Assembly: GCA_013360215.1 (NCBI GenBank)
Contig: JABWCP010000001.1
Location: 89,144-153,143 of the forward strand
Direction of reading: 5' to 3'
Source: a bacterium
Lineage (GTDB): Bacteria; CLD3; SB21
Length of the DNA: 64,000 bases
Below the pieces are notes generated by a model. The model saw only the letters and a program-made list of their open reading frames with translations. It had not been told where the DNA came from and made no database searches. Of the stretch, positions 1 through 64,000 are shown piece after piece. The position numbers and the translations under genes were made by a program. Position 1 is the stretch's first letter. Each line of letters opens with the position of its first letter.

Positions 1-530
1 GTTTTGACGTATTGGTAGGTATCAATCTTCTACGGGAAGGCTTGGATCTTCCGGAAGTTTCCCTGGTTGCCGTACTTGATGCCGACAAGGAAGGTTTTTT
101 GAGAAGTGAACGCTCGCTGATGCAAACAGCCGGACGTGCTGCGCGCAATGCCAACGGAACCGTGATTTTTTATGCCGATAAAATGACCGACTCAATGAAA
201 TTAGTCATTGATGAAACCGGTCGTCGCCGTGCCATGCAAATGGCGCATAACGAAAAACACGGTATAACGCCGACCACGGTTTTCAAATCAAAGGAACAAA
301 TTATCCGATCCACATCGGTTGCCGATTATTTTACGTACAAAGAAGGCCAGGAGGAAGCTCAAGCTTTAGCGGCAGCCGAAGCGACGATAGACTATCAGAC
401 CATGTTGAGCGCCGATGACCGCAAAGCCATGATAAGCAAACTCAAAACGGAAATGCAAGAAGCCGTAAAAAAATTGGAATTTGAACGTGCCGCCAGCCTC
501 CGGGACCAAATCATTCGCCTCGAAAAATAA
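1..530 (+). CDS. uvrB: Excinuclease ABC subunit B (UvrB), C-terminal portion; the 5' end of the gene lies upstream of the window
   Basis: Reading frame is open from base 3. Helicase C-terminal motifs ([49 protein letters not shown]). Terminal UVR domain ([17 protein letters not shown]). Confidence 0.9.
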
Positions 531-620
531 AACCAACACATCCGTATATCATAAATCCTCGCATAATTGTTTTTACTGTTTCTCGTTGGCATTTTAGCCG
601 CGTTCAATTATATTGCCACC

Positions 621-1424
621 ATGAAAAAATTGACCTCATGGTTTGCAATACTTTTGATTGCGACCGTTATCAAGTCCTGCGGCGGTTGTAATGAGCGACA
701 GCTTCTAGAAAAAGCAAAACCTTATTATGAAAAAGCCGTAGAACTTGAGCAAAACGGACAGTTTTCGTCAGCCGTGGCCTTTTACGATACGGCGATTCAG
801 ATTTTTCCGGATTACCGCGATGCTTATTTTCAAATGGGCACAGTTTATGAACGCCTCGTATTGCCGGAAAAGGCCGCCGCATCATACCGCACCGCAATCC
901 GCATTGACGCGGACTTTGCAGCCGCACATAACAACCTCGGCAATTGCTACGGAAAGCTCAACAAATTGGACAGCGCTTTGCTGCACTTGAAAAAAGCTAT
1001 CCAGTTGGATACTCAATCCCCTTCGGCTCATTACAATTTAGGTCACGCCGCATTGCTCAAAGGTGATTTCTTCGGGGCAGAAACAGCTTTTACTACAGCC
1101 TTAGCATTACGCCCGTCCGACCCTGATTATTTGCAGGCATTAGCAATGCTGTATGTTACACAAAACAAATTGGCCGAAGCACTGCCTCTTTATGAGCGCG
1201 CTGCCTTGCAACGTCCGGCGCAACCGGAATTGAGATACCGTATGGCGTTGGTATATCGCGATCAGAAAATGTACCCTTCGGCATTAACCGAACTTGAAGC
1301 CTACCTGAAAACGCGAACCGACCCCCAGGAACAAACGATGATAAGACGCCTGATCGGCGAAATAAAAGTCGAACAAAGTCGCGAAAAACTGGCTCAGGCA
1401 AGAAAAGTGTACCAAAAACCATAA
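621..1424 (+). CDS. TPR-repeat lipoprotein
   Basis: ATG at 621 gives MKKLTSWFAILLIATVIKSCGG, a lipoprotein-type signal peptide with Cys. Multiple TPR-like repeats follow (AxxYxxAI, NNLGNCY). Preferred over the ORF-track start at 567. Confidence 0.7.
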   Translation: MKKLTSWFAILLIATVIKSCGGCNERQLLEKAKPYYEKAVELEQNGQFSSAVAFYDTAIQIFPDYRDAYFQMGTVYERLVLPEKAAASYRTAIRIDADFAAAHNNLGNCYGKLNKLDSALLHLKKAIQLDTQSPSAHYNLGHAALLKGDFFGAETAFTTALALRPSDPDYLQALAMLYVTQNKLAEALPLYERAALQRPAQPELRYRMALVYRDQKMYPSALTELEAYLKTRTDPQEQTMIRRLIGEIKVEQSREKLAQARKVYQKP

Positions 1425-1489
1425 AAATTTCATTATTTTCCGTTTACCTTCTTTACCAAATTGTATTTATAACATAAGAAAAACGGCCC

Positions 1490-2074
1490 ATGAATTCTGG
1501 TTCTCCGGTTTACGAAAACGCTACGATAGAAACGGATCAGATACTGATCGAACGTATTCGCCGTGGTGATGAAAAAGCGCTCGTCACGATCTATCATAAT
1601 AATATCATGATGGTTCGCAAATATGTGATGGATAACAGCGGCCATGAAGACGACGCGCAGGATATGCTGCAGGATGCCATCGTTGTTCTTTGGGAAAATG
1701 TAACAAAAGGCCAGTTCGACTTGACTTCCAAGATCAGCACGTACCTTTATTCTGTGGTACGAAATAAATGGCTGCGGGAAATCAATAAACGCAAAATCGG
1801 CAAAACGAGCGATATTGCCGATTACGAAATGGCGGAAGAACAGATCGATGCCCTGCGCAGTGTGGTCCAAAAGGAAGAATTTAAGACTATTCTGCGTTGT
1901 ATCGAAAATATGGGCGCTACGTGCCGTAAACTGTTGATGATGTTTTATCTAGAAGAAAAAGGCATGGAAGAAATAGCTCATGAGTTAAAATTCAGCAATA
2001 CAGATGTCGCCAAGGCCAAAAAATGGCAATGCAAAAAAGAACTCGAAAAAATGGTCGAAAAAGCATTTCAATAA
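1490..2074 (+). CDS. ECF-type sigma-70 family RNA polymerase sigma factor
   Basis: 194 aa. Region 2 and region 4 signatures of the sigma-24 family (DAQDMLQDAIVVLWEN, LYSVVRNKWLRE, C-terminal HTH with EIAHELKFS). Confidence 0.8.
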   Translation: MNSGSPVYENATIETDQILIERIRRGDEKALVTIYHNNIMMVRKYVMDNSGHEDDAQDMLQDAIVVLWENVTKGQFDLTSKISTYLYSVVRNKWLREINKRKIGKTSDIADYEMAEEQIDALRSVVQKEEFKTILRCIENMGATCRKLLMMFYLEEKGMEEIAHELKFSNTDVAKAKKWQCKKELEKMVEKAFQ

Positions 2075-2127
2075 AACAGAAACTAAGCACAAGTAAAAAC
2101 AAATAACACGAAATGATGCGATAGAAT

Positions 2128-3033
2128 ATGGTAAATCCGATCGACCGCCAATGGCTTGATGAAAATGAGATTATAGATAAGTTTGTCTTCGGCAGACTGA
2201 CGGATAACGAATCTATCCGTCTGAGTGAATTACGTAAAAACGAAGATTTTAACGTGATGTTTGATCGCGAATTAATGACCATAGCCGCTTTGCGTGCACA
2301 TGGCCGCATGGCCATGAAACAACGCATTAGAGAATTGCTCCATACATCTTCTCCGCTACATTTATCGCACACCGCAAATCCGGCATCCGGAAAAGTAATG
2401 ACCATGCGTTTTGTGTGGCGTGCCGCAGCGGCCGTAGCTGTGATCGCCGGAGGACTCTGGATTTATAAGATGAATCTTCAACCGGCACCGGAAGTTGCTA
2501 AAAAACAAAATATTCAAAACGAGCAAGCACCGATTGTAAACACGGACAAACAGGCTCCTGCTCAAACGTCTACCGAGCCGGGTACTCCATCCAATGATGT
2601 AGCCGCAAAACGTACCAATAAACCCAACGAACGCAAGAGTATGATCGCCGGTCAGTTACCTCCGAGTAAAACTGATCGTACACGTCCGGCCGCTCTGGCT
2701 GCTGTTCCGCATGAAGTGTACGTGCCGATTTCAGTTTTGAATGCGACGGAATCCATAGAAACCCGTATTTTATTTAAAAATCCGTTCGACCTGGTTGCGG
2801 CGGATATACGCGAAACGCAGGATGAAAAGGACGGGCAGCTCAATTGGTTTTATGTGTACTACGAAAATCGTATCGTTAGCGCATATTTGGACAATTCTAA
2901 ATATGTAGCAAGATTTATCGGGACCCATCTGAAGGAAGAACCCGGGGTCTTGATAATAAATACGCCTCAATCCAAATATCGCGTTGATCTTACGACTAAA
3001 GAAAAATTCAAAAAAGCCGTACGCATTCCTTAA
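2128..3033 (+). CDS. Single-pass membrane protein, possible anti-sigma factor partner of the upstream ECF sigma
   Basis: Immediately downstream of the ECF sigma. One predicted TM helix (FVWRAAAAVAVIAGGLWIY) splits a cytoplasmic N-domain from a C-terminal domain. No recognisable ZAS motif, so function is inferred from context only. Confidence 0.4.
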   Translation: MVNPIDRQWLDENEIIDKFVFGRLTDNESIRLSELRKNEDFNVMFDRELMTIAALRAHGRMAMKQRIRELLHTSSPLHLSHTANPASGKVMTMRFVWRAAAAVAVIAGGLWIYKMNLQPAPEVAKKQNIQNEQAPIVNTDKQAPAQTSTEPGTPSNDVAAKRTNKPNERKSMIAGQLPPSKTDRTRPAALAAVPHEVYVPISVLNATESIETRILFKNPFDLVAADIRETQDEKDGQLNWFYVYYENRIVSAYLDNSKYVARFIGTHLKEEPGVLIINTPQSKYRVDLTTKEKFKKAVRIP

Positions 3034-3035
3034 CC

Positions 3036-3641
3036 ATGTGTGATTTTACGGGCATTATTCTGGCCGGCGGTCTATCCCAACGTATGGGTCAGGATAAATT
3101 TAGTCTCTATTTCTACGGAGTCCCACTTCTTAAGAATTTAGCTGATGAATTGGCTAAAACCGCACGCGAAATCCATATCGTAACTAAATCCCCTGACTCC
3201 TTAGCAGCGCTTAATATACATCACTCGATCATCACGGATGTGCATCCGTCGCGATCAGCGATGGCAGGAATCTATACCGGACTTCAATCCGCATTATATG
3301 ACCACGTATTTGTTTTAGCTTGTGATTTACCCCTTTTTGATCATCGCGTAACCACTCTGATGCAATCCAGATTGCTTCAGTTTGATACGATCGTCCCCCA
3401 AACACCCGGCGGCCTTGAAACGCTATGTGCATTTTACCACAAAAAACACCTTCCTATAATTGATTCGATGATCCGAGGCGAAAATTACCGCTTAACGGAT
3501 TTCCTGAATCAAACCAAAAATCTCGTTCTGCCTGCCTCACATTTTGAATCTGCAATTTACCCTGACGTTTTTTTTAACATGAATAGTCCTGAAGATTATT
3601 CGACAGCGTTAAAACTATTTAAAGATCGAAAAAACATCTAA
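3036..3641 (+). CDS. MobA-like NTP transferase (molybdenum cofactor guanylyltransferase family)
   Basis: N-terminal GIILAGGLSQRMGQDK nucleotidyltransferase signature; about 200 aa, typical of MobA/CofC-like enzymes. Confidence 0.6.
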   Translation: MCDFTGIILAGGLSQRMGQDKFSLYFYGVPLLKNLADELAKTAREIHIVTKSPDSLAALNIHHSIITDVHPSRSAMAGIYTGLQSALYDHVFVLACDLPLFDHRVTTLMQSRLLQFDTIVPQTPGGLETLCAFYHKKHLPIIDSMIRGENYRLTDFLNQTKNLVLPASHFESAIYPDVFFNMNSPEDYSTALKLFKDRKNI

Positions 3642-3780
3642 AAAGGGAATATAAAGGATATATAATTGCAACTTTTTTGGTGTTAAACGGTCTTTTTAAG
3701 AAAATATAAAAATCCTGCAACTTTTTGGGATTAAGCATCGTAAAAAACAAAGCTAACCATATAAGAGATAAGGGGCGACC

Positions 3781-5847
3781 ATGAAACTTTTCACGAAAAC
3801 TTTAACAGCAGTTTGTTTATTGATGCTTAGCTGGACATTTCCAGGTATGGCACAAAATGAAATGATTGACGAAGACGGTGTTGTTGCAGATGTGCGTGAG
3901 AAATATTTGGCCGATTCCAAATCGGTCCTTATATACAACGGTAATCGTGAAATTCCCGAAGGACGCACGATCAAAAGCGACATTTTACTGCTCAACGGCG
4001 ACCTTATTATTGCCGGTACTGTGGAAGGTAAAATTGTCGTTTCCAATGGAAATATCATCATGCGCGAAACCGGTTCGGTCACTCGTGATGCTGTCAGTAT
4101 CAACGGCCGCGTCGAAACGGTTAATTCCGATCAGATTGCAGGCAACATTCTGCAGGTAAAGTCCTCTCAGCGCTCAACGAATAAACAAGATATCGCCGCA
4201 AAGCAAGAATCTAATTTTTCAGCCGATGAATTTACAGCAGATGAAACATCAAGCGAAGCAACAGCTTACACTCCATCCGTCAAGTCGAATAGTTATCAAG
4301 AAAATGATCCCGAGGAATTAAACGATGATGAAACCTCCGTAACACCACCTACTGTCCAGCGTAAGGACGGTGCGCGGGTATATGACTATAAAAACAAACG
4401 TAAGAATAAAAGTATTACCCCGTATGTCGAAGTGCCACCTGTGGTAGAAGCTCCTAACGCGGACAACATGACCGAAGCGGATTGGAAGCGGTTCAATCGC
4501 GAGATGGAAAAGTTTAATCGTAAAATGGAAAAATTTAACCGCAAAATGGCACGGATGAATGAAACCGTCGAAAAAGATCTGCCGGAATACGAATATAACT
4601 ATACTCCCCAGACGGATGAAGACGACAATGAAGACGAAGATCGTTCGCACAGCGCTTCGTTTGTACGGGTGGATAATGTGCCTCGCCGTAATGAAGATCG
4701 TACAAGTCCGCGCTATTATTCACGCAATAATTATTGGGACAATCATCAGGAAAAACTTCGTAATACATCCTTCGTTCTTTTTGACTACAATCGTGTAGAC
4801 GGTCTTTATATCGGCGGCAAAATAGATCGTGACCATCAGATATATGATAACAAACCGTTTCAAATATATGGTGAAGCCGGTTATGCTTTCGGACCTAAAG
4901 ATTTCCATTACCGCCTTGGCCTGGATAAAATCTGGGGTGCGGAATACCGATTTACTTTAGGCGGCGAAGTACACGATCTTACGACGACAAATGATAATTG
5001 GATCGTCGGTCAGATGGAAAACGCCATGAATTCCATGCTGCTAAAAATAGACAATCGAGATTATTTTCGTACACGCGGTTTTAGTTTCCAAGCTCAGCAA
5101 AATCTGAACAGTCAATTCAAAATAAGCGTTGCATACAAAGTTGATGACTACTCGTCCGCATCCAATAATGTTAATTGGGCGCTTTTTCGGAGTAAAAAAA
5201 TTGACTTCCGAACAAACCCTATGATTGATGAAGGTCGCATGAACAGCGTTGTTGTACGTGCTGAACTCAATACGCGCGGATGGGTCTATAATAATCGCAA
5301 GTACAGCAAACGTGTAGGATGGGATATTTACGGCGAAGCCGAGCGTAGCCGCGATGAGTGGAATTCCAATTTTGATTTTTCTCGCTACGTTCTGAGCATC
5401 GCACGCTACCAACCGCTGAGCCGTTACGAAAATCTGGATATGCGCCTGATGTTGGGATCGGTGACCGGCACTGTCCCCGCTCAGAAAATGTTTCACCTCG
5501 GCGGCATCTCCACCTTACGCGGTCATGATTATAAAGCGATGTCGGGAAATCAAATGGCATTGGCTAATGTCGAATACCGCATCAGTTCCGGTGCTCTGAA
5601 AAATGATCGCATTTTCCCCATTCACCCGTTTAGTGCCATTTTATTTGCCGACGCCGGTTATGCATGGAATAATACGATTTATTCCATTCGCGAATTGGCT
5701 CGCGGAACCAATCTGCGCGATATACAAACCGACCTCGGCGTAGGTATTGGCGATGAAAATGACCTGTTCCGATTTGATATTGCCAAATCAGTAAGCGAAA
5801 AAGGCAGTCCTTACAAATTTGCATTCCGCGTGAATTACATTTTCTGA
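3781..5847 (+). CDS. Omp85/BamA-superfamily outer-membrane beta-barrel protein with an N-terminal bactofilin-like beta-helix region and heptad repeats (no POTRA detected)
   Basis: Signal peptide (MKLFTKTLTAVCLLMLSWTFPGMAQ). N-terminal GxIxVxNG repeats (DLIIAGTVEGKIVVSNGNIIMRETGSV) typical of polymer-forming cytoskeletal/bactofilin folds. Acidic linker and K/R-rich NR(E/K)MEKF repeats. C-terminal barrel carries the Omp85 signature FHLGGISTLRGHDY and a terminal aromatic (RVNYIF). Confidence 0.6.
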   Translation: MKLFTKTLTAVCLLMLSWTFPGMAQNEMIDEDGVVADVREKYLADSKSVLIYNGNREIPEGRTIKSDILLLNGDLIIAGTVEGKIVVSNGNIIMRETGSVTRDAVSINGRVETVNSDQIAGNILQVKSSQRSTNKQDIAAKQESNFSADEFTADETSSEATAYTPSVKSNSYQENDPEELNDDETSVTPPTVQRKDGARVYDYKNKRKNKSITPYVEVPPVVEAPNADNMTEADWKRFNREMEKFNRKMEKFNRKMARMNETVEKDLPEYEYNYTPQTDEDDNEDEDRSHSASFVRVDNVPRRNEDRTSPRYYSRNNYWDNHQEKLRNTSFVLFDYNRVDGLYIGGKIDRDHQIYDNKPFQIYGEAGYAFGPKDFHYRLGLDKIWGAEYRFTLGGEVHDLTTTNDNWIVGQMENAMNSMLLKIDNRDYFRTRGFSFQAQQNLNSQFKISVAYKVDDYSSASNNVNWALFRSKKIDFRTNPMIDEGRMNSVVVRAELNTRGWVYNNRKYSKRVGWDIYGEAERSRDEWNSNFDFSRYVLSIARYQPLSRYENLDMRLMLGSVTGTVPAQKMFHLGGISTLRGHDYKAMSGNQMALANVEYRISSGALKNDRIFPIHPFSAILFADAGYAWNNTIYSIRELARGTNLRDIQTDLGVGIGDENDLFRFDIAKSVSEKGSPYKFAFRVNYIF
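4495..4557 (+). repeat. Three consecutive imperfect 21-nt in-frame tandem repeats, encoding NREMEKF / NRKMEKF / NRKMARM
   Basis: Units aatcgcgagatggaaaagttt / aatcgtaaaatggaaaaattt / aaccgcaaaatggcacggatg read directly from the sequence, inside the Omp85-like CDS. Confidence 0.8.
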
Positions 5848-5870
5848 TTTGATACAAACTTATCGTACAA

Positions 5871-5900
5871 CCCCGCTTCGTCATCCGATGCGGGGTTTTT
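5871..5900 (+). terminator. Rho-independent terminator after the Omp85-like gene
   Basis: CCCCGC..GCGGGG stem followed by TTTTTATTTT. Confidence 0.75.
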
Positions 5901-5985
5901 ATTTTACATGCATTATCAGGCTTGAATGAAAATATCCTTTAAGGTATATTGTTCAGATTTTTATGAACTTACTATTATTTTTATG

Positions 5986-7149
5986 GCATTTCGTTTAGCT
6001 AATCGTTTTGAAGAATTGCCCGTACATGCTTTTGCCGAGGTGGATCGCCTCAAACGCGAAGCCATTGCCCAAGGAAAAGACGTTATAGATTTGGGTGTAG
6101 GTGACCCCGATGTTCCCACCCCACAACCTATCATAGATGCTTGCACCAAGGCGCTACAAAAACCGGCCAACCACCGATACCCCTACCAAGCCGGTTCAAT
6201 GCGTTTTAGGGAAAGTGTTTCGGCTTTTATGAAAAGACGATACGATGTAACGGTAGATCCTCAACGCAATATCGTTCCTTTGATCGGTTCCAAAGAAGGT
6301 ATAGCCCATTTTCCGATCGCTTTTGTAAATCCGGGTGAAACCGTCATTGCACCGGATCCTGGTTATCCGGCCTATGTGACGGGAACTAAATTAGCCGGCG
6401 GCGTGCTCCATTCGATACCGTTATTAGCAAAAAATCGTTTTCTGATGCCGCTCAATGAAATCCCTGCCGATGTCGTAAAACGTGCACGATTGATGTTTTT
6501 CAATTATCCCAACAACCCGACTACCGGTTGGGCGGATCGAAGTGATTTCGAATCCATCGCTCAGTTCTGTAAAACTAACGACATTATTGCTGCTCATGAC
6601 GCGGCATATCAGGAACTTTTCTTCGAAGAAGCACCACCCAGTCTGATGCAAACAACATGCGGTCTTGACGGCGGCATCGAATTCCATTCGCTGTCTAAAA
6701 CTTTTAACATGACCGGATGGCGCGTCGGATTTGCCGTTGGCGAACCTTCCTTGATCGCCGGACTGTCCAGACTCAAAGCCAACATAGATACCGGTTTATT
6801 CTTAGCGTTACAAGAGGCGGCCGCGTTTGCATTGGATCATTGCGAAGAATTTACGAAACCTATGATCGAATTATATAGACGCCGTAAAGATACGGTAGTG
6901 CAAGGGCTCAATGCGGCCGGATTCAAAAGTCATCATGGCAAAGCAACCATTTACGTATGGACAGAAGTGCCCGGCGGTTCAGATTCAATGACCTTTACTA
7001 AACAATTATTGGATAAAACAGGAGTCGTTGTAACACCCGGTTCGGCGCTCGGTCAGTCCAGCGGATCGTACTTTCGCATTGCGCTGACACAGTCCGAAGA
7101 ACGTCTCTCGGAAGCCGTGCGGCGTATGGCGGCTTTTGCTAAAGCGTAA
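5986..7149 (+). CDS. Class I pyridoxal-phosphate-dependent aminotransferase (LL-diaminopimelate/aspartate aminotransferase-like)
   Basis: Start chosen at MAFRLANRFEELPVHAF. Fold-type I aminotransferase motifs (DLGVGDPD, GSKEGIAH, NYPNNPTG, SLSKTFNMTGWRVG with the PLP-binding Lys). Confidence 0.7.
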   Translation, partial: AFRLANRFEELPVHAFAEVDRLKREAIAQGKDVIDLGVGDPDVPTPQPIIDACTKALQKPANHRYPYQAGSMRFRESVSAFMKRRYDVTVDPQRNIVPLIGSKEGIAHFPIAFVNPGETVIAPDPGYPAYVTGTKLAGGVLHSIPLLAKNRFLMPLNEIPADVVKRARLMFFNYPNNPTTGWADRSDFESIAQFCKTNDIIAAHDAAYQELFFEEAPPSLMQTTCGLDGGIEFHSLSKTFNMTGWRVGFAVGEPSLIAGLSRLKANIDTGLFLALQEAAAFALDHCEEFTKPMIELYRRRKDTVVQGLNAAGFKSHHGKATIYVWTEVPGGSDSMTFTKQLLDKTGVVVTPGSALGQSSGSYFRIALTQSEERLSEAVRRMAAFAKA

Positions 7150-7150
7150 C

Positions 7151-7525
7151 ATGAAAAATAACGATAAAATCCGACTCGTCAATCTGATCATTTATGCTCA
7201 TCATGGTGCACATGAAGAGGAGCGGCGCTTAGGTCAGCGCTTTGAAATCGATGTTGAACTTGGACTTGATTTCCAACCGGCGGCGCTCGCCGATGATTTG
7301 CATCTGAGCGTGGACTACGGCACCGTGTATCAGCGCATTCACACTGTCGTCACGGAAAAGAAATATTACCTGATTGAGGCGGTCGCTGAAAATATCGCGC
7401 AGCGACTACTTAATGATTTCCCGATACAGGTCGTCACAGTCTGTGTCCGTAAACCGAGTGTTCCCATTCACGGTTCCTTGGATCATGTGGAAGTTGAAAT
7501 CACCCGTGAAAGAAAAACCACATGA
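7151..7525 (+). CDS. folB: Dihydroneopterin aldolase
   Basis: IRLVNLIIYAHHGAHEEERRLGQRFEIDVEL is the FolB signature. Size is about 120 aa. Confidence 0.8.
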   Translation: MKNNDKIRLVNLIIYAHHGAHEEERRLGQRFEIDVELGLDFQPAALADDLHLSVDYGTVYQRIHTVVTEKKYYLIEAVAENIAQRLLNDFPIQVVTVCVRKPSVPIHGSLDHVEVEITRERKTT

Positions 7526-8064
7526 AAAGTAAAGTACTGCTCAGCTTAGGCTCCAACATAGGTGATCGGATGCAGCATCTTCGCGAAGCTGTTGATCTAA
7601 TGAGCCGATTTGCCGGCATTACACAGATCGCATCCATTTATGAAACCGAGCCGGTTAGCCCGATCATGCAGGATAATTATTACAATACGGCTATGATCAT
7701 TGATACGGACTTAGATGCTCAGAGCCTCATGAAAAAACTATTAGACGTAGAAAAATCATTAGGTCGTGAAAGAACGATTCCCGGGAACGCACGCACGATT
7801 GATTTGGATATTATATTGTTTGGTGATCTCATTATGAATACGTCGGATACGGTCATCCCCCATCCGCGTTTTGCAGAGCGAAATTTTGTTCTCGTACCGT
7901 CGGCCGAAATTGCCGGGAATTGGCTTTGCCCGGTTCGGCACCTCACGATACAGGAAATTCTAAATCTATCCCGTGATACGCATCACGTACAATGCGCCGT
8001 TTCGCGGGACAATCCCGACGCCATCTTTCACTTATTACCGATGGGAGACGCGATTGGCCACTGA
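7522..8064 (+). CDS. folK: 2-amino-4-hydroxy-6-hydroxymethyldihydropteridine pyrophosphokinase (HPPK)
   Basis: LSLGSNIGDR, IDLDIILFGD and PHPRFAERNFVLVP motifs. Overlaps the folB stop (ATGA coupling). Confidence 0.85.
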   Translation: MKSKVLLSLGSNIGDRMQHLREAVDLMSRFAGITQIASIYETEPVSPIMQDNYYNTAMIIDTDLDAQSLMKKLLDVEKSLGRERTIPGNARTIDLDIILFGDLIMNTSDTVIPHPRFAERNFVLVPSAEIAGNWLCPVRHLTIQEILNLSRDTHHVQCAVSRDNPDAIFHLLPMGDAIGH

Positions 8065-8710
8065 CGAAAAAATACGATTTATCGCCATAGAAGGCGTCCT
8101 TAAGCCGGAAAACACCGCGCTCGCACGCAATCTTTCCCAGATGGCCAATGCCCGACCCATTTTGGAAGCCGAATTTCTTTCTCCATTGGTTAACATTCAC
8201 AGCACCGATCCCAAAGATATGGCCTTCAAAAAGCATATGCTGCACCTTATGGATCGGTATAAAATGCTCAAACAGATTCATCAGACTGAGATTTTTTTTG
8301 AACAGGTCATTTGCGATTATCTTTTTTATGCCGATCGCGTATATGCGAACCTGAAACTTGATAACGAAGATATGCATCTGTACGATACGATGATGAATGT
8401 GATGGAACGCGAATTACCCATACCGGATCTGGTCATCTATCTTCAGAGTAATATTGACACCGTGATGGAAAAAATTCACACCCGGCATGCACTCGGTAAT
8501 GCAAGCAAAGAACGGCAACGCATGGACGAAGCCTACATCGCAGCGCTCAACGAAGAGTTCAATCAATTTTTTCTTTATTACCGTTGGTCACCGGTGCTTA
8601 TTGTTAACGCCAATCAATTAGACCCGGAAAATACCCATCACCTCGAAGATCTTTACCAACGTTTAGATACGCGCTTATCCGGCGTAGTTTACTATAATCC
8701 GCCGGCCTGA
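8054..8710 (+). CDS. Deoxynucleoside-kinase-fold protein with a degenerate P-loop
   Basis: Matches the dNK/dCK/dGK family outside the P-loop (RFIAIEG..., FYADRVYANL, lid-like KERQRMDEAY). The canonical GxGK(S/T) is replaced by GVLKPENT. Start is uncertain (TTG near 8054; the ORF track's 7973 start lies inside folK). Confidence 0.5.
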   Translation: MATDEKIRFIAIEGVLKPENTALARNLSQMANARPILEAEFLSPLVNIHSTDPKDMAFKKHMLHLMDRYKMLKQIHQTEIFFEQVICDYLFYADRVYANLKLDNEDMHLYDTMMNVMERELPIPDLVIYLQSNIDTVMEKIHTRHALGNASKERQRMDEAYIAALNEEFNQFFLYYRWSPVLIVNANQLDPENTHHLEDLYQRLDTRLSGVVYYNPPA

Positions 8711-8729
8711 ATCCCCGAAAGGACGGATC

Positions 8730-9785
8730 ATGCGTGCCCCATCATCATTGCGCGATAACCTCCGATCACTTGTCCAAGAAGGAACACTGTATAAACAAAC
8801 CGACGACGGTCGTGTGCAATGTTACGCGTGCGGTCATCGCTGCATCATCGGCGAAGGGCGCGATGGTATTTGCAAAGTTCGCTTCAACCGCAATAATAAA
8901 TTATGGGTTCCCCACGGATATACGGCCGGCATACAACTTGATCCCGTCGAAAAAAAACCATTCTTTCACGTGTTTCCCGGCAGCACAGCGATGAGTTTTG
9001 GAATGTTAGGATGCGATCTGCACTGCGCGTATTGCCAAAACTGGATCACATCCCAAGCCTTGCAAGACCCATACGCCGGCGTACCGCCCCGTCTTATCAC
9101 CGCCGCCGAATTGGCCCAACATGCATCGGATCATGGCGCGCGCCTTCTCACAAGTACCTATAATGAACCGCTCATCACCGCCGAATGGGCGGTGCGCGTC
9201 TTTGAAGAAGGACAACGCCTAGGTTTATACGGTGCCTTTGTATCCAATGGCAATGCAACACCGGAAGTTTTAACTTTTCTGCGTCCGTATGTTTCTATGT
9301 ACAAAGTAGATCTCAAAAGTTTTAACGACAAAAATTATCGGAAGCTCGGTACCACGTTAAAAAATGTAACCGACAGCATAGAAAAAATTCATGCCATGGG
9401 TTTTTGGTTGGAAATCGTAACCCTGATCGTTCCGGGCTTTAATGATTCGGATGCCGAACTGCAGGGCATGGCATCATTTATAAAAAAAATTTCATCCGAT
9501 ATACCCTGGCATGTCACGGCGTTTCATCCTGACTACAAGATGACCGATCCGGATGAAACCGATGCCGATACATTAGCACGCGCAGCACATATCGGTAAAA
9601 ACGAAGGCCTGCATTTTGTATATACCGGAAATCGCCCGGGTGAACTGCGTGATATGGAAAACACGTACTGCCCGGGATGCAAAGCATTGTTAGTAAAACG
9701 CCACGGTTATCGCATTCAGCAAAATAGGATTATCCACGGAAAATGCCCGAATTGCGATCGGAAAATTCCCGGCTATTGGTCCTAA
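8730..9785 (+). CDS. Radical SAM enzyme of the AmmeMemoRadiSam / PFL-activating-enzyme-like type
   Basis: CDLHCAYCQNW radical-SAM cluster motif. Upstream Cys-rich N-terminus (CYACGHRC...C). Overall similarity to AmmeMemoRadiSam-system radical SAM proteins. Confidence 0.75.
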   Translation: MRAPSSLRDNLRSLVQEGTLYKQTDDGRVQCYACGHRCIIGEGRDGICKVRFNRNNKLWVPHGYTAGIQLDPVEKKPFFHVFPGSTAMSFGMLGCDLHCAYCQNWITSQALQDPYAGVPPRLITAAELAQHASDHGARLLTSTYNEPLITAEWAVRVFEEGQRLGLYGAFVSNGNATPEVLTFLRPYVSMYKVDLKSFNDKNYRKLGTTLKNVTDSIEKIHAMGFWLEIVTLIVPGFNDSDAELQGMASFIKKISSDIPWHVTAFHPDYKMTDPDETDADTLARAAHIGKNEGLHFVYTGNRPGELRDMENTYCPGCKALLVKRHGYRIQQNRIIHGKCPNCDRKIPGYWS

Positions 9786-9993
9786 ATTTACCCCTTATCG
9801 TAATCATTAGTTTTAAATTGAAATAAATAGCACTGGTATAAGTGTGCACGCATTTAATCTTCGATTGATTATTTTCTAACATCTTATTCTTAATAACGTA
9901 ATTGCTAAAATAGCGTAATGACTAATACTTCTTATTCAACACACTGATTCAATCTCCTACAGAAATTTAGTTTAATCCAAAATATTTGATTCC

Positions 9994-11130
9994 ATGCTTT
10001 CTTTTTTATATACTTCGCGCGGTTTCGGTTTCACTAAGAAGGAAAATTCATTGGTTATTGAAGATCCGCGCTCAGAAGCACGTAAGCGCTTATTGCAATA
10101 CATTTTTATCGGCATCAGTATTCTCGTCGTTGCTACATTGCTTGTCGTTGTTAGTTTTTACAAACTTGTTTTGTATAACGCGCCTTCGATCAATGTCGAA
10201 CAATTACCGTTAGATAAAAAGTTACTCATTACTATTCCCAAAGGCGCATCGTTGAATGGCATTTCGAACGTCTTACAGGAAAGCGGTGTTATAGAAAACG
10301 CTACTCTCTTTCGTTTGGCCGCTCGCTATCTCGGCGCAGAACGAAGTCTGAAAGCAGGGCAATATCTTTTGCCGGCACACGGTTCCAATCATCAGATCAT
10401 CCGCATATTACAAAATGCCGTACCCCAGAGTGTTCGTGTGACGATTCCGGAAGGCCGCGGCTTACGCTCCATCATACAGCTTTTATCGGCCAAACTTCCG
10501 CTGGACTCTGCTAAATTTGTCAATGCCGTCAATGACTCTTTACTCTGTCGTGAATTAGGATTCCCGGATAAATCGCTCTTTGGTTATCTGATGCCCAACA
10601 CTTATTTCATTGATCCCGGAACCAGCGAAAGTGACATCGTTCGCTTGATGATCGCGGAGTATACTAATTTTTTTGGCGATGACTTAAAAAAGCGAGCTGC
10701 AGAATTGCAATTGACACCGCGTCAGATCATGACCATTGCCTCCATCATCGAGGGCGAAACTGCGGACGATGACGAGCGATATTTAGTTTCATCCGTTTAT
10801 CATAATCGTGTACGCCGCGGAATGATGCTGCAAGCGGATCCGACCATACAGTTCATCATCAAGGATGGTCCGCGTCGCCTATACAACAAAGATCTGGAAA
10901 TAGACAGCCCTTACAACACATATAAATATGCAGGTCTGCCTCCGGGCCCGGTCAACAATCCAGGCAAAGCATCCATTCTTGCCGCGCTGTATCCGGCCAA
11001 TTCGGAATATCTTTATATGGTGGCGGACGGAAAAGGAAAACACATTTTTTCTAAAACAATGGAAGAACACTTGCGTGCGCGCAAACAATTGGATGCGATA
11101 CGTAAACAATTAGAAAAAAAGAAAAAATAG
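9994..11130 (+). CDS. mltG: Endolytic murein transglycosylase MltG (YceG family)
   Basis: N-terminal TM helix. YceG-like motifs (LQADPTIQF, YNTYKYAGLPPGPVNNPG). Confidence 0.85.
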   Translation: MLSFLYTSRGFGFTKKENSLVIEDPRSEARKRLLQYIFIGISILVVATLLVVVSFYKLVLYNAPSINVEQLPLDKKLLITIPKGASLNGISNVLQESGVIENATLFRLAARYLGAERSLKAGQYLLPAHGSNHQIIRILQNAVPQSVRVTIPEGRGLRSIIQLLSAKLPLDSAKFVNAVNDSLLCRELGFPDKSLFGYLMPNTYFIDPGTSESDIVRLMIAEYTNFFGDDLKKRAAELQLTPRQIMTIASIIEGETADDDERYLVSSVYHNRVRRGMMLQADPTIQFIIKDGPRRLYNKDLEIDSPYNTYKYAGLPPGPVNNPGKASILAALYPANSEYLYMVADGKGKHIFSKTMEEHLRARKQLDAIRKQLEKKKK

Positions 11131-11284
11131 CGTCATTCTCCATCACGTTACCACAAAATCTCACATAACCCGCAGAACCGCAACCTACAATGTTTTACAG
11201 CCAATCGCATAAAAAAATACACCAAACGGTAAAAAAAAACACAAAATCAAAAACCATTTTTATTCTCCGAAGTATAAAATTTTA

Positions 11285-11313
11285 TTGACTTTATTTTCAA
11301 AATAGGTTAAAAT
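11285..11313 (+). promoter_or_regulatory. Sigma-70-type promoter (TTGACT - 17 nt - TAAAAT) for the small basic protein gene
   Basis: TTGACT at 11285-11290, 17-nt spacer, TAAAAT at 11308-11313. About 70 nt upstream of an AGGAG RBS and the ATG at 11386. Confidence 0.55.
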
Positions 11314-11385
11314 AATTTTGTGAGAGTTTGAAGGAGCTCTCATTTAATTAACAGAAGTACTAACAGGTGAAAGGAGTTCAAACCA

Positions 11386-11483
11386 TGCCTACTAAAAAAG
11401 CTGGTGCGAAGAAACCCGCTGCTAAAAAAGCCGCGAAGAAGACCGCTAAGAAAACGACCAAAAAAGCTGCTAAGAAGAAGTAA
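11386..11483 (+). CDS. Lysine/alanine-rich small basic protein (histone H1-like, 32 aa)
   Basis: MPTKKAGAKKPAAKKAAKKTAKKTTKKAAKKK. Strong RBS (GAAAGGAG) 7 nt upstream. Consensus promoter upstream and a hairpin terminator downstream. Too short to appear in the ORF track. Confidence 0.6.
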
Positions 11484-11575
11484 TCTCTTCTAATCGCTTA
11501 CTTACCGGGTTCCGACTGGATTACACCCCGTAAGTTGTCGTTTGCGGAGGGTTACACGACCTCCACAGTCTTTGA

Positions 11576-11610
11576 AAAAGCAGGTATCCTTGATGCCTGC
11601 TTTTTTCTTT
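11576..11610 (+). terminator. Rho-independent terminator after the small basic protein gene
   Basis: AAGCAGG-tatccttgat-GCCTGC stem followed by TTTTTTCTTTTC. Confidence 0.7.
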
Positions 11611-11634
11611 TCTTTTTTTTAATTATGATTTGCT

Positions 11635-12915
11635 ATGAAAAATATTTTAATACCTACCACTATCATAACTACAATCCTATTCCTGTTAAGCAACTCATCA
11701 CTGCAAGGTCAAACCGCGAACTCCGAGGCGATGAGTAAGAAACATGTTTTGGGCAAATGGGTACAACTTCCCGATACGCTGACTTTTTGCGGAGAGGTCA
11801 TCCCTCTCAATGATCCCGAAGTACGCGAACGTGCAGAAGATATTTTTTATACACGGCTGGGCGACGATGATCGCTTCTATCTTTTATTACGACGCACCTC
11901 CCGTTATTTCCCGTTTTATGAAAAAGTTTTTCGTGAAATGGAATTACCATCCGACCTTAAATACTTATCTGTCGCCGAAAGCTCGTTGCGTATTGATGCA
12001 TACTCTTCAGCCGATGCCACAGGTTTATGGCAATTTATTGCAGGAACGGCCAAAATTTGGGGATTGCGCGTAGATAAATATGCCGACGAACGATTTCATG
12101 TCGAAAAATCAACCCGCGCTGCCTGCACTCTTTTAAAGAATCTGCGCATGGCTTTCGGCAGTTGGAGTTTGGCCGCAGCAGCGTACAATACAGGTGAAGC
12201 AAATATCGAAAAAGCCGTTGACGGCCAGCATGATGATAACTATTACAATCTTTTTTTAAACAAGGAAACACGGCAGTACGTGATTCACATCGCCGTACTT
12301 AAGGAAATTTTAGAACATCCCGAAAAATATGGTTACGCCATTCCGGATTCCTCCTACTTCAAACCATTCGATGACCGTACAGAAACAATAGCACTAAAAG
12401 GTCCGGTCAAAGATTTGGGATTGTGGGCAAAATCAATCGGTACCAATTACAAAACGATCAAAATGCTTAACTTCTGGATTATGCGCTATGATTTGCCCGA
12501 AGGTATTTGGGAGCTACGCGTTCCTGAAGGTCTCTCAAGTGATTCTTCGCTCATGCAGTTTTGGCAATCAAAAAATGATTCGATCATTTACGGCGAAAAC
12601 AATCGGGTGACGATTTTTCACACAGTTCAACCGGGTGAATCGCAGATACGTATTGCCGCCATGTACAGCATAAGTATTCAGGAACTGAAAGATTGGAACG
12701 GGCTTAAGAATGATGCTGTTGTGGTAAATCAAAAATTGAAATTGAAAATCCCTGCTCACACTAAGATACAATATCCGGTTCGCAGTGGTGATAATCTTTT
12801 GAAAATAGCCGAACAATTTAAAGTCACAGCAGCACGTATCAAAGAATGGAATAAACGAGAGTTGAATGGTTTGCAGGCAGGTGAAGTACTTACGATCTAT
12901 ATCGGAAGGAATTAA
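11635..12915 (+). CDS. Membrane-bound lytic murein transglycosylase D-like (SLT domain plus two C-terminal LysM domains)
   Basis: Signal peptide. SLT catalytic region (ESSLRIDAYSSADATGLWQF...AAYNTGEANI). Two LysM-like repeats near the C-terminus. Confidence 0.8.
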   Translation: MKNILIPTTIITTILFLLSNSSLQGQTANSEAMSKKHVLGKWVQLPDTLTFCGEVIPLNDPEVRERAEDIFYTRLGDDDRFYLLLRRTSRYFPFYEKVFREMELPSDLKYLSVAESSLRIDAYSSADATGLWQFIAGTAKIWGLRVDKYADERFHVEKSTRAACTLLKNLRMAFGSWSLAAAAYNTGEANIEKAVDGQHDDNYYNLFLNKETRQYVIHIAVLKEILEHPEKYGYAIPDSSYFKPFDDRTETIALKGPVKDLGLWAKSIGTNYKTIKMLNFWIMRYDLPEGIWELRVPEGLSSDSSLMQFWQSKNDSIIYGENNRVTIFHTVQPGESQIRIAAMYSISIQELKDWNGLKNDAVVVNQKLKLKIPAHTKIQYPVRSGDNLLKIAEQFKVTAARIKEWNKRELNGLQAGEVLTIYIGRN

Positions 12916-13866
12916 TTACCATTCCATTTCCAAATAATCCACCATATCGAAGAAAATAAAAAGCTCAGGGTTTTGAGGTACATTATTGATACGCACTTCG
13001 TAGTGCAAATGCGGTCCGGTAGATAAACCGGTGCTCCCCACCTCAGCAATTTTTTGATTACGCTTTACCCGTTCCCCGTTTTTTACTTTATACGATGACA
13101 AATGGCCGTATAGTGTCTTTATTCCGTTACCGTGATCTACGATGATAGATTTACCGTAACCACCGCGCCAAGTCACCCCTTCGACAACGCCATCGGCCGT
13201 AACATAAACCGGCGTTCCCCAACGCGCGGCAATATCCAAACCGGTGTGCGGTATAAACGAACGAAATGATTTACGAACGCCGAAACGATCTGTGATGCGC
13301 CCGCGTTTGATCGGATTGATTGACGGAAGATAAACCAACTTCGCTGCATTGGCACTGATGTTTTCATGCAGTTCCGCATAACTCTGCAATTCGAGTTTAA
13401 TATTACTTTCCAGCTTCTCTAAGTTCTCAAGATTTTTACGCACCAGCCCATCCGCATCGTCCGATAACAAATCCGGGTTGTAATCAATTTCCAAATCACT
13501 GCCACCGATACCGGCATCTTTAAGCAGCATATTGATATCCGGCAGATCGGCGATGACACGCAGTTCACTATCCTTAGTACGAATTAGCTTAAGCTGTTCG
13601 TCAATCACTTTCATACGGCCGCCGATATCGGAAAGTTGATCTTTGAGAATTCGATTTTCCGCGTTGAGTTCGGCCAGGCGTTCATCACCGGAATATTTGG
13701 AAAACAAAAAACCGAGAATACTCATTGAAATAAATAAAAAACTAACCAAAGCCGCCAAAAACAAAGTAAGGCGATTCCGGGAAACCATAAGTTCACGCAT
13801 GCCCGATTGATTCTCGGGAACGTATAACAGGCGGAACCGTTTGTCAGTAAACCATTTCATGGGCAT
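12916..13866 (-). CDS. M23 family murein endopeptidase
   Basis: C-terminal LytM/M23 motifs (GLDIAARWGTPVYVTADGVV, GHLSSY, GSTGLSTGPHLHYEV). TM segment plus coiled-coil N-terminally. Start set at MPMKWF (alternative upstream ATG at 13953). Confidence 0.8.
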   Translation of the reverse strand: MPMKWFTDKRFRLLYVPENQSGMRELMVSRNRLTLFLAALVSFLFISMSILGFLFSKYSGDERLAELNAENRILKDQLSDIGGRMKVIDEQLKLIRTKDSELRVIADLPDINMLLKDAGIGGSDLEIDYNPDLLSDDADGLVRKNLENLEKLESNIKLELQSYAELHENISANAAKLVYLPSINPIKRGRITDRFGVRKSFRSFIPHTGLDIAARWGTPVYVTADGVVEGVTWRGGYGKSIIVDHGNGIKTLYGHLSSYKVKNGERVKRNQKIAEVGSTGLSTGPHLHYEVRINNVPQNPELFIFFDMVDYLEMEW

Positions 13867-14054
13867 AAAAGTACATAAGCATGCCCTTAAAGGCAAGATG
13901 TTTTGAGGATACCGCCTGCACTTTTTCCAAAAAAAGCTGCTATGCAAAGACATTTACTATTGCATATCTATGCGGTTCGGTATAATATTGCGCACCATTA
14001 ATTTTAACTTTACAACGCAGACTGAAATACCTGCATTTTGAGGAGACGCCGAAG

Positions 14055-15974
14055 TTGACCTGGACAACCGATGATGCCAATAAAATCTACAATGTCGAAG
14101 AATGGGGTGCGGGTTATTTTCACATCAACACCAAAGGCCATATTAGCGTAACGCCCACCGGCGACCTTGGCAAATCCATTGACCTTAAAACGGTTGTAGA
14201 CGATATCAAAGCACGCGGCATAGCCCTGCCCGTTCTTGTTCGGTTTCAGGATATTCTTCGAAGCCGCGTTCGGGAGCTCAATGAACATTTTCGCCGTGCG
14301 ATCAGTGAATACAATTATCAAGGCAAATACCACGGCGTTTTCCCGATCAAAGTCAATCAATTGCGTGAGGCCGTCGAAGAAATACTGGATGCCGGTATTC
14401 CCTACGGTTACGGGATTGAGTGTGGCAGCAAACCGGAACTGTATGTCGCGCTAGCTCTTGTCGAAGATAAAGAAACGCTCATCATAGCCAACGGCTATAA
14501 AGATGCGCAATTCATTCGTATGGCGCTCCTGGGTAAACAACTCCGAAAGAACGTTATCATCGTTGTCGAAAAGTTATCCGAGCTGCGGCAGATTTTGCAG
14601 ATATCCAAAGAAATCGGTGTCGAGCCGGCAATCGGTATTCGCGCTAAACTCAGTACCAAAGGCACCGGCAAATGGGAAGCTTCCAGCGGTGATCAGTCCA
14701 AGTTTGGCCTCTCTATGCCAGAGATCGTCGAAGCCATCGAAATGCTCAAAGAAAATAACCTGACGAGCGCTTTTAAGTTACTGCACTTTCACATGGGCTC
14801 CCAAATACCCGATATCCGTACGATCAAAGCGGCCGCTAAGGAAGCTTCGCGTATCTATGCGAGCGCCTATAAAATGGGTATGCCTATTCAGTTTATTGAT
14901 GTCGGTGGCGGTTTGGGCGTTGACTATGACGGATCTCGGACAACATTTCGCAGCAGTATGAATTATAGTTTGCAGGAATATGCCAACGATATCGTTTATA
15001 CTATTTTGGAAGTATGTAATTCGGAAGAAATTCCCCATCCCAATATTGTCAGCGAAAGCGGACGTGCCATCGTAGCCCATCATTCCGTTTTGGTTTTGGA
15101 AATTTTTGGTAACATTGAGAAAAAACCGTCCGCATTTAAAATGGATTTTTCTCCCGAAGATCCGGACATTATACAAGAAATGCTGGATCTGCGTCATCAA
15201 TTGCACAAAAAAAACACCAACTACCTCGAAGTCTATCACGACGCCGCACAACGCCGCGAAGAAGCGCACTCGCTATTCTCACTCGGTTATCTGACGCTCA
15301 TCGAAAAAGCTAAAATTGAGAACCTGTATTGGGAAATCATCAATATCATCCGTGAATATTCCCGCAGTCTGGAAGTGATACCCGAAGAATTAGCCGAGCT
15401 TGAGCCCAAATTAGCTGATCAGTATCTCTGCAATTTTTCGATTTTCCAATCGTTGCTGGACCATTGGGCGATCGACCATTTATTCCCCATTGTACCGATA
15501 CACCGACTCAACGAAGAGCCGACCAAACGCGCTATTCTGGTGGACATCACCTGCGACTCCGACGGAAAAATCTGTAAATTCATTGACATGAAAGATGTCA
15601 AAGATAAGCTGGAACTTCACCCCCTGAATGATGATCCCTATTATATCGGTATTTTCTTATTGGGCGCTTATCAGGATATCATGGGTGATATGCATAATCT
15701 TTTCGGTCGCGTCAATGAAGTACACGTTTTTATGGATGACGAAGAACCGGATAACTACTACGTCGAAGAAATCATTCCCGGTTCCAATGTTGGGCAAGTA
15801 TTATCGCTGGTACAGTACAATGAAAATGAGATCATCAAGCTCATCAAAAAAACCGTGGATCAGCGCATCAAAGAAGGGCAACTCAAACCCAGCGAAGGTG
15901 TTAAATTATTAGACACCTACGAAGCCGGACTTAAAGATTATACCTATCTTCAGCTCAACGGCCGTTCACGTTAG
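14055..15974 (+). CDS. speA: Biosynthetic arginine decarboxylase
   Basis: 639 aa. N-terminal IYNVEEWGAGYFHIN typical of SpeA, and a fold-type III PLP decarboxylase body. Start codon appears to be TTG. Confidence 0.85.
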   Translation: MTWTTDDANKIYNVEEWGAGYFHINTKGHISVTPTGDLGKSIDLKTVVDDIKARGIALPVLVRFQDILRSRVRELNEHFRRAISEYNYQGKYHGVFPIKVNQLREAVEEILDAGIPYGYGIECGSKPELYVALALVEDKETLIIANGYKDAQFIRMALLGKQLRKNVIIVVEKLSELRQILQISKEIGVEPAIGIRAKLSTKGTGKWEASSGDQSKFGLSMPEIVEAIEMLKENNLTSAFKLLHFHMGSQIPDIRTIKAAAKEASRIYASAYKMGMPIQFIDVGGGLGVDYDGSRTTFRSSMNYSLQEYANDIVYTILEVCNSEEIPHPNIVSESGRAIVAHHSVLVLEIFGNIEKKPSAFKMDFSPEDPDIIQEMLDLRHQLHKKNTNYLEVYHDAAQRREEAHSLFSLGYLTLIEKAKIENLYWEIINIIREYSRSLEVIPEELAELEPKLADQYLCNFSIFQSLLDHWAIDHLFPIVPIHRLNEEPTKRAILVDITCDSDGKICKFIDMKDVKDKLELHPLNDDPYYIGIFLLGAYQDIMGDMHNLFGRVNEVHVFMDDEEPDNYYVEEIIPGSNVGQVLSLVQYNENEIIKLIKKTVDQRIKEGQLKPSEGVKLLDTYEAGLKDYTYLQLNGRSR

Positions 15975-15994
15975 ACTGTGGCGGATATAGGACT

Positions 15995-17542
15995 ATGATC
16001 ACACGCACCCGCATTTTGTATCTTACGGGGCCGTTGCTTTTTTTATTAAGCTTTCCCCCGCTTCCTACCGGATTTTTAGCCTATATCGCTCTCCTTCCTT
16101 TTTTTGAATTGCTGCGTCAAAATCAATATCGGTTCGGTTTTAGAACCGGTTACGGCTTGGGTTTGCTTACCATGGGTATTTTTATTCATTGGCTCAATGC
16201 CAATACCGGAGCAACACTACCGCAGGCCACCGGCATGTATCTCGGGACGATCATGTATCTGGCTTTGTATTGGGGATGTTTCGGCGCCATACAAGGTTTT
16301 ATCCAACGCAAACTTGGTGAACGTGGTTTATGGTTAGCTCCCTTTTTGTGGGCATCGCTGGACTACGTCCAGTCGCTCGGCGAACTTGGTTTTACTTGGC
16401 ATAATCTGGCGACAACCCAGTCTTATTATCTTCCTTTGATTCAGTTTATAGATATTACCGGCATTTACGGGCTTTCGTTTTGGATCGCTTTGGTTAATGT
16501 TATCATTTTCAAATTAATCAATGCCTATCGTGAACAGCAAAAAAATCAAGTGGTGTCCTATGCCGTGGGTTTGGGAATGATTTTTCTTTTGCCGCTAGTC
16601 TATGGCTTTTTGTCGTCGTGGCGGGAAACTTCGGAAAAAAAGTTGCGTGTAGCGATCATACAGCCCAATATTGAACCGAACCGCAAATGGCTTGAGCATG
16701 ATTTTGCATACGAAGAATTGTTGCGCTTAACGCAATCCATCCCTGAAGGTAAAACCGATCTGATCATTTGGCCGGAAACGGCCATTCCAGTTCGATTGAG
16801 ACAAGATCGAACTAAACTCGCAGCGATACGTGAAATCTTAAAAGAAAAAAAAGCCTCTCTGCTCACCGGAATACCCGATCGGAAAACGACAGAAACCGAA
16901 GACGGACGACGGACGGCTGAATATTATAACGCCGCGCTCGTTATTCGCCCGGATAATACGCAGCTTGGAAATTATGAAAAAGTTCATCTTGTTCCTTTTG
17001 GCGAATTCGTTCCGAGTTTTTTGAAGTTTTTGGACGCCATCGCCATGGAAGTCGGTGCCTCTAACTATACGCCCGGCGATTCAGTTCATGCTTTTACCAT
17101 TCCTCTCTATTCCGATAGCATCCCGGCCGACTCAGCGTGTATTACTGCTGTCATTTGCCTTGAGTCCATATTCCCCTATCTAGTTCGGGAAGGTTTGGAG
17201 CGGGATGCGCAAGCTTTGGTCATTGTAACCAATGATTCATGGTATGATGGTACGATGGCGCCTGAACAACACGCACGCATCGCCGTTCTGAGAGCGATTG
17301 AGTTTCGCACTTCGGTAGCCCGGTGCGCCAACTCCGGCGTCTCCAACGCCATTGATCCCTACGGGCGCATTACGGCCAAGTTGGATAATGGCTTGCAGGG
17401 AGTGCTGTATGCGACGATACCGTTGCAAACCAGTACCAGCATTTATATGCGATGGGGCGATTGGTTCGCTCACAGTCTTTGGGTGATCACCACTTTATCG
17501 CTGTGCTTTTTGTTTTTTTATAAACCGTCGAAGCTCGATTGA
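15995..17542 (+). CDS. lnt: Apolipoprotein N-acyltransferase
   Basis: Multiple N-terminal TM helices plus a C-terminal CN-hydrolase domain with the E/K/C triad context (WPETAIP..., ICLESIFP). Confidence 0.85.
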   Translation: MITRTRILYLTGPLLFLLSFPPLPTGFLAYIALLPFFELLRQNQYRFGFRTGYGLGLLTMGIFIHWLNANTGATLPQATGMYLGTIMYLALYWGCFGAIQGFIQRKLGERGLWLAPFLWASLDYVQSLGELGFTWHNLATTQSYYLPLIQFIDITGIYGLSFWIALVNVIIFKLINAYREQQKNQVVSYAVGLGMIFLLPLVYGFLSSWRETSEKKLRVAIIQPNIEPNRKWLEHDFAYEELLRLTQSIPEGKTDLIIWPETAIPVRLRQDRTKLAAIREILKEKKASLLTGIPDRKTTETEDGRRTAEYYNAALVIRPDNTQLGNYEKVHLVPFGEFVPSFLKFLDAIAMEVGASNYTPGDSVHAFTIPLYSDSIPADSACITAVICLESIFPYLVREGLERDAQALVIVTNDSWYDGTMAPEQHARIAVLRAIEFRTSVARCANSGVSNAIDPYGRITAKLDNGLQGVLYATIPLQTSTSIYMRWGDWFAHSLWVITTLSLCFLFFYKPSKLD

Positions 17543-18282
17543 CCATGATTCAAAAGCCTTCATTTTTCATATCTGACATTCATTTTATGGGCGGGCGCTC
17601 AGCGGCGGAGTTTCATAAATACAGAATGGTCAAATCTTTTTTTGAGCACGTCGCTGAACATGGACAAGAGCTTTTTATACTCGGGGATTATTTTGATTTC
17701 GGCATTGATTATCGTCACAGCCTTCCCTCGCAAAACGTACGCGGCCTTGCGTTGTTGGTATTATTGGCAGACGCAGGAGTACAAATTCATTACCTTGTCG
17801 GCAATCATGATTTTTGGCTCGGTGATTTTTTACAAAAGGAGTTGGATATTAAACTTTATTATGAGCCATTTTCGATTTCACGCAACGGGAAAAATATTTA
17901 TCTTATACACGGCGACGGATTATCCGATCTTGATAAATCCTATCGCACGATGCGCCGCATTTTGCGCGCTCGTTTCAATCAGTTTTTATTTCGATGGTTA
18001 CATCCCGATCTCGGTATCGCCTTAGCCAATCGTATGTCGCACGCGAGCAAAAATCAGGATGTTTTATATACCAAATACAATCAGGATGAAAGCTATTTTA
18101 AGTCGCTGAATACCATTTTTGATCAGGGCTATGATATGATATTGATGGGACATCATCATCAGCCTATGATGCGTGTTTTCAATAATAAAATATATTATAA
18201 TCTGGGAGACTGGATTCAGCACGGCAGTTACCTTGAATCCGACGCGCAGGGGTTTTCGCAAAAAACTTGGAAACTTACATGA
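17539..18282 (+). CDS. lpxH: UDP-2,3-diacylglucosamine diphosphatase-like metallophosphoesterase
   Basis: FFISDIHF, GDYFDFG, GNHDFWLGDF, HGDG and GHHH metallophosphatase motifs. Overlaps the lnt stop. Confidence 0.7.
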   Translation: MTMIQKPSFFISDIHFMGGRSAAEFHKYRMVKSFFEHVAEHGQELFILGDYFDFGIDYRHSLPSQNVRGLALLVLLADAGVQIHYLVGNHDFWLGDFLQKELDIKLYYEPFSISRNGKNIYLIHGDGLSDLDKSYRTMRRILRARFNQFLFRWLHPDLGIALANRMSHASKNQDVLYTKYNQDESYFKSLNTIFDQGYDMILMGHHHQPMMRVFNNKIYYNLGDWIQHGSYLESDAQGFSQKTWKLT

Positions 18283-19481
18283 GTTATATTCGACGAGTAT
18301 TGTTTATCCTGTTATGCTTTCAAGCGTCGCTCTTTGCACAAGCACAGGTTTCAACGGACGCATTGAAGTCGCAGTTAACTTCCCTACGCGAGCTATTAAG
18401 AGATACGGCGCGCTTCCGTTCGACGCACGCTCCGGTTTTGATGGACCAGCTGATGGATTGGAATGAAATTACACGTCGAAAATTTGAAGCCAATTGGGTG
18501 AACCTTACCAAAAGCTGGCAGTTACGTTTCGAAAGAGCGATACGACAACGCCTCAGCGAGGTTTTTACACAATACCTGATACACAATGCGGCAACATTAC
18601 GCCGTGCCGAGTCCCGTTGGTTTGACGAAGAGATCGGTATAACACGCGCCAAAGCGTCTCTGGAAATCGTACAAAATCAAGAAATCGTGCGCATCGCGTT
18701 GCGGCTTTCCTTTTCCGAGAACCGATGGCGAATATACGATATACGTACGCCCGAATTTCGTTTGCTGCGTGACCTTTTACCGGATTGCGATGAAAAGATC
18801 AGTGACGGATATAGCAATGAATACGTAGAAGCGCTGATCACCAACGCCGAACATTTTGTCATTGACGATTTTAATGCCGTTGAGTCAGGTGTTTTTCCGC
18901 GCAATTGGGGTTGGCGCAAGCGGGATGATGATCTGATGCGTTCTTCACAGCGCGTCTATAGTGTCGTCAAAGACAGTCAGGACAGCTATTTATCCGCCAT
19001 AGCCCGCGGCACATCCGTTGCGCTAGTTCGGCCTTACAGTTATGATCTCCGTGAATATCCGGTACTCAAATGGAAATGGCGCGTCAATACCATGCCTCCG
19101 GCTTCATCCCAAAACGATGCGATCGAAAACGCCGCCTCGGTAACCGTCATTTTTTATCAAAATTGGCTCGGTGTGCCGATCACCATAACCTATGCCTGGG
19201 CCTATGAAGGCGGCACTTGTACGACGGTCAAAACTTCGGGTTGGTTATACGATAACTTTTCGATCGTTTTACGCAATGCCCAATCACCGCACGGTCAATG
19301 GATCGAAGAGACCATAAATCTTAGGGAAGATTATAAACGTATTTTCGGCGAATACCCACCGGATCAAATCGCCGGGTTATACATTATCACGGACAGCCCC
19401 AATTTTCAGTTTCCAACAACCGCCGATTACGATCATATCCGGGCTCAAAAAAGCACCACTACATATTCGTGCCGAAATTGA
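18267..19481 (+). CDS. Secreted two-domain protein: MlaC/Ttg2D-like phospholipid-binding N-domain fused to an uncharacterised C-terminal domain
   Basis: Signal peptide. N-half resembles MlaC (MDWNEITRRKFEANW...LTKSWQLRFERA...YLIHN...NRWRIYDI). C-half of about 210 aa has no recognisable catalytic motif. Confidence 0.5.
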   Translation: METYMSYIRRVLFILLCFQASLFAQAQVSTDALKSQLTSLRELLRDTARFRSTHAPVLMDQLMDWNEITRRKFEANWVNLTKSWQLRFERAIRQRLSEVFTQYLIHNAATLRRAESRWFDEEIGITRAKASLEIVQNQEIVRIALRLSFSENRWRIYDIRTPEFRLLRDLLPDCDEKISDGYSNEYVEALITNAEHFVIDDFNAVESGVFPRNWGWRKRDDDLMRSSQRVYSVVKDSQDSYLSAIARGTSVALVRPYSYDLREYPVLKWKWRVNTMPPASSQNDAIENAASVTVIFYQNWLGVPITITYAWAYEGGTCTTVKTSGWLYDNFSIVLRNAQSPHGQWIEETINLREDYKRIFGEYPPDQIAGLYIITDSPNFQFPTTADYDHIRAQKSTTTYSCRN

Positions 19482-19715
19482 AAATTTACCTCAGTAACCC
19501 GGCTTCCAAGCCTTTGATTTTAGATACAAATTTTCCTTGCTTGCATAACTCTGATTTTCTATCTTCCTGCCCCTAAAACGGGATCTAAAAACAACAGCGT
19601 ACACAAGGACGCCTAACCAAACCTCCGTTTACGCGGAGCCAGTAAAAGGAAATTTTGCGGATGCACCCTGTGGTCTGCCCATCCGGCGGATAAACATCAG
19701 CAAATAAAAGTTATC

Positions 19716-21431
19716 ATGTCACAAACCACAAACCAAGCCCGTGACAAATTTCACGGCAAAGCCCCGCTCCCTTTCGTCAAAGTCAATGAAGCCATCGGTG
19801 ATTATTCCGAATCGGAATTTCTTGATCTCAAGACCATGTATGATCGCACACTGAGTGAAATTTCACAAAGCACGATCGTCAAAGGTAAAATCCGTGCCAT
19901 CAATGAAAAAGAAGTCAAAGTGGACATCGGATTCAAAAGCGAAGGCATTATTGCAACAACCGAATTTGGTTCCAACCTCGACAAATACAAAGTCGGCGAT
20001 GAGATCGAAGTTTATCTTGACAATATGGAAGATAAAGAAGGCAATGTGATCCTTTCACACAAAAAAGCCGACTTTATGCGTTCCTGGGAAAAAATCAACC
20101 GCTTGCATGACAGCGGTGAAACCGTCAGCGGTACAATCGCCAAACGTATCAAGGGCGGTATGGTTGTCAGCGTGATGGGTATTGACTGCTTCCTCCCCGG
20201 ATCGCAAATCGATGTTAAGCCGATCCGCGATTTTGATGCGTATGTAGGCCGCGAAATGAATTTCAAAGTCGTTAAGATCAACAACCTGCGCAAAAATGTG
20301 GTTGTCAGTAGCCGCGTTCTCATCGAAGAATCCACCAAAGGCCAGCGTGAACGCATCCTTACGGATTTACAAAAAGGTCAGATTCTTGAAGGAACGGTCA
20401 AAAACATTACCGATTTCGGTGCGTTTATTGATCTTGGCGGAGTGGACGGACTATTGCACATTACCGATATGTCTTGGGGTCGTGTCAAACATCCTTCGGA
20501 AATCGTCAAACTTGATGAAAAAATCAAAGTTATGGTCATTGATTTCAACGAGCACAAAGACCGCATTTCCCTCGGCCTCAAACAAATGCAGCCGGAACCG
20601 TGGCTCGAAGCCGCTAAAAAATATTCCATCGGTTCGATGGTCAAAGGTAAAATTGTTTCGATCACCGACTACGGCGCCTTCATCGAAATCGAAAAAGGTA
20701 TCGAAGGTCTCATTCACATTTCTGAAATGTCATGGAATCAAACGATCAAACATCCTTCGCAGATGTTCAATCTCGGCGATGAAGTGGAAGCCGAAGTCGT
20801 TAATATCCAGGCGGATCAACGCAAAATATCCCTCTCGATCAAAAAACTGCAAAATGATCCTTGGGAACATGTGGATGACCGTTATCCCCTCGGCAGCAAA
20901 CACGCCGGTACAGTACGTAATCTTACCAACTTCGGCGTTTTCGTGGAACTCGAACCCGGTATTGACGGTTTAGTTCACATTTCCGATTTATCATGGACTC
21001 GTAAGATCCGCAATCCTAATGAAATGGTCAAAAAAGGCGATCACTTGGATGTTGTCATCATGGGTATTGATAAAGATAATCGCCGTATCTCCATGAGCCA
21101 CAAGCATGTCACGGAAAATCCGTGGGATGGCTTTATCCAGGCTTATGCCGCCAGTACGGAAACAACCGGCAAAATCATGCGTCATATCGAAAAGGGTGTG
21201 ATCGTCGAATTGCCGCTCGGCGTCGAAGGTTTTGTACCGACGTCGCACTTGCCGAAATCCGATAAAAAAGACGCTTACGGCGAAGGCGTAGAACTCAACT
21301 TAGTCGTGATCGAATTTGATAAGGACAACAAAAAAATCGTCCTGTCCGCGACAGAGCTTGAAAAACAAAAAGAAGCTAAAATGGTCGAAGAATATAACGC
21401 CAGCCAAAAAGGCGGCGAAGCGCAAGCTTAA
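19716..21431 (+). CDS. rpsA: 30S ribosomal protein S1
   Basis: 571 aa with six S1 repeats (GxV/I...G-FGAFV/I...GLLHIS motifs). Confidence 0.95.
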   Translation: MSQTTNQARDKFHGKAPLPFVKVNEAIGDYSESEFLDLKTMYDRTLSEISQSTIVKGKIRAINEKEVKVDIGFKSEGIIATTEFGSNLDKYKVGDEIEVYLDNMEDKEGNVILSHKKADFMRSWEKINRLHDSGETVSGTIAKRIKGGMVVSVMGIDCFLPGSQIDVKPIRDFDAYVGREMNFKVVKINNLRKNVVVSSRVLIEESTKGQRERILTDLQKGQILEGTVKNITDFGAFIDLGGVDGLLHITDMSWGRVKHPSEIVKLDEKIKVMVIDFNEHKDRISLGLKQMQPEPWLEAAKKYSIGSMVKGKIVSITDYGAFIEIEKGIEGLIHISEMSWNQTIKHPSQMFNLGDEVEAEVVNIQADQRKISLSIKKLQNDPWEHVDDRYPLGSKHAGTVRNLTNFGVFVELEPGIDGLVHISDLSWTRKIRNPNEMVKKGDHLDVVIMGIDKDNRRISMSHKHVTENPWDGFIQAYAASTETTGKIMRHIEKGVIVELPLGVEGFVPTSHLPKSDKKDAYGEGVELNLVVIEFDKDNKKIVLSATELEKQKEAKMVEEYNASQKGGEAQA

Positions 21432-21454
21432 TCTTCAGCCGTAATGAATCTGTT

Positions 21455-21493
21455 AAGGGTTGAATAGCGTAAGCCGTTCAACCCTTTTCTTTT
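21455..21493 (+). terminator. Rho-independent terminator after rpsA
   Basis: AAGGGTTGAA-12 nt-TTCAACCCTT stem followed by TTCTTTT. Confidence 0.8.
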
Positions 21494-21506
21494 AACCGTT
21501 TGAACT

Positions 21507-22151
21507 ATGAGCAGTCATCCGCTATTAAAATACGAAACTGAGTGTTGGGAACACGGTCATCCCCACGTTGCCGGCGTGGATGAAGCCGGACGCGGTCCTC
21601 TGGCCGGGCCGGTCGTCGTGGCCGGTGCGATTTTTGAACGCGATTTTGTGATCGAAGGCGTTACCGACAGTAAACAGCTCACGGAAGAACGACGGGAGTT
21701 TTTTTTTAACACCATTCAAAGTAGTGCCTTAGCATTTCACATCGAAATCATCGATCATGAAAAAATAGATAAAATCAATATTCTGCAAGCTTCGCTATTA
21801 GGAATGCGGATGTGCGTCGAAAAGATGCGTATACCCGCTGATTTTGTTTTGATTGACGGCAACTCCGAAGCGTTTCCTAAAAACAACACCTATTATACCC
21901 GTCAGCGCCCTATCGTCAAAGGTGATGCCAAAAGTTTTACGATCGCGGCCGCTTCCATACTTGCCAAAGTAACACGGGATCGTTTGATGGTCGAATACGA
22001 TAAAATTTTTCCACAATACGGATTTGCCAAACACAAAGGTTATCCGACCGCCGACCATATCCAAGCCCTCAAAACGCACGGACTTTGTATGATCCATCGC
22101 AAAACCTTTTGCGCTGGAATTATGAATGAGCAGATGGGATTAGAATTTTAG
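21507..22151 (+). CDS. rnhB: Ribonuclease HII
   Basis: VAGVDEAGRGPLAGPVVVAGAI catalytic motif. Size is about 214 aa. Confidence 0.9.
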   Translation: MSSHPLLKYETECWEHGHPHVAGVDEAGRGPLAGPVVVAGAIFERDFVIEGVTDSKQLTEERREFFFNTIQSSALAFHIEIIDHEKIDKINILQASLLGMRMCVEKMRIPADFVLIDGNSEAFPKNNTYYTRQRPIVKGDAKSFTIAAASILAKVTRDRLMVEYDKIFPQYGFAKHKGYPTADHIQALKTHGLCMIHRKTFCAGIMNEQMGLEF

Positions 22152-22924
22152 CGGATAGATAACTGTCGACGAAGAAAATTGCGAAGTATGCGATTAACTT
22201 CTTCCGGTTTTTCCATCATGCTGAGATGCCCGGATGCTTGTAGCATGTGAAACTCTATGTTTTGATCCAGCTCCCCCATTTTTTTTCGCCGTTCCTCAGA
22301 AACCAGTACATCATCGGTGCCGGTGATGATTAATTTCGACACGCGGCTTTGGATCAACATATCGGTATTATCTTCGCGTCGGGCCATCGCACGCTGCCCT
22401 TGCACCATGCCTTTAATATCCGCCTGTGTCATGATCGGAGCAATCGCTCCCGACAAATGCGACTGGTTGGCGGAGAGCATTTTGATTTTCATCATGTCTA
22501 CGACAAACGCGCCGCCTTCCCTTTCTATGCGTTCTGCCATAGCATAACGATTTTGTATGCCTTCTTGTGTATCGGCAAAGGGTTGCGAATTCACCAACGT
22601 AAAAGAGAGAATATCGGCTGTGCCATCCTGACGCAACATCTCCAAAGCGATATATCCGCCCATAGAGTGCCCGAGAAGATGATAGCGGGCAATGTTTTTT
22701 TGTCGTAAACATAGCGTTACCCATCGTGCATAATCAGCTATGGTTTCCAATTCATAAAACGGAGTCTTACCCATACCCGGAAGGTCCAAAGCAAAAAACC
22801 GATATGTATCCGACAGTTCAAACTGATTTTGCCAAATCGAATGATCAAGCGGGTAGCCGTGTATAAATACAACGGGTACACCGCTACCTTGATCCTTACA
22901 ATGAAATTTAATTTCACTATTCAT
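22148..22924 (-). CDS. Alpha/beta-fold hydrolase
   Basis: VVFIHGYPLDHSIW and the nucleophile elbow GHSMGG. 258 aa. Confidence 0.7.
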   Translation of the reverse strand: MNSEIKFHCKDQGSGVPVVFIHGYPLDHSIWQNQFELSDTYRFFALDLPGMGKTPFYELETIADYARWVTLCLRQKNIARYHLLGHSMGGYIALEMLRQDGTADILSFTLVNSQPFADTQEGIQNRYAMAERIEREGGAFVVDMMKIKMLSANQSHLSGAIAPIMTQADIKGMVQGQRAMARREDNTDMLIQSRVSKLIITGTDDVLVSEERRKKMGELDQNIEFHMLQASGHLSMMEKPEEVNRILRNFLRRQLSIR

Positions 22925-22950
22925 AGCGATGCCCTCTGTTTAAGCAGTCA

Positions 22951-24393
22951 TTAATACGCTTTAGCGAAAATTACCTGCACATCCGTTTCTTGGCCTGTCA
23001 ACACACAGCGACCTTTTTCTCCGGACTGCTCCATCGGTATGCATCGGATCGTGGCCTTGGTTTCTTCTTTGATCTTGGCTTCATCTTCGCGCGAACCCGC
23101 CCAAAAGCAACGTGCAAAACCTTCTTCGTTTTCTACGATCTTTTTTAATCCGGCATAATCGCTGACGAAAATTGTATTTTTATCGCGAAATTCTTTTGCC
23201 CGATCAAATAGATTTTTTTGAATCTCTTCCAATAACGCTGGAATACGTGACGAAGCTTCATTGACCTTCATAGTGATTTTATCCGTTTTGGCCGTTTTAT
23301 CACGACGTGCGCATACGATCTGGCCGGCGGCTAAATCTTTCGGGCCCAGTTCGACGCGGATCGGCACGCCTTTGACTTCCCATTCGTTAAATTTGAAACC
23401 CGGGCGATACTGATCACGGTCATCCACATGCGTGCGAATGCCTTTGGATTGCAAGTCGGTTTTCAACTTTTGCGCGGCTTCCACCGTCGCAGTACGTTCA
23501 TTATCTTCTTTATATATCGGAACTATCACCACCTGCATCGGTGCCAATTTAGGCGGTAAAACCAATCCGTTATCATCGCTGTGTGCCATAATGAGTGCAC
23601 CGATCAGACGAGTGCTTACCCCCCAACTGGTTGCCCATACATGCTGGAGCTGAGCATTCTCATCCTGAAACTTCACGTCGAACGCTTTGGCAAAATTTTG
23701 CCCGAGATTATGCGACGTACCGGCTTGAAGCGCCTTTTTGTCTTGCATCATCGCTTCGATACAGTAGGTGTGCAGTGCGCCGGCAAATTTTTCAGAATCG
23801 GTTTTTTTTCCGTGGTAAACCGGCAATGCCATATACTCTTCAGCGAACGTTTTATAAACATGCAGCATCTGCATAGCTTCTTTTTCCGCGTCATCATACG
23901 TCGCATGCGCGGTATGCCCCTCCTGCCATAGAAATTCCGTCGTCCGTAAAAACAATCGAGTACGCATCTCCCATCGCACGACGTTCGCCCATTGATTGAT
24001 CAAAATCGGCAAATCGCGATAGGAATGAATCCAGTTTTTGTACATACTCCAAATGATTGTTTCCGACGTCGGTCGTACGTATAAACTTTCTTCCAGTTTT
24101 TTTCCACCGCCATGCGTGACCACCGCACACTCCGGCGAAAAGCCTTCAACGTGCTCTTTTTCTTTAGTCATGAAACTTTCCGGTATGAATAGCGGAAAGT
24201 AGGCATTGACATGGCCGGTATCTTTAAACATTTTATCTAAAGATTGTTGAACCAACTCCCATATCGCATAACCATTTGGACGAATTACCATACAACCTTT
24301 GACCGGCGCATAATCGGCCAGTTGAGCCTGCGCAATGACATCCAGATACCATTGTGAATAATCTTGTTCGCGTTTAGTAATTCGTTCAGCCAT
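22951..24393 (-). CDS. proS: Proline--tRNA ligase, archaeal/eukaryote-like type
   Basis: 480 aa class II aaRS lacking the bacterial insertion domain. Class II motifs plus a C-terminal Zn-binding-like region. Confidence 0.85.
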
Positions 24394-24581
24394 GGGTCGA
24401 TTCCTTCGATAAAATAAAAAAACTGTTTCGGGTTATCGGGGACACCGGAAACAGCTTTTGTAAATTAATACGTTTTCGTAATACGTTTAAAAGTGTTTCC
24501 TATCTCAAGTTGTACTAGGTCGATTATTTAAAAAAGTAAAAATCATAGTCTGTATCTATCATACATTATGTAATAAAGATG

Positions 24582-24655
24582 TGCGCCCGGCGGGAATCGA
24601 ACCCACAACCTTTGGCTCCGGAGGCCAACACTCTATCCAATTGAGCTACGGGCGC
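24582..24655 (-). tRNA. tRNA-Arg (anticodon CCG)
   Basis: Reverse complement folds as a cloverleaf: GCGCCCG acceptor stem, TAGCTCAATTGGATAGAG D-arm, anticodon loop CT-CCG-GA, GGTTCGATTCC T-arm. CCA not encoded. Confidence 0.85.
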
Positions 24656-24894
24656 AAACAAAAACAGCGCGTGCATAGTACAAAACGAGGTTTACAAATT
24701 CAAGGTGAATTATGAATAAAAACAATAAATTCTCCTCAAAAAAATTCTTGCAGAAGTAATAACAAATACCTAATATTTCCGCAACAAATCAGTCCCATAT
24801 TACCTCGTTTAGTTCATTTCTTTTAAGTATTTGTTTTTAAATGTTAATCAATTCTTCACGATGTCCCAATCTCAACTAATAAGGAGAAGTCAGG

Positions 24895-27800
24895 ATGAGA
24901 GGTAGTTTTTACTCTCGTAATTGGCGTGGCGCTTTTGTGTATATGGCAATGTTCTTATTTGCCCTTACACTTAACCTCCGCGCTCAGGTGACCACATCTG
25001 CCATAAGCGGTATGGTCAAAGATAATAACGGCACACCGCTTCCGGGCGTCAACATAGTCGCCGTACACGAGCCATCAGGAACAAAATCAGGAACCTATAG
25101 TCGTTCCGACGGTCGCTTTAATATTCCCGGTATGCGTGTTGGTGGTCCTTATACGATTACCGCCTCAATGATCGGATACAAAGAGCACAAAATTGAAAAT
25201 ATCAACCTTGCTCTCGGCGAAGACAAAAATCTTTCATTTGTATTGGTTGAAGAAGCGGTAGAAATGGAAGGTTCCGAAATTGTTGCTGAGCGTAATCCGA
25301 TCATCAGCGATACGCGAACAGGGGTAGCCCAGTCAGTTTCAACAAAAGAAATTGAAAACCTCCCTACTATTTCTCGTAGTTTTGACGATTTCACGCGCCT
25401 TACCCCTCAATTTTCCGGTAATAGCGCAGCTGGCCGCAATAATCGTTATAACTCAATTCTCATTGACGGCGCCGTAAACAACGATTTGTTTGGGTTAGCC
25501 GCAAGCGGTACACCCGGCGGCCAGGCTGGTACCCAACCTATCAGTTTGGATGCCATTCAGGAGTTTCAGGTAGAAATTGCACCGTATGATGTTCGTAAAG
25601 GAGGGTTTACGGGCGGTGGAATTAACGCAGTAACGCGCTCTGGAACAAATAAGTATGAAGGCTCAGGCTACTACTATTTTCGAAATGAAAGCTTTGTCGG
25701 CAAGTACGAAAACGCAACATCTTATGCAAATTTAGACGAAAAAGTCGCCGGTTTCCGTATTGGCGGCCCCATAATTAAAGATCAATTATTTTTCTTCGTA
25801 AATGGCGAGTATTCTACCCGCACAACCCCTACACCGCTTGGTATACTTGGTAACGGAAAAAGCAACGATTTCACCGGTATATCATCATCCGATGCGCAAC
25901 GCGCGATACGGATATTGGATTCGGTCTATAACTACAAAGCCGGCGGTTATGGTATCCAAGATTTGAAACGCCCCAATACCAAATTTTTTGCTCGTCTTGA
26001 CTACAATTTAAACAACCAACATCGTCTTACCTTACGTCATAACTTCGTCGACGCAAGCGATGACAATCTGTCCCAGTCATTAAGTTCGACCTCTGCGAAC
26101 TCAGGTTTTCGTTTGAGTGATGCAGGTTATGAATTCTTGAGCACTACGAACTCAACCGTGTTCCAGGTAAATAGCGTCATCACAAACGAATTGCACAACG
26201 AAGCAATTATCGGTTACTCCACAGTTAGAGATCGTCGAAAAATCAACGGATCGCCTTTTCCGGCTATTAACGTTCGCATTGGGAGTAATACTCTGATTGC
26301 GGGTAGTGAAAATTTTTCACAAGCAAACAGTTTGGATCAGGATATTCTTGAAATCACAAATAATTTGACGTACTACATGGGTGACCATACAATTATGGCC
26401 GGCACTCATAATGAGTTTTTCTCTTTCAAGAACGTTTTCATTCGTGATTTTTACGGCAATTATACTTTTAGCAATCTTGACTCATTAGCCGTAGGATCTC
26501 CCAGTTCTTATGGTTTGAGCTATTCTTTGGATACCAATAATTTAAAACCCAGCGCCAAATTTGATGTCCAACAATATGGATTTTACGTTCAAGATATGTG
26601 GCGAGTTACTCCTACAATGAATGTGACATTGGGTCTTCGTTTTGACTTACCGGTATTGCCGACCAATCCGACCAATAACCCCACCGTTGATACAACCGTA
26701 TTTGCGGGCGGTTTGAAGCTAAAAACTTCCGAGGTCCCGAGCGGAAATTTGCTCTTTTCACCTCGACTTGGATTTAACTGGGATGTGAAGGGTAACAATA
26801 CTACCCAGGTTCGTGGTGGCATCGGTATTTTCTCCGGACGTACTCCCTATGTATGGATTTCTAACCAGTATGGAAATACGGGTATTGAAATTGGCCGCAC
26901 AACAACCAATCCTGGGCCGCGAAGCTTCAGAACAGATGTCAACAACCAACCCGGGAAAGTATATACTGCCCCACCCAGCGAAATTGATTTGACCGATCCA
27001 GATTTTAAATTACCCCAAGTTTATCGATTAAATCTGGGCGTTGATCACGAGCTGCCGATGGGCATTACCGGCACAGTTGATTTTCTGTTGTCAAAAAATA
27101 AAAATGATATCCTCTATCAGGATATTAATCTTGTTGGCTCTTCAGGTACTTTGCAACTCAGCAATAGCGGTGACGAGGACGGAAATCGTGTCCGTTACAC
27201 AACTACGCCGACGAGCACCACGGTAAACAAAATTCGCAGCCAGTACTCCAACGTTATTTATTTAACAAACGCGGATTACGGATACGAATATAGTTTTACA
27301 ACTCAACTGAGAAAATCTTTTTCAGCTGGATTATTTGGTAGCTTTGACAAAGGATTTTTTGCAAGCATCGCATACACGTATGGACGTGCATTTGACAATA
27401 ACAGCGGTACCTCCAGCCAAGCGTTTTCAAACTGGCGGTTTAATCCAGTCAAACAAGATCCAAATAACGCACCATCCGCTACGTCAAACTATGAGACACG
27501 TCATCGGATTATCAGCTCCGTGGTTTATGATTTTGAATTCATACCTAAATACACGACAACTGTCTCTTTGTTTTACAACGGATTCTCAGGTAGGCCTTAT
27601 TCCACAACGTATGACGGTGATGTCAACGGCGACGGCCAGACGTCCAATGATTTGATTTATGTTCCCAAGGATCGTAACGATATTAATATCGTTCCTGCTA
27701 CAGCCAGTGGTGGTGCGCCAGCCGATACGCGTACCGCGGATCAGATTTGGGTTGCACTCGACGAGTATATCTCCGGCGATCCTGTTTTACGTAAATCAAG

Positions 27801-28146
27801 AGGTAAAATTATTAGCCGAAATGCAAGCCGTGAACCATGGACTAACCGACTTGATTTCCGCCTTGCGCAAGAAATACCTGTCGCCGAACAATGGGGCAAG
27901 TTCGAATTGACTGCGGACATTCTCAATTTGCTCAATTTTCTTAATGAATCTTGGGGATTGTCGGAATTTGTTAACAATCAAAACAACAGCGCTATTGTTT
28001 ACCGCGGTATCATCAGTGGCAAACCTGCATTTACATTCGGAAAGTATAATTTCCTCACAAAAGAATACGAAAACCCAAAACGCACCCAAGTCAGTGATTT
28101 GGCATCACGTTGGCAGTTGCAGCTCGGCGTTCGCTATACTTTCTAA
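24895..28146 (+). CDS. TonB-dependent outer-membrane receptor with an N-terminal carboxypeptidase-regulatory-like domain
   Basis: AAGGAG RBS. Signal peptide. CarbopepD-reg-like N-domain (SGMVKDNNGTPLPGVNIV). Plug and 22-strand-barrel-sized body (1083 aa). C-terminal LQLGVRYTF. Confidence 0.8.
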   Translation: MRGSFYSRNWRGAFVYMAMFLFALTLNLRAQVTTSAISGMVKDNNGTPLPGVNIVAVHEPSGTKSGTYSRSDGRFNIPGMRVGGPYTITASMIGYKEHKIENINLALGEDKNLSFVLVEEAVEMEGSEIVAERNPIISDTRTGVAQSVSTKEIENLPTISRSFDDFTRLTPQFSGNSAAGRNNRYNSILIDGAVNNDLFGLAASGTPGGQAGTQPISLDAIQEFQVEIAPYDVRKGGFTGGGINAVTRSGTNKYEGSGYYYFRNESFVGKYENATSYANLDEKVAGFRIGGPIIKDQLFFFVNGEYSTRTTPTPLGILGNGKSNDFTGISSSDAQRAIRILDSVYNYKAGGYGIQDLKRPNTKFFARLDYNLNNQHRLTLRHNFVDASDDNLSQSLSSTSANSGFRLSDAGYEFLSTTNSTVFQVNSVITNELHNEAIIGYSTVRDRRKINGSPFPAINVRIGSNTLIAGSENFSQANSLDQDILEITNNLTYYMGDHTIMAGTHNEFFSFKNVFIRDFYGNYTFSNLDSLAVGSPSSYGLSYSLDTNNLKPSAKFDVQQYGFYVQDMWRVTPTMNVTLGLRFDLPVLPTNPTNNPTVDTTVFAGGLKLKTSEVPSGNLLFSPRLGFNWDVKGNNTTQVRGGIGIFSGRTPYVWISNQYGNTGIEIGRTTTNPGPRSFRTDVNNQPGKVYTAPPSEIDLTDPDFKLPQVYRLNLGVDHELPMGITGTVDFLLSKNKNDILYQDINLVGSSGTLQLSNSGDEDGNRVRYTTTPTSTTVNKIRSQYSNVIYLTNADYGYEYSFTTQLRKSFSAGLFGSFDKGFFASIAYTYGRAFDNNSGTSSQAFSNWRFNPVKQDPNNAPSATSNYETRHRIISSVVYDFEFIPKYTTTVSLFYNGFSGRPYSTTYDGDVNGDGQTSNDLIYVPKDRNDINIVPATASGGAPADTRTADQIWVALDEYISGDPVLRKSRGKIISRNASREPWTNRLDFRLAQEIPVAEQWGKFELTADILNLLNFLNESWGLSEFVNNQNNSAIVYRGIISGKPAFTFGKYNFLTKEYENPKRTQVSDLASRWQLQLGVRYTF

Positions 28147-28166
28147 GGCAAGCTTTTCCTGAGTAT

Positions 28167-28204
28167 AAAAAGCCCTGATGCCTTCGCATCAGGGCTTTTT
28201 ATTT
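28167..28204. terminator. Bidirectional rho-independent terminator between the convergent TonB receptor and M28 peptidase genes
   Basis: AAAAGCCCTGATGC-cttc-GCATCAGGGCTTTTT: a perfect 14-bp stem flanked by an A-tract and a T-tract. Confidence 0.85.
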
Positions 28205-28453
28205 ATAATATCTGTCCCGGTCTGGATTTCCTAAATAAACACACAAAGCGTGACACAATGCAAGAAGCGGCAAGAATTATCGAGTCGATAATTCTGAACG
28301 ATAGATTCATGTGTTCTGGATTGCGTTGTTATACAGAGAGGCGTAAGTAAACGTACGCCGACTTACTGAAAAGATCAGTATAAACTTGTAGTATCTTTTT
28401 CTAGTTAACGATTTAGTCACCATCGTACAAAAACAATGGAAAAACCTGCTAAT

Positions 28454-30052
28454 TTACTCCTTCTCTATCGCACGCTTAGGCAAAACTTCATCAGACATAG
28501 CACTCATATAAACGAAGTAAGCGACAATAGCCGCATTGCGTTTCAAATCTAAAGGCTGGATATGATCATACATATCCATGTTGGTATGCCAAGTGATATT
28601 ACCATAATCCATGGGATCTTGAATGAACTGAAATCCGTTTAATCCGGCACTGATAAAAGACATGTGGTCCGTACTACCGGTACCTTTAAGTGAAATGGTT
28701 GATGCGCCCCAGGAGCGGAAAGGTTCCATCCATTGTCTAAAATAAGACTGCACATCTTCATGCCCTTGCAAATAAATGCCGCGGATTTGACCGCCGCCAT
28801 TGTCCATGTTAAAATAGACATTGAATTTTTCATACCCCGGTTTAGCGCCGGTCGAATCATATAAATGTTTATTAACATAACCTGCCGAGCCGAGTAAACC
28901 TTGCTCTTCTGCTGACCAAAGGCCTATTTTGATGGTGCGACGGGGTTGAAAACCGATAGCTTTGAGAATACGAATAGCCTCCATCATTACGGAAACGCCG
29001 GCGGCATTATCCGTCGCTCCGGTGCTGGAATGCCAAGAATCCAGGTGCGCCCCGATCATCACAGTTTCATCTTTGCGATCACTTCCACTCCAAGTCCCTA
29101 TCGTATTATACGCTTTCAAATCTTTATCACGCCACTCGACTTGGAGATCACATTCCATGATCACTTCTTTACCGCTTTTGATCAATTCGATCAGCTGATT
29201 GTACTGCTCCGCAGAAATAGCAATCTGCGGTGCTACCGATGGCGGATTAGGATCCCACGCTTTGGGATTCGTATTACTGAACGGATCGGATTCGTCCACA
29301 AGCGGCATGGATGCACCCATAACACGCACTATGCCCGAATGAGGTGTACCGCCGCGAAAACTAAACGATCCTCCGTCCACGATAAGCGCCGGTTGTTGAT
29401 TATTAATCCATGTAAATATCCTCTGCCTTTCAATAAAAGCCGAGAATCGAGGCGACTTACGAAAACTCTGACGAAAAGATTCTGCTCGTCCTTCATTTTT
29501 ACCGGCATTGGACATGGTTAATAATTCACTATCGCTCCAGCGTTTAGCATCCGCTTCAAAATCTTCTTCAATCTTTACCTTATCGCCTAAAAGAACAATG
29601 GCATTCTTGAGCTTGTTTGAATATTTCTTCTGAATGTCCTCGAGTTTAGTTTCGTTGATATACAAGATTTTTGATCGTACCGTACCGCGCGTAGCGGGTG
29701 ACCAAGCTTTGGGATAAGCGATGAGTGGTATCGCATACGGCGCTACAATGCCGGCACGAAAACTTTTCATATCCCATCCGCGACCAAATTCTCCCCACGG
29801 CTCGACTTCCGCCGATAAACCCATTTTTTCAAGCGCCTCACGTGTCCAATCGTTAGCGGCCGCTAATCCTTTAGAATTAGTTAAACGTGCACCGATCACA
29901 TTTGTAAGAACATTCAGAGTTTGCAGAGCTTGCGAGCGCTCTATCGCCTCGGTTTTTATGGCTTCGGCGGCGGCCGAATCACCTTTTTCCGCTTGTGCAA
30001 ACAGCGAAAGACTACAGCACAAGATTACAATCAACATACGATAAAAATGCAT
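28454..30052 (-). CDS. M28 family zinc aminopeptidase with PA domain
   Basis: Signal peptide. M28 metal-binding motifs (HLDSW, DNAAG, SAEEQGLLGS, HTNMD). Confidence 0.8.
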   Translation of the reverse strand: MHFYRMLIVILCCSLSLFAQAEKGDSAAAEAIKTEAIERSQALQTLNVLTNVIGARLTNSKGLAAANDWTREALEKMGLSAEVEPWGEFGRGWDMKSFRAGIVAPYAIPLIAYPKAWSPATRGTVRSKILYINETKLEDIQKKYSNKLKNAIVLLGDKVKIEEDFEADAKRWSDSELLTMSNAGKNEGRAESFRQSFRKSPRFSAFIERQRIFTWINNQQPALIVDGGSFSFRGGTPHSGIVRVMGASMPLVDESDPFSNTNPKAWDPNPPSVAPQIAISAEQYNQLIELIKSGKEVIMECDLQVEWRDKDLKAYNTIGTWSGSDRKDETVMIGAHLDSWHSSTGATDNAAGVSVMMEAIRILKAIGFQPRRTIKIGLWSAEEQGLLGSAGYVNKHLYDSTGAKPGYEKFNVYFNMDNGGGQIRGIYLQGHEDVQSYFRQWMEPFRSWGASTISLKGTGSTDHMSFISAGLNGFQFIQDPMDYGNITWHTNMDMYDHIQPLDLKRNAAIVAYFVYMSAMSDEVLPKRAIEKE

Positions 30053-30077
30053 GTTACCTCACAGGATAGTTTTATGT

Positions 30078-30893
30078 TTATTGATTTTTGGATTCAGAAG
30101 TCGTCAGTATTTCGATAATCGTTTCATGTTTTTTAATACGCGCTATGGTAAGTGCCGTGCGCCCTTGCACATCTTTGGCTTTCAAATCAACGCCACGATT
30201 AACTAATAACCGAACAGCCTCCATTCGATTATAGTTAACCGCAAGCATCAATACGGTTTCTCCGTTGGGTGTTCTTGCTTCAAGATTAGCTCCTTTGTCC
30301 AGTAAAGCCTCAATGATCGGCGCTTTTCCTTTGATAGCGGCCTGCATCAGCGGTGTAAATGAGAACCGATCCATTGCATTAGGATCCGCTCCGCGATCTA
30401 GTAAAAGACGTACAACATCCAAACGATCCAGTAACACGGCAAAGGTAAGCGCGCTTTTACCGTCTTTGTCACGCCCATTTACATCGGCACCTGCGGCTAT
30501 GAGATCGGACACAAGTTCAGCCGGTGCATAACGCACACCGTACATCAATGCTGTTTGCCCATTATTGGCAACGGCCGTCGGATCAGCGCCCTTGCGTAAT
30601 AGTGAACGAACAATACCGATATGCCCTTCACGCGAAGCGATCATCAGCGGCGTAGGGTCATTGGACTCGCCTTGCGAAACCGAATCCTTATGATTGGTAA
30701 ACCTCATGTTTGGATTCATCCCGGCCTGAAGAAACATATTGGTCAGAATAAGATCGCCTTTTCGAATTCGCGACAAAAATTCCTGATCGTTGTATGCAAT
30801 TCCAAGGCGCATCAAATCGCGTTGGGCGCTGTCTTTTGGGTTTGAACAGGAAACGATGACTAAACACATCGCAAGCATAACTATCGTACGCAT
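30078..30893 (-). CDS. Ankyrin-repeat lipoprotein
   Basis: Lipobox (LAMCLVIVSCSNP) followed by about 6 ankyrin repeats (TPLM.A...G....V..LL..GAD.N). Start placed at MRTIVML to avoid overlap with the upstream gene. Confidence 0.7.
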   Translation of the reverse strand: MRTIVMLAMCLVIVSCSNPKDSAQRDLMRLGIAYNDQEFLSRIRKGDLILTNMFLQAGMNPNMRFTNHKDSVSQGESNDPTPLMIASREGHIGIVRSLLRKGADPTAVANNGQTALMYGVRYAPAELVSDLIAAGADVNGRDKDGKSALTFAVLLDRLDVVRLLLDRGADPNAMDRFSFTPLMQAAIKGKAPIIEALLDKGANLEARTPNGETVLMLAVNYNRMEAVRLLVNRGVDLKAKDVQGRTALTIARIKKHETIIEILTTSESKNQ

Positions 30894-30909
30894 AATAACT
30901 ACATTCCTT

Positions 30910-31401
30910 TTAACCGCCATAATTCCAACCGGTGTCCCGTAATAAAATAGGTTTAAAATCACGACGTACTTTAGCATTAATGATGGAGGCTACTATGATC
31001 GAATGATCACCCCGTTCGATACGATCGGTAACCGTACATTCGATATACGCGTACGCTTCATCCAATATCGGTGCGCCGCTTTGATCCGTATCAAACGAAT
31101 ATCCATTGATCATCTGGCCGTTTACTTCAATGTTTTTAAAAAATTTTCCGGCAATCGATTTTTGATCTTCTGATAAAATATTCAGTGCAAATGAATCGGT
31201 TTGACGTATCGCCTCATTGGCCCAACTGTCTTTGCGCAATCCCAGCATGATCAGAGGCGGTTCAAAGGATGCCTGACTTACCCAAGTCACGGTTGAGGCG
31301 ACATACGGGCTTCCTTGGAAATCATGCTGCGCTTTGGCCGTCAAAATGAACATACCGTATTGGAAAAAACGTAATGCTTTTTTTTTATCTTCGTTGGTCA
31401 T
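30910..31401 (-). CDS. Flavin reductase-like FMN-binding domain protein
   Basis: 163 aa with flavin-reductase-domain similarity (FALNILSEDQ...AGKF, GDHSIIVASI). Confidence 0.65.
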   Translation of the reverse strand: MTNEDKKKALRFFQYGMFILTAKAQHDFQGSPYVASTVTWVSQASFEPPLIMLGLRKDSWANEAIRQTDSFALNILSEDQKSIAGKFFKNIEVNGQMINGYSFDTDQSGAPILDEAYAYIECTVTDRIERGDHSIIVASIINAKVRRDFKPILLRDTGWNYGG

Positions 31402-31409
31402 ATTAATGT

Positions 31410-32585
31410 TTATATCGTTTTGGTTAATTTACCGACAGTTTCTGTTATGCGTTTGATCGTATAGTCTATATGGTCCGGTGTGTTCCCGCGTCCAAGTCCA
31501 AATCGTAATGAGGCTTTCGCCAATTCTTTAGAAATGCCCATGCGCAGTAAAACATGCGAGGGTTCAGGGACGGCCGACGAACATGCCGATCCGGTGGACA
31601 CAGCAATATCTTTGAGCGCCATGATAAGGCCTTCGCCATCAATGTCCGGAATGCTGACATTGAGATTATTCGGAAGCCGACGGGAAAAATTGTCGTCTTT
31701 TTCAAAATCAGGACCATTTAACCGAATGCCTTTTATTGTTTGTTTTAAGCCACTCCATAGGCGCTCTCTAAGTACGGTATAATGTTTTTGGTTTTGTTGT
31801 AATTCATCAACGGAAAGGCGCGCCGCTTCGCCCATGCCCACGATACCCGGCACATTAAGTGTGCCGGAACGTCGCCCGTTTTCATGACCCCCTCCGTGTA
31901 AAAGAGCCGTGAGCTGAATACGGGGATTACGTTTTCGAATATACAGTGCGCCAACGCCTTTGGGACCATAAAACTTGTGTGCTGAAAGGGATAATAAATC
32001 AGCATTAAGGTTTTCTACGTGCACCGGGATTTTGCCAAGAGCTTGTACCGCATCGGTATGAAGAATAATACCTTTCTCACGTGTAATAGCGCCAATAGCT
32101 GCTATATCTTGAATCACGCCGGTTTCATTGTTGGCCAACATGACACTCACCAAAATCGTATCGCTTCGTATGGCGCTGACGATTTTTTGAGGATCCAATA
32201 AACCGTCTTGTGAAACCTCCAATACAGTGATTTCAAAACCGGCTTCTCGCAAATATTCACACGTATCCAATACACTGGCGTGTTCGGTCGAAACCGTGAT
32301 GATATGGCGTCCCTTGTTTTGAAACGTTTCGGCTATACCTTTGATTGCAAGATTATTAGCTTCCGTCGCACCGCTTGTAAATACTATTTCATCCTTGCTT
32401 GCCCCGATAGCCGTAGCGATGCGGATCCGCGCTTGTTCTACGGCTTCTTCGGCGATCCAACCGTATTGATGCGTTCTACTGGCGGCATTACCGTAATGCT
32501 CAGTTAAATATGGCATCATTTTTTGCAAAACGCGCGGGTCGAGCGGCGTCGTCGCATGGTGATCTAGATAGATCGGTTTTTTCAT
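31410..32585 (-). CDS. iscS: Cysteine desulfurase (NifS/IscS family)
   Basis: Class V aminotransferase fold with SAHKFYGPKGVGALYIRK (PLP Lys) and the active-site loop GSACSS. Confidence 0.85.
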   Translation of the reverse strand: MKKPIYLDHHATTPLDPRVLQKMMPYLTEHYGNAASRTHQYGWIAEEAVEQARIRIATAIGASKDEIVFTSGATEANNLAIKGIAETFQNKGRHIITVSTEHASVLDTCEYLREAGFEITVLEVSQDGLLDPQKIVSAIRSDTILVSVMLANNETGVIQDIAAIGAITREKGIILHTDAVQALGKIPVHVENLNADLLSLSAHKFYGPKGVGALYIRKRNPRIQLTALLHGGGHENGRRSGTLNVPGIVGMGEAARLSVDELQQNQKHYTVLRERLWSGLKQTIKGIRLNGPDFEKDDNFSRRLPNNLNVSIPDIDGEGLIMALKDIAVSTGSACSSAVPEPSHVLLRMGISKELAKASLRFGLGRGNTPDHIDYTIKRITETVGKLTKTI

Positions 32586-32697
32586 GGCGACGCAAAGTAG
32601 ATAATCACTATCATAAAATCAACCGACAGGCCGATGAAAAAAACTTGTTAAAAAAAAATAGCTTTCGTAAGATAGGCTAAACCAAAAGGAAATTATT

Positions 32698-33108
32698 ATG
32701 AAAAAAATTCTGACGTTTTTATTGTTCACGGGCGCAATTTCCGTTTACGCGCAGGACGTTTCAAAGCAACTTGAGCGCCTAGATCCGGGTACGGCCACGG
32801 CCAATCTGGATAACTTCGGTAAAACTCACAGTGAACAAATCACGGCAGCGCACCAAGCTCGTCTGGGCGAACTCATCAAGGCCGGTACGATCATTATTCG
32901 CCAAGACACTATGATCACCGCGGATAAACCGGTTAAAATCGCATTTAACTGGCCTGTTGCAAGCGGTCAAAATCTCAAAGATAAATCCATGGTCAAACGC
33001 GACCCGCAGATAATGACACTCTATCCCGCTAAAGATCCGAGCAACAAAGATATTCCACAGCGGTGGCAGGTCACTTACAAAGATGGCACAGTCAAAGCGA
33101 TACAATAA
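32698..33108 (+). CDS. Small secreted protein of unknown function
   Basis: 136 aa with signal peptide (MKKILTFLLFTGAISVYAQ). No recognisable motif. Confidence 0.5.
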   Translation: MKKILTFLLFTGAISVYAQDVSKQLERLDPGTATANLDNFGKTHSEQITAAHQARLGELIKAGTIIIRQDTMITADKPVKIAFNWPVASGQNLKDKSMVKRDPQIMTLYPAKDPSNKDIPQRWQVTYKDGTVKAIQ

Positions 33109-33132
33109 ATTTTTTGTTTAGTTATCAAATAA

Positions 33133-33167
33133 GCACCCCTTCATCAAAACGGATGAAGGGGTTTTTA
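33133..33167. terminator. Bidirectional hairpin terminator between convergent genes
   Basis: CCCCTTCATC-aaaacg-GATGAAGGGG followed by TTTTT. Preceded by an A-rich run for the minus-strand reading. Confidence 0.8.
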
Positions 33168-33193
33168 GTGGACCTAACTGAGGATATATCGTA

Positions 33194-33388
33194 TTAGAAA
33201 TTTGTCTCAAGCCATTTTGCTGCAAAAGCGGCTTCATCCTCATGAGCGGGCATACGGACAAACCGTTCGTTGAATTTCCATGCACCGGTTTTGGGCGAAA
33301 TTGACGAATAAACAATCATAATCGTTTTCCAATTCGCATCGCGCTTTTGTTTATCCGTTTTTTCGCCAAACGTTTGTTTCTTGGCCAT
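33194..33388 (-). CDS. DUF4295-like Cys-less small basic protein
   Basis: 64 aa, MAKKQTFGEKTDKQKRDANWKTIMIV...SPKTGAWKFNERFV. Pattern resembles the MAKK...KSPKTGAY(S/T)FKE DUF4295 mini-proteins that sit beside rpmB/rpmG in Bacteroidota. Contains no Cys. Confidence 0.5.
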   Translation of the reverse strand: MAKKQTFGEKTDKQKRDANWKTIMIVYSSISPKTGAWKFNERFVRMPAHEDEAAFAAKWLETNF

Positions 33389-33419
33389 ATTTTTATAACT
33401 CCATTTAAAAATTCATAGA

Positions 33420-34640
33420 TTAATTCACTGCGCTCTCTTCCGCGGATTGGATTATCCACTCGGGAAACGGATCAACAAATCGCACCCAATCCGTATGATC
33501 GATTTTCATCTCTTCGTCCGTAAGCAAACACTTTTCAAATGCTTCGCTTAACGAGACTTTATCCATGTCTTTACCTATGAGGACGATTTCCTGACGACGA
33601 TCTCCGTATGGCGGGTGCATTTGTGCTTCGATATCTTGTATATACGCCGCATCGTCCGGCCATGAACGGCGATCTATCGCAGACCACCAAAAACCAGCCG
33701 GTTCATAGTTGCATGTACCGCCGGCTTGTTCCCAATGCCCCGCCCACTCCATGCGCGTCGCCAGCCAAAAATAACCCTTGGATCGAAGCACTCCGGGCCA
33801 CTCTGTATGCACCCATACCCAAAATCGTTCGGGATGAAATGGTTTTCTTGCGCGAAAGACAAAACTGGAAATACCGTATTCTTCCGTCTCCGGCGTATGT
33901 TCACCGCGCAATTCCTTAAGCCAGCCGGGAGCCGACGAAGCTTTATCAAAATCAAAAAGTCCCGTATTCAATATCTGCGTCAATGGCACATCACCGTATT
34001 TAGAAAAAACAATCTGCGCGTCAGGATTCAATCTTTGGCATACGGAAAACAAAACTTTTCTGGCCTCTTCACCGATCAGGTCTGTTTTGTTTACGATTAT
34101 GACATTGGCAAACTCAATTTGGTCTATCAACAAATCGGCGATCGAGCGCTCATCTTCCTCACCCAAAGCAATGTTTCGATCTATCAGTGAATCGCTGCCG
34201 CAATAGTCGTTAAAAAAATTATACCCGTCCACAACAGTAACCATCGTATCCAGTCTGGCGTAACGGGATAAACTTTCGCCCTGTTCATCTTCAAACGTAA
34301 ATGTTTCGGCAACCGGCAACGGTTCGGATATTCCGGTTGATTCGATCAACAGATAGTCAAATCGCCCTTCTTTGGCCAGGCGCGCTACTTCGACAAGAAG
34401 GTCTTCGCGCAATGTACAACAAATGCATCCGTTGGTCATTTCGATCAATTTTTCTTCTTTGCGACTTAAGGCGGCCTCACCGTTTTTGACGAGCGATGCA
34501 TCAATATTTACTTCGGACATATCATTGACGATTACCGCGACACGTTTACCTTCGCGGTTTTTCAAAATGTGATTGAGTAATGTCGTTTTTCCGGCGCCTA
34601 AAAATCCGGAAAGCACGGTGACTGGAAGTTTTTTAATCAT
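33420..34640 (-). CDS. COG0523-family GTPase (CobW/ZigA/YeiR-like putative zinc metallochaperone)
   Basis: Start at MIKKLPV. Walker A LSGFLGAGKTTLLNHIL. Canonical metal-binding GCICCTL (CxCC) motif. C-terminal CobW_C-like domain. Confidence 0.8.
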   Translation of the reverse strand: MIKKLPVTVLSGFLGAGKTTLLNHILKNREGKRVAVIVNDMSEVNIDASLVKNGEAALSRKEEKLIEMTNGCICCTLREDLLVEVARLAKEGRFDYLLIESTGISEPLPVAETFTFEDEQGESLSRYARLDTMVTVVDGYNFFNDYCGSDSLIDRNIALGEEDERSIADLLIDQIEFANVIIVNKTDLIGEEARKVLFSVCQRLNPDAQIVFSKYGDVPLTQILNTGLFDFDKASSAPGWLKELRGEHTPETEEYGISSFVFRARKPFHPERFWVWVHTEWPGVLRSKGYFWLATRMEWAGHWEQAGGTCNYEPAGFWWSAIDRRSWPDDAAYIQDIEAQMHPPYGDRRQEIVLIGKDMDKVSLSEAFEKCLLTDEEMKIDHTDWVRFVDPFPEWIIQSAEESAVN

Positions 34641-34800
34641 AAAAGCATCTCTAAAATAAGTGTAAATGAAGAATAAATCATCACTGGCCGGGTCACGGCA
34701 ATACATAACACCGATCTTTTGTGTAAGGCCAATGGAAAAGGAATAATGGAAAACCTCTGTTAGAAGTTTCCTCATTTAAGGAATAAATGTTAATGTGTAT

Positions 34801-35157
34801 TTAGACGAACAATGGCGGGGCTCGAGCGGAACGACGTGGTAAAATACTTTCAAGAAACCAAACATGGCTGTGGCCTGTGTTCTCATTGATACTAGACACA
34901 ATAACGAGTGACAACGAATCAACACGATCGTGCCCCAATGCAAATTGATGAGCCAAACAATACGGATGTTGGGCGTCTTCCCCTGTAGAATAGCCGATAT
35001 CGCTGCTGGCAATTTCAACCGTATGAACCGATATGCCGCACTGATCCGTATGCAGCATCGGTAGCAGGCTACAAACGATCAGATAAAAAACAATGTATAA
35101 ATATCGTAACAAAGAGTGCACGTTCCGCTTTCCGATTAGAACTAATAAAGGCGTCAC
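34801..35157 (-). CDS. Small membrane-anchored Cys/His-motif protein (paralog of 38263..38592)
   Basis: About 118 aa. N-terminal hydrophobic helix then LLPMLHTD...C...H...CLAHQF...GH.H motifs shared with its paralog. Probable GTG start. Confidence 0.5.
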   Translation of the reverse strand: MTPLLVLIGKRNVHSLLRYLYIVFYLIVCSLLPMLHTDQCGISVHTVEIASSDIGYSTGEDAQHPYCLAHQFALGHDRVDSLSLVIVSSINENTGHSHVWFLESILPRRSARAPPLFV

Positions 35158-35190
35158 ATGATAAGTAACGCCTTGTATTTATGAGAAACC

Positions 35191-35745
35191 TTATTGAATC
35201 CGAATCGGAAACTCCACCTCAATATCCGTTTCGCCGGGTGTAGATGTACCGTTTTTGACTCCGGGCTGGTGTTTAAGCGTCACATGCGCTTCGCCGCTTG
35301 AGGCCGCACCGGTAATCCAACGCGTCAGTAAACCGACGGGAATATTATTATCATCCACATCGCGATAGTTTACGACAAGGTTAACATCGTGGCCATGAAA
35401 GAAAAACATATGATCATTACGTTCATCATACACTTCATTGGAAATCGTATCGGCGGGTTCTTCCGTTTCGTTTAATAAAACGATCGTAGCGTGATAGGTT
35501 TTGTTTGCGGCTAATTTAATTGTATCAAACTGTACCGGATCCGCGCCGCCTTCACCGTCCAAATCGCGAAACGAGGCCGTAACCGTATTCGCCGCATTCG
35601 AAGTATCTACAAACTTAATCACGACCGATGTGATGAGTTCTTCCGGATTGGTTTCCTTATCGTCTTTTTCGCATCCGCTGAATACAAATAATGACATCAG
35701 TATAGTTACAGTTAATAACGCTGTTTTTGAGAAAACACGTGTCAT
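35191..35745 (-). CDS. His-motif lipoprotein, receptor-associated
   Basis: Lipobox (LFVFSGCEKD). Contains HMFFFHGHD. Immediately downstream of the TonB-dependent receptor on the same strand. Confidence 0.55.
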   Translation of the reverse strand: MTRVFSKTALLTVTILMSLFVFSGCEKDDKETNPEELITSVVIKFVDTSNAANTVTASFRDLDGEGGADPVQFDTIKLAANKTYHATIVLLNETEEPADTISNEVYDERNDHMFFFHGHDVNLVVNYRDVDDNNIPVGLLTRWITGAASSGEAHVTLKHQPGVKNGTSTPGETDIEVEFPIRIQ

Positions 35746-35785
35746 ACAACACCCCTTAAGTTTTTCGATTAATGATTTATTTTAA

Positions 35786-38167
35786 CTAAAATTCTAGGTT
35801 ACCAAACGGAATCTGAACACGCAGCACAATATTGCGACCGGGATCATCTATATAATATCGAAACCGGCTCAGATAATTCGCGTACCGCGTATTGAATACA
35901 TTATTGATGGCCAGACTGATCGTGATCGGCGACCAGGATGTATGCCATTCGCACCCAACTTCAAAATCAACCGTCACATAGCCGGGTGGCGGAGTGACCG
36001 TAACCGAGTCGGCATCGTTTACAAACGTCTCGGCACCTTCAGGTACATGCGATTGACGGCGATACCATGTTATCCCGATATCCACATACGGTTCATGGAT
36101 CGTACCCGCATCTGAAAAATGCCAATGCATAAGTCCACTAAATCGGTCGGAAGGCATATAAATCAGGGGCTCATCTTTTTTCAAATCGCGACCGCGCACG
36201 ATAGACCATCCGGCATCAAGACGCACAATGTCAAGGGCATGCCATTGGATCTGACCGTCAATACCGGTCAATTGAGCTTCGGTCTGCGCATAACGAAACG
36301 TCGGAAAAGCCCCCCTGATCGTGAGCGTAGGTTTACGCGATGGATACAAATGAATATAGTTATCCATGCGGTTTACAAACACACTCACATCGCCGTTGAT
36401 CTTTTCACTGTTATGATGCAAAGTGATATCCGTACTGTAGCTTTTTTCTACACCCATCGCAGGATCGCCGATTTCGTATTGTGCCGTGCCATGGTGAACT
36501 CCGTTACTATATAACTCATTTACTCCCGGCGGTCGCCACGCCGTACCGGCATTGATCCCGATTGACCAATATTCCGCAAAACGCCGGTTCACACCGACGG
36601 CCGCCGAAGTACTGCGATAAACATGGTCTTCATTTTCATTTACACCCAACTTCAACTGTTGTTGTGCTGTAAAGGAAGCATCCAGCCATCGTTGGTCATA
36701 GCGTAACCCCGCCTCTGCTGACCAATCATCTTGCACCCATTTTTCGATCCAGTACAGACCGGCATTATATGTACGGAAACTGGGAATCAGACGTATCGCT
36801 TGATTGACATTGCGCTGCCGCATGACATTGACGCCGATGGTTCCGGCAAAGTCCCCGATCGGACGATGACGCCATCGTACATCGGCGGTGTAGGTGTACA
36901 GCGAAAGATCAAAGGAAGGTTTTTTTAAATCCTCGGCCGGTGTACCGAGCGGCTTATGCGAATCAAACTCCTGACGATGATTGCGTTGCCAACCGCCCTG
37001 AAATTCGAAACGATCACCGGCATCCGTTTGACGGTGCACACGAGCTGATATCAGATCATGAGTGATTACCTGACGTGGATTTCCGATCGCGAAGGAAAAA
37101 TCATCCTCGGTTAATGGAACACGGTTGCGTTTTATCGCAGCGATAAGATCGCTGGTATTCCCGATATGCGAACCTTTGTAGATACCAAGTTCCGTTCCAA
37201 AATGACTATAATACAATTGCGATTCCCAGCGATGGTTTCGAAATCCCACCGCCGCAGATCCGTTGAACTCCTGAAATCCGGAATTACCTATGACATAACG
37301 CGGTGTTTGAGCATTACCCGCCTTACGCCCGCTGACCTGTGCACGCCAACCAAAACCGGGTTTATTGGCAAGGCCCCCTTCGATTCGCAATGCTCCGGCC
37401 ATTTGGCGATTATTGGTAAAACCGTTGAGAGAGAGCTCGCCTCCGATTCCGGCATGTTCCGGTAACGGACTTGGCTCTACACGTATCACGCCGCCGATAG
37501 CACCTGCTCCGTATTCTAAACCCGAAGCGCCGCGTATCACCGTAATGCTTCCGGCCGCAAACGGATCTATTTCGGGTGCGTGTTCCCCTCCCCACTGCTG
37601 TCCTTCCTGCGTTACGCCGTCATTGAGCACGACGACGCGTTGGCTATGCAGGCCGCGCACTACCGGTTTGGCAATCGACGGACCGGTTTGGAGTAACGAG
37701 ACCCCCGGAACATCCTTTAGGGTTTCTCCCAGGGTTTGTCCGCGATGTTGATCCAGCTGCCCTTCATCCAGTGCCGTCACGGATTGATAGGAATCCATTA
37801 CATTATCCCGCTCCACGGTTACAGTTGAACCTTCGATCTGTAACGGATCCGGAGTTAATGTGATGTCCAATGTTATTGAACGATTGAGTTCGATCGTTTT
37901 TTTATAAATACCGTAACCGATGATCTGGGCCGTAACTTCATACGTACCGGCCTTGAGACCGCTGATCACATAATGACCGTGCGCATCCGTAATTGTTCCC
38001 TTTTTTAAGGCGGGAAAAAATACAGACACACCGGGTAATCCATCATGGGTATCTTTATCGTACACAGTTCCGCTGAGTTTGAATGTCTCACCGGGATTTT
38101 CTTCAGCAACAGCCGTCGAAAAACCAAATATGAGCATGACCCAAACCACAACGGAAGTACGATGCAT
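35786..38167 (-). CDS. TonB-dependent outer-membrane receptor (CarbopepD-reg N-domain plus plug plus barrel)
   Basis: Start at MHRTSVVVWVMLIFGFSTAVA signal peptide. SGTVYDKDTHDGLPGVSV carboxypeptidase-regulatory-like domain. Plug region (DEGQLDQHRGQTLGETLKDVPGV). Terminal aromatic residue. Confidence 0.8.
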   Translation of the reverse strand: MHRTSVVVWVMLIFGFSTAVAEENPGETFKLSGTVYDKDTHDGLPGVSVFFPALKKGTITDAHGHYVISGLKAGTYEVTAQIIGYGIYKKTIELNRSITLDITLTPDPLQIEGSTVTVERDNVMDSYQSVTALDEGQLDQHRGQTLGETLKDVPGVSLLQTGPSIAKPVVRGLHSQRVVVLNDGVTQEGQQWGGEHAPEIDPFAAGSITVIRGASGLEYGAGAIGGVIRVEPSPLPEHAGIGGELSLNGFTNNRQMAGALRIEGGLANKPGFGWRAQVSGRKAGNAQTPRYVIGNSGFQEFNGSAAVGFRNHRWESQLYYSHFGTELGIYKGSHIGNTSDLIAAIKRNRVPLTEDDFSFAIGNPRQVITHDLISARVHRQTDAGDRFEFQGGWQRNHRQEFDSHKPLGTPAEDLKKPSFDLSLYTYTADVRWRHRPIGDFAGTIGVNVMRQRNVNQAIRLIPSFRTYNAGLYWIEKWVQDDWSAEAGLRYDQRWLDASFTAQQQLKLGVNENEDHVYRSTSAAVGVNRRFAEYWSIGINAGTAWRPPGVNELYSNGVHHGTAQYEIGDPAMGVEKSYSTDITLHHNSEKINGDVSVFVNRMDNYIHLYPSRKPTLTIRGAFPTFRYAQTEAQLTGIDGQIQWHALDIVRLDAGWSIVRGRDLKKDEPLIYMPSDRFSGLMHWHFSDAGTIHEPYVDIGITWYRRQSHVPEGAETFVNDADSVTVTPPPGYVTVDFEVGCEWHTSWSPITISLAINNVFNTRYANYLSRFRYYIDDPGRNIVLRVQIPFGNLEF

Positions 38168-38262
38168 CGTTAAAATAGGCATGCATTTCCTTCGTGTAGA
38201 TCGCGGCAAACTAAATGTCGCCGGATACAATCATGAAACCAAAAGGGAGTTTTAAATGGAAA

Positions 38263-38592
38263 CTAGGAAATTACGGGAGGACCGCGACCGGCATGAACCT
38301 GATCAAGTGATGCGGTGTGTATCGGTGAGTAACAAACAATTTCAAATAACGGAATATAAACATGCGAAACGCCGTGAAATTGGACTAAACTATGTGATGC
38401 GCTGTACTGGTGCGCCAAACAAAAGTCCGCGTCATCCGATAAATGATGACCGTTTTCAACGTCGGTAATGATCGTTTGCGCAGCTCCGCTACAAGGCAAA
38501 CGATCCGTATGAAAAAACGGCAGCAGCATAACCAGCGGTACATACGCGATCAATATCAGGCGCGATAAAATATGTTTAGCCGGTTGCTTCAT
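38263..38592 (-). CDS. Small membrane-anchored Cys/His-motif protein (paralog of 34801..35157)
   Basis: 109 aa. N-terminal helix then LLPFFHTD...C...GHH...CLAHQY...H.VSH; aligns along its whole length with the 34801..35157 product. Confidence 0.5.
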   Translation of the reverse strand: MKQPAKHILSRLILIAYVPLVMLLPFFHTDRLPCSGAAQTIITDVENGHHLSDDADFCLAHQYSASHSLVQFHGVSHVYIPLFEIVCYSPIHTASLDQVHAGRGPPVIS

Positions 38593-38615
38593 AAAGTATG
38601 ATAAGATATCGTTAG

Positions 38616-39182
38616 TTATTTGTCAAGCGGTTTGACGTTGGCCGCTTCATCCAAAATATCAAACAGACGACGGAGCGTTTCGCTTGTTATAACGATAGGA
38701 TTTTCAGCTGTTGGTTTAGAGGTGATACTCGGGGACGCATCGGCGCTATCGGGTTGATTTTTGTTGGCATCCGGTATCACGTGCAGCTTAAAAATTGAAA
38801 GACCGATTCCGCCTTCAGCCATAAGTTCGTCTGACAAATGTGCTATAGCCGATATTTTGATGACATAGATACCATCTGTCAAAAGTTTTGCGGGAGTGGT
38901 AATGGCCGTTTCGTGATGTTGGCCATATCTGATTTTTCTGACACTTCCGGGTATCATCGAGGCGCGCCAGCATTCTTCGATGCGTTTTCTTCCGTTCTGG
39001 CTTTCTTCCGGTAAATACCGGCCTACCGTGATGGTAAAATAATCAATCATCATCGGTACATCCGCCACGGTGCTCCATTCGATTTCCCAATTCTCCTCAG
39101 GAACAGTCATACCGCGTTGCTGCGGCTTCTGTATGGCATCCTGAGGACGCACTTGTATAAAAAATCGTTCCATACCTACCAA
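38616..39182 (-). CDS. Hypothetical protein
   Basis: 188-aa ORF overlapping the upstream exonuclease gene by 7 nt. No recognisable motif. Confidence 0.45.
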   Translation of the reverse strand: MVGMERFFIQVRPQDAIQKPQQRGMTVPEENWEIEWSTVADVPMMIDYFTITVGRYLPEESQNGRKRIEECWRASMIPGSVRKIRYGQHHETAITTPAKLLTDGIYVIKISAIAHLSDELMAEGGIGLSIFKLHVIPDANKNQPDSADASPSITSKPTAENPIVITSETLRRLFDILDEAANVKPLDK

Positions 39183-39817
39183 TTAACCTCTATTTGAATC
39201 GGTTTATTTCCGCGATCAAAATATTTGACGTGGCCTTCACGTACACCGTATTCTACCACATCACGCAAAACCTGCACATCTTGCTTACAATAGTCAATGA
39301 TCTCCTGTATCCGCCCTTCTTTCCACCATTTAAGCGCTTCCAGACCATCCGCACTTTTACCCACATTTAAAGTCGCAGTTGCCACACTGTCCAACTTGAT
39401 GCGATGTTTGAGTTTGAAACTCAGATATTGCGCGACGTCAAACGAACGCTTGTTGATTGGGGAAACATCTCCGTAATGCGATAATACTTTACTGTCAAAG
39501 TTATCGCCATTAAATGAGACAACTTTATCAAAGCCGCTCATATACTGAATCATCGCAGGCACATCTTTTTCATACCATACCTTGAAACCATCATTTTCCG
39601 CATAGGTTACCGCAATAGAAATCAGCATCAGATCCGCTCTATCCCAGCCACCGACTTCTTCGGCCAGTTTCTGAGTTTCCACATCGTAGTATACCAAACG
39701 TTTTCCGGCTGTGATCGGCTCTTCAACCTGAATCGTTGAAGATTCCAGATCAAAATGCGAATAACAGCTAAACCAATATTCCGCAGGATAGCGATCTTCA
39801 GGTACAACAAGCGTCAT
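39176..39817 (-). CDS. RNase H-fold DEDDy-type 3'-5' exonuclease (YprB/PolB-exonuclease-like)
   Basis: Exo I (YYDVET), Exo II (FNGDNFD) and Exo III (YCKQDVQVL) motifs in the correct order. 213 aa. Confidence 0.6.
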   Translation of the reverse strand: MTLVVPEDRYPAEYWFSCYSHFDLESSTIQVEEPITAGKRLVYYDVETQKLAEEVGGWDRADLMLISIAVTYAENDGFKVWYEKDVPAMIQYMSGFDKVVSFNGDNFDSKVLSHYGDVSPINKRSFDVAQYLSFKLKHRIKLDSVATATLNVGKSADGLEALKWWKEGRIQEIIDYCKQDVQVLRDVVEYGVREGHVKYFDRGNKPIQIEVNW

Positions 39818-40339
39818 TTATTCCCCGCTGTAATCCACTAAACTCAGGACTTTATACGGATTCAGTTTTTCTCGTGCACCTAGAAACGATAACTCGATTA
39901 CGACGCTTATCGCGGCCACTTTACCTCCCAATTTCTCCACTAATGCGCACGTCGCACCGACCGTACCGCCGGTTGCCAAAAGATCGTCCACGATCAACAC
40001 GCGTTGTTCTGGTTGGATCGCATCGGTATGCATGTGCAACGTGTTTTCACCATACTCAAGTGCATACGAAGCGGATATCGTTTGATACGGCAGTTTCCCC
40101 GGCTTGCGAACGGGAATAAATCCAACTCCCATTTTTTCAGCGATGGCTGCACCAAAAATAAATCCACGCGATTCGATGCCGGCAATAAGATCAATTTTCA
40201 GTTCAGCGGCGGCTTCTGTCATTGTACGAATAACATGCCTAAAAGCATCCGCATCACCTACCAATGTCGAAATGTCTTTAAAATTAATTCCCGGCTTTGG
40301 AAAATCCGGAACTTCACGTATATATTTTTTATAGTCCAT
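39818..40339 (-). CDS. apt: Adenine phosphoribosyltransferase
   Basis: VLIVDDLLATGGT PRPP-binding motif and the overall APRT pattern. Start at MDYKKY. Confidence 0.85.
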   Translation of the reverse strand: MDYKKYIREVPDFPKPGINFKDISTLVGDADAFRHVIRTMTEAAAELKIDLIAGIESRGFIFGAAIAEKMGVGFIPVRKPGKLPYQTISASYALEYGENTLHMHTDAIQPEQRVLIVDDLLATGGTVGATCALVEKLGGKVAAISVVIELSFLGAREKLNPYKVLSLVDYSGE

Positions 40340-40359
40340 AATACGATGCACACTTCAAA

Positions 40360-40632
40360 CTAATATTTAATCATAAAACCGGTGAATTCGGATGTTGCAT
40401 GCACCCATTCGACGTTTACATTTGTTACACGCGCAAACGTCGGGCCCTTGCGAAGATATTGGAGAAATTGATCGAGTTCGGTGTCATGCCCTTCGACGAC
40501 GCAGTATACATCGCCATTCTCGAGGTTTTTTACCCAACCGTTCAGTTTACATTCAGCGGCGCGCTTTTCCACAAATCGGCGATACCCGACACCTTGCACC
40601 ATTCCGCTGACGGTGATGACGGCCCGTTTCAT
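40360..40632 (-). CDS. acyP: Acylphosphatase
   Basis: VSGMVQGVGYRRFV and GWVKNLENGDV signatures. 90 aa. Confidence 0.85.
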   Translation of the reverse strand: MKRAVITVSGMVQGVGYRRFVEKRAAECKLNGWVKNLENGDVYCVVEGHDTELDQFLQYLRKGPTFARVTNVNVEWVHATSEFTGFMIKY

Positions 40633-41639
40633 CCTTTGATTTGCTTGTACTCCGGCAGATCCGAATAACGTACCGTCTGGTTACGACCATGTTCTTTAGC
40701 GTAGTATAAACCTTTATCGGCCCATTCAATCAACGTAAACTGGTCATTCATCAGATCGTCAGGAAGTGACGAAATACCGACGCTCACCGTCCTGCGAATG
40801 GAATTGGTCGCATCTTTAAATTCATGCTCTTCGACTTTTTTACGAATACGATCCGCCACTACAAATGCATTATCAATATCCGTATCCGGAAGAATCGCAA
40901 TAAATTCCTCGCCGCCAAAACGTCCGCAAATATCTACCAATCGCGCCGTTTCAAGAATTATCGCGGCAATGTCCTTAAGCACCACATCGCCAAAGGCATG
41001 GCCATAGGTATCGTTTACTGATTTGAAATGATCCGCGTCAAACATGATAACGGATAAAGGACGCTTATAACGTACGGCACGACGAAATTCGTCATCGAGT
41101 TTTTTGTTGATGTATCGGCGGTTGTATAACTTGGTCAATTCATCCGTAACCGATAATTCTTCAAGTTGACGGTTGGCGTTACGAAGCGAATCATTGAGTT
41201 GCTTGATGCGCAACATGGAACGAATACGCGCTTGCAATTCGCCCATATCGTAAGGTTTTGTGAGGTATTCATCGGCACCGCAATCAAGTCCTTCGATTTT
41301 GCTCATCAGTTCGCTTTTCGCCGTCAGAAGAATGATCGGAATATACTGACCTTCCTCGGTAGCTTTCACGCGTTTGCATACTTCGAAACCGTTCAATTTG
41401 GGCATCATGACATCCAAAAGAATAATGTCCGGTATCAATGCCTCCGCCTTATGCAGCGCTTCTTCGCCGTCCTTGGCCGTGTACACTTCGTACTTCATTT
41501 TGGATAAAAGAAGCTTGAGGATGTACAACCCGTCATCATCGTCATCCACGACCAATACACGCGTCGGGCGTTTATTGTCTTCCGCGTTGCGCTGGGCTTC
41601 GTCTTCTTTGATTGTGTCTTTCGTCTGCAATTCCATCAT
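40629..41639 (-). CDS. Response regulator receiver fused to a GGDEF diguanylate cyclase domain
   Basis: REC domain (VLVVDDDDD...LLDVMMPKLNG). GGDEF domain with the GGEEF active site. Confidence 0.8.
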   Translation of the reverse strand: MMELQTKDTIKEDEAQRNAEDNKRPTRVLVVDDDDDGLYILKLLLSKMKYEVYTAKDGEEALHKAEALIPDIILLDVMMPKLNGFEVCKRVKATEEGQYIPIILLTAKSELMSKIEGLDCGADEYLTKPYDMGELQARIRSMLRIKQLNDSLRNANRQLEELSVTDELTKLYNRRYINKKLDDEFRRAVRYKRPLSVIMFDADHFKSVNDTYGHAFGDVVLKDIAAIILETARLVDICGRFGGEEFIAILPDTDIDNAFVVADRIRKKVEEHEFKDATNSIRRTVSVGISSLPDDLMNDQFTLIEWADKGLYYAKEHGRNQTVRYSDLPEYKQIKG

Positions 41640-41650
41640 GGCTTCGCCTT

Positions 41651-42343
41651 TTAATAATCTCCATGGGAAGGTTTTATGATCATTTCTTCGATAACCGTAG
41701 GTGGTGGCACATGATACGCATAAACCACCGTATTTGCAATATCTGCGGGCGGTATCATGGTTTGGGTATCAAACGTCGTTTTGTTCTTTTCCCAAAAATC
41801 AGTTCGCACTCCGCCGACCGTAAGATGTGTTACGCGAATTCCTAACGGTCGCATTTCTTCGCGTAGCACTTCGCAAAATCCGAATAATCCAAACTTGGAC
41901 GCACTGTATGCGCCGTTTTTGATAAATCCTTTGCGCCCGGCCGTTGAACCGACTAAAAAAATATGCGCTTTGCTACTCTTTCGCATAAGCGGCAAAAGGG
42001 CCTTCGTCAAATAAAAAGAACCGTTCAGATTGGTATCTATAACCTGCGTCCAATCACGATGCATTGTGTTTTCGATCGTATCAAAAAATCCGACGCCTGC
42101 GCAGTGAACCAAAACATCAAGTGTCGGTGTGTGTTCAGATATTTTAGAGACCGCTTCCTCGACCGATTTTTCCGAACGTATATCGCAAGGAATCGAAATC
42201 AGACGACTTTTTAAGTCGTTCGTTGTATCATGTTTTGAGGTTCGGGACATTGCAAAAACATCCGCACCCTCAGCCAACCATGCTTTCACCGCTGCCGCGC
42301 CAATACCGCCGGTCGCTCCGGTTACGGCCACTTTGAGAACCAT
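41651..42343 (-). CDS. Short-chain dehydrogenase/reductase (SDR) family oxidoreductase
   Basis: TGATGGIG Rossmann motif. Catalytic YxxxK (YSASK). Confidence 0.8.
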   Translation of the reverse strand: MVLKVAVTGATGGIGAAAVKAWLAEGADVFAMSRTSKHDTTNDLKSRLISIPCDIRSEKSVEEAVSKISEHTPTLDVLVHCAGVGFFDTIENTMHRDWTQVIDTNLNGSFYLTKALLPLMRKSSKAHIFLVGSTAGRKGFIKNGAYSASKFGLFGFCEVLREEMRPLGIRVTHLTVGGVRTDFWEKNKTTFDTQTMIPPADIANTVVYAYHVPPPTVIEEMIIKPSHGDY

Positions 42344-42415
42344 ACTTTACGGTGATTTATTGATATGATAAATTAAGTAAAACTACGCAATTATGCGCGC
42401 ACTAGCAACCCTTTT

Positions 42416-42742
42416 CTAATGCGGACGCATAATGTCACTGATGAGATTTGCCAAAGGCTCTTCATTTCTTTTTTTGGCCGCTTCTTCGATCGCACGTAGT
42501 ACATTTATTTTTGAGTCCAGCGTAGATGAGGTTTCCTCATGCGGCTGATGGGTTATTAGAGACTGGGCGTAATCCAATAAAAGAAATCGCTGTTCCAGCG
42601 TCATTTCGTCAATGAGCTTATGTAACCATCGGCGTGCATTATTCGTTTGCAAAATCAAAATCCGGTCGTCATCCAGACCCGGTTCACTCACAATGGGTTT
42701 TGAAATTTCTATTTCATCATACTGTATATTCATAGTCCTCAT
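42416..42742 (-). CDS. Hypothetical protein
   Basis: 108-aa ORF abutting the UbiA-family gene. No recognisable motif. Confidence 0.4.
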   Translation of the reverse strand: MRTMNIQYDEIEISKPIVSEPGLDDDRILILQTNNARRWLHKLIDEMTLEQRFLLLDYAQSLITHQPHEETSSTLDSKINVLRAIEEAAKKRNEEPLANLISDIMRPH

Positions 42743-43584
42743 TATCCGTTGTATATTGCAAATAATCCGATAAACATGGCTAACTTCAGAAGTTGATTCA
42801 GCCGGCGTATTTTGAGTGCGGATGTATCACGCCACATCATAAAAGTCACCGCAACGATCAAAGGCATCAATCCGCTCAGCACGATCAGCGCATACCACTT
42901 ACCATAAAAACCGGTATGATAAGGCCAGTACATCGCAATGCTAAGAATGATAAATGACAACGTCACGATAAGCAATGATGCACGAACGCCATACAGTACG
43001 GGAAATGTATTCGCACCGCCGACACGATCGCCTTCGATATCCTCTACGTCTTTAAGTAACTCACGCCCGAACTGAAATAAGAAGGTAAATAACGCAGGAT
43101 ACCACGCATGTTCCGTTTGATCAAAGGCCATACCTCCGGCCAAAAAGTTTACCGATGTAAAAAAACAAACGGTCAGGTTACCCCAGATCGGTGTGCGCTT
43201 AAGATATACACTGTAATAGTATAATAGTAGAACAGAAAAAACTACGATACCAAAAACAGCCCAATTTATCCAAGTACTCAAAATTACGGCCGAACCCGTT
43301 AAAAAAACATAATACCGTCTCGCAGCCATCAATGACATAGCCCCGCTGGCTATTACGCGGTGCGGTTTATTGATACGATCAATCTCAAGATCAAAAATAT
43401 CATTGATCACATTGGCTCCCGCACAGACAAAGGCCGCCACAATTCCGGAAAGCAGCGCAATACCCCATGCGACTTCATCTTCTGATGCATCGCTGATCAC
43501 GAGGATCAACATCGGCGAGAGAAATGAAATCAACGCATTGAGCGGTCGTATAATAGTCAAATAAGGAGTGATACGATGCATCAT
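42742..43584 (-). CDS. UbiA-family aromatic/isoprenoid prenyltransferase
   Basis: NDIFDLEIDRINKPHR (NDxxDxxxD) motif. About 8 predicted TM helices. Confidence 0.7.
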   Translation of the reverse strand: MMHRITPYLTIIRPLNALISFLSPMLILVISDASEDEVAWGIALLSGIVAAFVCAGANVINDIFDLEIDRINKPHRVIASGAMSLMAARRYYVFLTGSAVILSTWINWAVFGIVVFSVLLLYYYSVYLKRTPIWGNLTVCFFTSVNFLAGGMAFDQTEHAWYPALFTFLFQFGRELLKDVEDIEGDRVGGANTFPVLYGVRASLLIVTLSFIILSIAMYWPYHTGFYGKWYALIVLSGLMPLIVAVTFMMWRDTSALKIRRLNQLLKLAMFIGLFAIYNG

Positions 43585-43620
43585 GTTAAATGTCGTAACA
43601 ATGGCAATGGAACCGAATAA

Positions 43621-43654
43621 GAAAAAAAAAAGGGCATGCCAATCGCATACCCTT
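43621..43654 (-). terminator. Rho-independent terminator of the rpsP-rimM-trmD-rplS operon
   Basis: On the minus strand: AAGGGTATGC-gattg-GCATGCCCTT followed by a run of 10 T. Confidence 0.75.
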
Positions 43655-43673
43655 ATTCAATAAAAGTCGAAAC

Positions 43674-44048
43674 TTATTTTGCGGCCGTTTGTGCCGTTTC
43701 CGTTGTATCCACAATATCTTGAATACGTGCACTCTTACCACGGCGACCGCGGATATAATAAAGTTTGGCACGACGAACACGACCACGCTTCAAAACTTCG
43801 ACGGTACCAAGGCGGGGCGAATTAGCCAAAAAGATACGTTCCACGCCGACACCGTTTGAAATTTTGCGAACGGTGAATGATTCATGGATACCGCTTCCAC
43901 GGCGTTGGATTACGACGCCTTCAAATGTCTGAATACGTTCTTTATCGCCTTCAACTACTTTTACATCTACGGCAACCGTATCGCCTGCGCGAAATTCCGG
44001 TATATCGTTACGCAACTGGAATGCCGTAAAGGCATCTACTTTGTTCAT
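43674..44048 (-). CDS. rplS: 50S ribosomal protein L19
   Basis: Start at MNKVDAF. Typical L19 sequence (RAGDTV.V.VKV.EG.KERIQ.FEGVVI). Confidence 0.9.
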
Positions 44049-44076
44049 GGGTTCCTCCAAAATATGTATTGTTAAA

Positions 44077-44820
44077 TTATTTTTTTAATACTTCTTCTTT
44101 ACGTATCAAATCGGGACGAAGCTTACGCGTCATTGCCAACCTTTGCTCTTCCCGCCATGTTTGTATCGCTTCGTGATGCCCTTGCAGTAATACCTCAGGT
44201 ACTTTCATTCCACGAAAGTTTTCCGGCCGCGTATAATACGGGCAATCTAAAACACCTTCCTGAAACGAATCCGTCAACGCCGACTGCGCATCACCGATGG
44301 CACCCGGTAAAAGTCGAACCGTCGCATCCACCATTGCCAAAACCGGTATCTCGCCGCCGGTCAGAACATAATCTCCGATGGAAACAGATTGGGTAACTAG
44401 TTTTTCATGGACCCTTTCGTCTATACCTTTGTAATGGCCGCAAATAAAAACCAGATGTTTTTTCAATGAAAATTCCACGGCTTTTTTCTGGTCAAATGTT
44501 TGCCCCATCGGTGAGGTCATAATTACATCCGTATCCGGACTAATCACATCGCGTACATGATTTGCACTGGTGATCGGAGGAATCTGAAGCACCTCCTCAA
44601 TACAAGCAAACATCGGCTCCGGTTTGATAAGCATACCGCCGCCGCCGCCGTAAGGTGTATCGTCTATGGTGCGATGCCGATCTTGCGTGTATGTACGCAG
44701 ATCAATGGCACGAATCTGTACCAGCCCTTTTTTGGCCGCACGTCCCACGATACTGTGACCCAGTGCATCGCCGATCATTTTCGGAAATGCCGTGATGATG
44801 TCTATACGTAAAGTACTCAT
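44077..44820 (-). CDS. trmD: tRNA (guanine37-N1)-methyltransferase
   Basis: [10 protein letters not shown]-type N-terminus, SPOUT-knot region (GGE.P), conserved operon position. Confidence 0.9.
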
Positions 44821-44841
44821 TGTAAAAGAACATCGCTCCGT

Positions 44842-45369
44842 TTAGGAGACCGTCTGATATTCCAGCAAACCCGGAATCAGATGTATTGTAATAACGCCGG
44901 TTTCTTTATTGATAGCCTTAATAAATTCTGCAACGGCCGGAATTCGGTATCTTTTGCCTTGCACCTCAATGACGTACAGATCATGTGCAGGTGAGGTTTC
45001 GACATCGGCTAAAATTCCTATTTTTTTTCCGGATTCGTCCCGCACTTCCAAACCCGTAATATCCTTCACATAAAAAGCATCTTCGGGTAAAGCCGGCAAC
45101 AACTTTTCGAGTAACCATATTTCGCCTTGCGACCAAACATCCGCGGAAGACTTATCCTGCATCTCACGCAATTTCAGGATCGTATCATTACCAAAACGTA
45201 TGCGCTCAATATGCATTTCCGCTTGTTTACCGAACCGCGACTTTAAAACACAGGGCGTACCGGATTCCAATTCTTCCAGACCGTCGTTGAAAACTTCGAT
45301 CTTAAGTTCGCCACGTAAACCGTGGCTGCGCAAAATACGACCGACCTGAATTAATGCCTCGGATTGCAC
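44842..45369 (-). CDS. rimM: 16S rRNA processing protein RimM
   Basis: GRI..HGLRGELK N-terminus plus PRC-barrel C-terminus. Operon context. Confidence 0.85.
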   Translation of the reverse strand: MQSEALIQVGRILRSHGLRGELKIEVFNDGLEELESGTPCVLKSRFGKQAEMHIERIRFGNDTILKLREMQDKSSADVWSQGEIWLLEKLLPALPEDAFYVKDITGLEVRDESGKKIGILADVETSPAHDLYVIEVQGKRYRIPAVAEFIKAINKETGVITIHLIPGLLEYQTVS

Positions 45370-45375
45370 GTACAG

Positions 45376-45612
45376 TTACTCCAGGATCTCCAGCACGGCG
45401 CGTTTACCGGCGCGTGCCGAAGCGGCCGCGAGCAGAGTTCGTAAGGCTTTGGCGTTTTGTCCGCGTTTGCCGATCACTTTGCCCAGGTCGCCTTGGCCTA
45501 CCTTGAGTTCGTAAACGACTACACGTTCACCATCCACCTCTTTGACTTCGACTTCATCGGGTTTATCAACCAGGTGTTTGACAACAAATTCAATGAAGCT
45601 CTGCATCGTCAT
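45376..45612 (-). CDS. KH-domain RNA-binding protein (YlqC/UPF0109 family)
   Basis: 78 aa with GKVIGKRGQNAKALRTL KH motif, between rpsP and rimM as in many bacteria. Confidence 0.8.
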   Translation of the reverse strand: MTMQSFIEFVVKHLVDKPDEVEVKEVDGERVVVYELKVGQGDLGKVIGKRGQNAKALRTLLAAASARAGKRAVLEILE

Positions 45613-45651
45613 TCCTCCTTAGAAGTTAGTTGCAGACCAGTCCTGTATGAA

Positions 45652-46053
45652 TTAAGCCGCAGATCCTTCAGAAGCTTTTTCAGTTTTTTTCTTCACCGCT
45701 TTTGTACGTTTGGCACGTTTTTCCGCGGCTTTTTTAGCTTGATTGGCTTTCCACTTTTCCATTTCGGCGTTGACTTCTTCGACGGAAAGACCTTTCGCCG
45801 TCAGGCGCCAGCGGTGCAGAATACCCGCACTGCGGAATAATGTCTTTACCGTATCCGAAGGTTGTGCACCATCCGTAAGCCATTTCAGCGCTTTCTTCTC
45901 GTCAATCGTGATTTGCGGCGGAGTCGTCAGCGGATTATAACTGCCGATACGTTCGATATAATCACCGTCGCGTTTACGCGTGCTGTGCGCCGCTACAATA
46001 CGATAAAACGGTTGATGGGCTTTGCCCCCGCGCTGCATTCTGATCTTAACCAA
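45652..46053 (-). CDS. rpsP: 30S ribosomal protein S16
   Basis: MVKIRMQRGG...FYRIVAA...RDG N-terminus plus a basic C-terminal tail. Confidence 0.9.
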   Translation of the reverse strand: MVKIRMQRGGKAHQPFYRIVAAHSTRKRDGDYIERIGSYNPLTTPPQITIDEKKALKWLTDGAQPSDTVKTLFRSAGILHRWRLTAKGLSVEEVNAEMEKWKANQAKKAAEKRAKRTKAVKKKTEKASEGSAA

Positions 46054-46253
46054 GGTATTTTACCTCCAATTCGATGTACGTTAATTTTATATATAAACTA
46101 CTAAACTTTTTATACTTAACACATTTTTCACTTTAGCGCACATCATAAAAAAAACAAAGGATTAACGCAAGATTTTTTTTGTTCAGATATCAATGCGCTA
46201 TTTCCATTCCTACAGACGTGTACGCCGTGTTACAACTCATCTATTCTCAAACC

Positions 46254-47591
46254 CTATCGCCCCATTTGCGACATCATATTCATCACTTCAGCCGGATTCA
46301 TTTTTCCGATCTTTTTCATCATGCGTTTCATATCATCAAATTGTTTAAGCAGACGGTTCACTTCCTGTACCGAAGTGCCGCTGCCGCGGGCAATACGCAA
46401 ACGGCGGCGCCCGTCCAGCATCTGCGGACGTTCGCGTTCTTTGGGGGTCATGGAAGAAATAATCGCCTCCATGCGAACCAAAACTTTATCGTCCATCTGC
46501 ATGCCTTTGATTTTGCTGCCGACACCCGGTATCATCGAAAGAATAGATTCCAGCGAACCGAGTTTTTTGATCTGCCCGAGTTGCGTCGAAAAATCGGCGA
46601 GCGTAAACTCGTTTTTCATCATCTTCTCGTGCATCTTCTGGGCCTGCTCTTGATCAATCGTCTCTTGCGCTTTTTCCACGAGACTGACGATGTCGCCCAT
46701 ACCCAAAATACGCGACGCCATGCGATCCGGATAAAATTCTTCCAGCGCATCCATTTTTTCGCCGGTACCGATAAATTTGATCGGTTTTCCCGTAATACTG
46801 CGTATAGATAATGCCGCACCGCCGCGCGCATCACCGTCCAACTTGGTCAGTACTACACCGTCAAAATCCAATCGTTTGACAAACTCGGCCGCGGTATTAA
46901 CGGCGTCTTGTCCGGTCATACCGTCGGCAACAAATAAAATTTCGTTAGGCTGCGTTTTAACTTTGATCTGTTCGAGCTCCGTCATCAATGCATCATCAAT
47001 ATGCAAACGACCGGCCGTATCGAGTACGATCAGATCACGCCCGTGTTGCCGTGCATAGGTCACCGCATCAAAACAGATTTTGACCGGATCAAGGGAACCC
47101 GCTTCGTCGGGAGAAAATGTCGGAATATCGAGCGTTTTGCCAAGGGTGCGCAACTGATCGGCCGCAGCCGGACGATATACGTCCGCCGCCACCAGCATGG
47201 GCTTACGACCTTTTTTTCTCAGATAGTTTGCTAATTTGCCGGAAAACGTCGTCTTACCGGAACCTTGCAAACCGACGACCATCACTACTGTCGGGGGAAT
47301 GCCTGCGTGTTTGAGCGGCGCGTGTTCGTGCCCGAGTGTCTCGACCAGTTCATCATACACGATCTTGACGAGCTGATCACCCGGCGAAACGCTGCGCAAC
47401 ACTTCCTGTCCGAGCGCTTTGGCCGTGGCTTTATCAATAAAGTCTTTGACTACTTTAAAATTGACGTCGGCTTCCAAAAGCGCCATACGAATTTCGCGCA
47501 ACGCTTCCTGGATATTCTTTTCATTGATAACGCCGCGCCCGGCAAGACGCTTGAAAGCACCTTCTATTTTGGCCGAAAGATCATTGAACAT
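46254..47591 (-). CDS. ffh: Signal recognition particle protein Ffh
   Basis: N, G and M domains (GLQGSGKTT, DTAGR, Met-rich C-terminus). Confidence 0.95.
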   Translation of the reverse strand: MFNDLSAKIEGAFKRLAGRGVINEKNIQEALREIRMALLEADVNFKVVKDFIDKATAKALGQEVLRSVSPGDQLVKIVYDELVETLGHEHAPLKHAGIPPTVVMVVGLQGSGKTTFSGKLANYLRKKGRKPMLVAADVYRPAAADQLRTLGKTLDIPTFSPDEAGSLDPVKICFDAVTYARQHGRDLIVLDTAGRLHIDDALMTELEQIKVKTQPNEILFVADGMTGQDAVNTAAEFVKRLDFDGVVLTKLDGDARGGAALSIRSITGKPIKFIGTGEKMDALEEFYPDRMASRILGMGDIVSLVEKAQETIDQEQAQKMHEKMMKNEFTLADFSTQLGQIKKLGSLESILSMIPGVGSKIKGMQMDDKVLVRMEAIISSMTPKERERPQMLDGRRRLRIARGSGTSVQEVNRLLKQFDDMKRMMKKIGKMNPAEVMNMMSQMGR

Positions 47592-47613
47592 ATTTTATCC
47601 TGTAGTCTGATCC

Positions 47614-49437
47614 TTAATCTTTTTTCTTACGCTCTTCACGACGACGATCCGATTCTTTGAGTACTTTTTTACGAAGACGGAATGTTTTAGGCGTAATTTC
47701 AACCAATTCGTCATCATTAATGAACTCAATATAATCTTCCAAACTCATCGGACGCACCGGTTCCAATCGAACCGCATCATCCGAACCGGAAGCACGCATG
47801 TTGGTCAGTTTTTTTCCTTTTCCAACATTCACGACAAGATCGTTTTCACGGGAATGTTTACCGATGATCATTCCTTCGTAAACCGGTGTCTGAGGATCCA
47901 CGATCAATTCACCGCGTTCCTGCAAACCAAACAATGCATACGCTACGGTTTCCGTTTGTTCCATCGAGATCAAAACACCGTTTAAGCGTCCGCCGATATC
48001 GCCTTTGTACGGCGCGTAGTCGTGAAAAATATGATTGAGTACGCCGGTTCCGCGGGTATCGGTGAGAAATTCACCGCGATATCCGATCAATCCGCGCGCC
48101 GGAATAACAAATTCGATTTTCACCTGTTTATTGTCCAAGTGAATCAGGTTTTTCATCTCGGCTTTACGCTTACCCAATTTTTCGATCACGACACCCATAT
48201 ACTCTTCTGGTACGTCAATGATCAGATATTCCATCGGCTCCAGTAATTGGCCGTCGACGCGTTTCATGATCACTTCGGGACGCGACACTTGAAATTCAAA
48301 TCCTTCACGCCGCATATTTTCGATAAGAATACAAAGGTGCAGTTCACCGCGTCCGGATACTTTGAACGTATCCATACTTTCGGTATCTTCGACGCGCAAT
48401 GCGAGATTCGACAATAATTCTTTATACAAACGTTCGCGTAAATGGCGTGACGTTACAAATTTTCCGTCTTGCCCTGCGAAGGGTGAATTATTGACGATAA
48501 AATTCATAGCAATCGTAGGTTCATCCACGTGTATCGGTTCCAGTGCTTCCGGATTATTGTAATCCGCGATCGTTTCACCGATCTGAATTTCCTCCATACC
48601 CGCCATGGCTACGATTTCACCGGAGTAGGCGCTTTCCGTTTCCGTACGTTTCAAGCCTTCATAGGCGAAAAGCTTCACCACACGGCTATTGTAGCGCGTA
48701 CCGTCTTTTTTCATAACGGCCACATTTTGGCCGGTTTTGATTTCGCCCCGCTGAATGCGACCGATAGCAATCCGTCCGAGATAATCGGAATAGTCTATAT
48801 TGGCTACCAGCATTTGAAACGCCGCTTCCCGTTCGCCCGGCGGACTCGGGATACGTTCGAGGATCGTATCGAACAGGGGCACCATGTCGCTATTGGCCTG
48901 ATCAATTTCATACTGCGCAAATCCCATCTTAGCTGACGCGTAGATGGTGGCGAAGTCCAACTGCTCGTCGTTGGCGTTGAGTTCGAGAAAAAGATTAAAT
49001 ACTTCGTCGAGCACTTCGTGCGGCCGCGCACCAGGGCGGTCAATTTTATTGATCACGACGATCGGTGTACAGTTGGAAGCGAGAGCTTTTTTGAGTACAA
49101 ATTTGGTTTGCGGCATAGGCCCGTCAAACGCATCCACTAGTAGCAATACGCCATCCACCATGGTCATGATACGTTCCACTTCACCGCCAAAGTCGGCGTG
49201 ACCGGGTGTATCCACGATATTGATTTTTGCGCCTTTGTAACGAATCGACGTGTTTTTAGCTAAAATGGTAATGCCGCGTTCACGTTCGAGATCGTTGGAG
49301 TCCATCACGCGTTCGGCGACCTGTTGATTTTCGCGAAACGTGCCGCTTTGGCGCAAGAGCTGATCCACCAAGGTTGTTTTGCCGTGATCAACGTGGGCTA
49401 TGATAGCTACATTGCGAATGTCCGTTCGGCGCTTCAT
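47614..49437 (-). CDS. typA: Translational GTPase TypA/BipA
   Basis: IRNVAIIAHVDHGKTTL and later EF-G-like domains. Start placed at MKRRTDIRN; an in-frame upstream ATG at 49485 would add a 16-aa extension. Confidence 0.85.
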   Translation of the reverse strand: MKRRTDIRNVAIIAHVDHGKTTLVDQLLRQSGTFRENQQVAERVMDSNDLERERGITILAKNTSIRYKGAKINIVDTPGHADFGGEVERIMTMVDGVLLLVDAFDGPMPQTKFVLKKALASNCTPIVVINKIDRPGARPHEVLDEVFNLFLELNANDEQLDFATIYASAKMGFAQYEIDQANSDMVPLFDTILERIPSPPGEREAAFQMLVANIDYSDYLGRIAIGRIQRGEIKTGQNVAVMKKDGTRYNSRVVKLFAYEGLKRTETESAYSGEIVAMAGMEEIQIGETIADYNNPEALEPIHVDEPTIAMNFIVNNSPFAGQDGKFVTSRHLRERLYKELLSNLALRVEDTESMDTFKVSGRGELHLCILIENMRREGFEFQVSRPEVIMKRVDGQLLEPMEYLIIDVPEEYMGVVIEKLGKRKAEMKNLIHLDNKQVKIEFVIPARGLIGYRGEFLTDTRGTGVLNHIFHDYAPYKGDIGGRLNGVLISMEQTETVAYALFGLQERGELIVDPQTPVYEGMIIGKHSRENDLVVNVGKGKKLTNMRASGSDDAVRLEPVRPMSLEDYIEFINDDELVEITPKTFRLRKKVLKESDRRREERKKKD

Positions 49438-49667
49438 GGAAGGGGTACTCCCCTTTTTTTCTTCAGAAATCACATCTTCGATCATAAGACTCCAGGATAT
49501 TTATCAAAAACAAAAACAATAAATTACGTGTTTATTCAAAGGCGCGGCAATATATTTATCCGACCCTGCAAAAACAAGTACTTTTATAGCAAAATCCAAT
49601 CATTACGAATGCACGGCAAAACTTTTAAATTAGATTAGAATCTTTTTATCCTTTTTTTATTTTTATG

Positions 49668-49708
49668 TGCTACACTGTAGCATAACGTGCGCATTTAATG
49701 CCGCACGT
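49668..49708. promoter_or_regulatory. Perfect 15-bp palindrome TGCTACA-C-TGTAGCA followed by a 7-bp inverted repeat (ACGTGCG-10 nt-CGCACGT) in the divergent typA / lipid-cluster promoter region
   Basis: Read directly from the sequence, within a 440-nt AT-rich intergenic region. Confidence 0.4.
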
Positions 49709-49928
49709 ACCGTGGCGGCGCTTTTAAGTCGCACATCAAATTGTTTATGTATTAGTATGTAAAATAAAACAAATAATTTTTAAAATATTATATAACAATC
49801 AAATATGGCTAATAAATACTAATAAAATAGTACTATTTTCTACTTGACAATAGTTTTATTTTGTTTAACATTTAGTTGTCCATATTAAACATTTTAACGC
49901 TACTATTTAAACGCGAGGAAGATGTCGT

Positions 49929-50675
49929 ATGGAAATTGCGATTTTTTTTGCAGGACATTGGTTCACGTCCTTGTTTTCCCAAAGTTTCTTTTTACACCGT
50001 TATTCGGCTCACAAGATGTTTAATATGAACGCGTTTTGGGAAAGGTTCTTTTATTTTTTCACGTTTCTGACGCAAGGATCGTCGTTTCTCAACCCGCGTG
50101 CATACGCCGTGATGCATCGAATGCACCACGCTTTCAGTGATACCGAAAAAGATCCGCATTCACCGCATTTTTTTAAGGATGTGTTTCGCCTGATGTGGCA
50201 TACCAAAAAAGTTTATTTTGACCTGTTGACGGGAAAAACTATTCCCGAACAACAATTTGACGGCGATACGCCGCGCTGGGGTTGGCTTGATGCGATGTCC
50301 AATGCCTGGGTCGTGCGCGTCGCGTGGGGTGTAGGATACTTTATTTTTTATTATTTTTTCGTCCCGGAAGGATATACCTGGCTATACGCCCTTTTACCAC
50401 TGCATTTTTTGATGGGACCGATACACGGCGCGATTGTCAACTGGTGCGGACATAAGTACGGATATGCTAATTTTGACAATCGTGATAAATCGAAAAATTC
50501 ACTCGTCTGGGACTTTATGTTGCTGGGCGAATTATTTCAAAATAATCATCATAAATACCCTAACCGGCCTAATTTTGCCGTGCGTTGGTTCGAATTGGAT
50601 CCGACCTATCCGATTATGAAGGTTTTGGATTGGATGCGAATCATACGTATACGCCGCAAATCCAACGCCGCGTAG
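49929..50675 (+). CDS. Membrane fatty-acid (acyl-lipid/acyl-CoA) desaturase-like protein
   Basis: GAGGAAG RBS. Three His boxes (HRYSAH, HRMHHAFSDTEKDPHSP, NNHHKYP) typical of Delta9-type membrane desaturases. Shorter (248 aa) than typical DesC. Confidence 0.6.
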   Translation: MEIAIFFAGHWFTSLFSQSFFLHRYSAHKMFNMNAFWERFFYFFTFLTQGSSFLNPRAYAVMHRMHHAFSDTEKDPHSPHFFKDVFRLMWHTKKVYFDLLTGKTIPEQQFDGDTPRWGWLDAMSNAWVVRVAWGVGYFIFYYFFVPEGYTWLYALLPLHFLMGPIHGAIVNWCGHKYGYANFDNRDKSKNSLVWDFMLLGELFQNNHHKYPNRPNFAVRWFELDPTYPIMKVLDWMRIIRIRRKSNAA

Positions 50676-50685
50676 AAAGAGAACC

Positions 50686-51036
50686 ATGCTTACTTTTCTG
50701 AAAATCCTATTCAGCGTTATTTTTGCGGGCATGATCGCCGTCGTGGTTACTACCAGCTACGAAAGTAATCTATTTACTCTGATCGCTACCTGGGATCCCG
50801 CGAATTCTATGGCCCCGTGGTTTTCGGCCACGCTGTGGGATTTTTATGCTAATGTCGTTTTTATTTTTGTGTGGGTTGCATATAAAGAAAACAATGTTCT
50901 TCGCAGTATTGTGTGGTTGATCTTGCTGGTTACTCTCGGAAGCATCGCCACGGCACTGTACGCATTGATTCAGCTTTTCAAACTGCAAACCGGGCAAACT
51001 ATACGTGATTTTTTTACGGCACAAAACGCAGCATAA
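50686..51036 (+). CDS. Small integral membrane protein (DUF1475-like)
   Basis: 116 aa with 3-4 hydrophobic helices, embedded in the lipid-modification cluster. Confidence 0.45.
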   Translation: MLTFLKILFSVIFAGMIAVVVTTSYESNLFTLIATWDPANSMAPWFSATLWDFYANVVFIFVWVAYKENNVLRSIVWLILLVTLGSIATALYALIQLFKLQTGQTIRDFFTAQNAA

Positions 51037-51051
51037 GCGCAGAAAAGACGC

Positions 51052-51831
51052 ATGGTACATGATTTTTGGAACTATCAGCTGATCGCGCTGATCGTCATGA
51101 TTTTAATTATGACGATTGTTTGGATTATCCATCTGATTATCCGGCGCGCCGATATTGTTGATATCGCTTGGGCATACAGCCTGTCGATATTGGCTGGAAT
51201 GTTTGCCTTGTTATCACCGCACGAAGGTTTGCGCCCTGTTCTGATGGCCGTGCTTGTCGGGATTTGGGGTTTACGACTTGGTACGCACCTCTTGTTGCGT
51301 ATCGCGGGTCATGAGGAAGACGGCCGCTATCAACAAATGCGTCGCGAAGGAAAAGGAGCATTGGATTTTTTTTGGTTTTTTCAATTTCAAGCCCTGCTCA
51401 ATGTCATACTCTGTATTCCGTTTTCATTCGTTGCACTCAACCCCGTCAACCGCCTCGGCTTTTTTGAATACGCAGGTTTGAGTATCGGCGTTATTGCGAT
51501 TATCGGTGAATCGCTCGCGGATGCGCAACTCCGTCGTTTCAAGGCGCGTACCGGCACCCGCGGCCAAGTCTGTCGCGATGGATTATGGAAGTATTCACGC
51601 CATCCTAATTATTTTTTCGAATGGTTGATATGGGTGGCCCTTTTTGTTTTCGCCTGCGGCTCACCGCTCGGGTGGATTTCCTTTATCGGCCCTTTATTGA
51701 TGCTGTATTTTCTTTTTAAAGTCACCGGTATTCCGGCTACGGAAGCGCAAGCATTGCGTTCCAAAGGCCTCGCATATGCAGAGTATCAACGCACCACCAG
51801 CGCGTTCGTACCGTGGGTCAATAAACAATAA
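51052..51831 (+). CDS. DUF1295 / steroid 5-alpha-reductase-like membrane protein
   Basis: GLWKYSRHPNYFFEWLIWVA C-terminal signature of the DUF1295/ICMT-like family. Confidence 0.65.
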   Translation: MVHDFWNYQLIALIVMILIMTIVWIIHLIIRRADIVDIAWAYSLSILAGMFALLSPHEGLRPVLMAVLVGIWGLRLGTHLLLRIAGHEEDGRYQQMRREGKGALDFFWFFQFQALLNVILCIPFSFVALNPVNRLGFFEYAGLSIGVIAIIGESLADAQLRRFKARTGTRGQVCRDGLWKYSRHPNYFFEWLIWVALFVFACGSPLGWISFIGPLLMLYFLFKVTGIPATEAQALRSKGLAYAEYQRTTSAFVPWVNKQ

Positions 51832-51852
51832 CAAAATATACAAAACTACGAC

Positions 51853-52881
51853 ATGATTCATACCCTACTTAAAAACGACCTCATTCCGGATGCATTCATT
51901 CGTTACGGTATTCGCAGACTATTACGTCAGCGTTTGTTTGAAGAAAAGAAACCGACGATCGAACTCCAATGGCAGCACTGGAAAAACTATATCAATATGC
52001 TCAAAGAAAGCCCTATCGCCATTGATACCAAGGCCGCGAATGAGCAACATTACGAGGTGCCAACCCGTTTTTTTCAGCTCGTACTGGGACGGCATCTGAA
52101 ATACAGTTCCGGCTATTGGCAAGAAGGTGTCACGGAATTGGATCGCGCCGAAAAAGACATGCTGGCCTTAACTTGTAGCCGAGCCGATCTGCGTGACGGA
52201 CAGGATATTTTGGAACTCGGATGCGGTTGGGGCTCCCTATCGCTTTATATGGCCGAACATTTTCCTCAAAGCCGCATCACCGCGGTTTCCAATTCCCGCA
52301 CCCAAAAGGAATTTATTGATGCCACAGCACGGCAACGCGGGTTTAATAATCTGACGATCATCACCGCCGACATGAATCATTTTACGACCGATCAAAAATT
52401 TGATCGCGTGGTGTCTGTAGAAATGTTTGAACACATGCGCAATTACCGCACGCTTCTCGCCAAGGTCGCCCAGTTTATGAAAGACGATGCCCGGCTTTTT
52501 GTACATATCTTTACCCACCGGGAGTATGCCTATCTTTTCGAAGTGCGCGATGAAAGCGATTGGATGGCCAAATATTTTTTTACCGGCGGTCAGATGCCCG
52601 GTGATATGCTTTTTCATTATTTCAATGAAGATCTTCGCATTGAAGAACATTGGCGCGTATCGGGTTTGCATTACGCCAAAACATCCGAAGCGTGGCTGGC
52701 CAACATGGATCGCCACCGCAAGGAAATCATGCCGCTTTTGGAATCAACCTATGGCAGCAACAATGCGCGCATGTGGTGGGTGTACTGGCGAATATTTTTT
52801 ATGGCCTGCGCCGAACTATGGCAGTACAACCAAGGTGACGAATGGTTAGTCAGTCATTACCGATTCAGGAAAAATATATGA
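51853..52881 (+). CDS. SAM-dependent methyltransferase of the cyclopropane-fatty-acyl-phospholipid synthase family (short form)
   Basis: ILELGCGWGSLSLYMAE SAM-binding motif. CFA-synthase-like core of 342 aa. Confidence 0.7.
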   Translation: MIHTLLKNDLIPDAFIRYGIRRLLRQRLFEEKKPTIELQWQHWKNYINMLKESPIAIDTKAANEQHYEVPTRFFQLVLGRHLKYSSGYWQEGVTELDRAEKDMLALTCSRADLRDGQDILELGCGWGSLSLYMAEHFPQSRITAVSNSRTQKEFIDATARQRGFNNLTIITADMNHFTTDQKFDRVVSVEMFEHMRNYRTLLAKVAQFMKDDARLFVHIFTHREYAYLFEVRDESDWMAKYFFTGGQMPGDMLFHYFNEDLRIEEHWRVSGLHYAKTSEAWLANMDRHRKEIMPLLESTYGSNNARMWWVYWRIFFMACAELWQYNQGDEWLVSHYRFRKNI

Positions 52882-53603
52882 ACCTGAAACGATCCTATTA
52901 CCTTTTGTTTGCGCTTTCGTCGGTCAGTTTGTCGGCCATAGTGTCGCCGACGGAAACGCCGACACTGCAACTTAAAACACCGGCATGGGATAACAAAAGC
53001 GGGACTCTGTTGTACACGGAGGAACGTAAACAATTTGACTCCGATGGAAAACCGGGACGATGGGAGTTTAATTATCAAAATCCCAAAGGACAAATCGTCG
53101 TTCAACGTTCAGTAAATTTTCAGCAAGACAAGCTCAAGCCTTCTTTTATACTTCGCGATTTACGCAACGGCTATAGTGAAGGCGCAGAAATCATCGGTAA
53201 TAAAATCAAAGTTTTTAGCGGCGGTTCGCCGGACGATCCGTACCAGGAAAAAACAATCCGGGTTCCTGAACCGGCTGTGATTGATGCAGGATTCCATTTT
53301 TTCATCGAACAACATTGGCGTGCTTTACTGAACGGTGAAACTAAAACGTTTTATTTCGTTGCACCGAGCCAATTGGATTATTTTTCATTTCGCGTTTATA
53401 AATCCGGTGAAACTCAGACCGGAGGCCGCACCGCGTATCAGTTGACTATGGATATTGATAATTTTTTACTCCGTCTTTTCGTGGACCCGATACGACTTAC
53501 ATATGATCCGGAAAGCCGTAAACTGATCGGATACGAGGGCATTTCCAATATCTACAACGACGAAGGCAAAGCCCATCATGTACGCATGGAATTTGTTTAT
53601 TAA
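52878..53603 (+). CDS. Secreted protein of unknown function in the lipid cluster
   Basis: Start at MNLKRSYYLLFALSSVSLSA (signal peptide), overlapping the upstream stop (ATGA). Confidence 0.5.
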   Translation: MNLKRSYYLLFALSSVSLSAIVSPTETPTLQLKTPAWDNKSGTLLYTEERKQFDSDGKPGRWEFNYQNPKGQIVVQRSVNFQQDKLKPSFILRDLRNGYSEGAEIIGNKIKVFSGGSPDDPYQEKTIRVPEPAVIDAGFHFFIEQHWRALLNGETKTFYFVAPSQLDYFSFRVYKSGETQTGGRTAYQLTMDIDNFLLRLFVDPIRLTYDPESRKLIGYEGISNIYNDEGKAHHVRMEFVY

Positions 53604-53626
53604 TTTCAATTCGGAGCGAGACTGAT

Positions 53627-54892
53627 TTGGAACGGTTAGCTATTATAGGCACAGGCATTGCCGGAATGGGATGTGCTCATTTTTTAAATCACCGGTATGA
53701 CATTACGATGTACGAACAAAACAACTACATCGGAGGACATACTCATACGGTCACCGTAGATGAAGAAGGTTCGCCTGTTTTTATTGATACCGGCTTTATG
53801 GTTTTTAACTTGGTTACGTATCCTAACTTAGTGCGACTCTTTAAAGAACTGGGCGTAGACTATAAGCCGACTTCCATGTCTTTTAGTGTTCAGCATGTAC
53901 CCAGCAAATTAGAATTTAACGGATCCGGCCTTAACGAATTATTTGCGCAACGTAAAAATTTGTTTAACCCGCCCTATATCCGCATGCTTTTGGAAATAAA
54001 TCGTTTTAACAATACGTGCCGTGAAGTGATCGAAAAATCGCAGTTCGCCGATTATACGCTCAAAGAATACGTTGAGGAAAAAGGATATAGTGACGATTTT
54101 TTGATGAAGTATCTCGTACCGATGAGTTCCGCAGTATGGTCTACCCCGCCGGATGCGATGCTTGGTTTTCCAGCCGCAGCGCTGGTTCGCTTTTTTGATA
54201 ACCACGGTTTTCTCGGTTTACATACCCAACATCCATGGTACACACCGGTCAACGGGAGTCAACAATATCGGGAAAAGCTTATCGCACCTTTTAGGGATCG
54301 TATTTTTACGGATCGAGCCGCCGTGCACGTTCGTCGCGAGAATGGGAAAGTTTTCATTACGGATAAACGCGGCGACAAAGCTGCTTTTGATAAAGTCATT
54401 ATAGCATCGCACGCCGACCAAGCGCTGGCCATGTTGGAGCAACCGTCGGAAGCCGAATATCGTTTGTTGAAAGAATTCAAATACCAAAAAAATATTACTA
54501 CATTGCATACGGATGCATCCGGCATGCCGCGAACCCGCCGGGCCTGGGCTTCATGGAATTATCGAATGGATCAAAAACATGACGGTTCACTTGAGGCGCA
54601 TACGATTTATTGGATGAATTCGCTCCAGCATGTATCCCAAAAAACAAATTATTTTGTTTCGATCAATGGCGCGGAACGCATTGCACCGGATCGCGTGATT
54701 CGCCGCATGACCTATGAGCACCCCGTTTTTTCAGTAGCCGCGATGAAAGCGCAATCCGAGCTCCCGACCCTCAACACCAAAGGACCGGTGTATTTTTGCG
54801 GGAGTTATTTTCGCTATGGATTTCATGAAGATGCGTTTATGTCCGCATTGGCATTGTGCCGTCAAATCACGGGAGAAGCGATTTGGTTATGA
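53627..54892 (+). CDS. FAD/NAD(P)-binding amine-oxidase-family oxidoreductase
   Basis: N-terminal dinucleotide-binding motif IAIIGTGIAGMGCAHFL...YEQNNYIGGH. Confidence 0.7.
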   Translation: MERLAIIGTGIAGMGCAHFLNHRYDITMYEQNNYIGGHTHTVTVDEEGSPVFIDTGFMVFNLVTYPNLVRLFKELGVDYKPTSMSFSVQHVPSKLEFNGSGLNELFAQRKNLFNPPYIRMLLEINRFNNTCREVIEKSQFADYTLKEYVEEKGYSDDFLMKYLVPMSSAVWSTPPDAMLGFPAAALVRFFDNHGFLGLHTQHPWYTPVNGSQQYREKLIAPFRDRIFTDRAAVHVRRENGKVFITDKRGDKAAFDKVIIASHADQALAMLEQPSEAEYRLLKEFKYQKNITTLHTDASGMPRTRRAWASWNYRMDQKHDGSLEAHTIYWMNSLQHVSQKTNYFVSINGAERIAPDRVIRRMTYEHPVFSVAAMKAQSELPTLNTKGPVYFCGSYFRYGFHEDAFMSALALCRQITGEAIWL

Positions 54893-55692
54893 ATTCATGC
54901 CTGTACCGATGCCGTGTCATGCATCACCGGATGGAACCGAAGCCGCATCGCTTTTTCTATAATATTTTCATGTTCTATCTGGATTTGGACGAATTGGACA
55001 CACTATCCGATAAACTTACACTTTTCGGACATAATGCATTTGCAGTTTTCAATTTTAAAGACACCGATCATTTATTTTATAGCGGCACATCGCGACGTGA
55101 GCATATCACAACCTATCTGCGACAAAACGGCATTACTTCTCCGGTAGGTCGTATCATGTTGCTGACGCATGTTCGTATGTTGGGTTATGTATTCAATCCC
55201 GTGTCGTTTTATTTTATTTTCGATAATGACGACCAACCGATTTGCGCCATTCCGGAAGTTGGCAACACGTTTGGCGAAATGAAACCCTACTTGATTCGCC
55301 GCAGCATGGAATCGTCCCATACATTTTACCTGAAAACCACAAAATTTTTTTATGTCTCCCCATTTATTGATATGGATGCAGAGTTTGAATTTGACCTCAC
55401 GTTGCCGGACGATCAGCTGATGATGCGTATCAATGATATTCAGAATAATCGCCGTTTTTTTGTCAGCACCTTATCCGGAAAACGACAGATACTAACCGAT
55501 GCAAGATTGGCACTGTATCTTCTTCGGTTTCCACTCGTAACCTTGCAGGTGATATTTTTTATTCACTGGCAGGCATTTAGACTGTGGTTGAAAAAATTAC
55601 ATTATCATAAAAAAACGGATTTTCCCGACTTACAACGGGAGGTACATCATGCAGGAAGTTATGTTAACGCCATTGCCACAGAGCGCCGATAA
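54889..55692 (+). CDS. DUF1365 family protein
   Basis: YRCRVMHHRMEPKPHRFFYNIFMFYLDLDELD N-terminal signature. ATGA overlap with the upstream oxidoreductase. Confidence 0.65.
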   Translation: MNSCLYRCRVMHHRMEPKPHRFFYNIFMFYLDLDELDTLSDKLTLFGHNAFAVFNFKDTDHLFYSGTSRREHITTYLRQNGITSPVGRIMLLTHVRMLGYVFNPVSFYFIFDNDDQPICAIPEVGNTFGEMKPYLIRRSMESSHTFYLKTTKFFYVSPFIDMDAEFEFDLTLPDDQLMMRINDIQNNRRFFVSTLSGKRQILTDARLALYLLRFPLVTLQVIFFIHWQAFRLWLKKLHYHKKTDFPDLQREVHHAGSYVNAIATERR

Positions 55693-56920
55693 CACCAAAA
55701 AATTAATGCCGGGTTTTTACGAAAAACTGGTACTTCGTACGTTCGAAGGAATGCATCAAGGTTACATGCGCATCCATTTGCCGGACGGACGAATGTATAC
55801 GTACGGTAATGCCAATGCCGAATTGCAGGCAACAATCCAAGTGCGCAGCAATAATTTTTTTAAGAAATGCGCTCTTTACGGTGATATCGGTTTCGGCGAA
55901 GCCTATGTGGATGGCGATTGGGACACCGACAGCGTTACCCGTGTGATTCGCTGGTTTTTGCTCAACGTCGAACAAGCGCCTACCATTTCCGGATCCAAGC
56001 GCCGCATCGTCACCGCTAATTTTCTCAAAGGGATAAATCGTTTATATCATCGGTTGCGGGAAAATACCGTCAAACTTGCGCGTAAGAATATTCAGGCTCA
56101 TTACGATCTGAGCAATGAATTTTTCAAAACGTTTCTGGATGCTTCCATGACTTATTCAAGCGCGTATTTCCGTACGCCCGATATGTCGCTGGAAGCCGCA
56201 CAAACGGAAAAATATGACCGTCTTTGCCGTCAGCTGAAACTCAAGCCGACGGATCACGTTCTCGAAATCGGTAGCGGCTGGGGCGGGTTTGCCTTGCATG
56301 CGGTCAAACACTACGGTTGTAAGATTACGACGATTACGATTTCAGAAGAACAGTATCATTATGCCCGCGCACGTTTTGCAGCCGAGGGATTTGCGGATCG
56401 GATTTCAATATTGTTTACGGACTATCGCAATGTCAGTGGTCAATTTGACAAAATCGTATCCATCGAAATGCTGGAGGCCGTAGGGCATCGCTATTTCAAA
56501 ACTTACTTTGCAAAACTTCATGAAGTACTAAAACCCAATGGCCTTGTCGGCTTGCAAGTCATTATATGCCCCGATTCACGCTACACCGCATTGCGCAAAG
56601 GTGTGGACTGGATTCAAAAACATATTTTTCCCGGATCCTTGTTGCCATCCGTAGGTGTGCTCCATGAGGCCGCTCATCGCACCGGCGATCTTTCACTGGT
56701 TGATCTCAAACATCTTGGTCGTCATTATGCCCGCACATTGGCCACTTGGCGTGATCGCTTTAATCAGAATAACGAACTGGTACAGGCGCTGGGTTTTGAT
56801 GAAAGTTTTCGACGGAAATGGAATTATTATCTTAGCTATTGCGAAGCGGCTTTCGAAGCGCGTAATATAGGTGTTGTACAAATGATATGGTCACGCCCCA
56901 ATAATATGCTGGTTTCATGA
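55649..56920 (+). CDS. Cyclopropane-fatty-acyl-phospholipid synthase family methyltransferase (long form)
   Basis: 423 aa. N-terminal region typical of Cfa (LRIHLPDGRMYTYG). SAM motif VLEIGSGWGGFALHA. C-terminal YLSYCEAAFEARNIGV. Exact start uncertain. Confidence 0.75.
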   Translation: MQEVMLTPLPQSADNTKKLMPGFYEKLVLRTFEGMHQGYMRIHLPDGRMYTYGNANAELQATIQVRSNNFFKKCALYGDIGFGEAYVDGDWDTDSVTRVIRWFLLNVEQAPTISGSKRRIVTANFLKGINRLYHRLRENTVKLARKNIQAHYDLSNEFFKTFLDASMTYSSAYFRTPDMSLEAAQTEKYDRLCRQLKLKPTDHVLEIGSGWGGFALHAVKHYGCKITTITISEEQYHYARARFAAEGFADRISILFTDYRNVSGQFDKIVSIEMLEAVGHRYFKTYFAKLHEVLKPNGLVGLQVIICPDSRYTALRKGVDWIQKHIFPGSLLPSVGVLHEAAHRTGDLSLVDLKHLGRHYARTLATWRDRFNQNNELVQALGFDESFRRKWNYYLSYCEAAFEARNIGVVQMIWSRPNNMLVS

Positions 56921-57396
56921 TCACCGATTTCTTTCGACGACGCCTTATTCAGCCGCTGATGGATTTGTTACGCCAAGGCCTTTCCGCCGAAAAACTTGCG
57001 CTGAGTGTCAGCCTCGGTTTTGTGTTGGGTATATTCCCTATGATCGGCGCCACGACCATTTTATGTTTGGTGATCGGAGCGCTTTTTCGTGTTAACCAAC
57101 TGGCCATTCAAACGGTTAATTATTTTCTCTTTCCTGTACAAATCGCTTTTTATATTCCTTTTTTTCAGATGGGTGCTTGGCTTTTCGGATACGATCATTT
57201 TCCTTTCACGTTTGAAGAGATCGCAACCATGCTCAGCCGTAATCCATGGCAAGCCATCGTATCCCTATGGTGGGCCAATCTGCGTGCTATAACGGCATGG
57301 CTTCTTACGGCGCCGCTTTTAGGCGGAATACTCTATCTGATTTTAGTTCCCGTTTTCAAACCTATCACAGCGCGTTTCTTTCCGGACAAGGCTTGA
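56917..57396 (+). CDS. DUF2062 family membrane protein
   Basis: 159 aa with 3-4 TM helices. Overlaps the cfa-like stop. Confidence 0.55.
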   Translation: MITDFFRRRLIQPLMDLLRQGLSAEKLALSVSLGFVLGIFPMIGATTILCLVIGALFRVNQLAIQTVNYFLFPVQIAFYIPFFQMGAWLFGYDHFPFTFEEIATMLSRNPWQAIVSLWWANLRAITAWLLTAPLLGGILYLILVPVFKPITARFFPDKA

Positions 57397-57496
57397 ATTC
57401 CAAAACTCAGCAATGTATCTTCATCGGATAGCCGGAATAACTTGATTACGTTTTTCGTTGTAGTATCATAATCCTTTTTTTGAAAGCTATAGACGC

Positions 57497-59479
57497 ATGG
57501 CACCGCTGCGTAGGATGATCCTTACGTTGTTCTATCCGCTTGCTTTTATACTGGCGAGTAATAACGGCGGGAATCCACTTGTAGATTCTCTTTCGAGCAT
57601 TTCGCCCGAATCACCATACTATTCCACGGCTATGGTACGCCTGTCTGAAATTCTCATGACGGAAAACACCGTGTTATCCCGACGTGCCGCGGAGGAGGCT
57701 ATGCGCAATGCTATACGCACATCGCCCGACGATCCGTGGCACTATGTACGTTTAAGCAAAATACAATTTGAACGCAGTTTTTACCGTTCTGCGTTTGCCG
57801 CCTGCGATGATGCGATCCGGGTCAATCAATCTAAACCAGTGCCTTATCATGATGTTTTTTCCGAAGCCTATTACTACAAAGGCCTGATCAAAGAACGGCA
57901 AGCGCTCAAATACAAAGATATGATCAGCCCCGTTAACGAAGATTTCAGCATTTCTTTATCCAATTTCGGTTACGAAGATATGTTGGAATCAGCGCGATAC
58001 TACGAAAAAGCGCTGGAATATAATGGCACACATCGGGACGCCCTTTTTCATCTGGGGTTGTTGTATTATGAAATTCGTGCGTTTGATAAAATGTCGGCTT
58101 TGTTTGAAAAAATCATTCAGTATAAGCCGGAAGACAAAGATGCCTTGATGTTTTTGGGGCTGGCTTATTATCACCGCGGCGATTTTGCACAAAGCCACAC
58201 CTACTACCAACGCGCCATGCATGCGATGTCGCCGGAAGAGGCTTCGCGTGTTAATCATATCGGACATATCATACCCCGAGACGATAAAGAAAGCTATTTG
58301 TCCCGCGCCGGAAGCCCTACGCAATCATCAGCTTATGCGGCACAGTTTTGGCGGAAGCGTGATCCCCTGTTGTCGTCGGATTACAATGAACGTATGTTGG
58401 AACATTATAATCGAATGGCGTACGTCAATCTTCGTTTTGGAATACCGCGACAGAATATCATGGGTTGGGAAACAGAACGGGGTATGATCTACATTCGGTA
58501 CGGCAAACCCTCGCAATGGGTGCGCACACAACCGGACGAAAAAATGCTGGGCGGTACCGAAATATGGTATTATCCGAGGTTCTCATTTCGTTTTGAGGAT
58601 CATTACAGCAGCGGAAAATTTTTGCTGGATAATCCCTCACTGCTCGCATCGGAATCGGCCTATAACGAGCATTCGGAAGATTACGTATTTCCGGCCGAAC
58701 GTTTATTCCCTGTGACGGCCAGAGTGTATCAATTCAAATCCCAATCCGGTCTCAACAAAATACGCGTGTATTATTCCGCCCTGATCAAGTCCATGGACCC
58801 CGATTATGAGACCTACGGTCCGACCGGCAAAACACAAACCGGTTTTTTTATCACAGATTCCGAGCGAAACATTTTATCTAAAACCATGGATACTTCGCTC
58901 GTTGAACCGAAAGAAACCCGGGATGCGCATGTATATAAAACGACCACGATGGAGACCTTCATACAAAGTAAAGAGCCCGTGCAGTGGTCTCTCGAATTAA
59001 AATCTTTGGGTGAATTTCGTTATGCGATGGCCGGCGATTCGTTGACCCTCCGAAGTTTTTCGTCACGCACTTTGGATATGAGCGATGTTGTTTTGGCCGA
59101 TTATGTTGACGAAAATAAACCTTATGCCGTTTTTGCCAATACCCAAGGTGTTTTGCAGGCAGACAAACCCCTATACTTTTTTGCCGAAGTGTACAACCTT
59201 ACTTTAGAAAAAGATCAAAGCCGTTTTGTCGTGGAAGCCGGATTAGCGCCGCATGCGACGGGTGGCATACGAACCTTTTTGCAAAAAATTTTCGGAAACA
59301 CCGATGCCTTGGTGTATTCGACGTTTGAACAAACCGGCACGTCCCGTGATGATACCGTTACCTTTGCGCTCAATGTCAGTGAGGTACCGCCGGGAAACTA
59401 TGATGCCGTTGTACGTATAAGGGATTTGATTTCCGGGCATACCACCGAACAGAAAACATCTATCAGGATCGTACGATGA
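57497..59479 (+). CDS. TPR-repeat protein with a GWxTD-like domain
   Basis: Signal peptide. TPR repeats. Motif IMGWETERGMIYIRYGKPSQW resembling the GWxTD domain family. Confidence 0.55.
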   Translation: MAPLRRMILTLFYPLAFILASNNGGNPLVDSLSSISPESPYYSTAMVRLSEILMTENTVLSRRAAEEAMRNAIRTSPDDPWHYVRLSKIQFERSFYRSAFAACDDAIRVNQSKPVPYHDVFSEAYYYKGLIKERQALKYKDMISPVNEDFSISLSNFGYEDMLESARYYEKALEYNGTHRDALFHLGLLYYEIRAFDKMSALFEKIIQYKPEDKDALMFLGLAYYHRGDFAQSHTYYQRAMHAMSPEEASRVNHIGHIIPRDDKESYLSRAGSPTQSSAYAAQFWRKRDPLLSSDYNERMLEHYNRMAYVNLRFGIPRQNIMGWETERGMIYIRYGKPSQWVRTQPDEKMLGGTEIWYYPRFSFRFEDHYSSGKFLLDNPSLLASESAYNEHSEDYVFPAERLFPVTARVYQFKSQSGLNKIRVYYSALIKSMDPDYETYGPTGKTQTGFFITDSERNILSKTMDTSLVEPKETRDAHVYKTTTMETFIQSKEPVQWSLELKSLGEFRYAMAGDSLTLRSFSSRTLDMSDVVLADYVDENKPYAVFANTQGVLQADKPLYFFAEVYNLTLEKDQSRFVVEAGLAPHATGGIRTFLQKIFGNTDALVYSTFEQTGTSRDDTVTFALNVSEVPPGNYDAVVRIRDLISGHTTEQKTSIRIVR

Positions 59480-59754
59480 AATGGTTAGGATGGTTTCATA
59501 AACCCAAATCAGCTATTTCCGTTGAAATTTTTAGCAAATCGGATTGTCATTTATGCGATGAGATATCCGATGCGTTTCATGGTCTGCAAAATGAATTCCC
59601 CATGACCATAAAATACACCGATATTACTTCCGATGAAACCTTGTTTGAAAAATACCGCTACGATATTCCCGTAGTATTTGTCAATGGCCGCAAAGCATTC
59701 AAGTATCGCGCAACAACCGATGCGATACGAAAACGTTTGCGCAGAGAGATATAA
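59476..59754 (+). CDS. Glutaredoxin-like (DUF836/thioredoxin-fold) small protein
   Basis: 92 aa with CHLC redox motif. ATGA overlap with the upstream gene. Confidence 0.6.
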   Translation: MKWLGWFHKPKSAISVEIFSKSDCHLCDEISDAFHGLQNEFPMTIKYTDITSDETLFEKYRYDIPVVFVNGRKAFKYRATTDAIRKRLRREI

Positions 59755-59755
59755 A

Positions 59756-60739
59756 CTAAGCCGCGGTCTCTTTTACGTTATGCAAGCGTTCAAAAATCCC
59801 CACTTTATCCAAATGGAGCACCGTTGCCGTTCCATCCGGTGATGGCGCAAACATCGGCAAAAAACGTGCATTCCATTCGAAGTCGGCATGCAAATAAGAA
59901 CGCCGTGCACTCGCGATTTGCATGGAAGTTTCCTCCGTGCCTTTGAGCGATACGATGAGTTCGGCCTCACCTTGCATCAAATCGGCAGGCGTCAAACCAT
60001 TCAAAGGACTTTCAGCGTTCAACGGATGTACGACAGTCCAGTTGAGCGGAAGAAAGTTGACCGTGGAACGCTCCAAATTCAGATTAAAAAATTTACGCGT
60101 CGGTGCTCCCGATTCATCCAATACCATTGAAAACATCATATTGACTTCAACATCCATCAGCTGTGTGTCTTTGGAATTGGCCAGCCGCATCATGACCGCC
60201 TGTCCGTCGCGATACGGAGCGATCAAAACTTTATCGCTCCAAACGATTTTGGCGTCCGGTCTGGAAAAACGAGCATAAAGTAACCCGGTCGCAAGAGCAA
60301 AACAGAGTAGCCCGATCAATGCCTCCGCCGAAGCGACAATATTGGCTGCAACGCCTGTGGGATTGACGCGCCCGTAACCCACTGTCGTAAGAGTCTGTGC
60401 GCTAAAGAAAAAATCTTCGATATATTCACTGGCTGTATCAGAGGACAATAAGCCTGAAAAATGTTCCCGGCCGATCACAAAATATACCGACGCAAACACA
60501 AGGTTAATCGCAGTATAGATACCAAAGATAACGGCAAAAAATCGCCCCCAACTCATAGTTAGTAACGCATTGAGATAACTAAAACGATCCGCAAAGGATG
60601 CGCCGCGTTTGATCACATTAAATCGCCCGTCGGCATTCATCAGACGTTTGCCCTGATTATTGATCGTGCTGCTAAAACCGGAATCGTTGTAATCTTTGAT
60701 CGTACGCGCAAGTTTCGTGAGCATAGGTTTTTCTGCCAA
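59756..60739 (-). CDS. Inward-rectifier-type potassium channel (KirBac-like)
   Basis: Two TM helices flanking a pore helix and the K+ selectivity filter TTVGYG. Large cytoplasmic C-terminal domain. 327 aa. Confidence 0.75.
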   Translation of the reverse strand: MAEKPMLTKLARTIKDYNDSGFSSTINNQGKRLMNADGRFNVIKRGASFADRFSYLNALLTMSWGRFFAVIFGIYTAINLVFASVYFVIGREHFSGLLSSDTASEYIEDFFFSAQTLTTVGYGRVNPTGVAANIVASAEALIGLLCFALATGLLYARFSRPDAKIVWSDKVLIAPYRDGQAVMMRLANSKDTQLMDVEVNMMFSMVLDESGAPTRKFFNLNLERSTVNFLPLNWTVVHPLNAESPLNGLTPADLMQGEAELIVSLKGTEETSMQIASARRSYLHADFEWNARFLPMFAPSPDGTATVLHLDKVGIFERLHNVKETAA

Positions 60740-60815
60740 TTCGTAGGTGAATTAAAAAGTAATTTTATAAATTTTTGACTGCAATGACGGTCGCTAATCG
60801 GTTACCGACGAACCA

Positions 60816-62159
60816 TTATAATAGATTACTGGCCAATTCTGCCAAGGCGCTGCGCTCCCCTTTGAGCAAATTGACATGCGCAAACAGATCCTGACCTTTC
60901 ATGCGATCCACCAGATACGCCAAACCATTGGACTGTGTATCAAGATACGGTGAATCAATTTGATAAATATCGCCGACAAATACCATTTTAGCACCTTCGC
61001 CCGCACGGGTGATAATGGTTTTTATTTCATGCGGCGTCAGGTTTTGCGCTTCATCTACGATAAAAAATATTTTATCCAGGCTCCGCCCGCGGATATAAGC
61101 CAGCGGCGCAATGACCAATTTTTCGCGCTCAAGCATTTCAGCAATGCGTGTCACTTCGGTGCTTTCCTGAGAAAATTTATTTTTTATCACGGCTAGATTA
61201 TCCCACAGCGGTTGCATATACGGATCAAGTTTTTCATGGACATCGCCCGGCAGGTATCCGATATCCCGATTACTGAGCGGTACGACCGGTCGTGCTAAGT
61301 ATATTTGACTGTAAAGCTGTCTTTGCTGCAGTGCGGCGGCCAGCGCCAGCAGCGTTTTGCCCGTACCGGCTTTACCCGTCAGCGTAACCACCGCAACCTC
61401 CGGGCGCATGAGCGCATCCAATGCAAACACCTGCTCCGCATTGCGGGGTTCGATGCCATACGCTCGTTTTTTCTCGATACGTTCCAAACCCTGCGCCGAT
61501 GGATTATAGTGTGTGAGTACGCTGCTGCTGTGATTTTTGAGAATATAGTATTCATTAGCTACCGGTTTACGCGGCAGTTTGAGATCATCGGCCGGGACGG
61601 CCTCAGTCTGTTCATAAAATCTGCGGATCACCTCGGTATTAAAATTTTCATGCGTCTGAATGCCCGTGTACAGTTCGTCCACGTTGCGAATTTTCCCGGT
61701 CTCATAATCCTCCGCCGGAATGCCAAGCGATTTGGCTTTCATCCGGAGATTGATGTCTTTGCTGATGATGATGACTTCGCGATCCGTACGCTTATGCCGT
61801 AGCTGATCCGCCAGCGCCAAAATTCGGTGATCGGGTTTATTGGTCGTAAAGGCATTATACACGAGCTCCGAGTGCGCCTCACCGACTTCGACAAATAAAC
61901 GCCCGTGGCCTTTTTTTAATTGAAGGCCTTTATTGAATAATTGTGCCTTGGATAACTTATCCATCTCGCGGATAAATTCGCGCGCCTGAAAATTGATCAG
62001 ATCACTACCTTTTTTGAATTGATCAATTTCTTCCAGTACGACGATGGGTATCACGACATCGTGCTCTTTAAAATTATAAATGCACGTGTAGTCATACAGG
62101 ATCACATTGGTGTCGAGGATAAAAAGTTTCGTTTCGGGCTTGGTTTTAGAATTCGGCAT
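60816..62159 (-). CDS. PhoH2-type protein (N-terminal PIN domain fused to a PhoH-like ATPase)
   Basis: PIN acidic residues (FILDTNV...LEEID). Walker A GKAGTGKT. Size is about 447 aa. Confidence 0.8.
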   Translation of the reverse strand: MPNSKTKPETKLFILDTNVILYDYTCIYNFKEHDVVIPIVVLEEIDQFKKGSDLINFQAREFIREMDKLSKAQLFNKGLQLKKGHGRLFVEVGEAHSELVYNAFTTNKPDHRILALADQLRHKRTDREVIIISKDINLRMKAKSLGIPAEDYETGKIRNVDELYTGIQTHENFNTEVIRRFYEQTEAVPADDLKLPRKPVANEYYILKNHSSSVLTHYNPSAQGLERIEKKRAYGIEPRNAEQVFALDALMRPEVAVVTLTGKAGTGKTLLALAAALQQRQLYSQIYLARPVVPLSNRDIGYLPGDVHEKLDPYMQPLWDNLAVIKNKFSQESTEVTRIAEMLEREKLVIAPLAYIRGRSLDKIFFIVDEAQNLTPHEIKTIITRAGEGAKMVFVGDIYQIDSPYLDTQSNGLAYLVDRMKGQDLFAHVNLLKGERSALAELASNLL

Positions 62160-62171
62160 AGGCTTCCTTGG

Positions 62172-63230
62172 TTAAGGGATCACGGAAGGAAGAATATCGT
62201 TGTGAATTATTTGGCGAACGGATGTCAGGACTTGATCGGATACGGTATAGTTGACATGAGGGTCGGCGGTTGCGATCACCACGATATCCAGCGCCGGTAC
62301 GACGTAGATCAACTGTCCGCCATAACCGAAGGCATAAGCCGCCGGATAATCCATAGCCTCATCCAACCACCACAGATGGCCATACGCGTGGTTATCATCC
62401 AAAACATCGGTAAAAGAAATATCCGGCCATAAATCTGAAAAAACACGCTGCCCGTCGTAACAACCACCGTCCAGATACGTCATACCGATCTTGGCCATAT
62501 CCCGTGCCCGCAGATATAAACCCGTACCGCCCAAAGGAATCCCCTGCGGATCGGCCTGCCAATGCATCGAATCAATTCCAAGCTTCGAAAAAAATTTATT
62601 CCTAGACCATGATATTAATTTATTATCGGTACGATCTGACAATATACCCGAGATAATATGCGGCACGGCCGAACTGTAGTTAAAAACACGCCCCGGCACG
62701 GTATCCATCGGGAGGTGTACTGCGAATGAAACATAATTCCCATACAAGCGATCGGCGACTTCATTCCACGCATATCCCGCAGACATCGTCAGGAGATGTT
62801 TCAATGTGATTTGCCGTGCACGGTTATCGCTGATATCTTCATAATATTTTGGGAAATACCGGCTGAGTTTATCGGAAACATTGTGGATGGTATGATCATA
62901 CAGCGCAACACCGGTCAAAGCACCGACGATGCTTTTGGTAACCGAACGTTGTTCAAAAAATGTTGCTGAATCCGCAGACTGAAAATATTTTTCAAACACC
63001 AAGCCGTTTCCCCGCACGACCAATAAAGCGTAGAGTGTTTCGATCGCGGATGCATGGCTGTTCCACACATTGACGCTTGTAGAATCCATTCTCGCCTCCG
63101 CAAAAGATATACGGCGCAAAGCGGCCGTTTCATCGCACGGCGGTTCCTGCAGGTCATTGCTACGACAGGAGGTAAATAATAGAAAAAATGTAAGAAGTTT
63201 CCTAAGTTCTCTCATACACCCTACGCTCAA
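62172..63230 (-). CDS. Beta-lactamase-family serine hydrolase
   Basis: Signal peptide. SxxK motif (SVTKS). Size and pattern of class C beta-lactamase/PBP4-like hydrolases. Confidence 0.7.
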   Translation of the reverse strand: MSVGCMRELRKLLTFFLLFTSCRSNDLQEPPCDETAALRRISFAEARMDSTSVNVWNSHASAIETLYALLVVRGNGLVFEKYFQSADSATFFEQRSVTKSIVGALTGVALYDHTIHNVSDKLSRYFPKYYEDISDNRARQITLKHLLTMSAGYAWNEVADRLYGNYVSFAVHLPMDTVPGRVFNYSSAVPHIISGILSDRTDNKLISWSRNKFFSKLGIDSMHWQADPQGIPLGGTGLYLRARDMAKIGMTYLDGGCYDGQRVFSDLWPDISFTDVLDDNHAYGHLWWLDEAMDYPAAYAFGYGGQLIYVVPALDIVVIATADPHVNYTVSDQVLTSVRQIIHNDILPSVIP

Positions 63231-63253
63231 ACATTAAAATTCACGTTGAATTT

Positions 63254-64000
63254 CTATTTATCTAATAATTTTATGATAGCGTCAAGAAAATCAAAATAAT
63301 CTGGGTGTATATCAGAATACTTTAGTTCATCAAAAAGGGTATCTTTAAATTCATTCACAAATTCTTCAGAATCATCTTTACTTATATCATTTTGATTTAA
63401 CCAAAGTTTCAATGCGAATATTTTACCTTTTGAGTGATTACTAAATTCTTTTTTTTTCTTAAAACCCTTTTTTGAAATTAAATTTTCTAAGGTCTTTTGA
63501 AAGTATTCATCTTTTATAAAGTCCTCACTGGTAACGGCTTGAACCGTTTTGAATAATTCATCGTATCTTTTCCAAACTCCGTAGACTCTTTCCTTTTGAA
63601 ACTCCTTTTGTCTTGAAACAGCAGCCTCATCAGCATCGCTAATAATCAGACACTCTCGTCTTGCAAGTTCCATTAATGGTGTGATCATTTTTATTGATGA
63701 AACACCTTTTGCATGAGTAACACCAATTCCTTCAAAAAACTCTTTTTGAGTTTTGTGCGATTTACTACTTAGTGCAGTTTTAAATAATTTTTTGTCTTTC
63801 CAGCCTTCAAAAATAATATTCTTTTTTTTAAGAACCTCGTACACAGAAAACCCGAGTGCTCTATATATCAACTCTTCGTCTTTGAAGTTAGAATCGTTCG
63901 CAATACTTATATTGGTTACTTCATTTTCTTTTTTTACAATTAAATGCCTCTCAATGTTTTCATTATCTATCATAAAAATGGAGTGCGTTGATGCAAACAC
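63254..64000 (-). CDS. C-terminal 248 aa of a larger protein (N-terminus beyond the window) with a TOPRIM-like motif pair; possible OLD/GajA-like nuclease
   Basis: Open to the window edge. IIFEGWKDKK (conserved Glu) and CLIISDADEA (DxD) resemble the TOPRIM catalytic motifs. Encoded in a markedly AT-rich segment. Confidence 0.4.
   Translation of the reverse strand: MFASTHSIFMIDNENIERHLIVKKENEVTNISIANDSNFKDEELIYRALGFSVYEVLKKKNIIFEGWKDKKLFKTALSSKSHKTQKEFFEGIGVTHAKGVSSIKMITPLMELARRECLIISDADEAAVSRQKEFQKERVYGVWKRYDELFKTVQAVTSEDFIKDEYFQKTLENLISKKGFKKKKEFSNHSKGKIFALKLWLNQNDISKDDSEEFVNEFKDTLFDELKYSDIHPDYFDFLDAIIKLLDK

Follow-up and report, generated by a model that had tools for sequence, protein, structure and literature searches.

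A nine-gene cluster from an unclassified bacterial lineage that probably directs the synthesis of methylated furan fatty acids

Nine co-directional, close-packed genes with predicted domains span positions 49929-57396 on the + strand of the 64-kb stretch of DNA that was analyzed, which comes from an uncultured bacterium and is here called the window. These genes probably constitute one operon whose products modify the acyl chains of membrane phospholipids to yield methylated furan fatty acids (FuFAs). As judged from sequence, such fatty acids are the most likely lipid product, and the operon is most likely a fresh example of a pathway known in purple bacteria and not a new type of pathway. Its genuine differences are regulation, with ChrR absent in 64 kb, and four accessory genes. 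The genes and a candidate promoter are as follows.

49844..49871, + strand, candidate sigma-70-like promoter TTGACA-16-TAACAT from a consensus scan, ~60 nt 5' of the first gene
49929..50675, + strand, short (248 aa) three-His-box membrane fatty acid desaturase (Pfam FA_desaturase 3.8e-16)
50686..51036, + strand, DUF1475 small membrane protein, 116 aa (Pfam 1.8e-17)
51052..51831, + strand, DUF1295 polytopic membrane protein of the steroid 5-alpha-reductase / ICMT-like superfamily (Pfam DUF1295 8.4e-67, Steroid_dh 2.2e-6, ICMT 1.2e-4)
51853..52881, + strand, short CMAS-family SAM methyltransferase, 342 aa, of the coclaurine-N-methyltransferase-like branch (Pfam CMAS 1.1e-40)
52878..53603, + strand, secreted beta-barrel-like protein, 241 aa, with no family in a Pfam search
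53627..54892, + strand, UfaD homolog, an FAD amine-oxidase / phytoene-desaturase-like fatty acyl desaturase (Pfam Amino_oxidase 6.5e-18)
54889..55692, + strand, UfaO homolog, a DUF1365 protein (Pfam DUF1365 6.5e-74)
55649..56920, + strand, long CMAS-family SAM methyltransferase, 423 aa (Pfam CMAS 8e-89)
56917..57396, + strand, DUF2062 membrane protein, 159 aa, the last gene of the operon (Pfam 2e-11)

The title of the initial annotation counted eight genes, which is wrong because its own list holds nine. Its reading frames were all borne out on the + strand, either exactly or with a different choice of start codon, and its domain predictions held in a Pfam search. When genes were called independently on the identical contig from the public record (L001), the same nine resulted. 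The intergenic distances are, in order, 10, 15, 21, -4, 23, -4, -44, and -4 nt, and the next gene begins 100 nt beyond the ninth, which is a spacing that fits a single operon. The GC content of the individual genes (0.39-0.48) is like that of the remaining window, and thus nothing points to recent transfer.

That these genes are chance neighbors, or are not co-transcribed, and share no pathway is scarcely credible. This reading could draw on the promoter and terminator scans of the cluster, which performed no better than shuffles; the listed promoter is the sole 10/12 match in its region and is weak because total matches do not exceed those in shuffles. However, there are four start/stop overlaps and the largest intergenic gap is 23 nt. 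The same gene order is also present in three further, unrelated contigs (L007, L008, and L083), with protein identities of 37-72%. Moreover, the core recurs in two genera of Bacteroidota, represented by Chitinophaga sancti and Dyadobacter psychrotolerans, and on three proteobacterial plasmids from Acinetobacter, Cupriavidus, and Ensifer. This recurrence indicates that the cluster is not due to chance.

Homology to characterized enzymes is most direct for the FAD and DUF1365 proteins. The former shows 38% identity along its whole length (E 1e-99) with UfaD of Cereibacter sphaeroides (RSP1091), taken from locus L060, which was recognized as the reference by exact matches to eight published primers and by rpoE-chrR adjoining ufaD-ufaO. 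The latter is 30% identical (E 4e-33) over nearly its full length to UfaO (RSP1090), and so low an identity counts against the proposed pathway. The FAD gene starts with TTG and is overlapped by the DUF1365 gene by 4 nt. A UfaD homolog is present in all 60 fetched metagenome loci, and a DUF1365 gene lies just downstream in the 50 whose contigs reach that far. With these identities and the order ufaD-ufaO-methyltransferase, the homology originally proposed to the UfaM/UfaD/UfaO loci of the sigmaE/ChrR regulon was upheld. The link to this regulon is also seen on the Ensifer plasmid, where sigma/ChrR directly adjoins the DUF1295 and short methyltransferase genes.

The long methyltransferase occupies the position of UfaM. 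In Rhodopseudomonas palustris, RPA2571-2570-2569 have the order FAD-DUF1365-CMAS, and this trio is enough for the organism's pathway to 9M5-FuFA (PMC7380195). Similarly, a Halomonas methyltransferase encoded consecutively with ufaD/ufaO makes 11-methyl-octadec-12-enoate when expressed in E. coli (PMC12089945). The window has the ufaD-ufaO-ufaM order of both species. Based on this synteny, family membership, and the literature, we infer that the long enzyme methylates a cis double bond.

It is improbable that the cluster instead yields cyclopropane or simple mid-chain methyl-branched fatty acids through a true CFA synthase, while the FAD and DUF1365 proteins act elsewhere. The long methyltransferase does share with E. 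coli Cfa the CMAS fold, a covered N-terminal lipid-binding domain, and 35% identity; E. coli CFAS is its top PDB match (3.4e-56), bicarbonate-site residues Glu239, Ile268, and Tyr317 are retained, and its public annotation is CFA synthase family protein. However, it scores 289 bits against the NCBIfam Cfa equivalog, whose cut-off is 400, and sits in another genomic context. Of the five bicarbonate ligands, two are altered: Gln stands in place of E. coli CFAS His266, and Ser or Ala in place of Cys139, in 12 of 12 ufaD/ufaO-linked methyltransferases. The gene is also translationally coupled to full-length homologs of both enzymes that act after UfaM, and its syntenic counterparts in R. palustris and Halomonas are UfaM by experiment. 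Comparison with true Cfa, which the initial annotation had suggested, groups the protein with those methyltransferases of Bacteroidota and Proteobacteria that are linked to ufaD/ufaO and leaves E. coli Cfa outside. Judged by these features, the enzyme is not a canonical Cfa.

The short methyltransferase belongs to a different branch of the family. Among solved structures it matches coclaurine N-methyltransferase best (6gkv, E 1.8e-77, with 37.7% identity across 334 residues), compared with 2.7e-26 for the E. coli CFAS structure, and its identity with the long methyltransferase of the window is 20-25%. It falls into a separate clade that also holds the copies from the proteobacterial clusters (48-52% identity). 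Synteny, subfamily placement, and literature statements make it a FufM-like candidate, though a less certain one, for adding the second methyl group to the furan ring. The DUF1295 protein is its partner by gene adjacency and fusion. The DUF1295 gene lies directly 5' of the short methyltransferase gene in the window and in L005, L006, L008, L009, and L011, and the two are fused in frame in L010. In R. palustris, fufM and the gene before it, RPA0923, share an ATGA overlap, as read from primers, which resembles this coupling.

It is possible, although doubtful, that the short methyltransferase, the DUF1295 protein, and the secreted beta-barrel protein constitute a module of their own that acts on another lipid or small molecule, for example by N- or O-methylation or by reduction. 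The operon would then give only monomethyl FuFA plus an unrelated modification. Indeed, the closest solved relatives of the short enzyme are alkaloid-pathway N-methyltransferases, and its likeness to FufM is a matter of reported identities. Likewise, L084 carries the short methyltransferase and the beta-barrel protein without ufaD/ufaO, the DUF1295 gene of L007 and L083 is apart from the operon in a divergent CarH-GSH peroxidase operon, and the DUF1295-methyltransferase pair moves as a fused or coupled unit wherever ufaD/ufaO sits. In contrast, FufM itself is reported to be 26% identical to UfaM and closest, at 38%, to plant AT4G33110 (PMC10940516), whose annotation is putative coclaurine N-methyltransferase (PMC3388832), and this pattern is matched here. 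All close relatives, and Bacteroidota too, have the short methyltransferase within the ufa operon, and FufM homologs are reported in only a subset of organisms bearing UfaM/D/O. We retain the second furan methylation as the preferred role.

The lineage-specific accessory genes code for the short three-His-box desaturase, the DUF1475 protein, the secreted beta-barrel protein, and the DUF2062 protein; the last three and DUF1295 are conserved accessories. The desaturase has His boxes HRYSAH, HRMHH, and QNNHH at residues 23, 63, and 204, matches the NCBIfam DesA family at 2.5e-33, which is under the cut-off, and weakly matches acyl-CoA desaturase 1 in the PDB. Its gene is also first in L007, L008, and L083, where DUF2062 is likewise last. 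The DUF1475 gene keeps its position in L005, L006, L007, L008, and L083, whereas none of the three plasmid loci of Proteobacteria showed it; DUF2062 is missing from the Bacteroidota and proteobacterial cluster versions examined. The description of the fifth gene product as secreted is reasonable given its Sec-type signal peptide, and this protein may serve as a periplasmic carrier of a hydrophobic ligand.

These assignments suggest the following pathway. The three-His-box desaturase would place a cis double bond in phospholipid acyl chains, and the long methyltransferase, as its synteny and family imply, would add a methyl group from SAM to give an allylic methyl-branched trans-monoene. The UfaD homolog would desaturate this to a conjugated methyl-diene, and the UfaO homolog would close the furan ring with O2 to form monomethyl FuFA; for both, the activities are predicted from demonstrated homology. 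Less certainly, the short methyltransferase would then add the second methyl to give dimethyl FuFA. The products would serve as sacrificial scavengers of singlet oxygen and radicals. Because the characterized substrate, cis-vaccenate, may be scarce in this lineage, both the chain length and the position of the ring may differ.

Neither sigmaE/ChrR nor any other regulator or CarH operator for the operon was found in the window. In L007 and L083, a B12-type CarH/LitR gene lies beside the operon with paired operators of tandem 11-bp repeats, and these regulators carry both B12-binding domains, as in class I. Light is predicted to de-repress the operon in these two cases via an AdoB12-type CarH/LitR repressor. 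A tie to light is also suggested by the photolyase genes next to plasmid clusters and by the induction of related genes in Pseudomonas and Chlamydomonas that is described below.

From the two CFA-family methyltransferases and the extra membrane desaturase, the initial annotation had also proposed a related but differently wired pathway, and this view was not sustained. The two methyltransferases correspond to the known UfaM and FufM pair of R. palustris (PMC7380195), the short one being a member of the coclaurine-N-methyltransferase-like branch linked to FufM (PMC10940516). The set of desaturase, FAD protein, DUF1365, CFA-like protein, DUF1295, and short methyltransferase occurs on the Acinetobacter, Cupriavidus, and Ensifer plasmids and in Chitinophaga and Dyadobacter, and on the Acinetobacter plasmid (L011) the membrane desaturase gene comes right before the FAD gene. 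The suggestion of a non-proteobacterial background is plausible. Every TypA relative with 75-82% identity comes from an unclassified "bacterium" MAG, and the sequences that follow, at <=67% identity, are from mixed phyla. A full-text literature search returned no paper that pairs furan fatty acids with the cluster-bearing Bacteroidota genera.

Several known systems invite comparison. In Pseudomonas, ufaM is light-induced via LitR (PMC9758184). The MerR-type LitR/CarH gene adjoins the L007 and L083 clusters as pmlR1 adjoins phrB-ufaM in the P. putida / P. mendocina LitR regulons, but Pseudomonas LitR is a class II protein with a LOV partner and without B12 (PMC9758184), and the window has neither regulator nor 11-bp repeats. 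In C. sphaeroides (Rhodobacter), ufaD and ufaO are adjacent and co-directional within the RSP1091-1087 operon, as in the window. However, rpoE-chrR is divergent from ufaD there, a gene for an MFS-like membrane protein comes next after ufaO, ufaM (RSP2144) is unlinked, and fufM, DUF1295, and a membrane desaturase are absent from the locus as fetched.

Unstudied plasmid clusters of Acinetobacter sp. WY4 (NZ_CP053948.1), Cupriavidus sp. USMAHM13 (NZ_CP017753.1), and Ensifer sp. PDNC004 (NZ_CP070354.1) all hold DUF1295 with the short methyltransferase, and their proteins are 27-53% identical to those of the window. The Acinetobacter genes form one string of acyl-CoA desaturase, FAD, DUF1365, CFA-like, DUF1295, and short methyltransferase, although this desaturase is of a longer type (29% identical). 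Unlike in the window, the short methyltransferase module is last and not first, photolyase or ChrR genes are adjacent, and the place of DUF1475, the beta-barrel protein, and DUF2062 is taken by lipocalin, chalcone-isomerase-like, DUF2878, and NTF2 accessories.

Plants and algae also have these four or five protein families together, as AtUFAMD1 (AT3G23510), AtUFAO1 (AT1G30130), and LIME1/AtFUFM1 (AT4G33110) of Arabidopsis and as the SAK1-dependent CFA1, CFA2/CPLD27, DUF1365, and DUF1295 genes of Chlamydomonas. The CFA-like, CNMT-like, DUF1365, and DUF1295 genes of the alga are co-induced by singlet oxygen (PMC4067076). In these organisms the genes are dispersed, the plant FAD and methyltransferase domains are fused, and the products are putative. 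The operon of the window additionally contains the DUF1475 family.

R. palustris CGA009 (Lemke et al. 2020; PMC7380195) distributes its genes over two loci, ufaD-ufaO-ufaM and RPA0923-fufM (RPA0924), whereas the window has a single operon that adds the membrane desaturase, DUF1475, the secreted beta-barrel protein, and DUF2062. The window comes from an unclassified, probably non-proteobacterial lineage, and its methyltransferases are matched to those of R. palustris by synteny, subfamily, and literature statements. Both systems possess the three core families in the same order and a second, distant SAM methyltransferase (about 25% identity with the first) whose gene is translationally coupled to the one before it, and dimethyl furan fatty acid is the predicted end product.

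Nine open reading frames on the forward strand make up the cluster at 49929–57396, and the same nine genes were called independently on an identical public contig (Logan SRR17665590_282). The initial annotation had placed these genes correctly and its domain assignments were all confirmed by Pfam, but its title counted eight genes where nine are present. Listed in operon order, they are:

49929–50675, + strand: short desaturase (FA_desaturase)
50686–51036, + strand: DUF1475 protein
51052–51831, + strand: DUF1295 protein (weaker matches to Steroid_dh and ICMT)
51853–52881, + strand: short methyltransferase (CMAS, 342 aa)
52878–53603, + strand: secreted protein of 241 aa without a Pfam family
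53627–54892, + strand: UfaD-like FAD protein (Amino_oxidase / NAD_binding_8)
54889–55692, + strand: UfaO-like protein (DUF1365)
55649–56920, + strand: long methyltransferase (CMAS, 423 aa)
56917–57396, + strand: DUF2062 protein

Successive genes are separated by 10, 15, 21, −4, 23, −4, −44, and −4 nt, and the last is followed by a gap of 100 nt. A single sigma-70-like promoter match lies ∼60 nt 5′ of the desaturase gene. No terminator inside the operon was convincing, and both scans performed no better than they did on shuffled sequence. The GC content of the operon is uniform with that of the remainder of the window. Its upstream flank carries the housekeeping genes typA, ffh, rpsP, rimM, trmD, and rplS on the opposite strand. 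Beyond the 100-nt gap, on the same strand as the operon (57497–59754), are a GWxTD/TPR protein of 660 aa and an overlapping glutaredoxin-like gene. This pair also lies 3′ of the DUF2062 gene in the related contig L008, and is not found there in L007 or L083, two further related contigs. Elsewhere in the window, on the minus strand at 38616–39817, two overlapping ORFs of 188 aa (without a Pfam match) and 213 aa have an adenine phosphoribosyltransferase-like gene on one side and a TonB-dependent receptor on the other.

In the characterized pathway for furan fatty acids (FuFAs), UfaM (RSP2144) methylates cis-vaccenate, the FAD protein UfaD (RSP1091) generates a conjugated diene, and UfaO (RSP1090, a DUF1365 protein) forms the furan ring with O2 (PMC7380195; Lemke et al. 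2020). The Rhodopseudomonas palustris genes RPA2571-2570-2569 represent ufaD-ufaO-ufaM and are sufficient for synthesis of the monomethyl product 9M5-FuFA, whereas FufM (RPA0924) puts the second methyl group in place (PMC7380195). Reference sequences were recovered by way of the published primers in the supplement of the same paper (PMC7380195). A published R. palustris primer matched a collection of species genomes ten times, each time by chance and never in a gene of the cluster, and a 24-mer from the 3′ end of R. palustris ufaO had no match in metagenomes. A 21-mer of the C. sphaeroides ufaD primer (encoding TYWMNSL) led to 60 metagenomic loci. One of these, L060, resides on a 3.0-Mb contig to which eight published C. 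sphaeroides primers matched exactly, and it encodes ChrR, RpoE, RSP1091, RSP1090, and the 401-aa protein RSP1089.

With this reference locus in hand, the FAD protein of the window was found to share 38% identity with UfaD over 423 aligned positions, which span its full length (E = 1e-99). Its DUF1365 protein is 30% identical to UfaO over 238 positions (E = 4e-33) and matches the Pfam DUF1365 model at 6.5e-74. These comparisons bear out the earlier proposal that the cluster is homologous to furan and methyl fatty acid loci linked to singlet oxygen. A single-sequence AlphaFold model of the UfaO-like protein had a mean pLDDT of 41.6 and was unusable. An alternative reading of the cluster was a system of the tuberculostearic-acid type, whose families we take to be a CFA-like methyltransferase and an FAD_binding_4 oxidoreductase. 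This alternative was rejected because the FAD protein encoded here belongs to the Amino_oxidase type, with UfaD as its match.

The UfaD and UfaO homologs also keep their characteristic arrangement. The ufaD gene is directly 5′ of ufaO on the same strand, with an overlap of 4 nt in the window, and the two are likewise adjacent in the C. sphaeroides locus. A UfaD homolog was present in all 60 fetched metagenome loci and a DUF1365 gene lay just downstream in 50 of them, which are all those with a long enough contig. In a minority of the 60 (e.g., L045, L049, and L059), a long CMAS methyltransferase directly follows ufaO. The gene 3′ of ufaO in C. sphaeroides (L060, 5566–6771) is RSP1089, a polytopic MFS-like membrane protein that is dispensable for FuFA synthesis and may be a pathway-associated transporter.

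The long methyltransferase was compared with canonical cyclopropane fatty acid synthase (CFAS, or Cfa). Its closest solved structure is E. coli CFAS (3.4e-56), and it scores 289.4 bits against the NCBIfam Cfa equivalog NF008686, below the cut-off of 400. In a neighbor-joining tree, it groups with the ufaD/ufaO-linked methyltransferases of Bacteroidota and Proteobacteria, leaving E. coli Cfa outside. We take the bicarbonate site of E. coli CFAS to consist of C139, E239, H266, I268, and Y317, a list that reportedly goes back to Courtois and Ploux in 2005 and to Iwig and colleagues in 2005. The E. coli enzyme in our alignment carries these five residues, and the corresponding residues of the long methyltransferase are S, E, Q, I, and Y. 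Gln in place of His266 and Ser or Ala in place of Cys139 occur in all 12 aligned long methyltransferases that are linked to ufaD/ufaO. The ufaD/ufaO-linked enzymes (from the window, L005–L011, L045, L049, L059, and L064) also have IEMxEAVG where E. coli has VGMFEHVG. Gln266, Ser/Ala139, and IEMxEAVG together may mark UfaM-type methylases as opposed to cyclopropane synthases.

A Halomonas methyltransferase whose gene is consecutive with ufaD/ufaO yields 11-methyl-octadec-12-enoate in E. coli (PMC12089945). Given this parallel, the tree group, the sub-cut-off Cfa score, and the residue signature, the long methyltransferase was assigned as UfaM-like. The support is good but indirect, comprising CMAS family membership, synteny of the R. 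palustris/Halomonas type, the clade, and Gln266/Ser139.

The short methyltransferase shares only 20%–25% identity with the long one. Its best PDB match is plant coclaurine N-methyltransferase (CNMT; 1.8e-77, 37.7% identity over 334 residues), followed at a distance by CFAS (2.7e-26). It scores 159.7 bits against NF008686 (cut-off 400) and carries S, E, H, F, and Y at the five CFAS positions. Both methyltransferases of the window differ from canonical Cfa in the equivalog score as well as in the five-residue bicarbonate site. FufM itself is 37.9% identical to Arabidopsis AT4G33110/LIME1 (PMC10940516), a protein with the annotation putative coclaurine N-methyltransferase (PMC3388832), and is only 26% identical to UfaM (PMC7380195). 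Judged by sequence, the short methyltransferase belongs to this CNMT/LIME1-like branch, distant from UfaM.

Two CFA-family methyltransferases in one cluster had originally been taken to imply a differently wired pathway. Because the long enzyme is UfaM-like and the short one falls in the CNMT-like branch of FufM, the two are most simply read as the known UfaM and FufM pair, completing a UfaM/UfaD/UfaO plus FufM set. The claim of rewiring is also unsupported at the enzyme level because Proteobacteria carry this combination as well, membrane desaturase included.

The DUF1295 gene is a frequent partner of the short methyltransferase, being immediately 5′ of it in most loci examined. According to the published primers, the start of fufM overlaps the stop codon of its upstream gene, RPA0923, by ATGA. 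On a plasmid of Ensifer sp. PDNC004 (locus L010, 8143–9993), DUF1295 and the short methyltransferase share a single uninterrupted ORF of 616 aa, which immediately follows the ChrR gene. The gene table of this plasmid (NZ_CP070354.1) annotates only the methyltransferase half. [quoted passage not shown]

Relatives of the short methyltransferase at 64%–70% identity number in the thousands, and many are from Bacteroidota, including Chitinophaga, Dyadobacter, Mucilaginibacter, Filimonas, and Puia. Chitinophaga sancti and Dyadobacter psychrotolerans carry a series comprising DUF1475, DUF1295, the short methyltransferase, a variable slot, Amino_oxidase, DUF1365, and the long CMAS methyltransferase. 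The related contigs L007, L008, and L083, which were reached through homologs of the fifth protein, show the complete layout, opening with the desaturase and closing with DUF2062, at 37%–72% protein identity. When plasmids were searched by tblastn using the short methyltransferase as query, 234 records were returned, and those listed were all proteobacterial. Three of these plasmids were examined more closely. That of Acinetobacter sp. WY4 has lipocalin, acyl-CoA desaturase, FAD oxidoreductase, DUF1365, CFA-like, DUF1295, and short methyltransferase genes in one string with a photolyase nearby. In Cupriavidus sp. USMAHM13, the CFA-like, DUF1295, and short methyltransferase genes adjoin, and DUF2878, lipocalin, a chalcone-isomerase-like protein, DUF1365-FAD, and photolyase are nearby. 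The Ensifer plasmid encodes a sigma factor and ChrR anti-sigma factor, with DUF1295 and the short methyltransferase immediately after them; DUF1365 and the CFA-like gene come next, and the FAD gene is divergent. The cluster is thus a conserved unit rather than a chance neighborhood.

Among the accessory proteins, the desaturase has three histidine boxes (HRYSAH at residue 23, HRMHH at 63, and QNNHH at 204) and represents a conserved form of 245–248 aa related to DesA and acyl-CoA desaturases. It is a putative supplier of the cis double bond. Among the loci compared, this desaturase and DUF2062 are confined to the window and contigs L007, L008, and L083, whereas DUF1475 is common to this group and the Bacteroidota clusters. 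For the secreted 241-aa protein, a profile search recovered 2,746 representatives (50% clustering) at E ≤ 1e-3 and 772 at E ≤ 1e-30, some homologs being labeled as Gemmatimonadetes MAGs. Its predicted fold is confidently beta-barrel-like. Pfam has no model for this family, and none of ten members tested matched one for the domain. In locus L084, this protein adjoins the short methyltransferase alone.

A more ambitious joint reading of the short desaturase, DUF1475, DUF1295, the beta-barrel protein, and DUF2062 strikes us as rather unlikely. It would hold that they form a self-contained pathway making FuFAs out of saturated acyl chains where the organism lacks cis-vaccenate, which would give an as yet undescribed ring position or chain length. 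The products or their oxidized forms would be conveyed by a periplasmic LolA-like carrier to or from the outer membrane, and DUF1295 would be a missing catalytic partner, for example in a reductant-coupled or methyl-handling step absent from the pathway as known.

The regulation of the operon differs from that of its best-known counterparts. ChrR is encoded at the C. sphaeroides locus and on the Ensifer plasmid, but Pfam scans of the larger ORFs in the window revealed neither a ChrR-like gene nor a CarH/LitR gene. The only sigma-70 region-2 protein found in the window is encoded at 1490–2074, 48 kb from the operon. This ECF-like gene is followed by one for a 301-aa protein without a Pfam family (together 1490–3033), which is possibly an anti-sigma factor; the pair has no evident link to the operon.

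A different arrangement was encountered in L007 and L083, where a divergent operon is headed by a protein with MerR_1, B12-binding_2, and B12-binding domains (class I CarH/LitR type), followed by glutathione peroxidase and DUF1295. The shared intergenic region (L007, 7697–7875; L083, 5683–5875) contains two sites in each contig, every site consisting of two tandem 11-bp units (TTATACA-N4-TTATACA). Two paired-repeat sites were reproduced in none of 2000 shuffles for these contigs. CarH operators are known to be tandem 11-bp repeats with the consensus nAnnTnnACAn (PMC8156234). The repeats fit this operator logic and lead us to predict that, in that lineage, light controls the cluster directly. 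There is precedent for such control, as ufaM is light-induced via LitR-family regulators in Pseudomonas (PMC9758184), and a putative CFA synthase gene of Vibrio cholerae is induced by blue light in a manner dependent on ChrR and a MerR-like protein (PMC5241685).

No CarH-type operators or 11-bp repeats were found upstream of the window operon or in L008, and neither contains an adjacent MerR-type regulator with B12-binding domains. A pair of TATGTA elements at 10-bp spacing does occur upstream of the window operon. In addition, a GC-rich island with two palindromes (GCTACAcTGTAGC and ACGTGCG-N11-CGCACGT) is present at 49655–49760, within the AT-rich stretch of 443 bp that separates typA from the operon. 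As RNA, this island folds only marginally better than shuffles (z ∼ −1.8), and it has no match in Rfam. The island may be an operator.

The host lineage is not proteobacterial. Its closest TypA relatives are 75%–82% identical and the next tier (≤67%) is of mixed phyla, while the GWxTD domain and CarboxypepD_reg outer-membrane proteins point loosely to the FCB group. We infer from its gene content that the operon makes a furan fatty acid. FuFAs are potent membrane antioxidants, and the bacterial pathway has been demonstrated genetically in two alphaproteobacteria only, with the UfaM step also shown in Halomonas. The range of the predicted pathway now takes in an uncultured lineage as well as Bacteroidota that are common in soil (Chitinophaga and Dyadobacter); a full-text search found no paper pairing FuFAs with the Bacteroidota genera that carry the core.

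One transcription unit combines all the known steps with a desaturase that is a candidate for forming the substrate and with four conserved accessory genes, and so offers a compact construct for heterologous production. The operon is also a good place to seek partners of UfaO, such as a reductant or cofactor, and a role for DUF1295, which singlet oxygen induces together with these genes in Chlamydomonas (PMC4067076). The B12-type CarH-like regulator of the relatives suggests that, outside Proteobacteria, light is itself the cue, in place of the singlet oxygen that ChrR senses.

Relative to known systems, the enzyme set of UfaM, UfaD, and UfaO plus FufM is not new, and its combination with a membrane desaturase also exists in Proteobacteria. 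The new features are modest. All nine genes lie in one operon, four of them are conserved accessories, the host falls outside the phyla in which the pathway has been proven, and relatives have a B12-CarH regulator where ChrR would otherwise be.

Follow-up and report, generated by a model that had tools for sequence, protein, structure and literature searches.

The defining feature of Class 2 OLD nucleases is the helicase gene gajB, UvrD-like and located directly downstream. Class 1 OLDs, by definition, stand alone as single genes away from other defence genes (PMC10568477, PMC7049728); they have been little studied, and in 2023 it was still being asked whether they act as stand-alone defences (PMC10568477, PMC12392090). 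For Vc OLD and P2 Old, the mode of defence is abortive infection (PMC12392090, PMC12445682). Ts OLD degrades DNA (PMC7049728), Vc OLD nicks DNA and blocks ICP1 replication (PMC12392090), and P2 Old cuts tRNA anticodon stems (PMC12445682).

Here we analysed a 64,000-nucleotide stretch of bacterial DNA (the window) whose AT-rich end is the last 40% of one foreign gene, encoding an OLD-type, ATP-driven nuclease. We consider it probable that the gene, of which window positions 63254–64000 represent the 3' 40%, is a solitary (Class 1) OLD-family nuclease gene that some strains of this uncultured bacterium carry as a foreign single-gene cassette of 1,972 bp, and that it serves as a presumed stand-alone abortive-infection defence. 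The features of the locus that fall within the window are the following.

60816–62159, minus strand: PIN_4 and PhoH fusion ATPase, a core gene; the identical protein is found in strains without the OLD gene
62172–63215, minus strand: beta-lactamase-family lipoprotein of 347 aa (Pfam Beta-lactamase), a core gene outside the system, also present in strains without the OLD gene
63177–64000, no strand: in-window part of the AT-rich, strain-variable block, delimited by GC and by sister-strain comparison; its full extent would reach virtual position 65148
63177–63253, minus strand: 77 nt 3' of the OLD stop codon, inside the variable block, with the lipoprotein 5' UTR and lipoprotein codons 1–13 (63177–63215)
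63254–64000, minus strand: 3' part of the OLD-family gene, encoding residues 379–626 of 626 and including the stop codon; translation would start at virtual 65132–65134
63257–63514, minus strand: C-terminal bundle of four helices with invariant W578, K597 (63344–63346), F601 and Y613; AF2 pLDDT above 90
63515–63829, minus strand: TOPRIM nuclease domain, with E443 at 63806–63808, D447 at 63794–63796, D500 at 63635–63637, D502 at 63629–63631, T535 at 63530–63532 and E537 at 63524–63526
63830–64000, minus strand: last part of the ABC ATPase, followed by a conserved beta-hairpin linker, with H384 at 63983–63985; delimited by invariant alignment columns and the secondary structure of the model

An earlier note on this DNA had described an abrupt AT-rich end, and the base composition agrees. 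GC is 0.300 at 63231–64000 compared with a window mean of 0.449, which makes this the minimum among all 770-nt stretches of the 64-kb window, ~5.6 sd below their mean (0.451, sd 0.027). The AT-rich run quoted in the note, ttttttttcttaaaac, is located at window position 63450. The block that stands out both in composition and in strain variability starts at 63177, not at 63231. The runner-up GC minimum of the window (0.338) is an intergenic spot at ~49450–50200, flanked by a typA/bipA-like GTPase gene (47614–49485, minus strand) and a desaturase-like gene (49929–50675, plus strand).

The sequence past the window edge was obtained from a public contig, L008 (Logan SRR17665590_282, 223 kb), retrieved through a look-up of the window's PhoH-like protein. 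The contig overlaps the window over 13,185 nt with 0 mismatches and adds 8.1 kb past position 64000; all sequence statements beyond that position rest on L008, not on the window. Sliding-window GC, which the note had suggested computing, is ~0.30 in L008 only over 6900–9000 and 0.44–0.54 on both sides, so the drop is limited to this interval and uniform AT-richness does not continue into the core genes. Bounded on both sides, from 63177 to virtual position 65148, the block therefore totals 1,972 bp, with a GC of 0.312 compared with 0.47–0.50 in the flanking genes. It is made up of 14 nt containing a GAGGGA ribosome-binding site, a 1,881-nt coding sequence and a further 77 nt. Lysine, glutamate, asparagine and isoleucine together account for 35% of the full OLD protein, versus 16–27% of the three neighbouring proteins.

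Within the window, the gene appears as a minus-strand ORF with its stop codon at 63254–63256 that is still open at position 64000. Its 248 residues include IIFEGWKDKK and CLIISDADEA, in agreement with the truncated gene running off the window that the note had recognized. The full gene corresponds to L008 7026–8906 and encodes a protein of 626 aa (P0035); with the contig extended in this way, as had been proposed, the full-length protein proved to have both an ABC ATPase and a TOPRIM nuclease fold. The same protein is already in NCBI (649 aa, NUN44177.1 / MCK6541951.1), labelled 'AAA family ATPase'. The start annotated there lies 23 codons farther upstream (L008 6957–7025, virtual 65135–65203), inside the terminator hairpin of the adjacent ribonucleotide reductase gene. 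The family alignment favours the methionine of the 626-aa form as the conserved start, and the GAGGGA ribosome-binding site precedes it. This start codon is preceded by just 14 nt of the block and lies ~17 nt past the terminator stem. A promoter scan for the OLD gene was uninformative, returning 6 sites compared with 8.1 expected and identifying none as a promoter. Since no promoter stands out and so little of the block precedes the start codon, the gene may be transcribed by read-through of the reductase terminator.

The 626-aa protein begins with an ABC ATPase that carries a large inserted domain, continues with a TOPRIM domain and ends in a helical bundle; the window covers it from the H-loop onward. 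We evaluated motif conservation using two family alignments (A1 and A2) and 52 relatives. Among these relatives, the Walker A motif GINESGKS (G30/K36), a signature-like motif RSDGxKR at residues 320–326, the Walker B motif LLLFDEPD (D351/E352) and the H-loop STHS (H384) are invariant or nearly so. Walker A, Walker B and H-loop, the ATPase hallmarks of the OLD family, are all present in the full protein, and the H-loop is the only one of them within the window. In the linker, residues H397, K402, E405, N416 and E420/E421 are conserved in the family alignments. The TOPRIM glutamate E443, within FEGWxDK, and the DxD pair D500/D502 are invariant across the subfamily, providing the conserved Glu and DxD of a C-terminal OLD-family TOPRIM domain; these are the very residues that the note had picked from the fragment. 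D447 (four residues after E443), T535 and K597 are likewise invariant and E537 is nearly so, with T535-x-E537-D538 among the conserved TOPRIM motifs in the 52 relatives.

In form, this acidic pattern matches the two-metal sets of Bp OLD (E400, E404, D455, D457, T506 and E508, plus K562; PMC6755086) and Ts OLD (E377, D381, D431, D433, S478 and E480; PMC7049728). We propose that E443, D500 and D502 would serve as metal-A ligands, and D447, T535 and E537 as metal-B ligands. K597 may be the counterpart of the catalytic K562 of Bp OLD. The one-to-one residue mapping onto Bp OLD and Ts OLD is a putative one, drawn from motif pattern and conservation rather than from residue-level superposition. As read from the sequence, the complete active-site repertoire of an ABC ATPase and a TOPRIM nuclease is intact in a dispensable, foreign and solitary gene.

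Profile searches placed the C-terminus in the OLD family. Pfam OLD-like_TOPRIM (PF20469) weakly matched residues 59–124 of the fragment (E 7.7e-4, 20.4–20.5 bits), ~3 bits short of the gathering score of 23.2, which this protein does not reach; the assignment is backed by the relatives and by fold comparison. PF20469 is matched by 16 of 21 subfamily C-termini, and no other Pfam family recurs there. Precomputed Pfam annotation lists AAA_15 and AAA_21 for the full protein, in addition to OLD-like_TOPRIM on the C-terminal fragment, and the homologues show the same set, with AAA_15 at 1e-21 to 4e-24. Among the PADLOC models, the fragment matched Old (2.6e-6) and GajA (1.1e-4). For the full protein, for which the note had advised the same comparison, the best model was Old (4.1e-31), also spanning the TOPRIM region (residues 331–559), followed by AriA on the ATPase part only (1.2e-27, residues 1–389), GajA models (1e-18 to 1e-16) and fused AriAB (3e-14). 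NCBIfam returned no match for the fragment and sub-threshold matches to the ATPase head only for the full protein. Similarly, phmmer with the full protein against the PDB gave weak ATPase matches only. A family profile searched against the PDB retrieved 6p74 (7.6e-13), GajA (~7e-12) and the retron Eco8 OLD (3e-6). A profile of the C-terminus only found no OLD or TOPRIM structure in the PDB, returning spurious designed helical repeats only, and the TOPRIM assignment therefore rests on the Pfam and PADLOC profiles together with the fold comparison.

The AF2 model of the full protein has a pLDDT of 89.3. In Foldseek, its top matches over the whole length were Ts OLD 6p74 (1.4e-15) and GajA structures (ranks 2–4), and Rad50 and SMC heads matched the ATPase part only. 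The best fold match of the window fragment was the C-terminal region of Burkholderia pseudomallei OLD (6NK8), with 153 residues aligned, extending beyond the 115-residue Toprim domain of that protein (PMC6755086). Similarity is remote to every characterised OLD protein, with 13–15% identity in structural alignments. An hhalign comparison to P2 Old aligned 91 columns in the ATPase C-lobe only (residues 315–406), from the signature motif to the H-loop.

Homologues at 41–50% identity occur in many phyla. A phmmer search of 1.84 billion cluster representatives with the fragment returned 546 matches at E <= 1e-3, of which 240 reached E <= 1e-30, with lengths of 620–650 aa in almost every case; these counts and the uniform size indicate a compact and well-defined clade. 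Full-length homologues are 626–650 aa, within a family range of 620–650 aa, and their N-termini match AAA_15 and AAA_21. In sequence, the C-terminus of the clade is too divergent for most OLD and GajA proteins to be retrieved by phmmer. Elsewhere, members of the clade are labelled 'predicted ATP-dependent endonuclease of OLD family' or 'ATP-dependent endonuclease'. A tblastn search of 50,697 phage records, including the P2 genome, gave one weak match and did not reach P2 Old at E <= 1e-5, and plasmids gave distant matches only (22–28% identity), suggesting that the clade is not common phage or plasmid cargo in these collections. The contexts of individual homologues are as follows.

L001 10001–11137: homologue P0003 on a 788-kb contig, 378 aa, N-terminally truncated and without Walker A
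L002: an SNase-like gene is adjacent, and a phage terminase large subunit is encoded 4 kb off (L002 13989–15476)
L003 (Saccharibacteria MAG): neighbours are two DNA methyltransferase genes and one for a serine recombinase (L003 63–3804)
L005 (Methylophilaceae MAG): beside a RES-Xre toxin-antitoxin pair (L005 9392–10304)
L007: adjoins a NucS-like gene
L013 (Mucilaginibacter): between glycosyltransferase and OppC genes
P0097 contig: between shikimate kinase and PheT genes

The truncated homologue on L001, which adjoins a PDDEXK_2 (Rpn-like) gene and a Gp49/HTH pair, is apparently a decayed copy. No UvrD-like or other large helicase lies beside the homologues on L001, L002–L007, L013 and the P0097 contig, and those on L002, L003, L005, L007, L013 and the P0097 contig likewise have no adjacent reverse transcriptase. 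In eight other contexts no ORF of at least 600 aa adjoins the gene, and the neighbours differ in every one. The restriction-modification, toxin-antitoxin, recombinase and terminase neighbours suggest that the clade sometimes travels in mobile or defence contexts. At 7 of 9 loci from unrelated phyla (L001, L002–L008 and L013), the homologue is AT-richer than both of its flanks, as in an Acidobacteria MAG with a GC of 0.44 for the homologue and 0.56–0.59 for the flanks. The gene thus appears to keep its low-GC signature wherever it lands.

On one side the block adjoins the terminator of a B12-dependent ribonucleotide reductase gene; on the other it gives way to the beta-lactamase-like lipoprotein gene at codon 14. 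In three sister-strain contigs (L009, L010 and L011) with flanks 96.7–99.3% identical to L008, L008 7012–8983 (1,972 bp) is replaced by 78 unrelated bp; these three stand for 4 of the 14 informative contigs. Across the informative contigs encoding the identical PhoH protein (n = 14), the OLD gene is present in 10 and absent from 4. The exact OLD protein was found in the same genomic context in 12 of 12 contigs. Six further contigs stop exactly at the block junction, which suggests mixed strains in the corresponding samples. Contig L012 ends at the position matching window 63176, and L015 ends ~290 nt past the OLD stop codon; breaks at or near the right junction are expected if carrier and non-carrier strains share samples (SRR17665588, SRR17665585). 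Horizontal acquisition, which the note had proposed on the grounds of the compositional break, is supported by a GC3 of 0.24 for the OLD gene versus 0.49–0.55 for three neighbouring genes, as well as by the presence or absence of the gene among strains that are 97–99% identical.

The left junction lies inside the T-tract of the strong reductase terminator hairpin (−25.8 kcal/mol, z −4.75). The right junction, at L008 8983/8984 (window 63177/63176), follows codon 13 of the lipoprotein gene, and the block consequently supplies a different signal-peptide start: MRELRKLLTFFLL in strains with the OLD gene and MIQKKIILTVLL in strains without it. A lipobox-like ...LFTSC lies just within the conserved flank. 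The 5' 250–500 nt of the lipoprotein gene (window ~62677–63176, L008 8984–9483) are unusually divergent between carriers and non-carriers, with 25 mismatches to L009 in the first 250 nt and ~4 per 250 nt beyond, and 8 plus 17 mismatches to L011 near the right junction and 0–1 beyond. Divergence is mildly raised in the left flank too. The hallmarks of integration were absent: a tRNA scan of the 21-kb extended locus found none, an Rfam scan of the same 21 kb gave no match at E <= 0.1, the called genes of L008 include no integrase- or transposase-type Pfam family, and searches for terminal inverted or direct repeats at the block ends yielded chance matches in AT-rich DNA only. Given these absences, the divergence of the right flank and the swapped signal-peptide start, we infer that homologous recombination, not site-specific integration, brought in the cassette as part of a longer tract whose donor was a more divergent relative. 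Alternatively, the right-flank divergence could reflect diversifying selection on the lipoprotein N-terminus.

Some suggestions of the earlier note did not survive the extension of the locus. It had raised the possibility that a defence island begins here, with any partner genes past the window, and had advised looking for a flanking tRNA or integrase. Instead, the block is one 1.97-kb gene with core genes at normal GC on both sides. The next genes in L008 are the B12-dependent ribonucleotide reductase and then sdhCAB-like (succinate dehydrogenase) genes, likewise of normal GC; there is no tRNA gene and, among the called genes, no integrase-type Pfam family. Core metabolic flanks of normal GC and the lack of tRNA genes and terminal repeats at the locus do not make a defence island, and a second gene would not fit into the block, where just 14 nt precede the coding sequence and 77 nt follow it. 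We also considered the PIN-PhoH ATPase, which lies two genes from the OLD gene, but rejected it as a partner because the identical protein occurs in strains without the OLD gene.

By these features the gene falls into Class 1, with no helicase, reverse transcriptase or separate TOPRIM partner adjacent to it. Thermus scotoductus OLD (6P74, Class 1) is alike in being a single gene with the order ABC ATPase with insert, then TOPRIM. It ranks first in the sequence-profile and fold comparisons alike (E values as given above), and in a comparison of patterns its ligand set is of the same type (E, an acidic residue four positions on, DxD and S/T-x-E; PMC7049728). Bp OLD (6NK8) and Gabija GajA, both Class 2, share 14% identity with the protein and differ by gajB, which is found neither here nor beside the homologues; the gene downstream of the OLD gene is that of the 347-aa lipoprotein. 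A Class 3 (retron) arrangement is not seen either, with no reverse-transcriptase Pfam among the L008 genes and no Rfam match. P2 Old and Vc OLD are likewise solitary ATPase-TOPRIM genes on variable or mobile DNA, and Old is the best PADLOC model here; the gene described here differs in lying outside any recognisable prophage, and its likeness to P2 Old was confined to the hhalign segment at residues 315–406, with no tblastn match at E <= 1e-5. PARIS also pairs an ATPase with a TOPRIM nuclease, and the ABC ATPase resembles AriA, but PARIS consists of two proteins, AriA and AriB, as opposed to the single polypeptide here, and the fused AriAB model scores far below Old.

These comparisons bear on what else the gene could be. 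One alternative, that the gene encodes a Class 2 GajA of the Gabija type or opens a multi-gene defence island whose partners lie past the window, would fit the GajA matches in PADLOC, the GajA structures at ranks 2–4 in Foldseek and the best fold match of the fragment, which is the C-terminal region of a Class 2 OLD. We nevertheless find this very improbable: Old outscores every GajA model, a UvrD-like gene lies beside none of the homologues examined, and L008 continues beyond the window with ribonucleotide reductase and succinate dehydrogenase genes at normal GC, the AT-rich block ending 14 nt upstream of the OLD start. Thus, of the note's two suggestions, an OLD-family TOPRIM domain holds, with Old as the best PADLOC model, and Gabija GajA does not, since no GajB-like helicase occurs here or in eight other contexts. 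There is a small chance that the protein is a fused, PARIS-like (Class 4, AriA-AriB) system in which the ATPase senses a phage anti-restriction protein and releases a TOPRIM tRNase, considering the AriA match at 1.2e-27, the fused AriAB match at 3e-14, and the ability of the OLD-type TOPRIM domains of P2 Old and AriB to cut tRNA (PMC12445682, PMC12409363). The AriA match, however, covers the generic ABC ATPase part, whereas Old scores higher (4.1e-31) and spans the TOPRIM region, and OLD-like_TOPRIM is the only recurrent Pfam family on the C-terminus.

A role outside defence, either as a DNA-repair or recombination ABC ATPase-nuclease (RecF, SbcC or Rad50-like) or as a selfish addiction gene whose loss is toxic, strikes us as rather unlikely. 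The ATPase head does resemble Rad50, SMC and RecF, and the Class 1 OLD of E. coli, YbjD, is chromosomal with an unclear natural role (PMC13261556). Against such a role, the composition is foreign and the gene is dispensable, as near-identical strains lack it; moreover, homologues are scattered over unrelated phyla, AT-richer than their flanks at most loci and sometimes next to restriction-modification, toxin-antitoxin, recombinase or terminase genes, a scatter and a set of contexts typical of defence and mobile genes, not of core repair genes. We give hardly any weight to the gene being a decaying, non-functional remnant of a horizontally acquired one. The truncated L001 homologue without Walker A and the promoter scan might hint at decay, but here the ORF is full length (626 aa, compared with 620–650 aa for the family), every invariant motif is kept, and the identical protein is encoded on 12 contigs. 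Finally, it is conceivable, if on balance unlikely, that the clade forms a separate OLD lineage, solitary like Class 1 and similar to Class 2 in its catalytic C-terminal region (T-x-E, helical domain and conserved Lys); such a lineage would have its own trigger and substrate, for example tRNA, and need no GajB-type partner.

If the gene is a stand-alone abortive-infection defence, as the analogy with P2 Old, Vc OLD and Ts OLD suggests, the 626-aa protein would have an anti-phage function exerted in steps. An ATPase dimer would sense an infection cue, and ATP binding or hydrolysis would license the TOPRIM site for two-metal cleavage of nucleic acid. The target could be DNA, nicked or degraded as by Vc OLD and Ts OLD, or else tRNA anticodon stems, as for P2 Old. 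Cleavage would halt phage replication at the expense of the infected cell.

Together, these data add an uncharacterised and phylogenetically widespread clade to the solitary OLD nucleases. The system is of a known kind, and what is new is the member from this clade, not a new kind of system. The locus also provides a natural comparison, in that strains 97–99% identical in the flanks differ by one 2-kb gene, and this strain contrast, combined with the contig breaks at or near the junction, might serve to examine whether gene carriage follows phage pressure.
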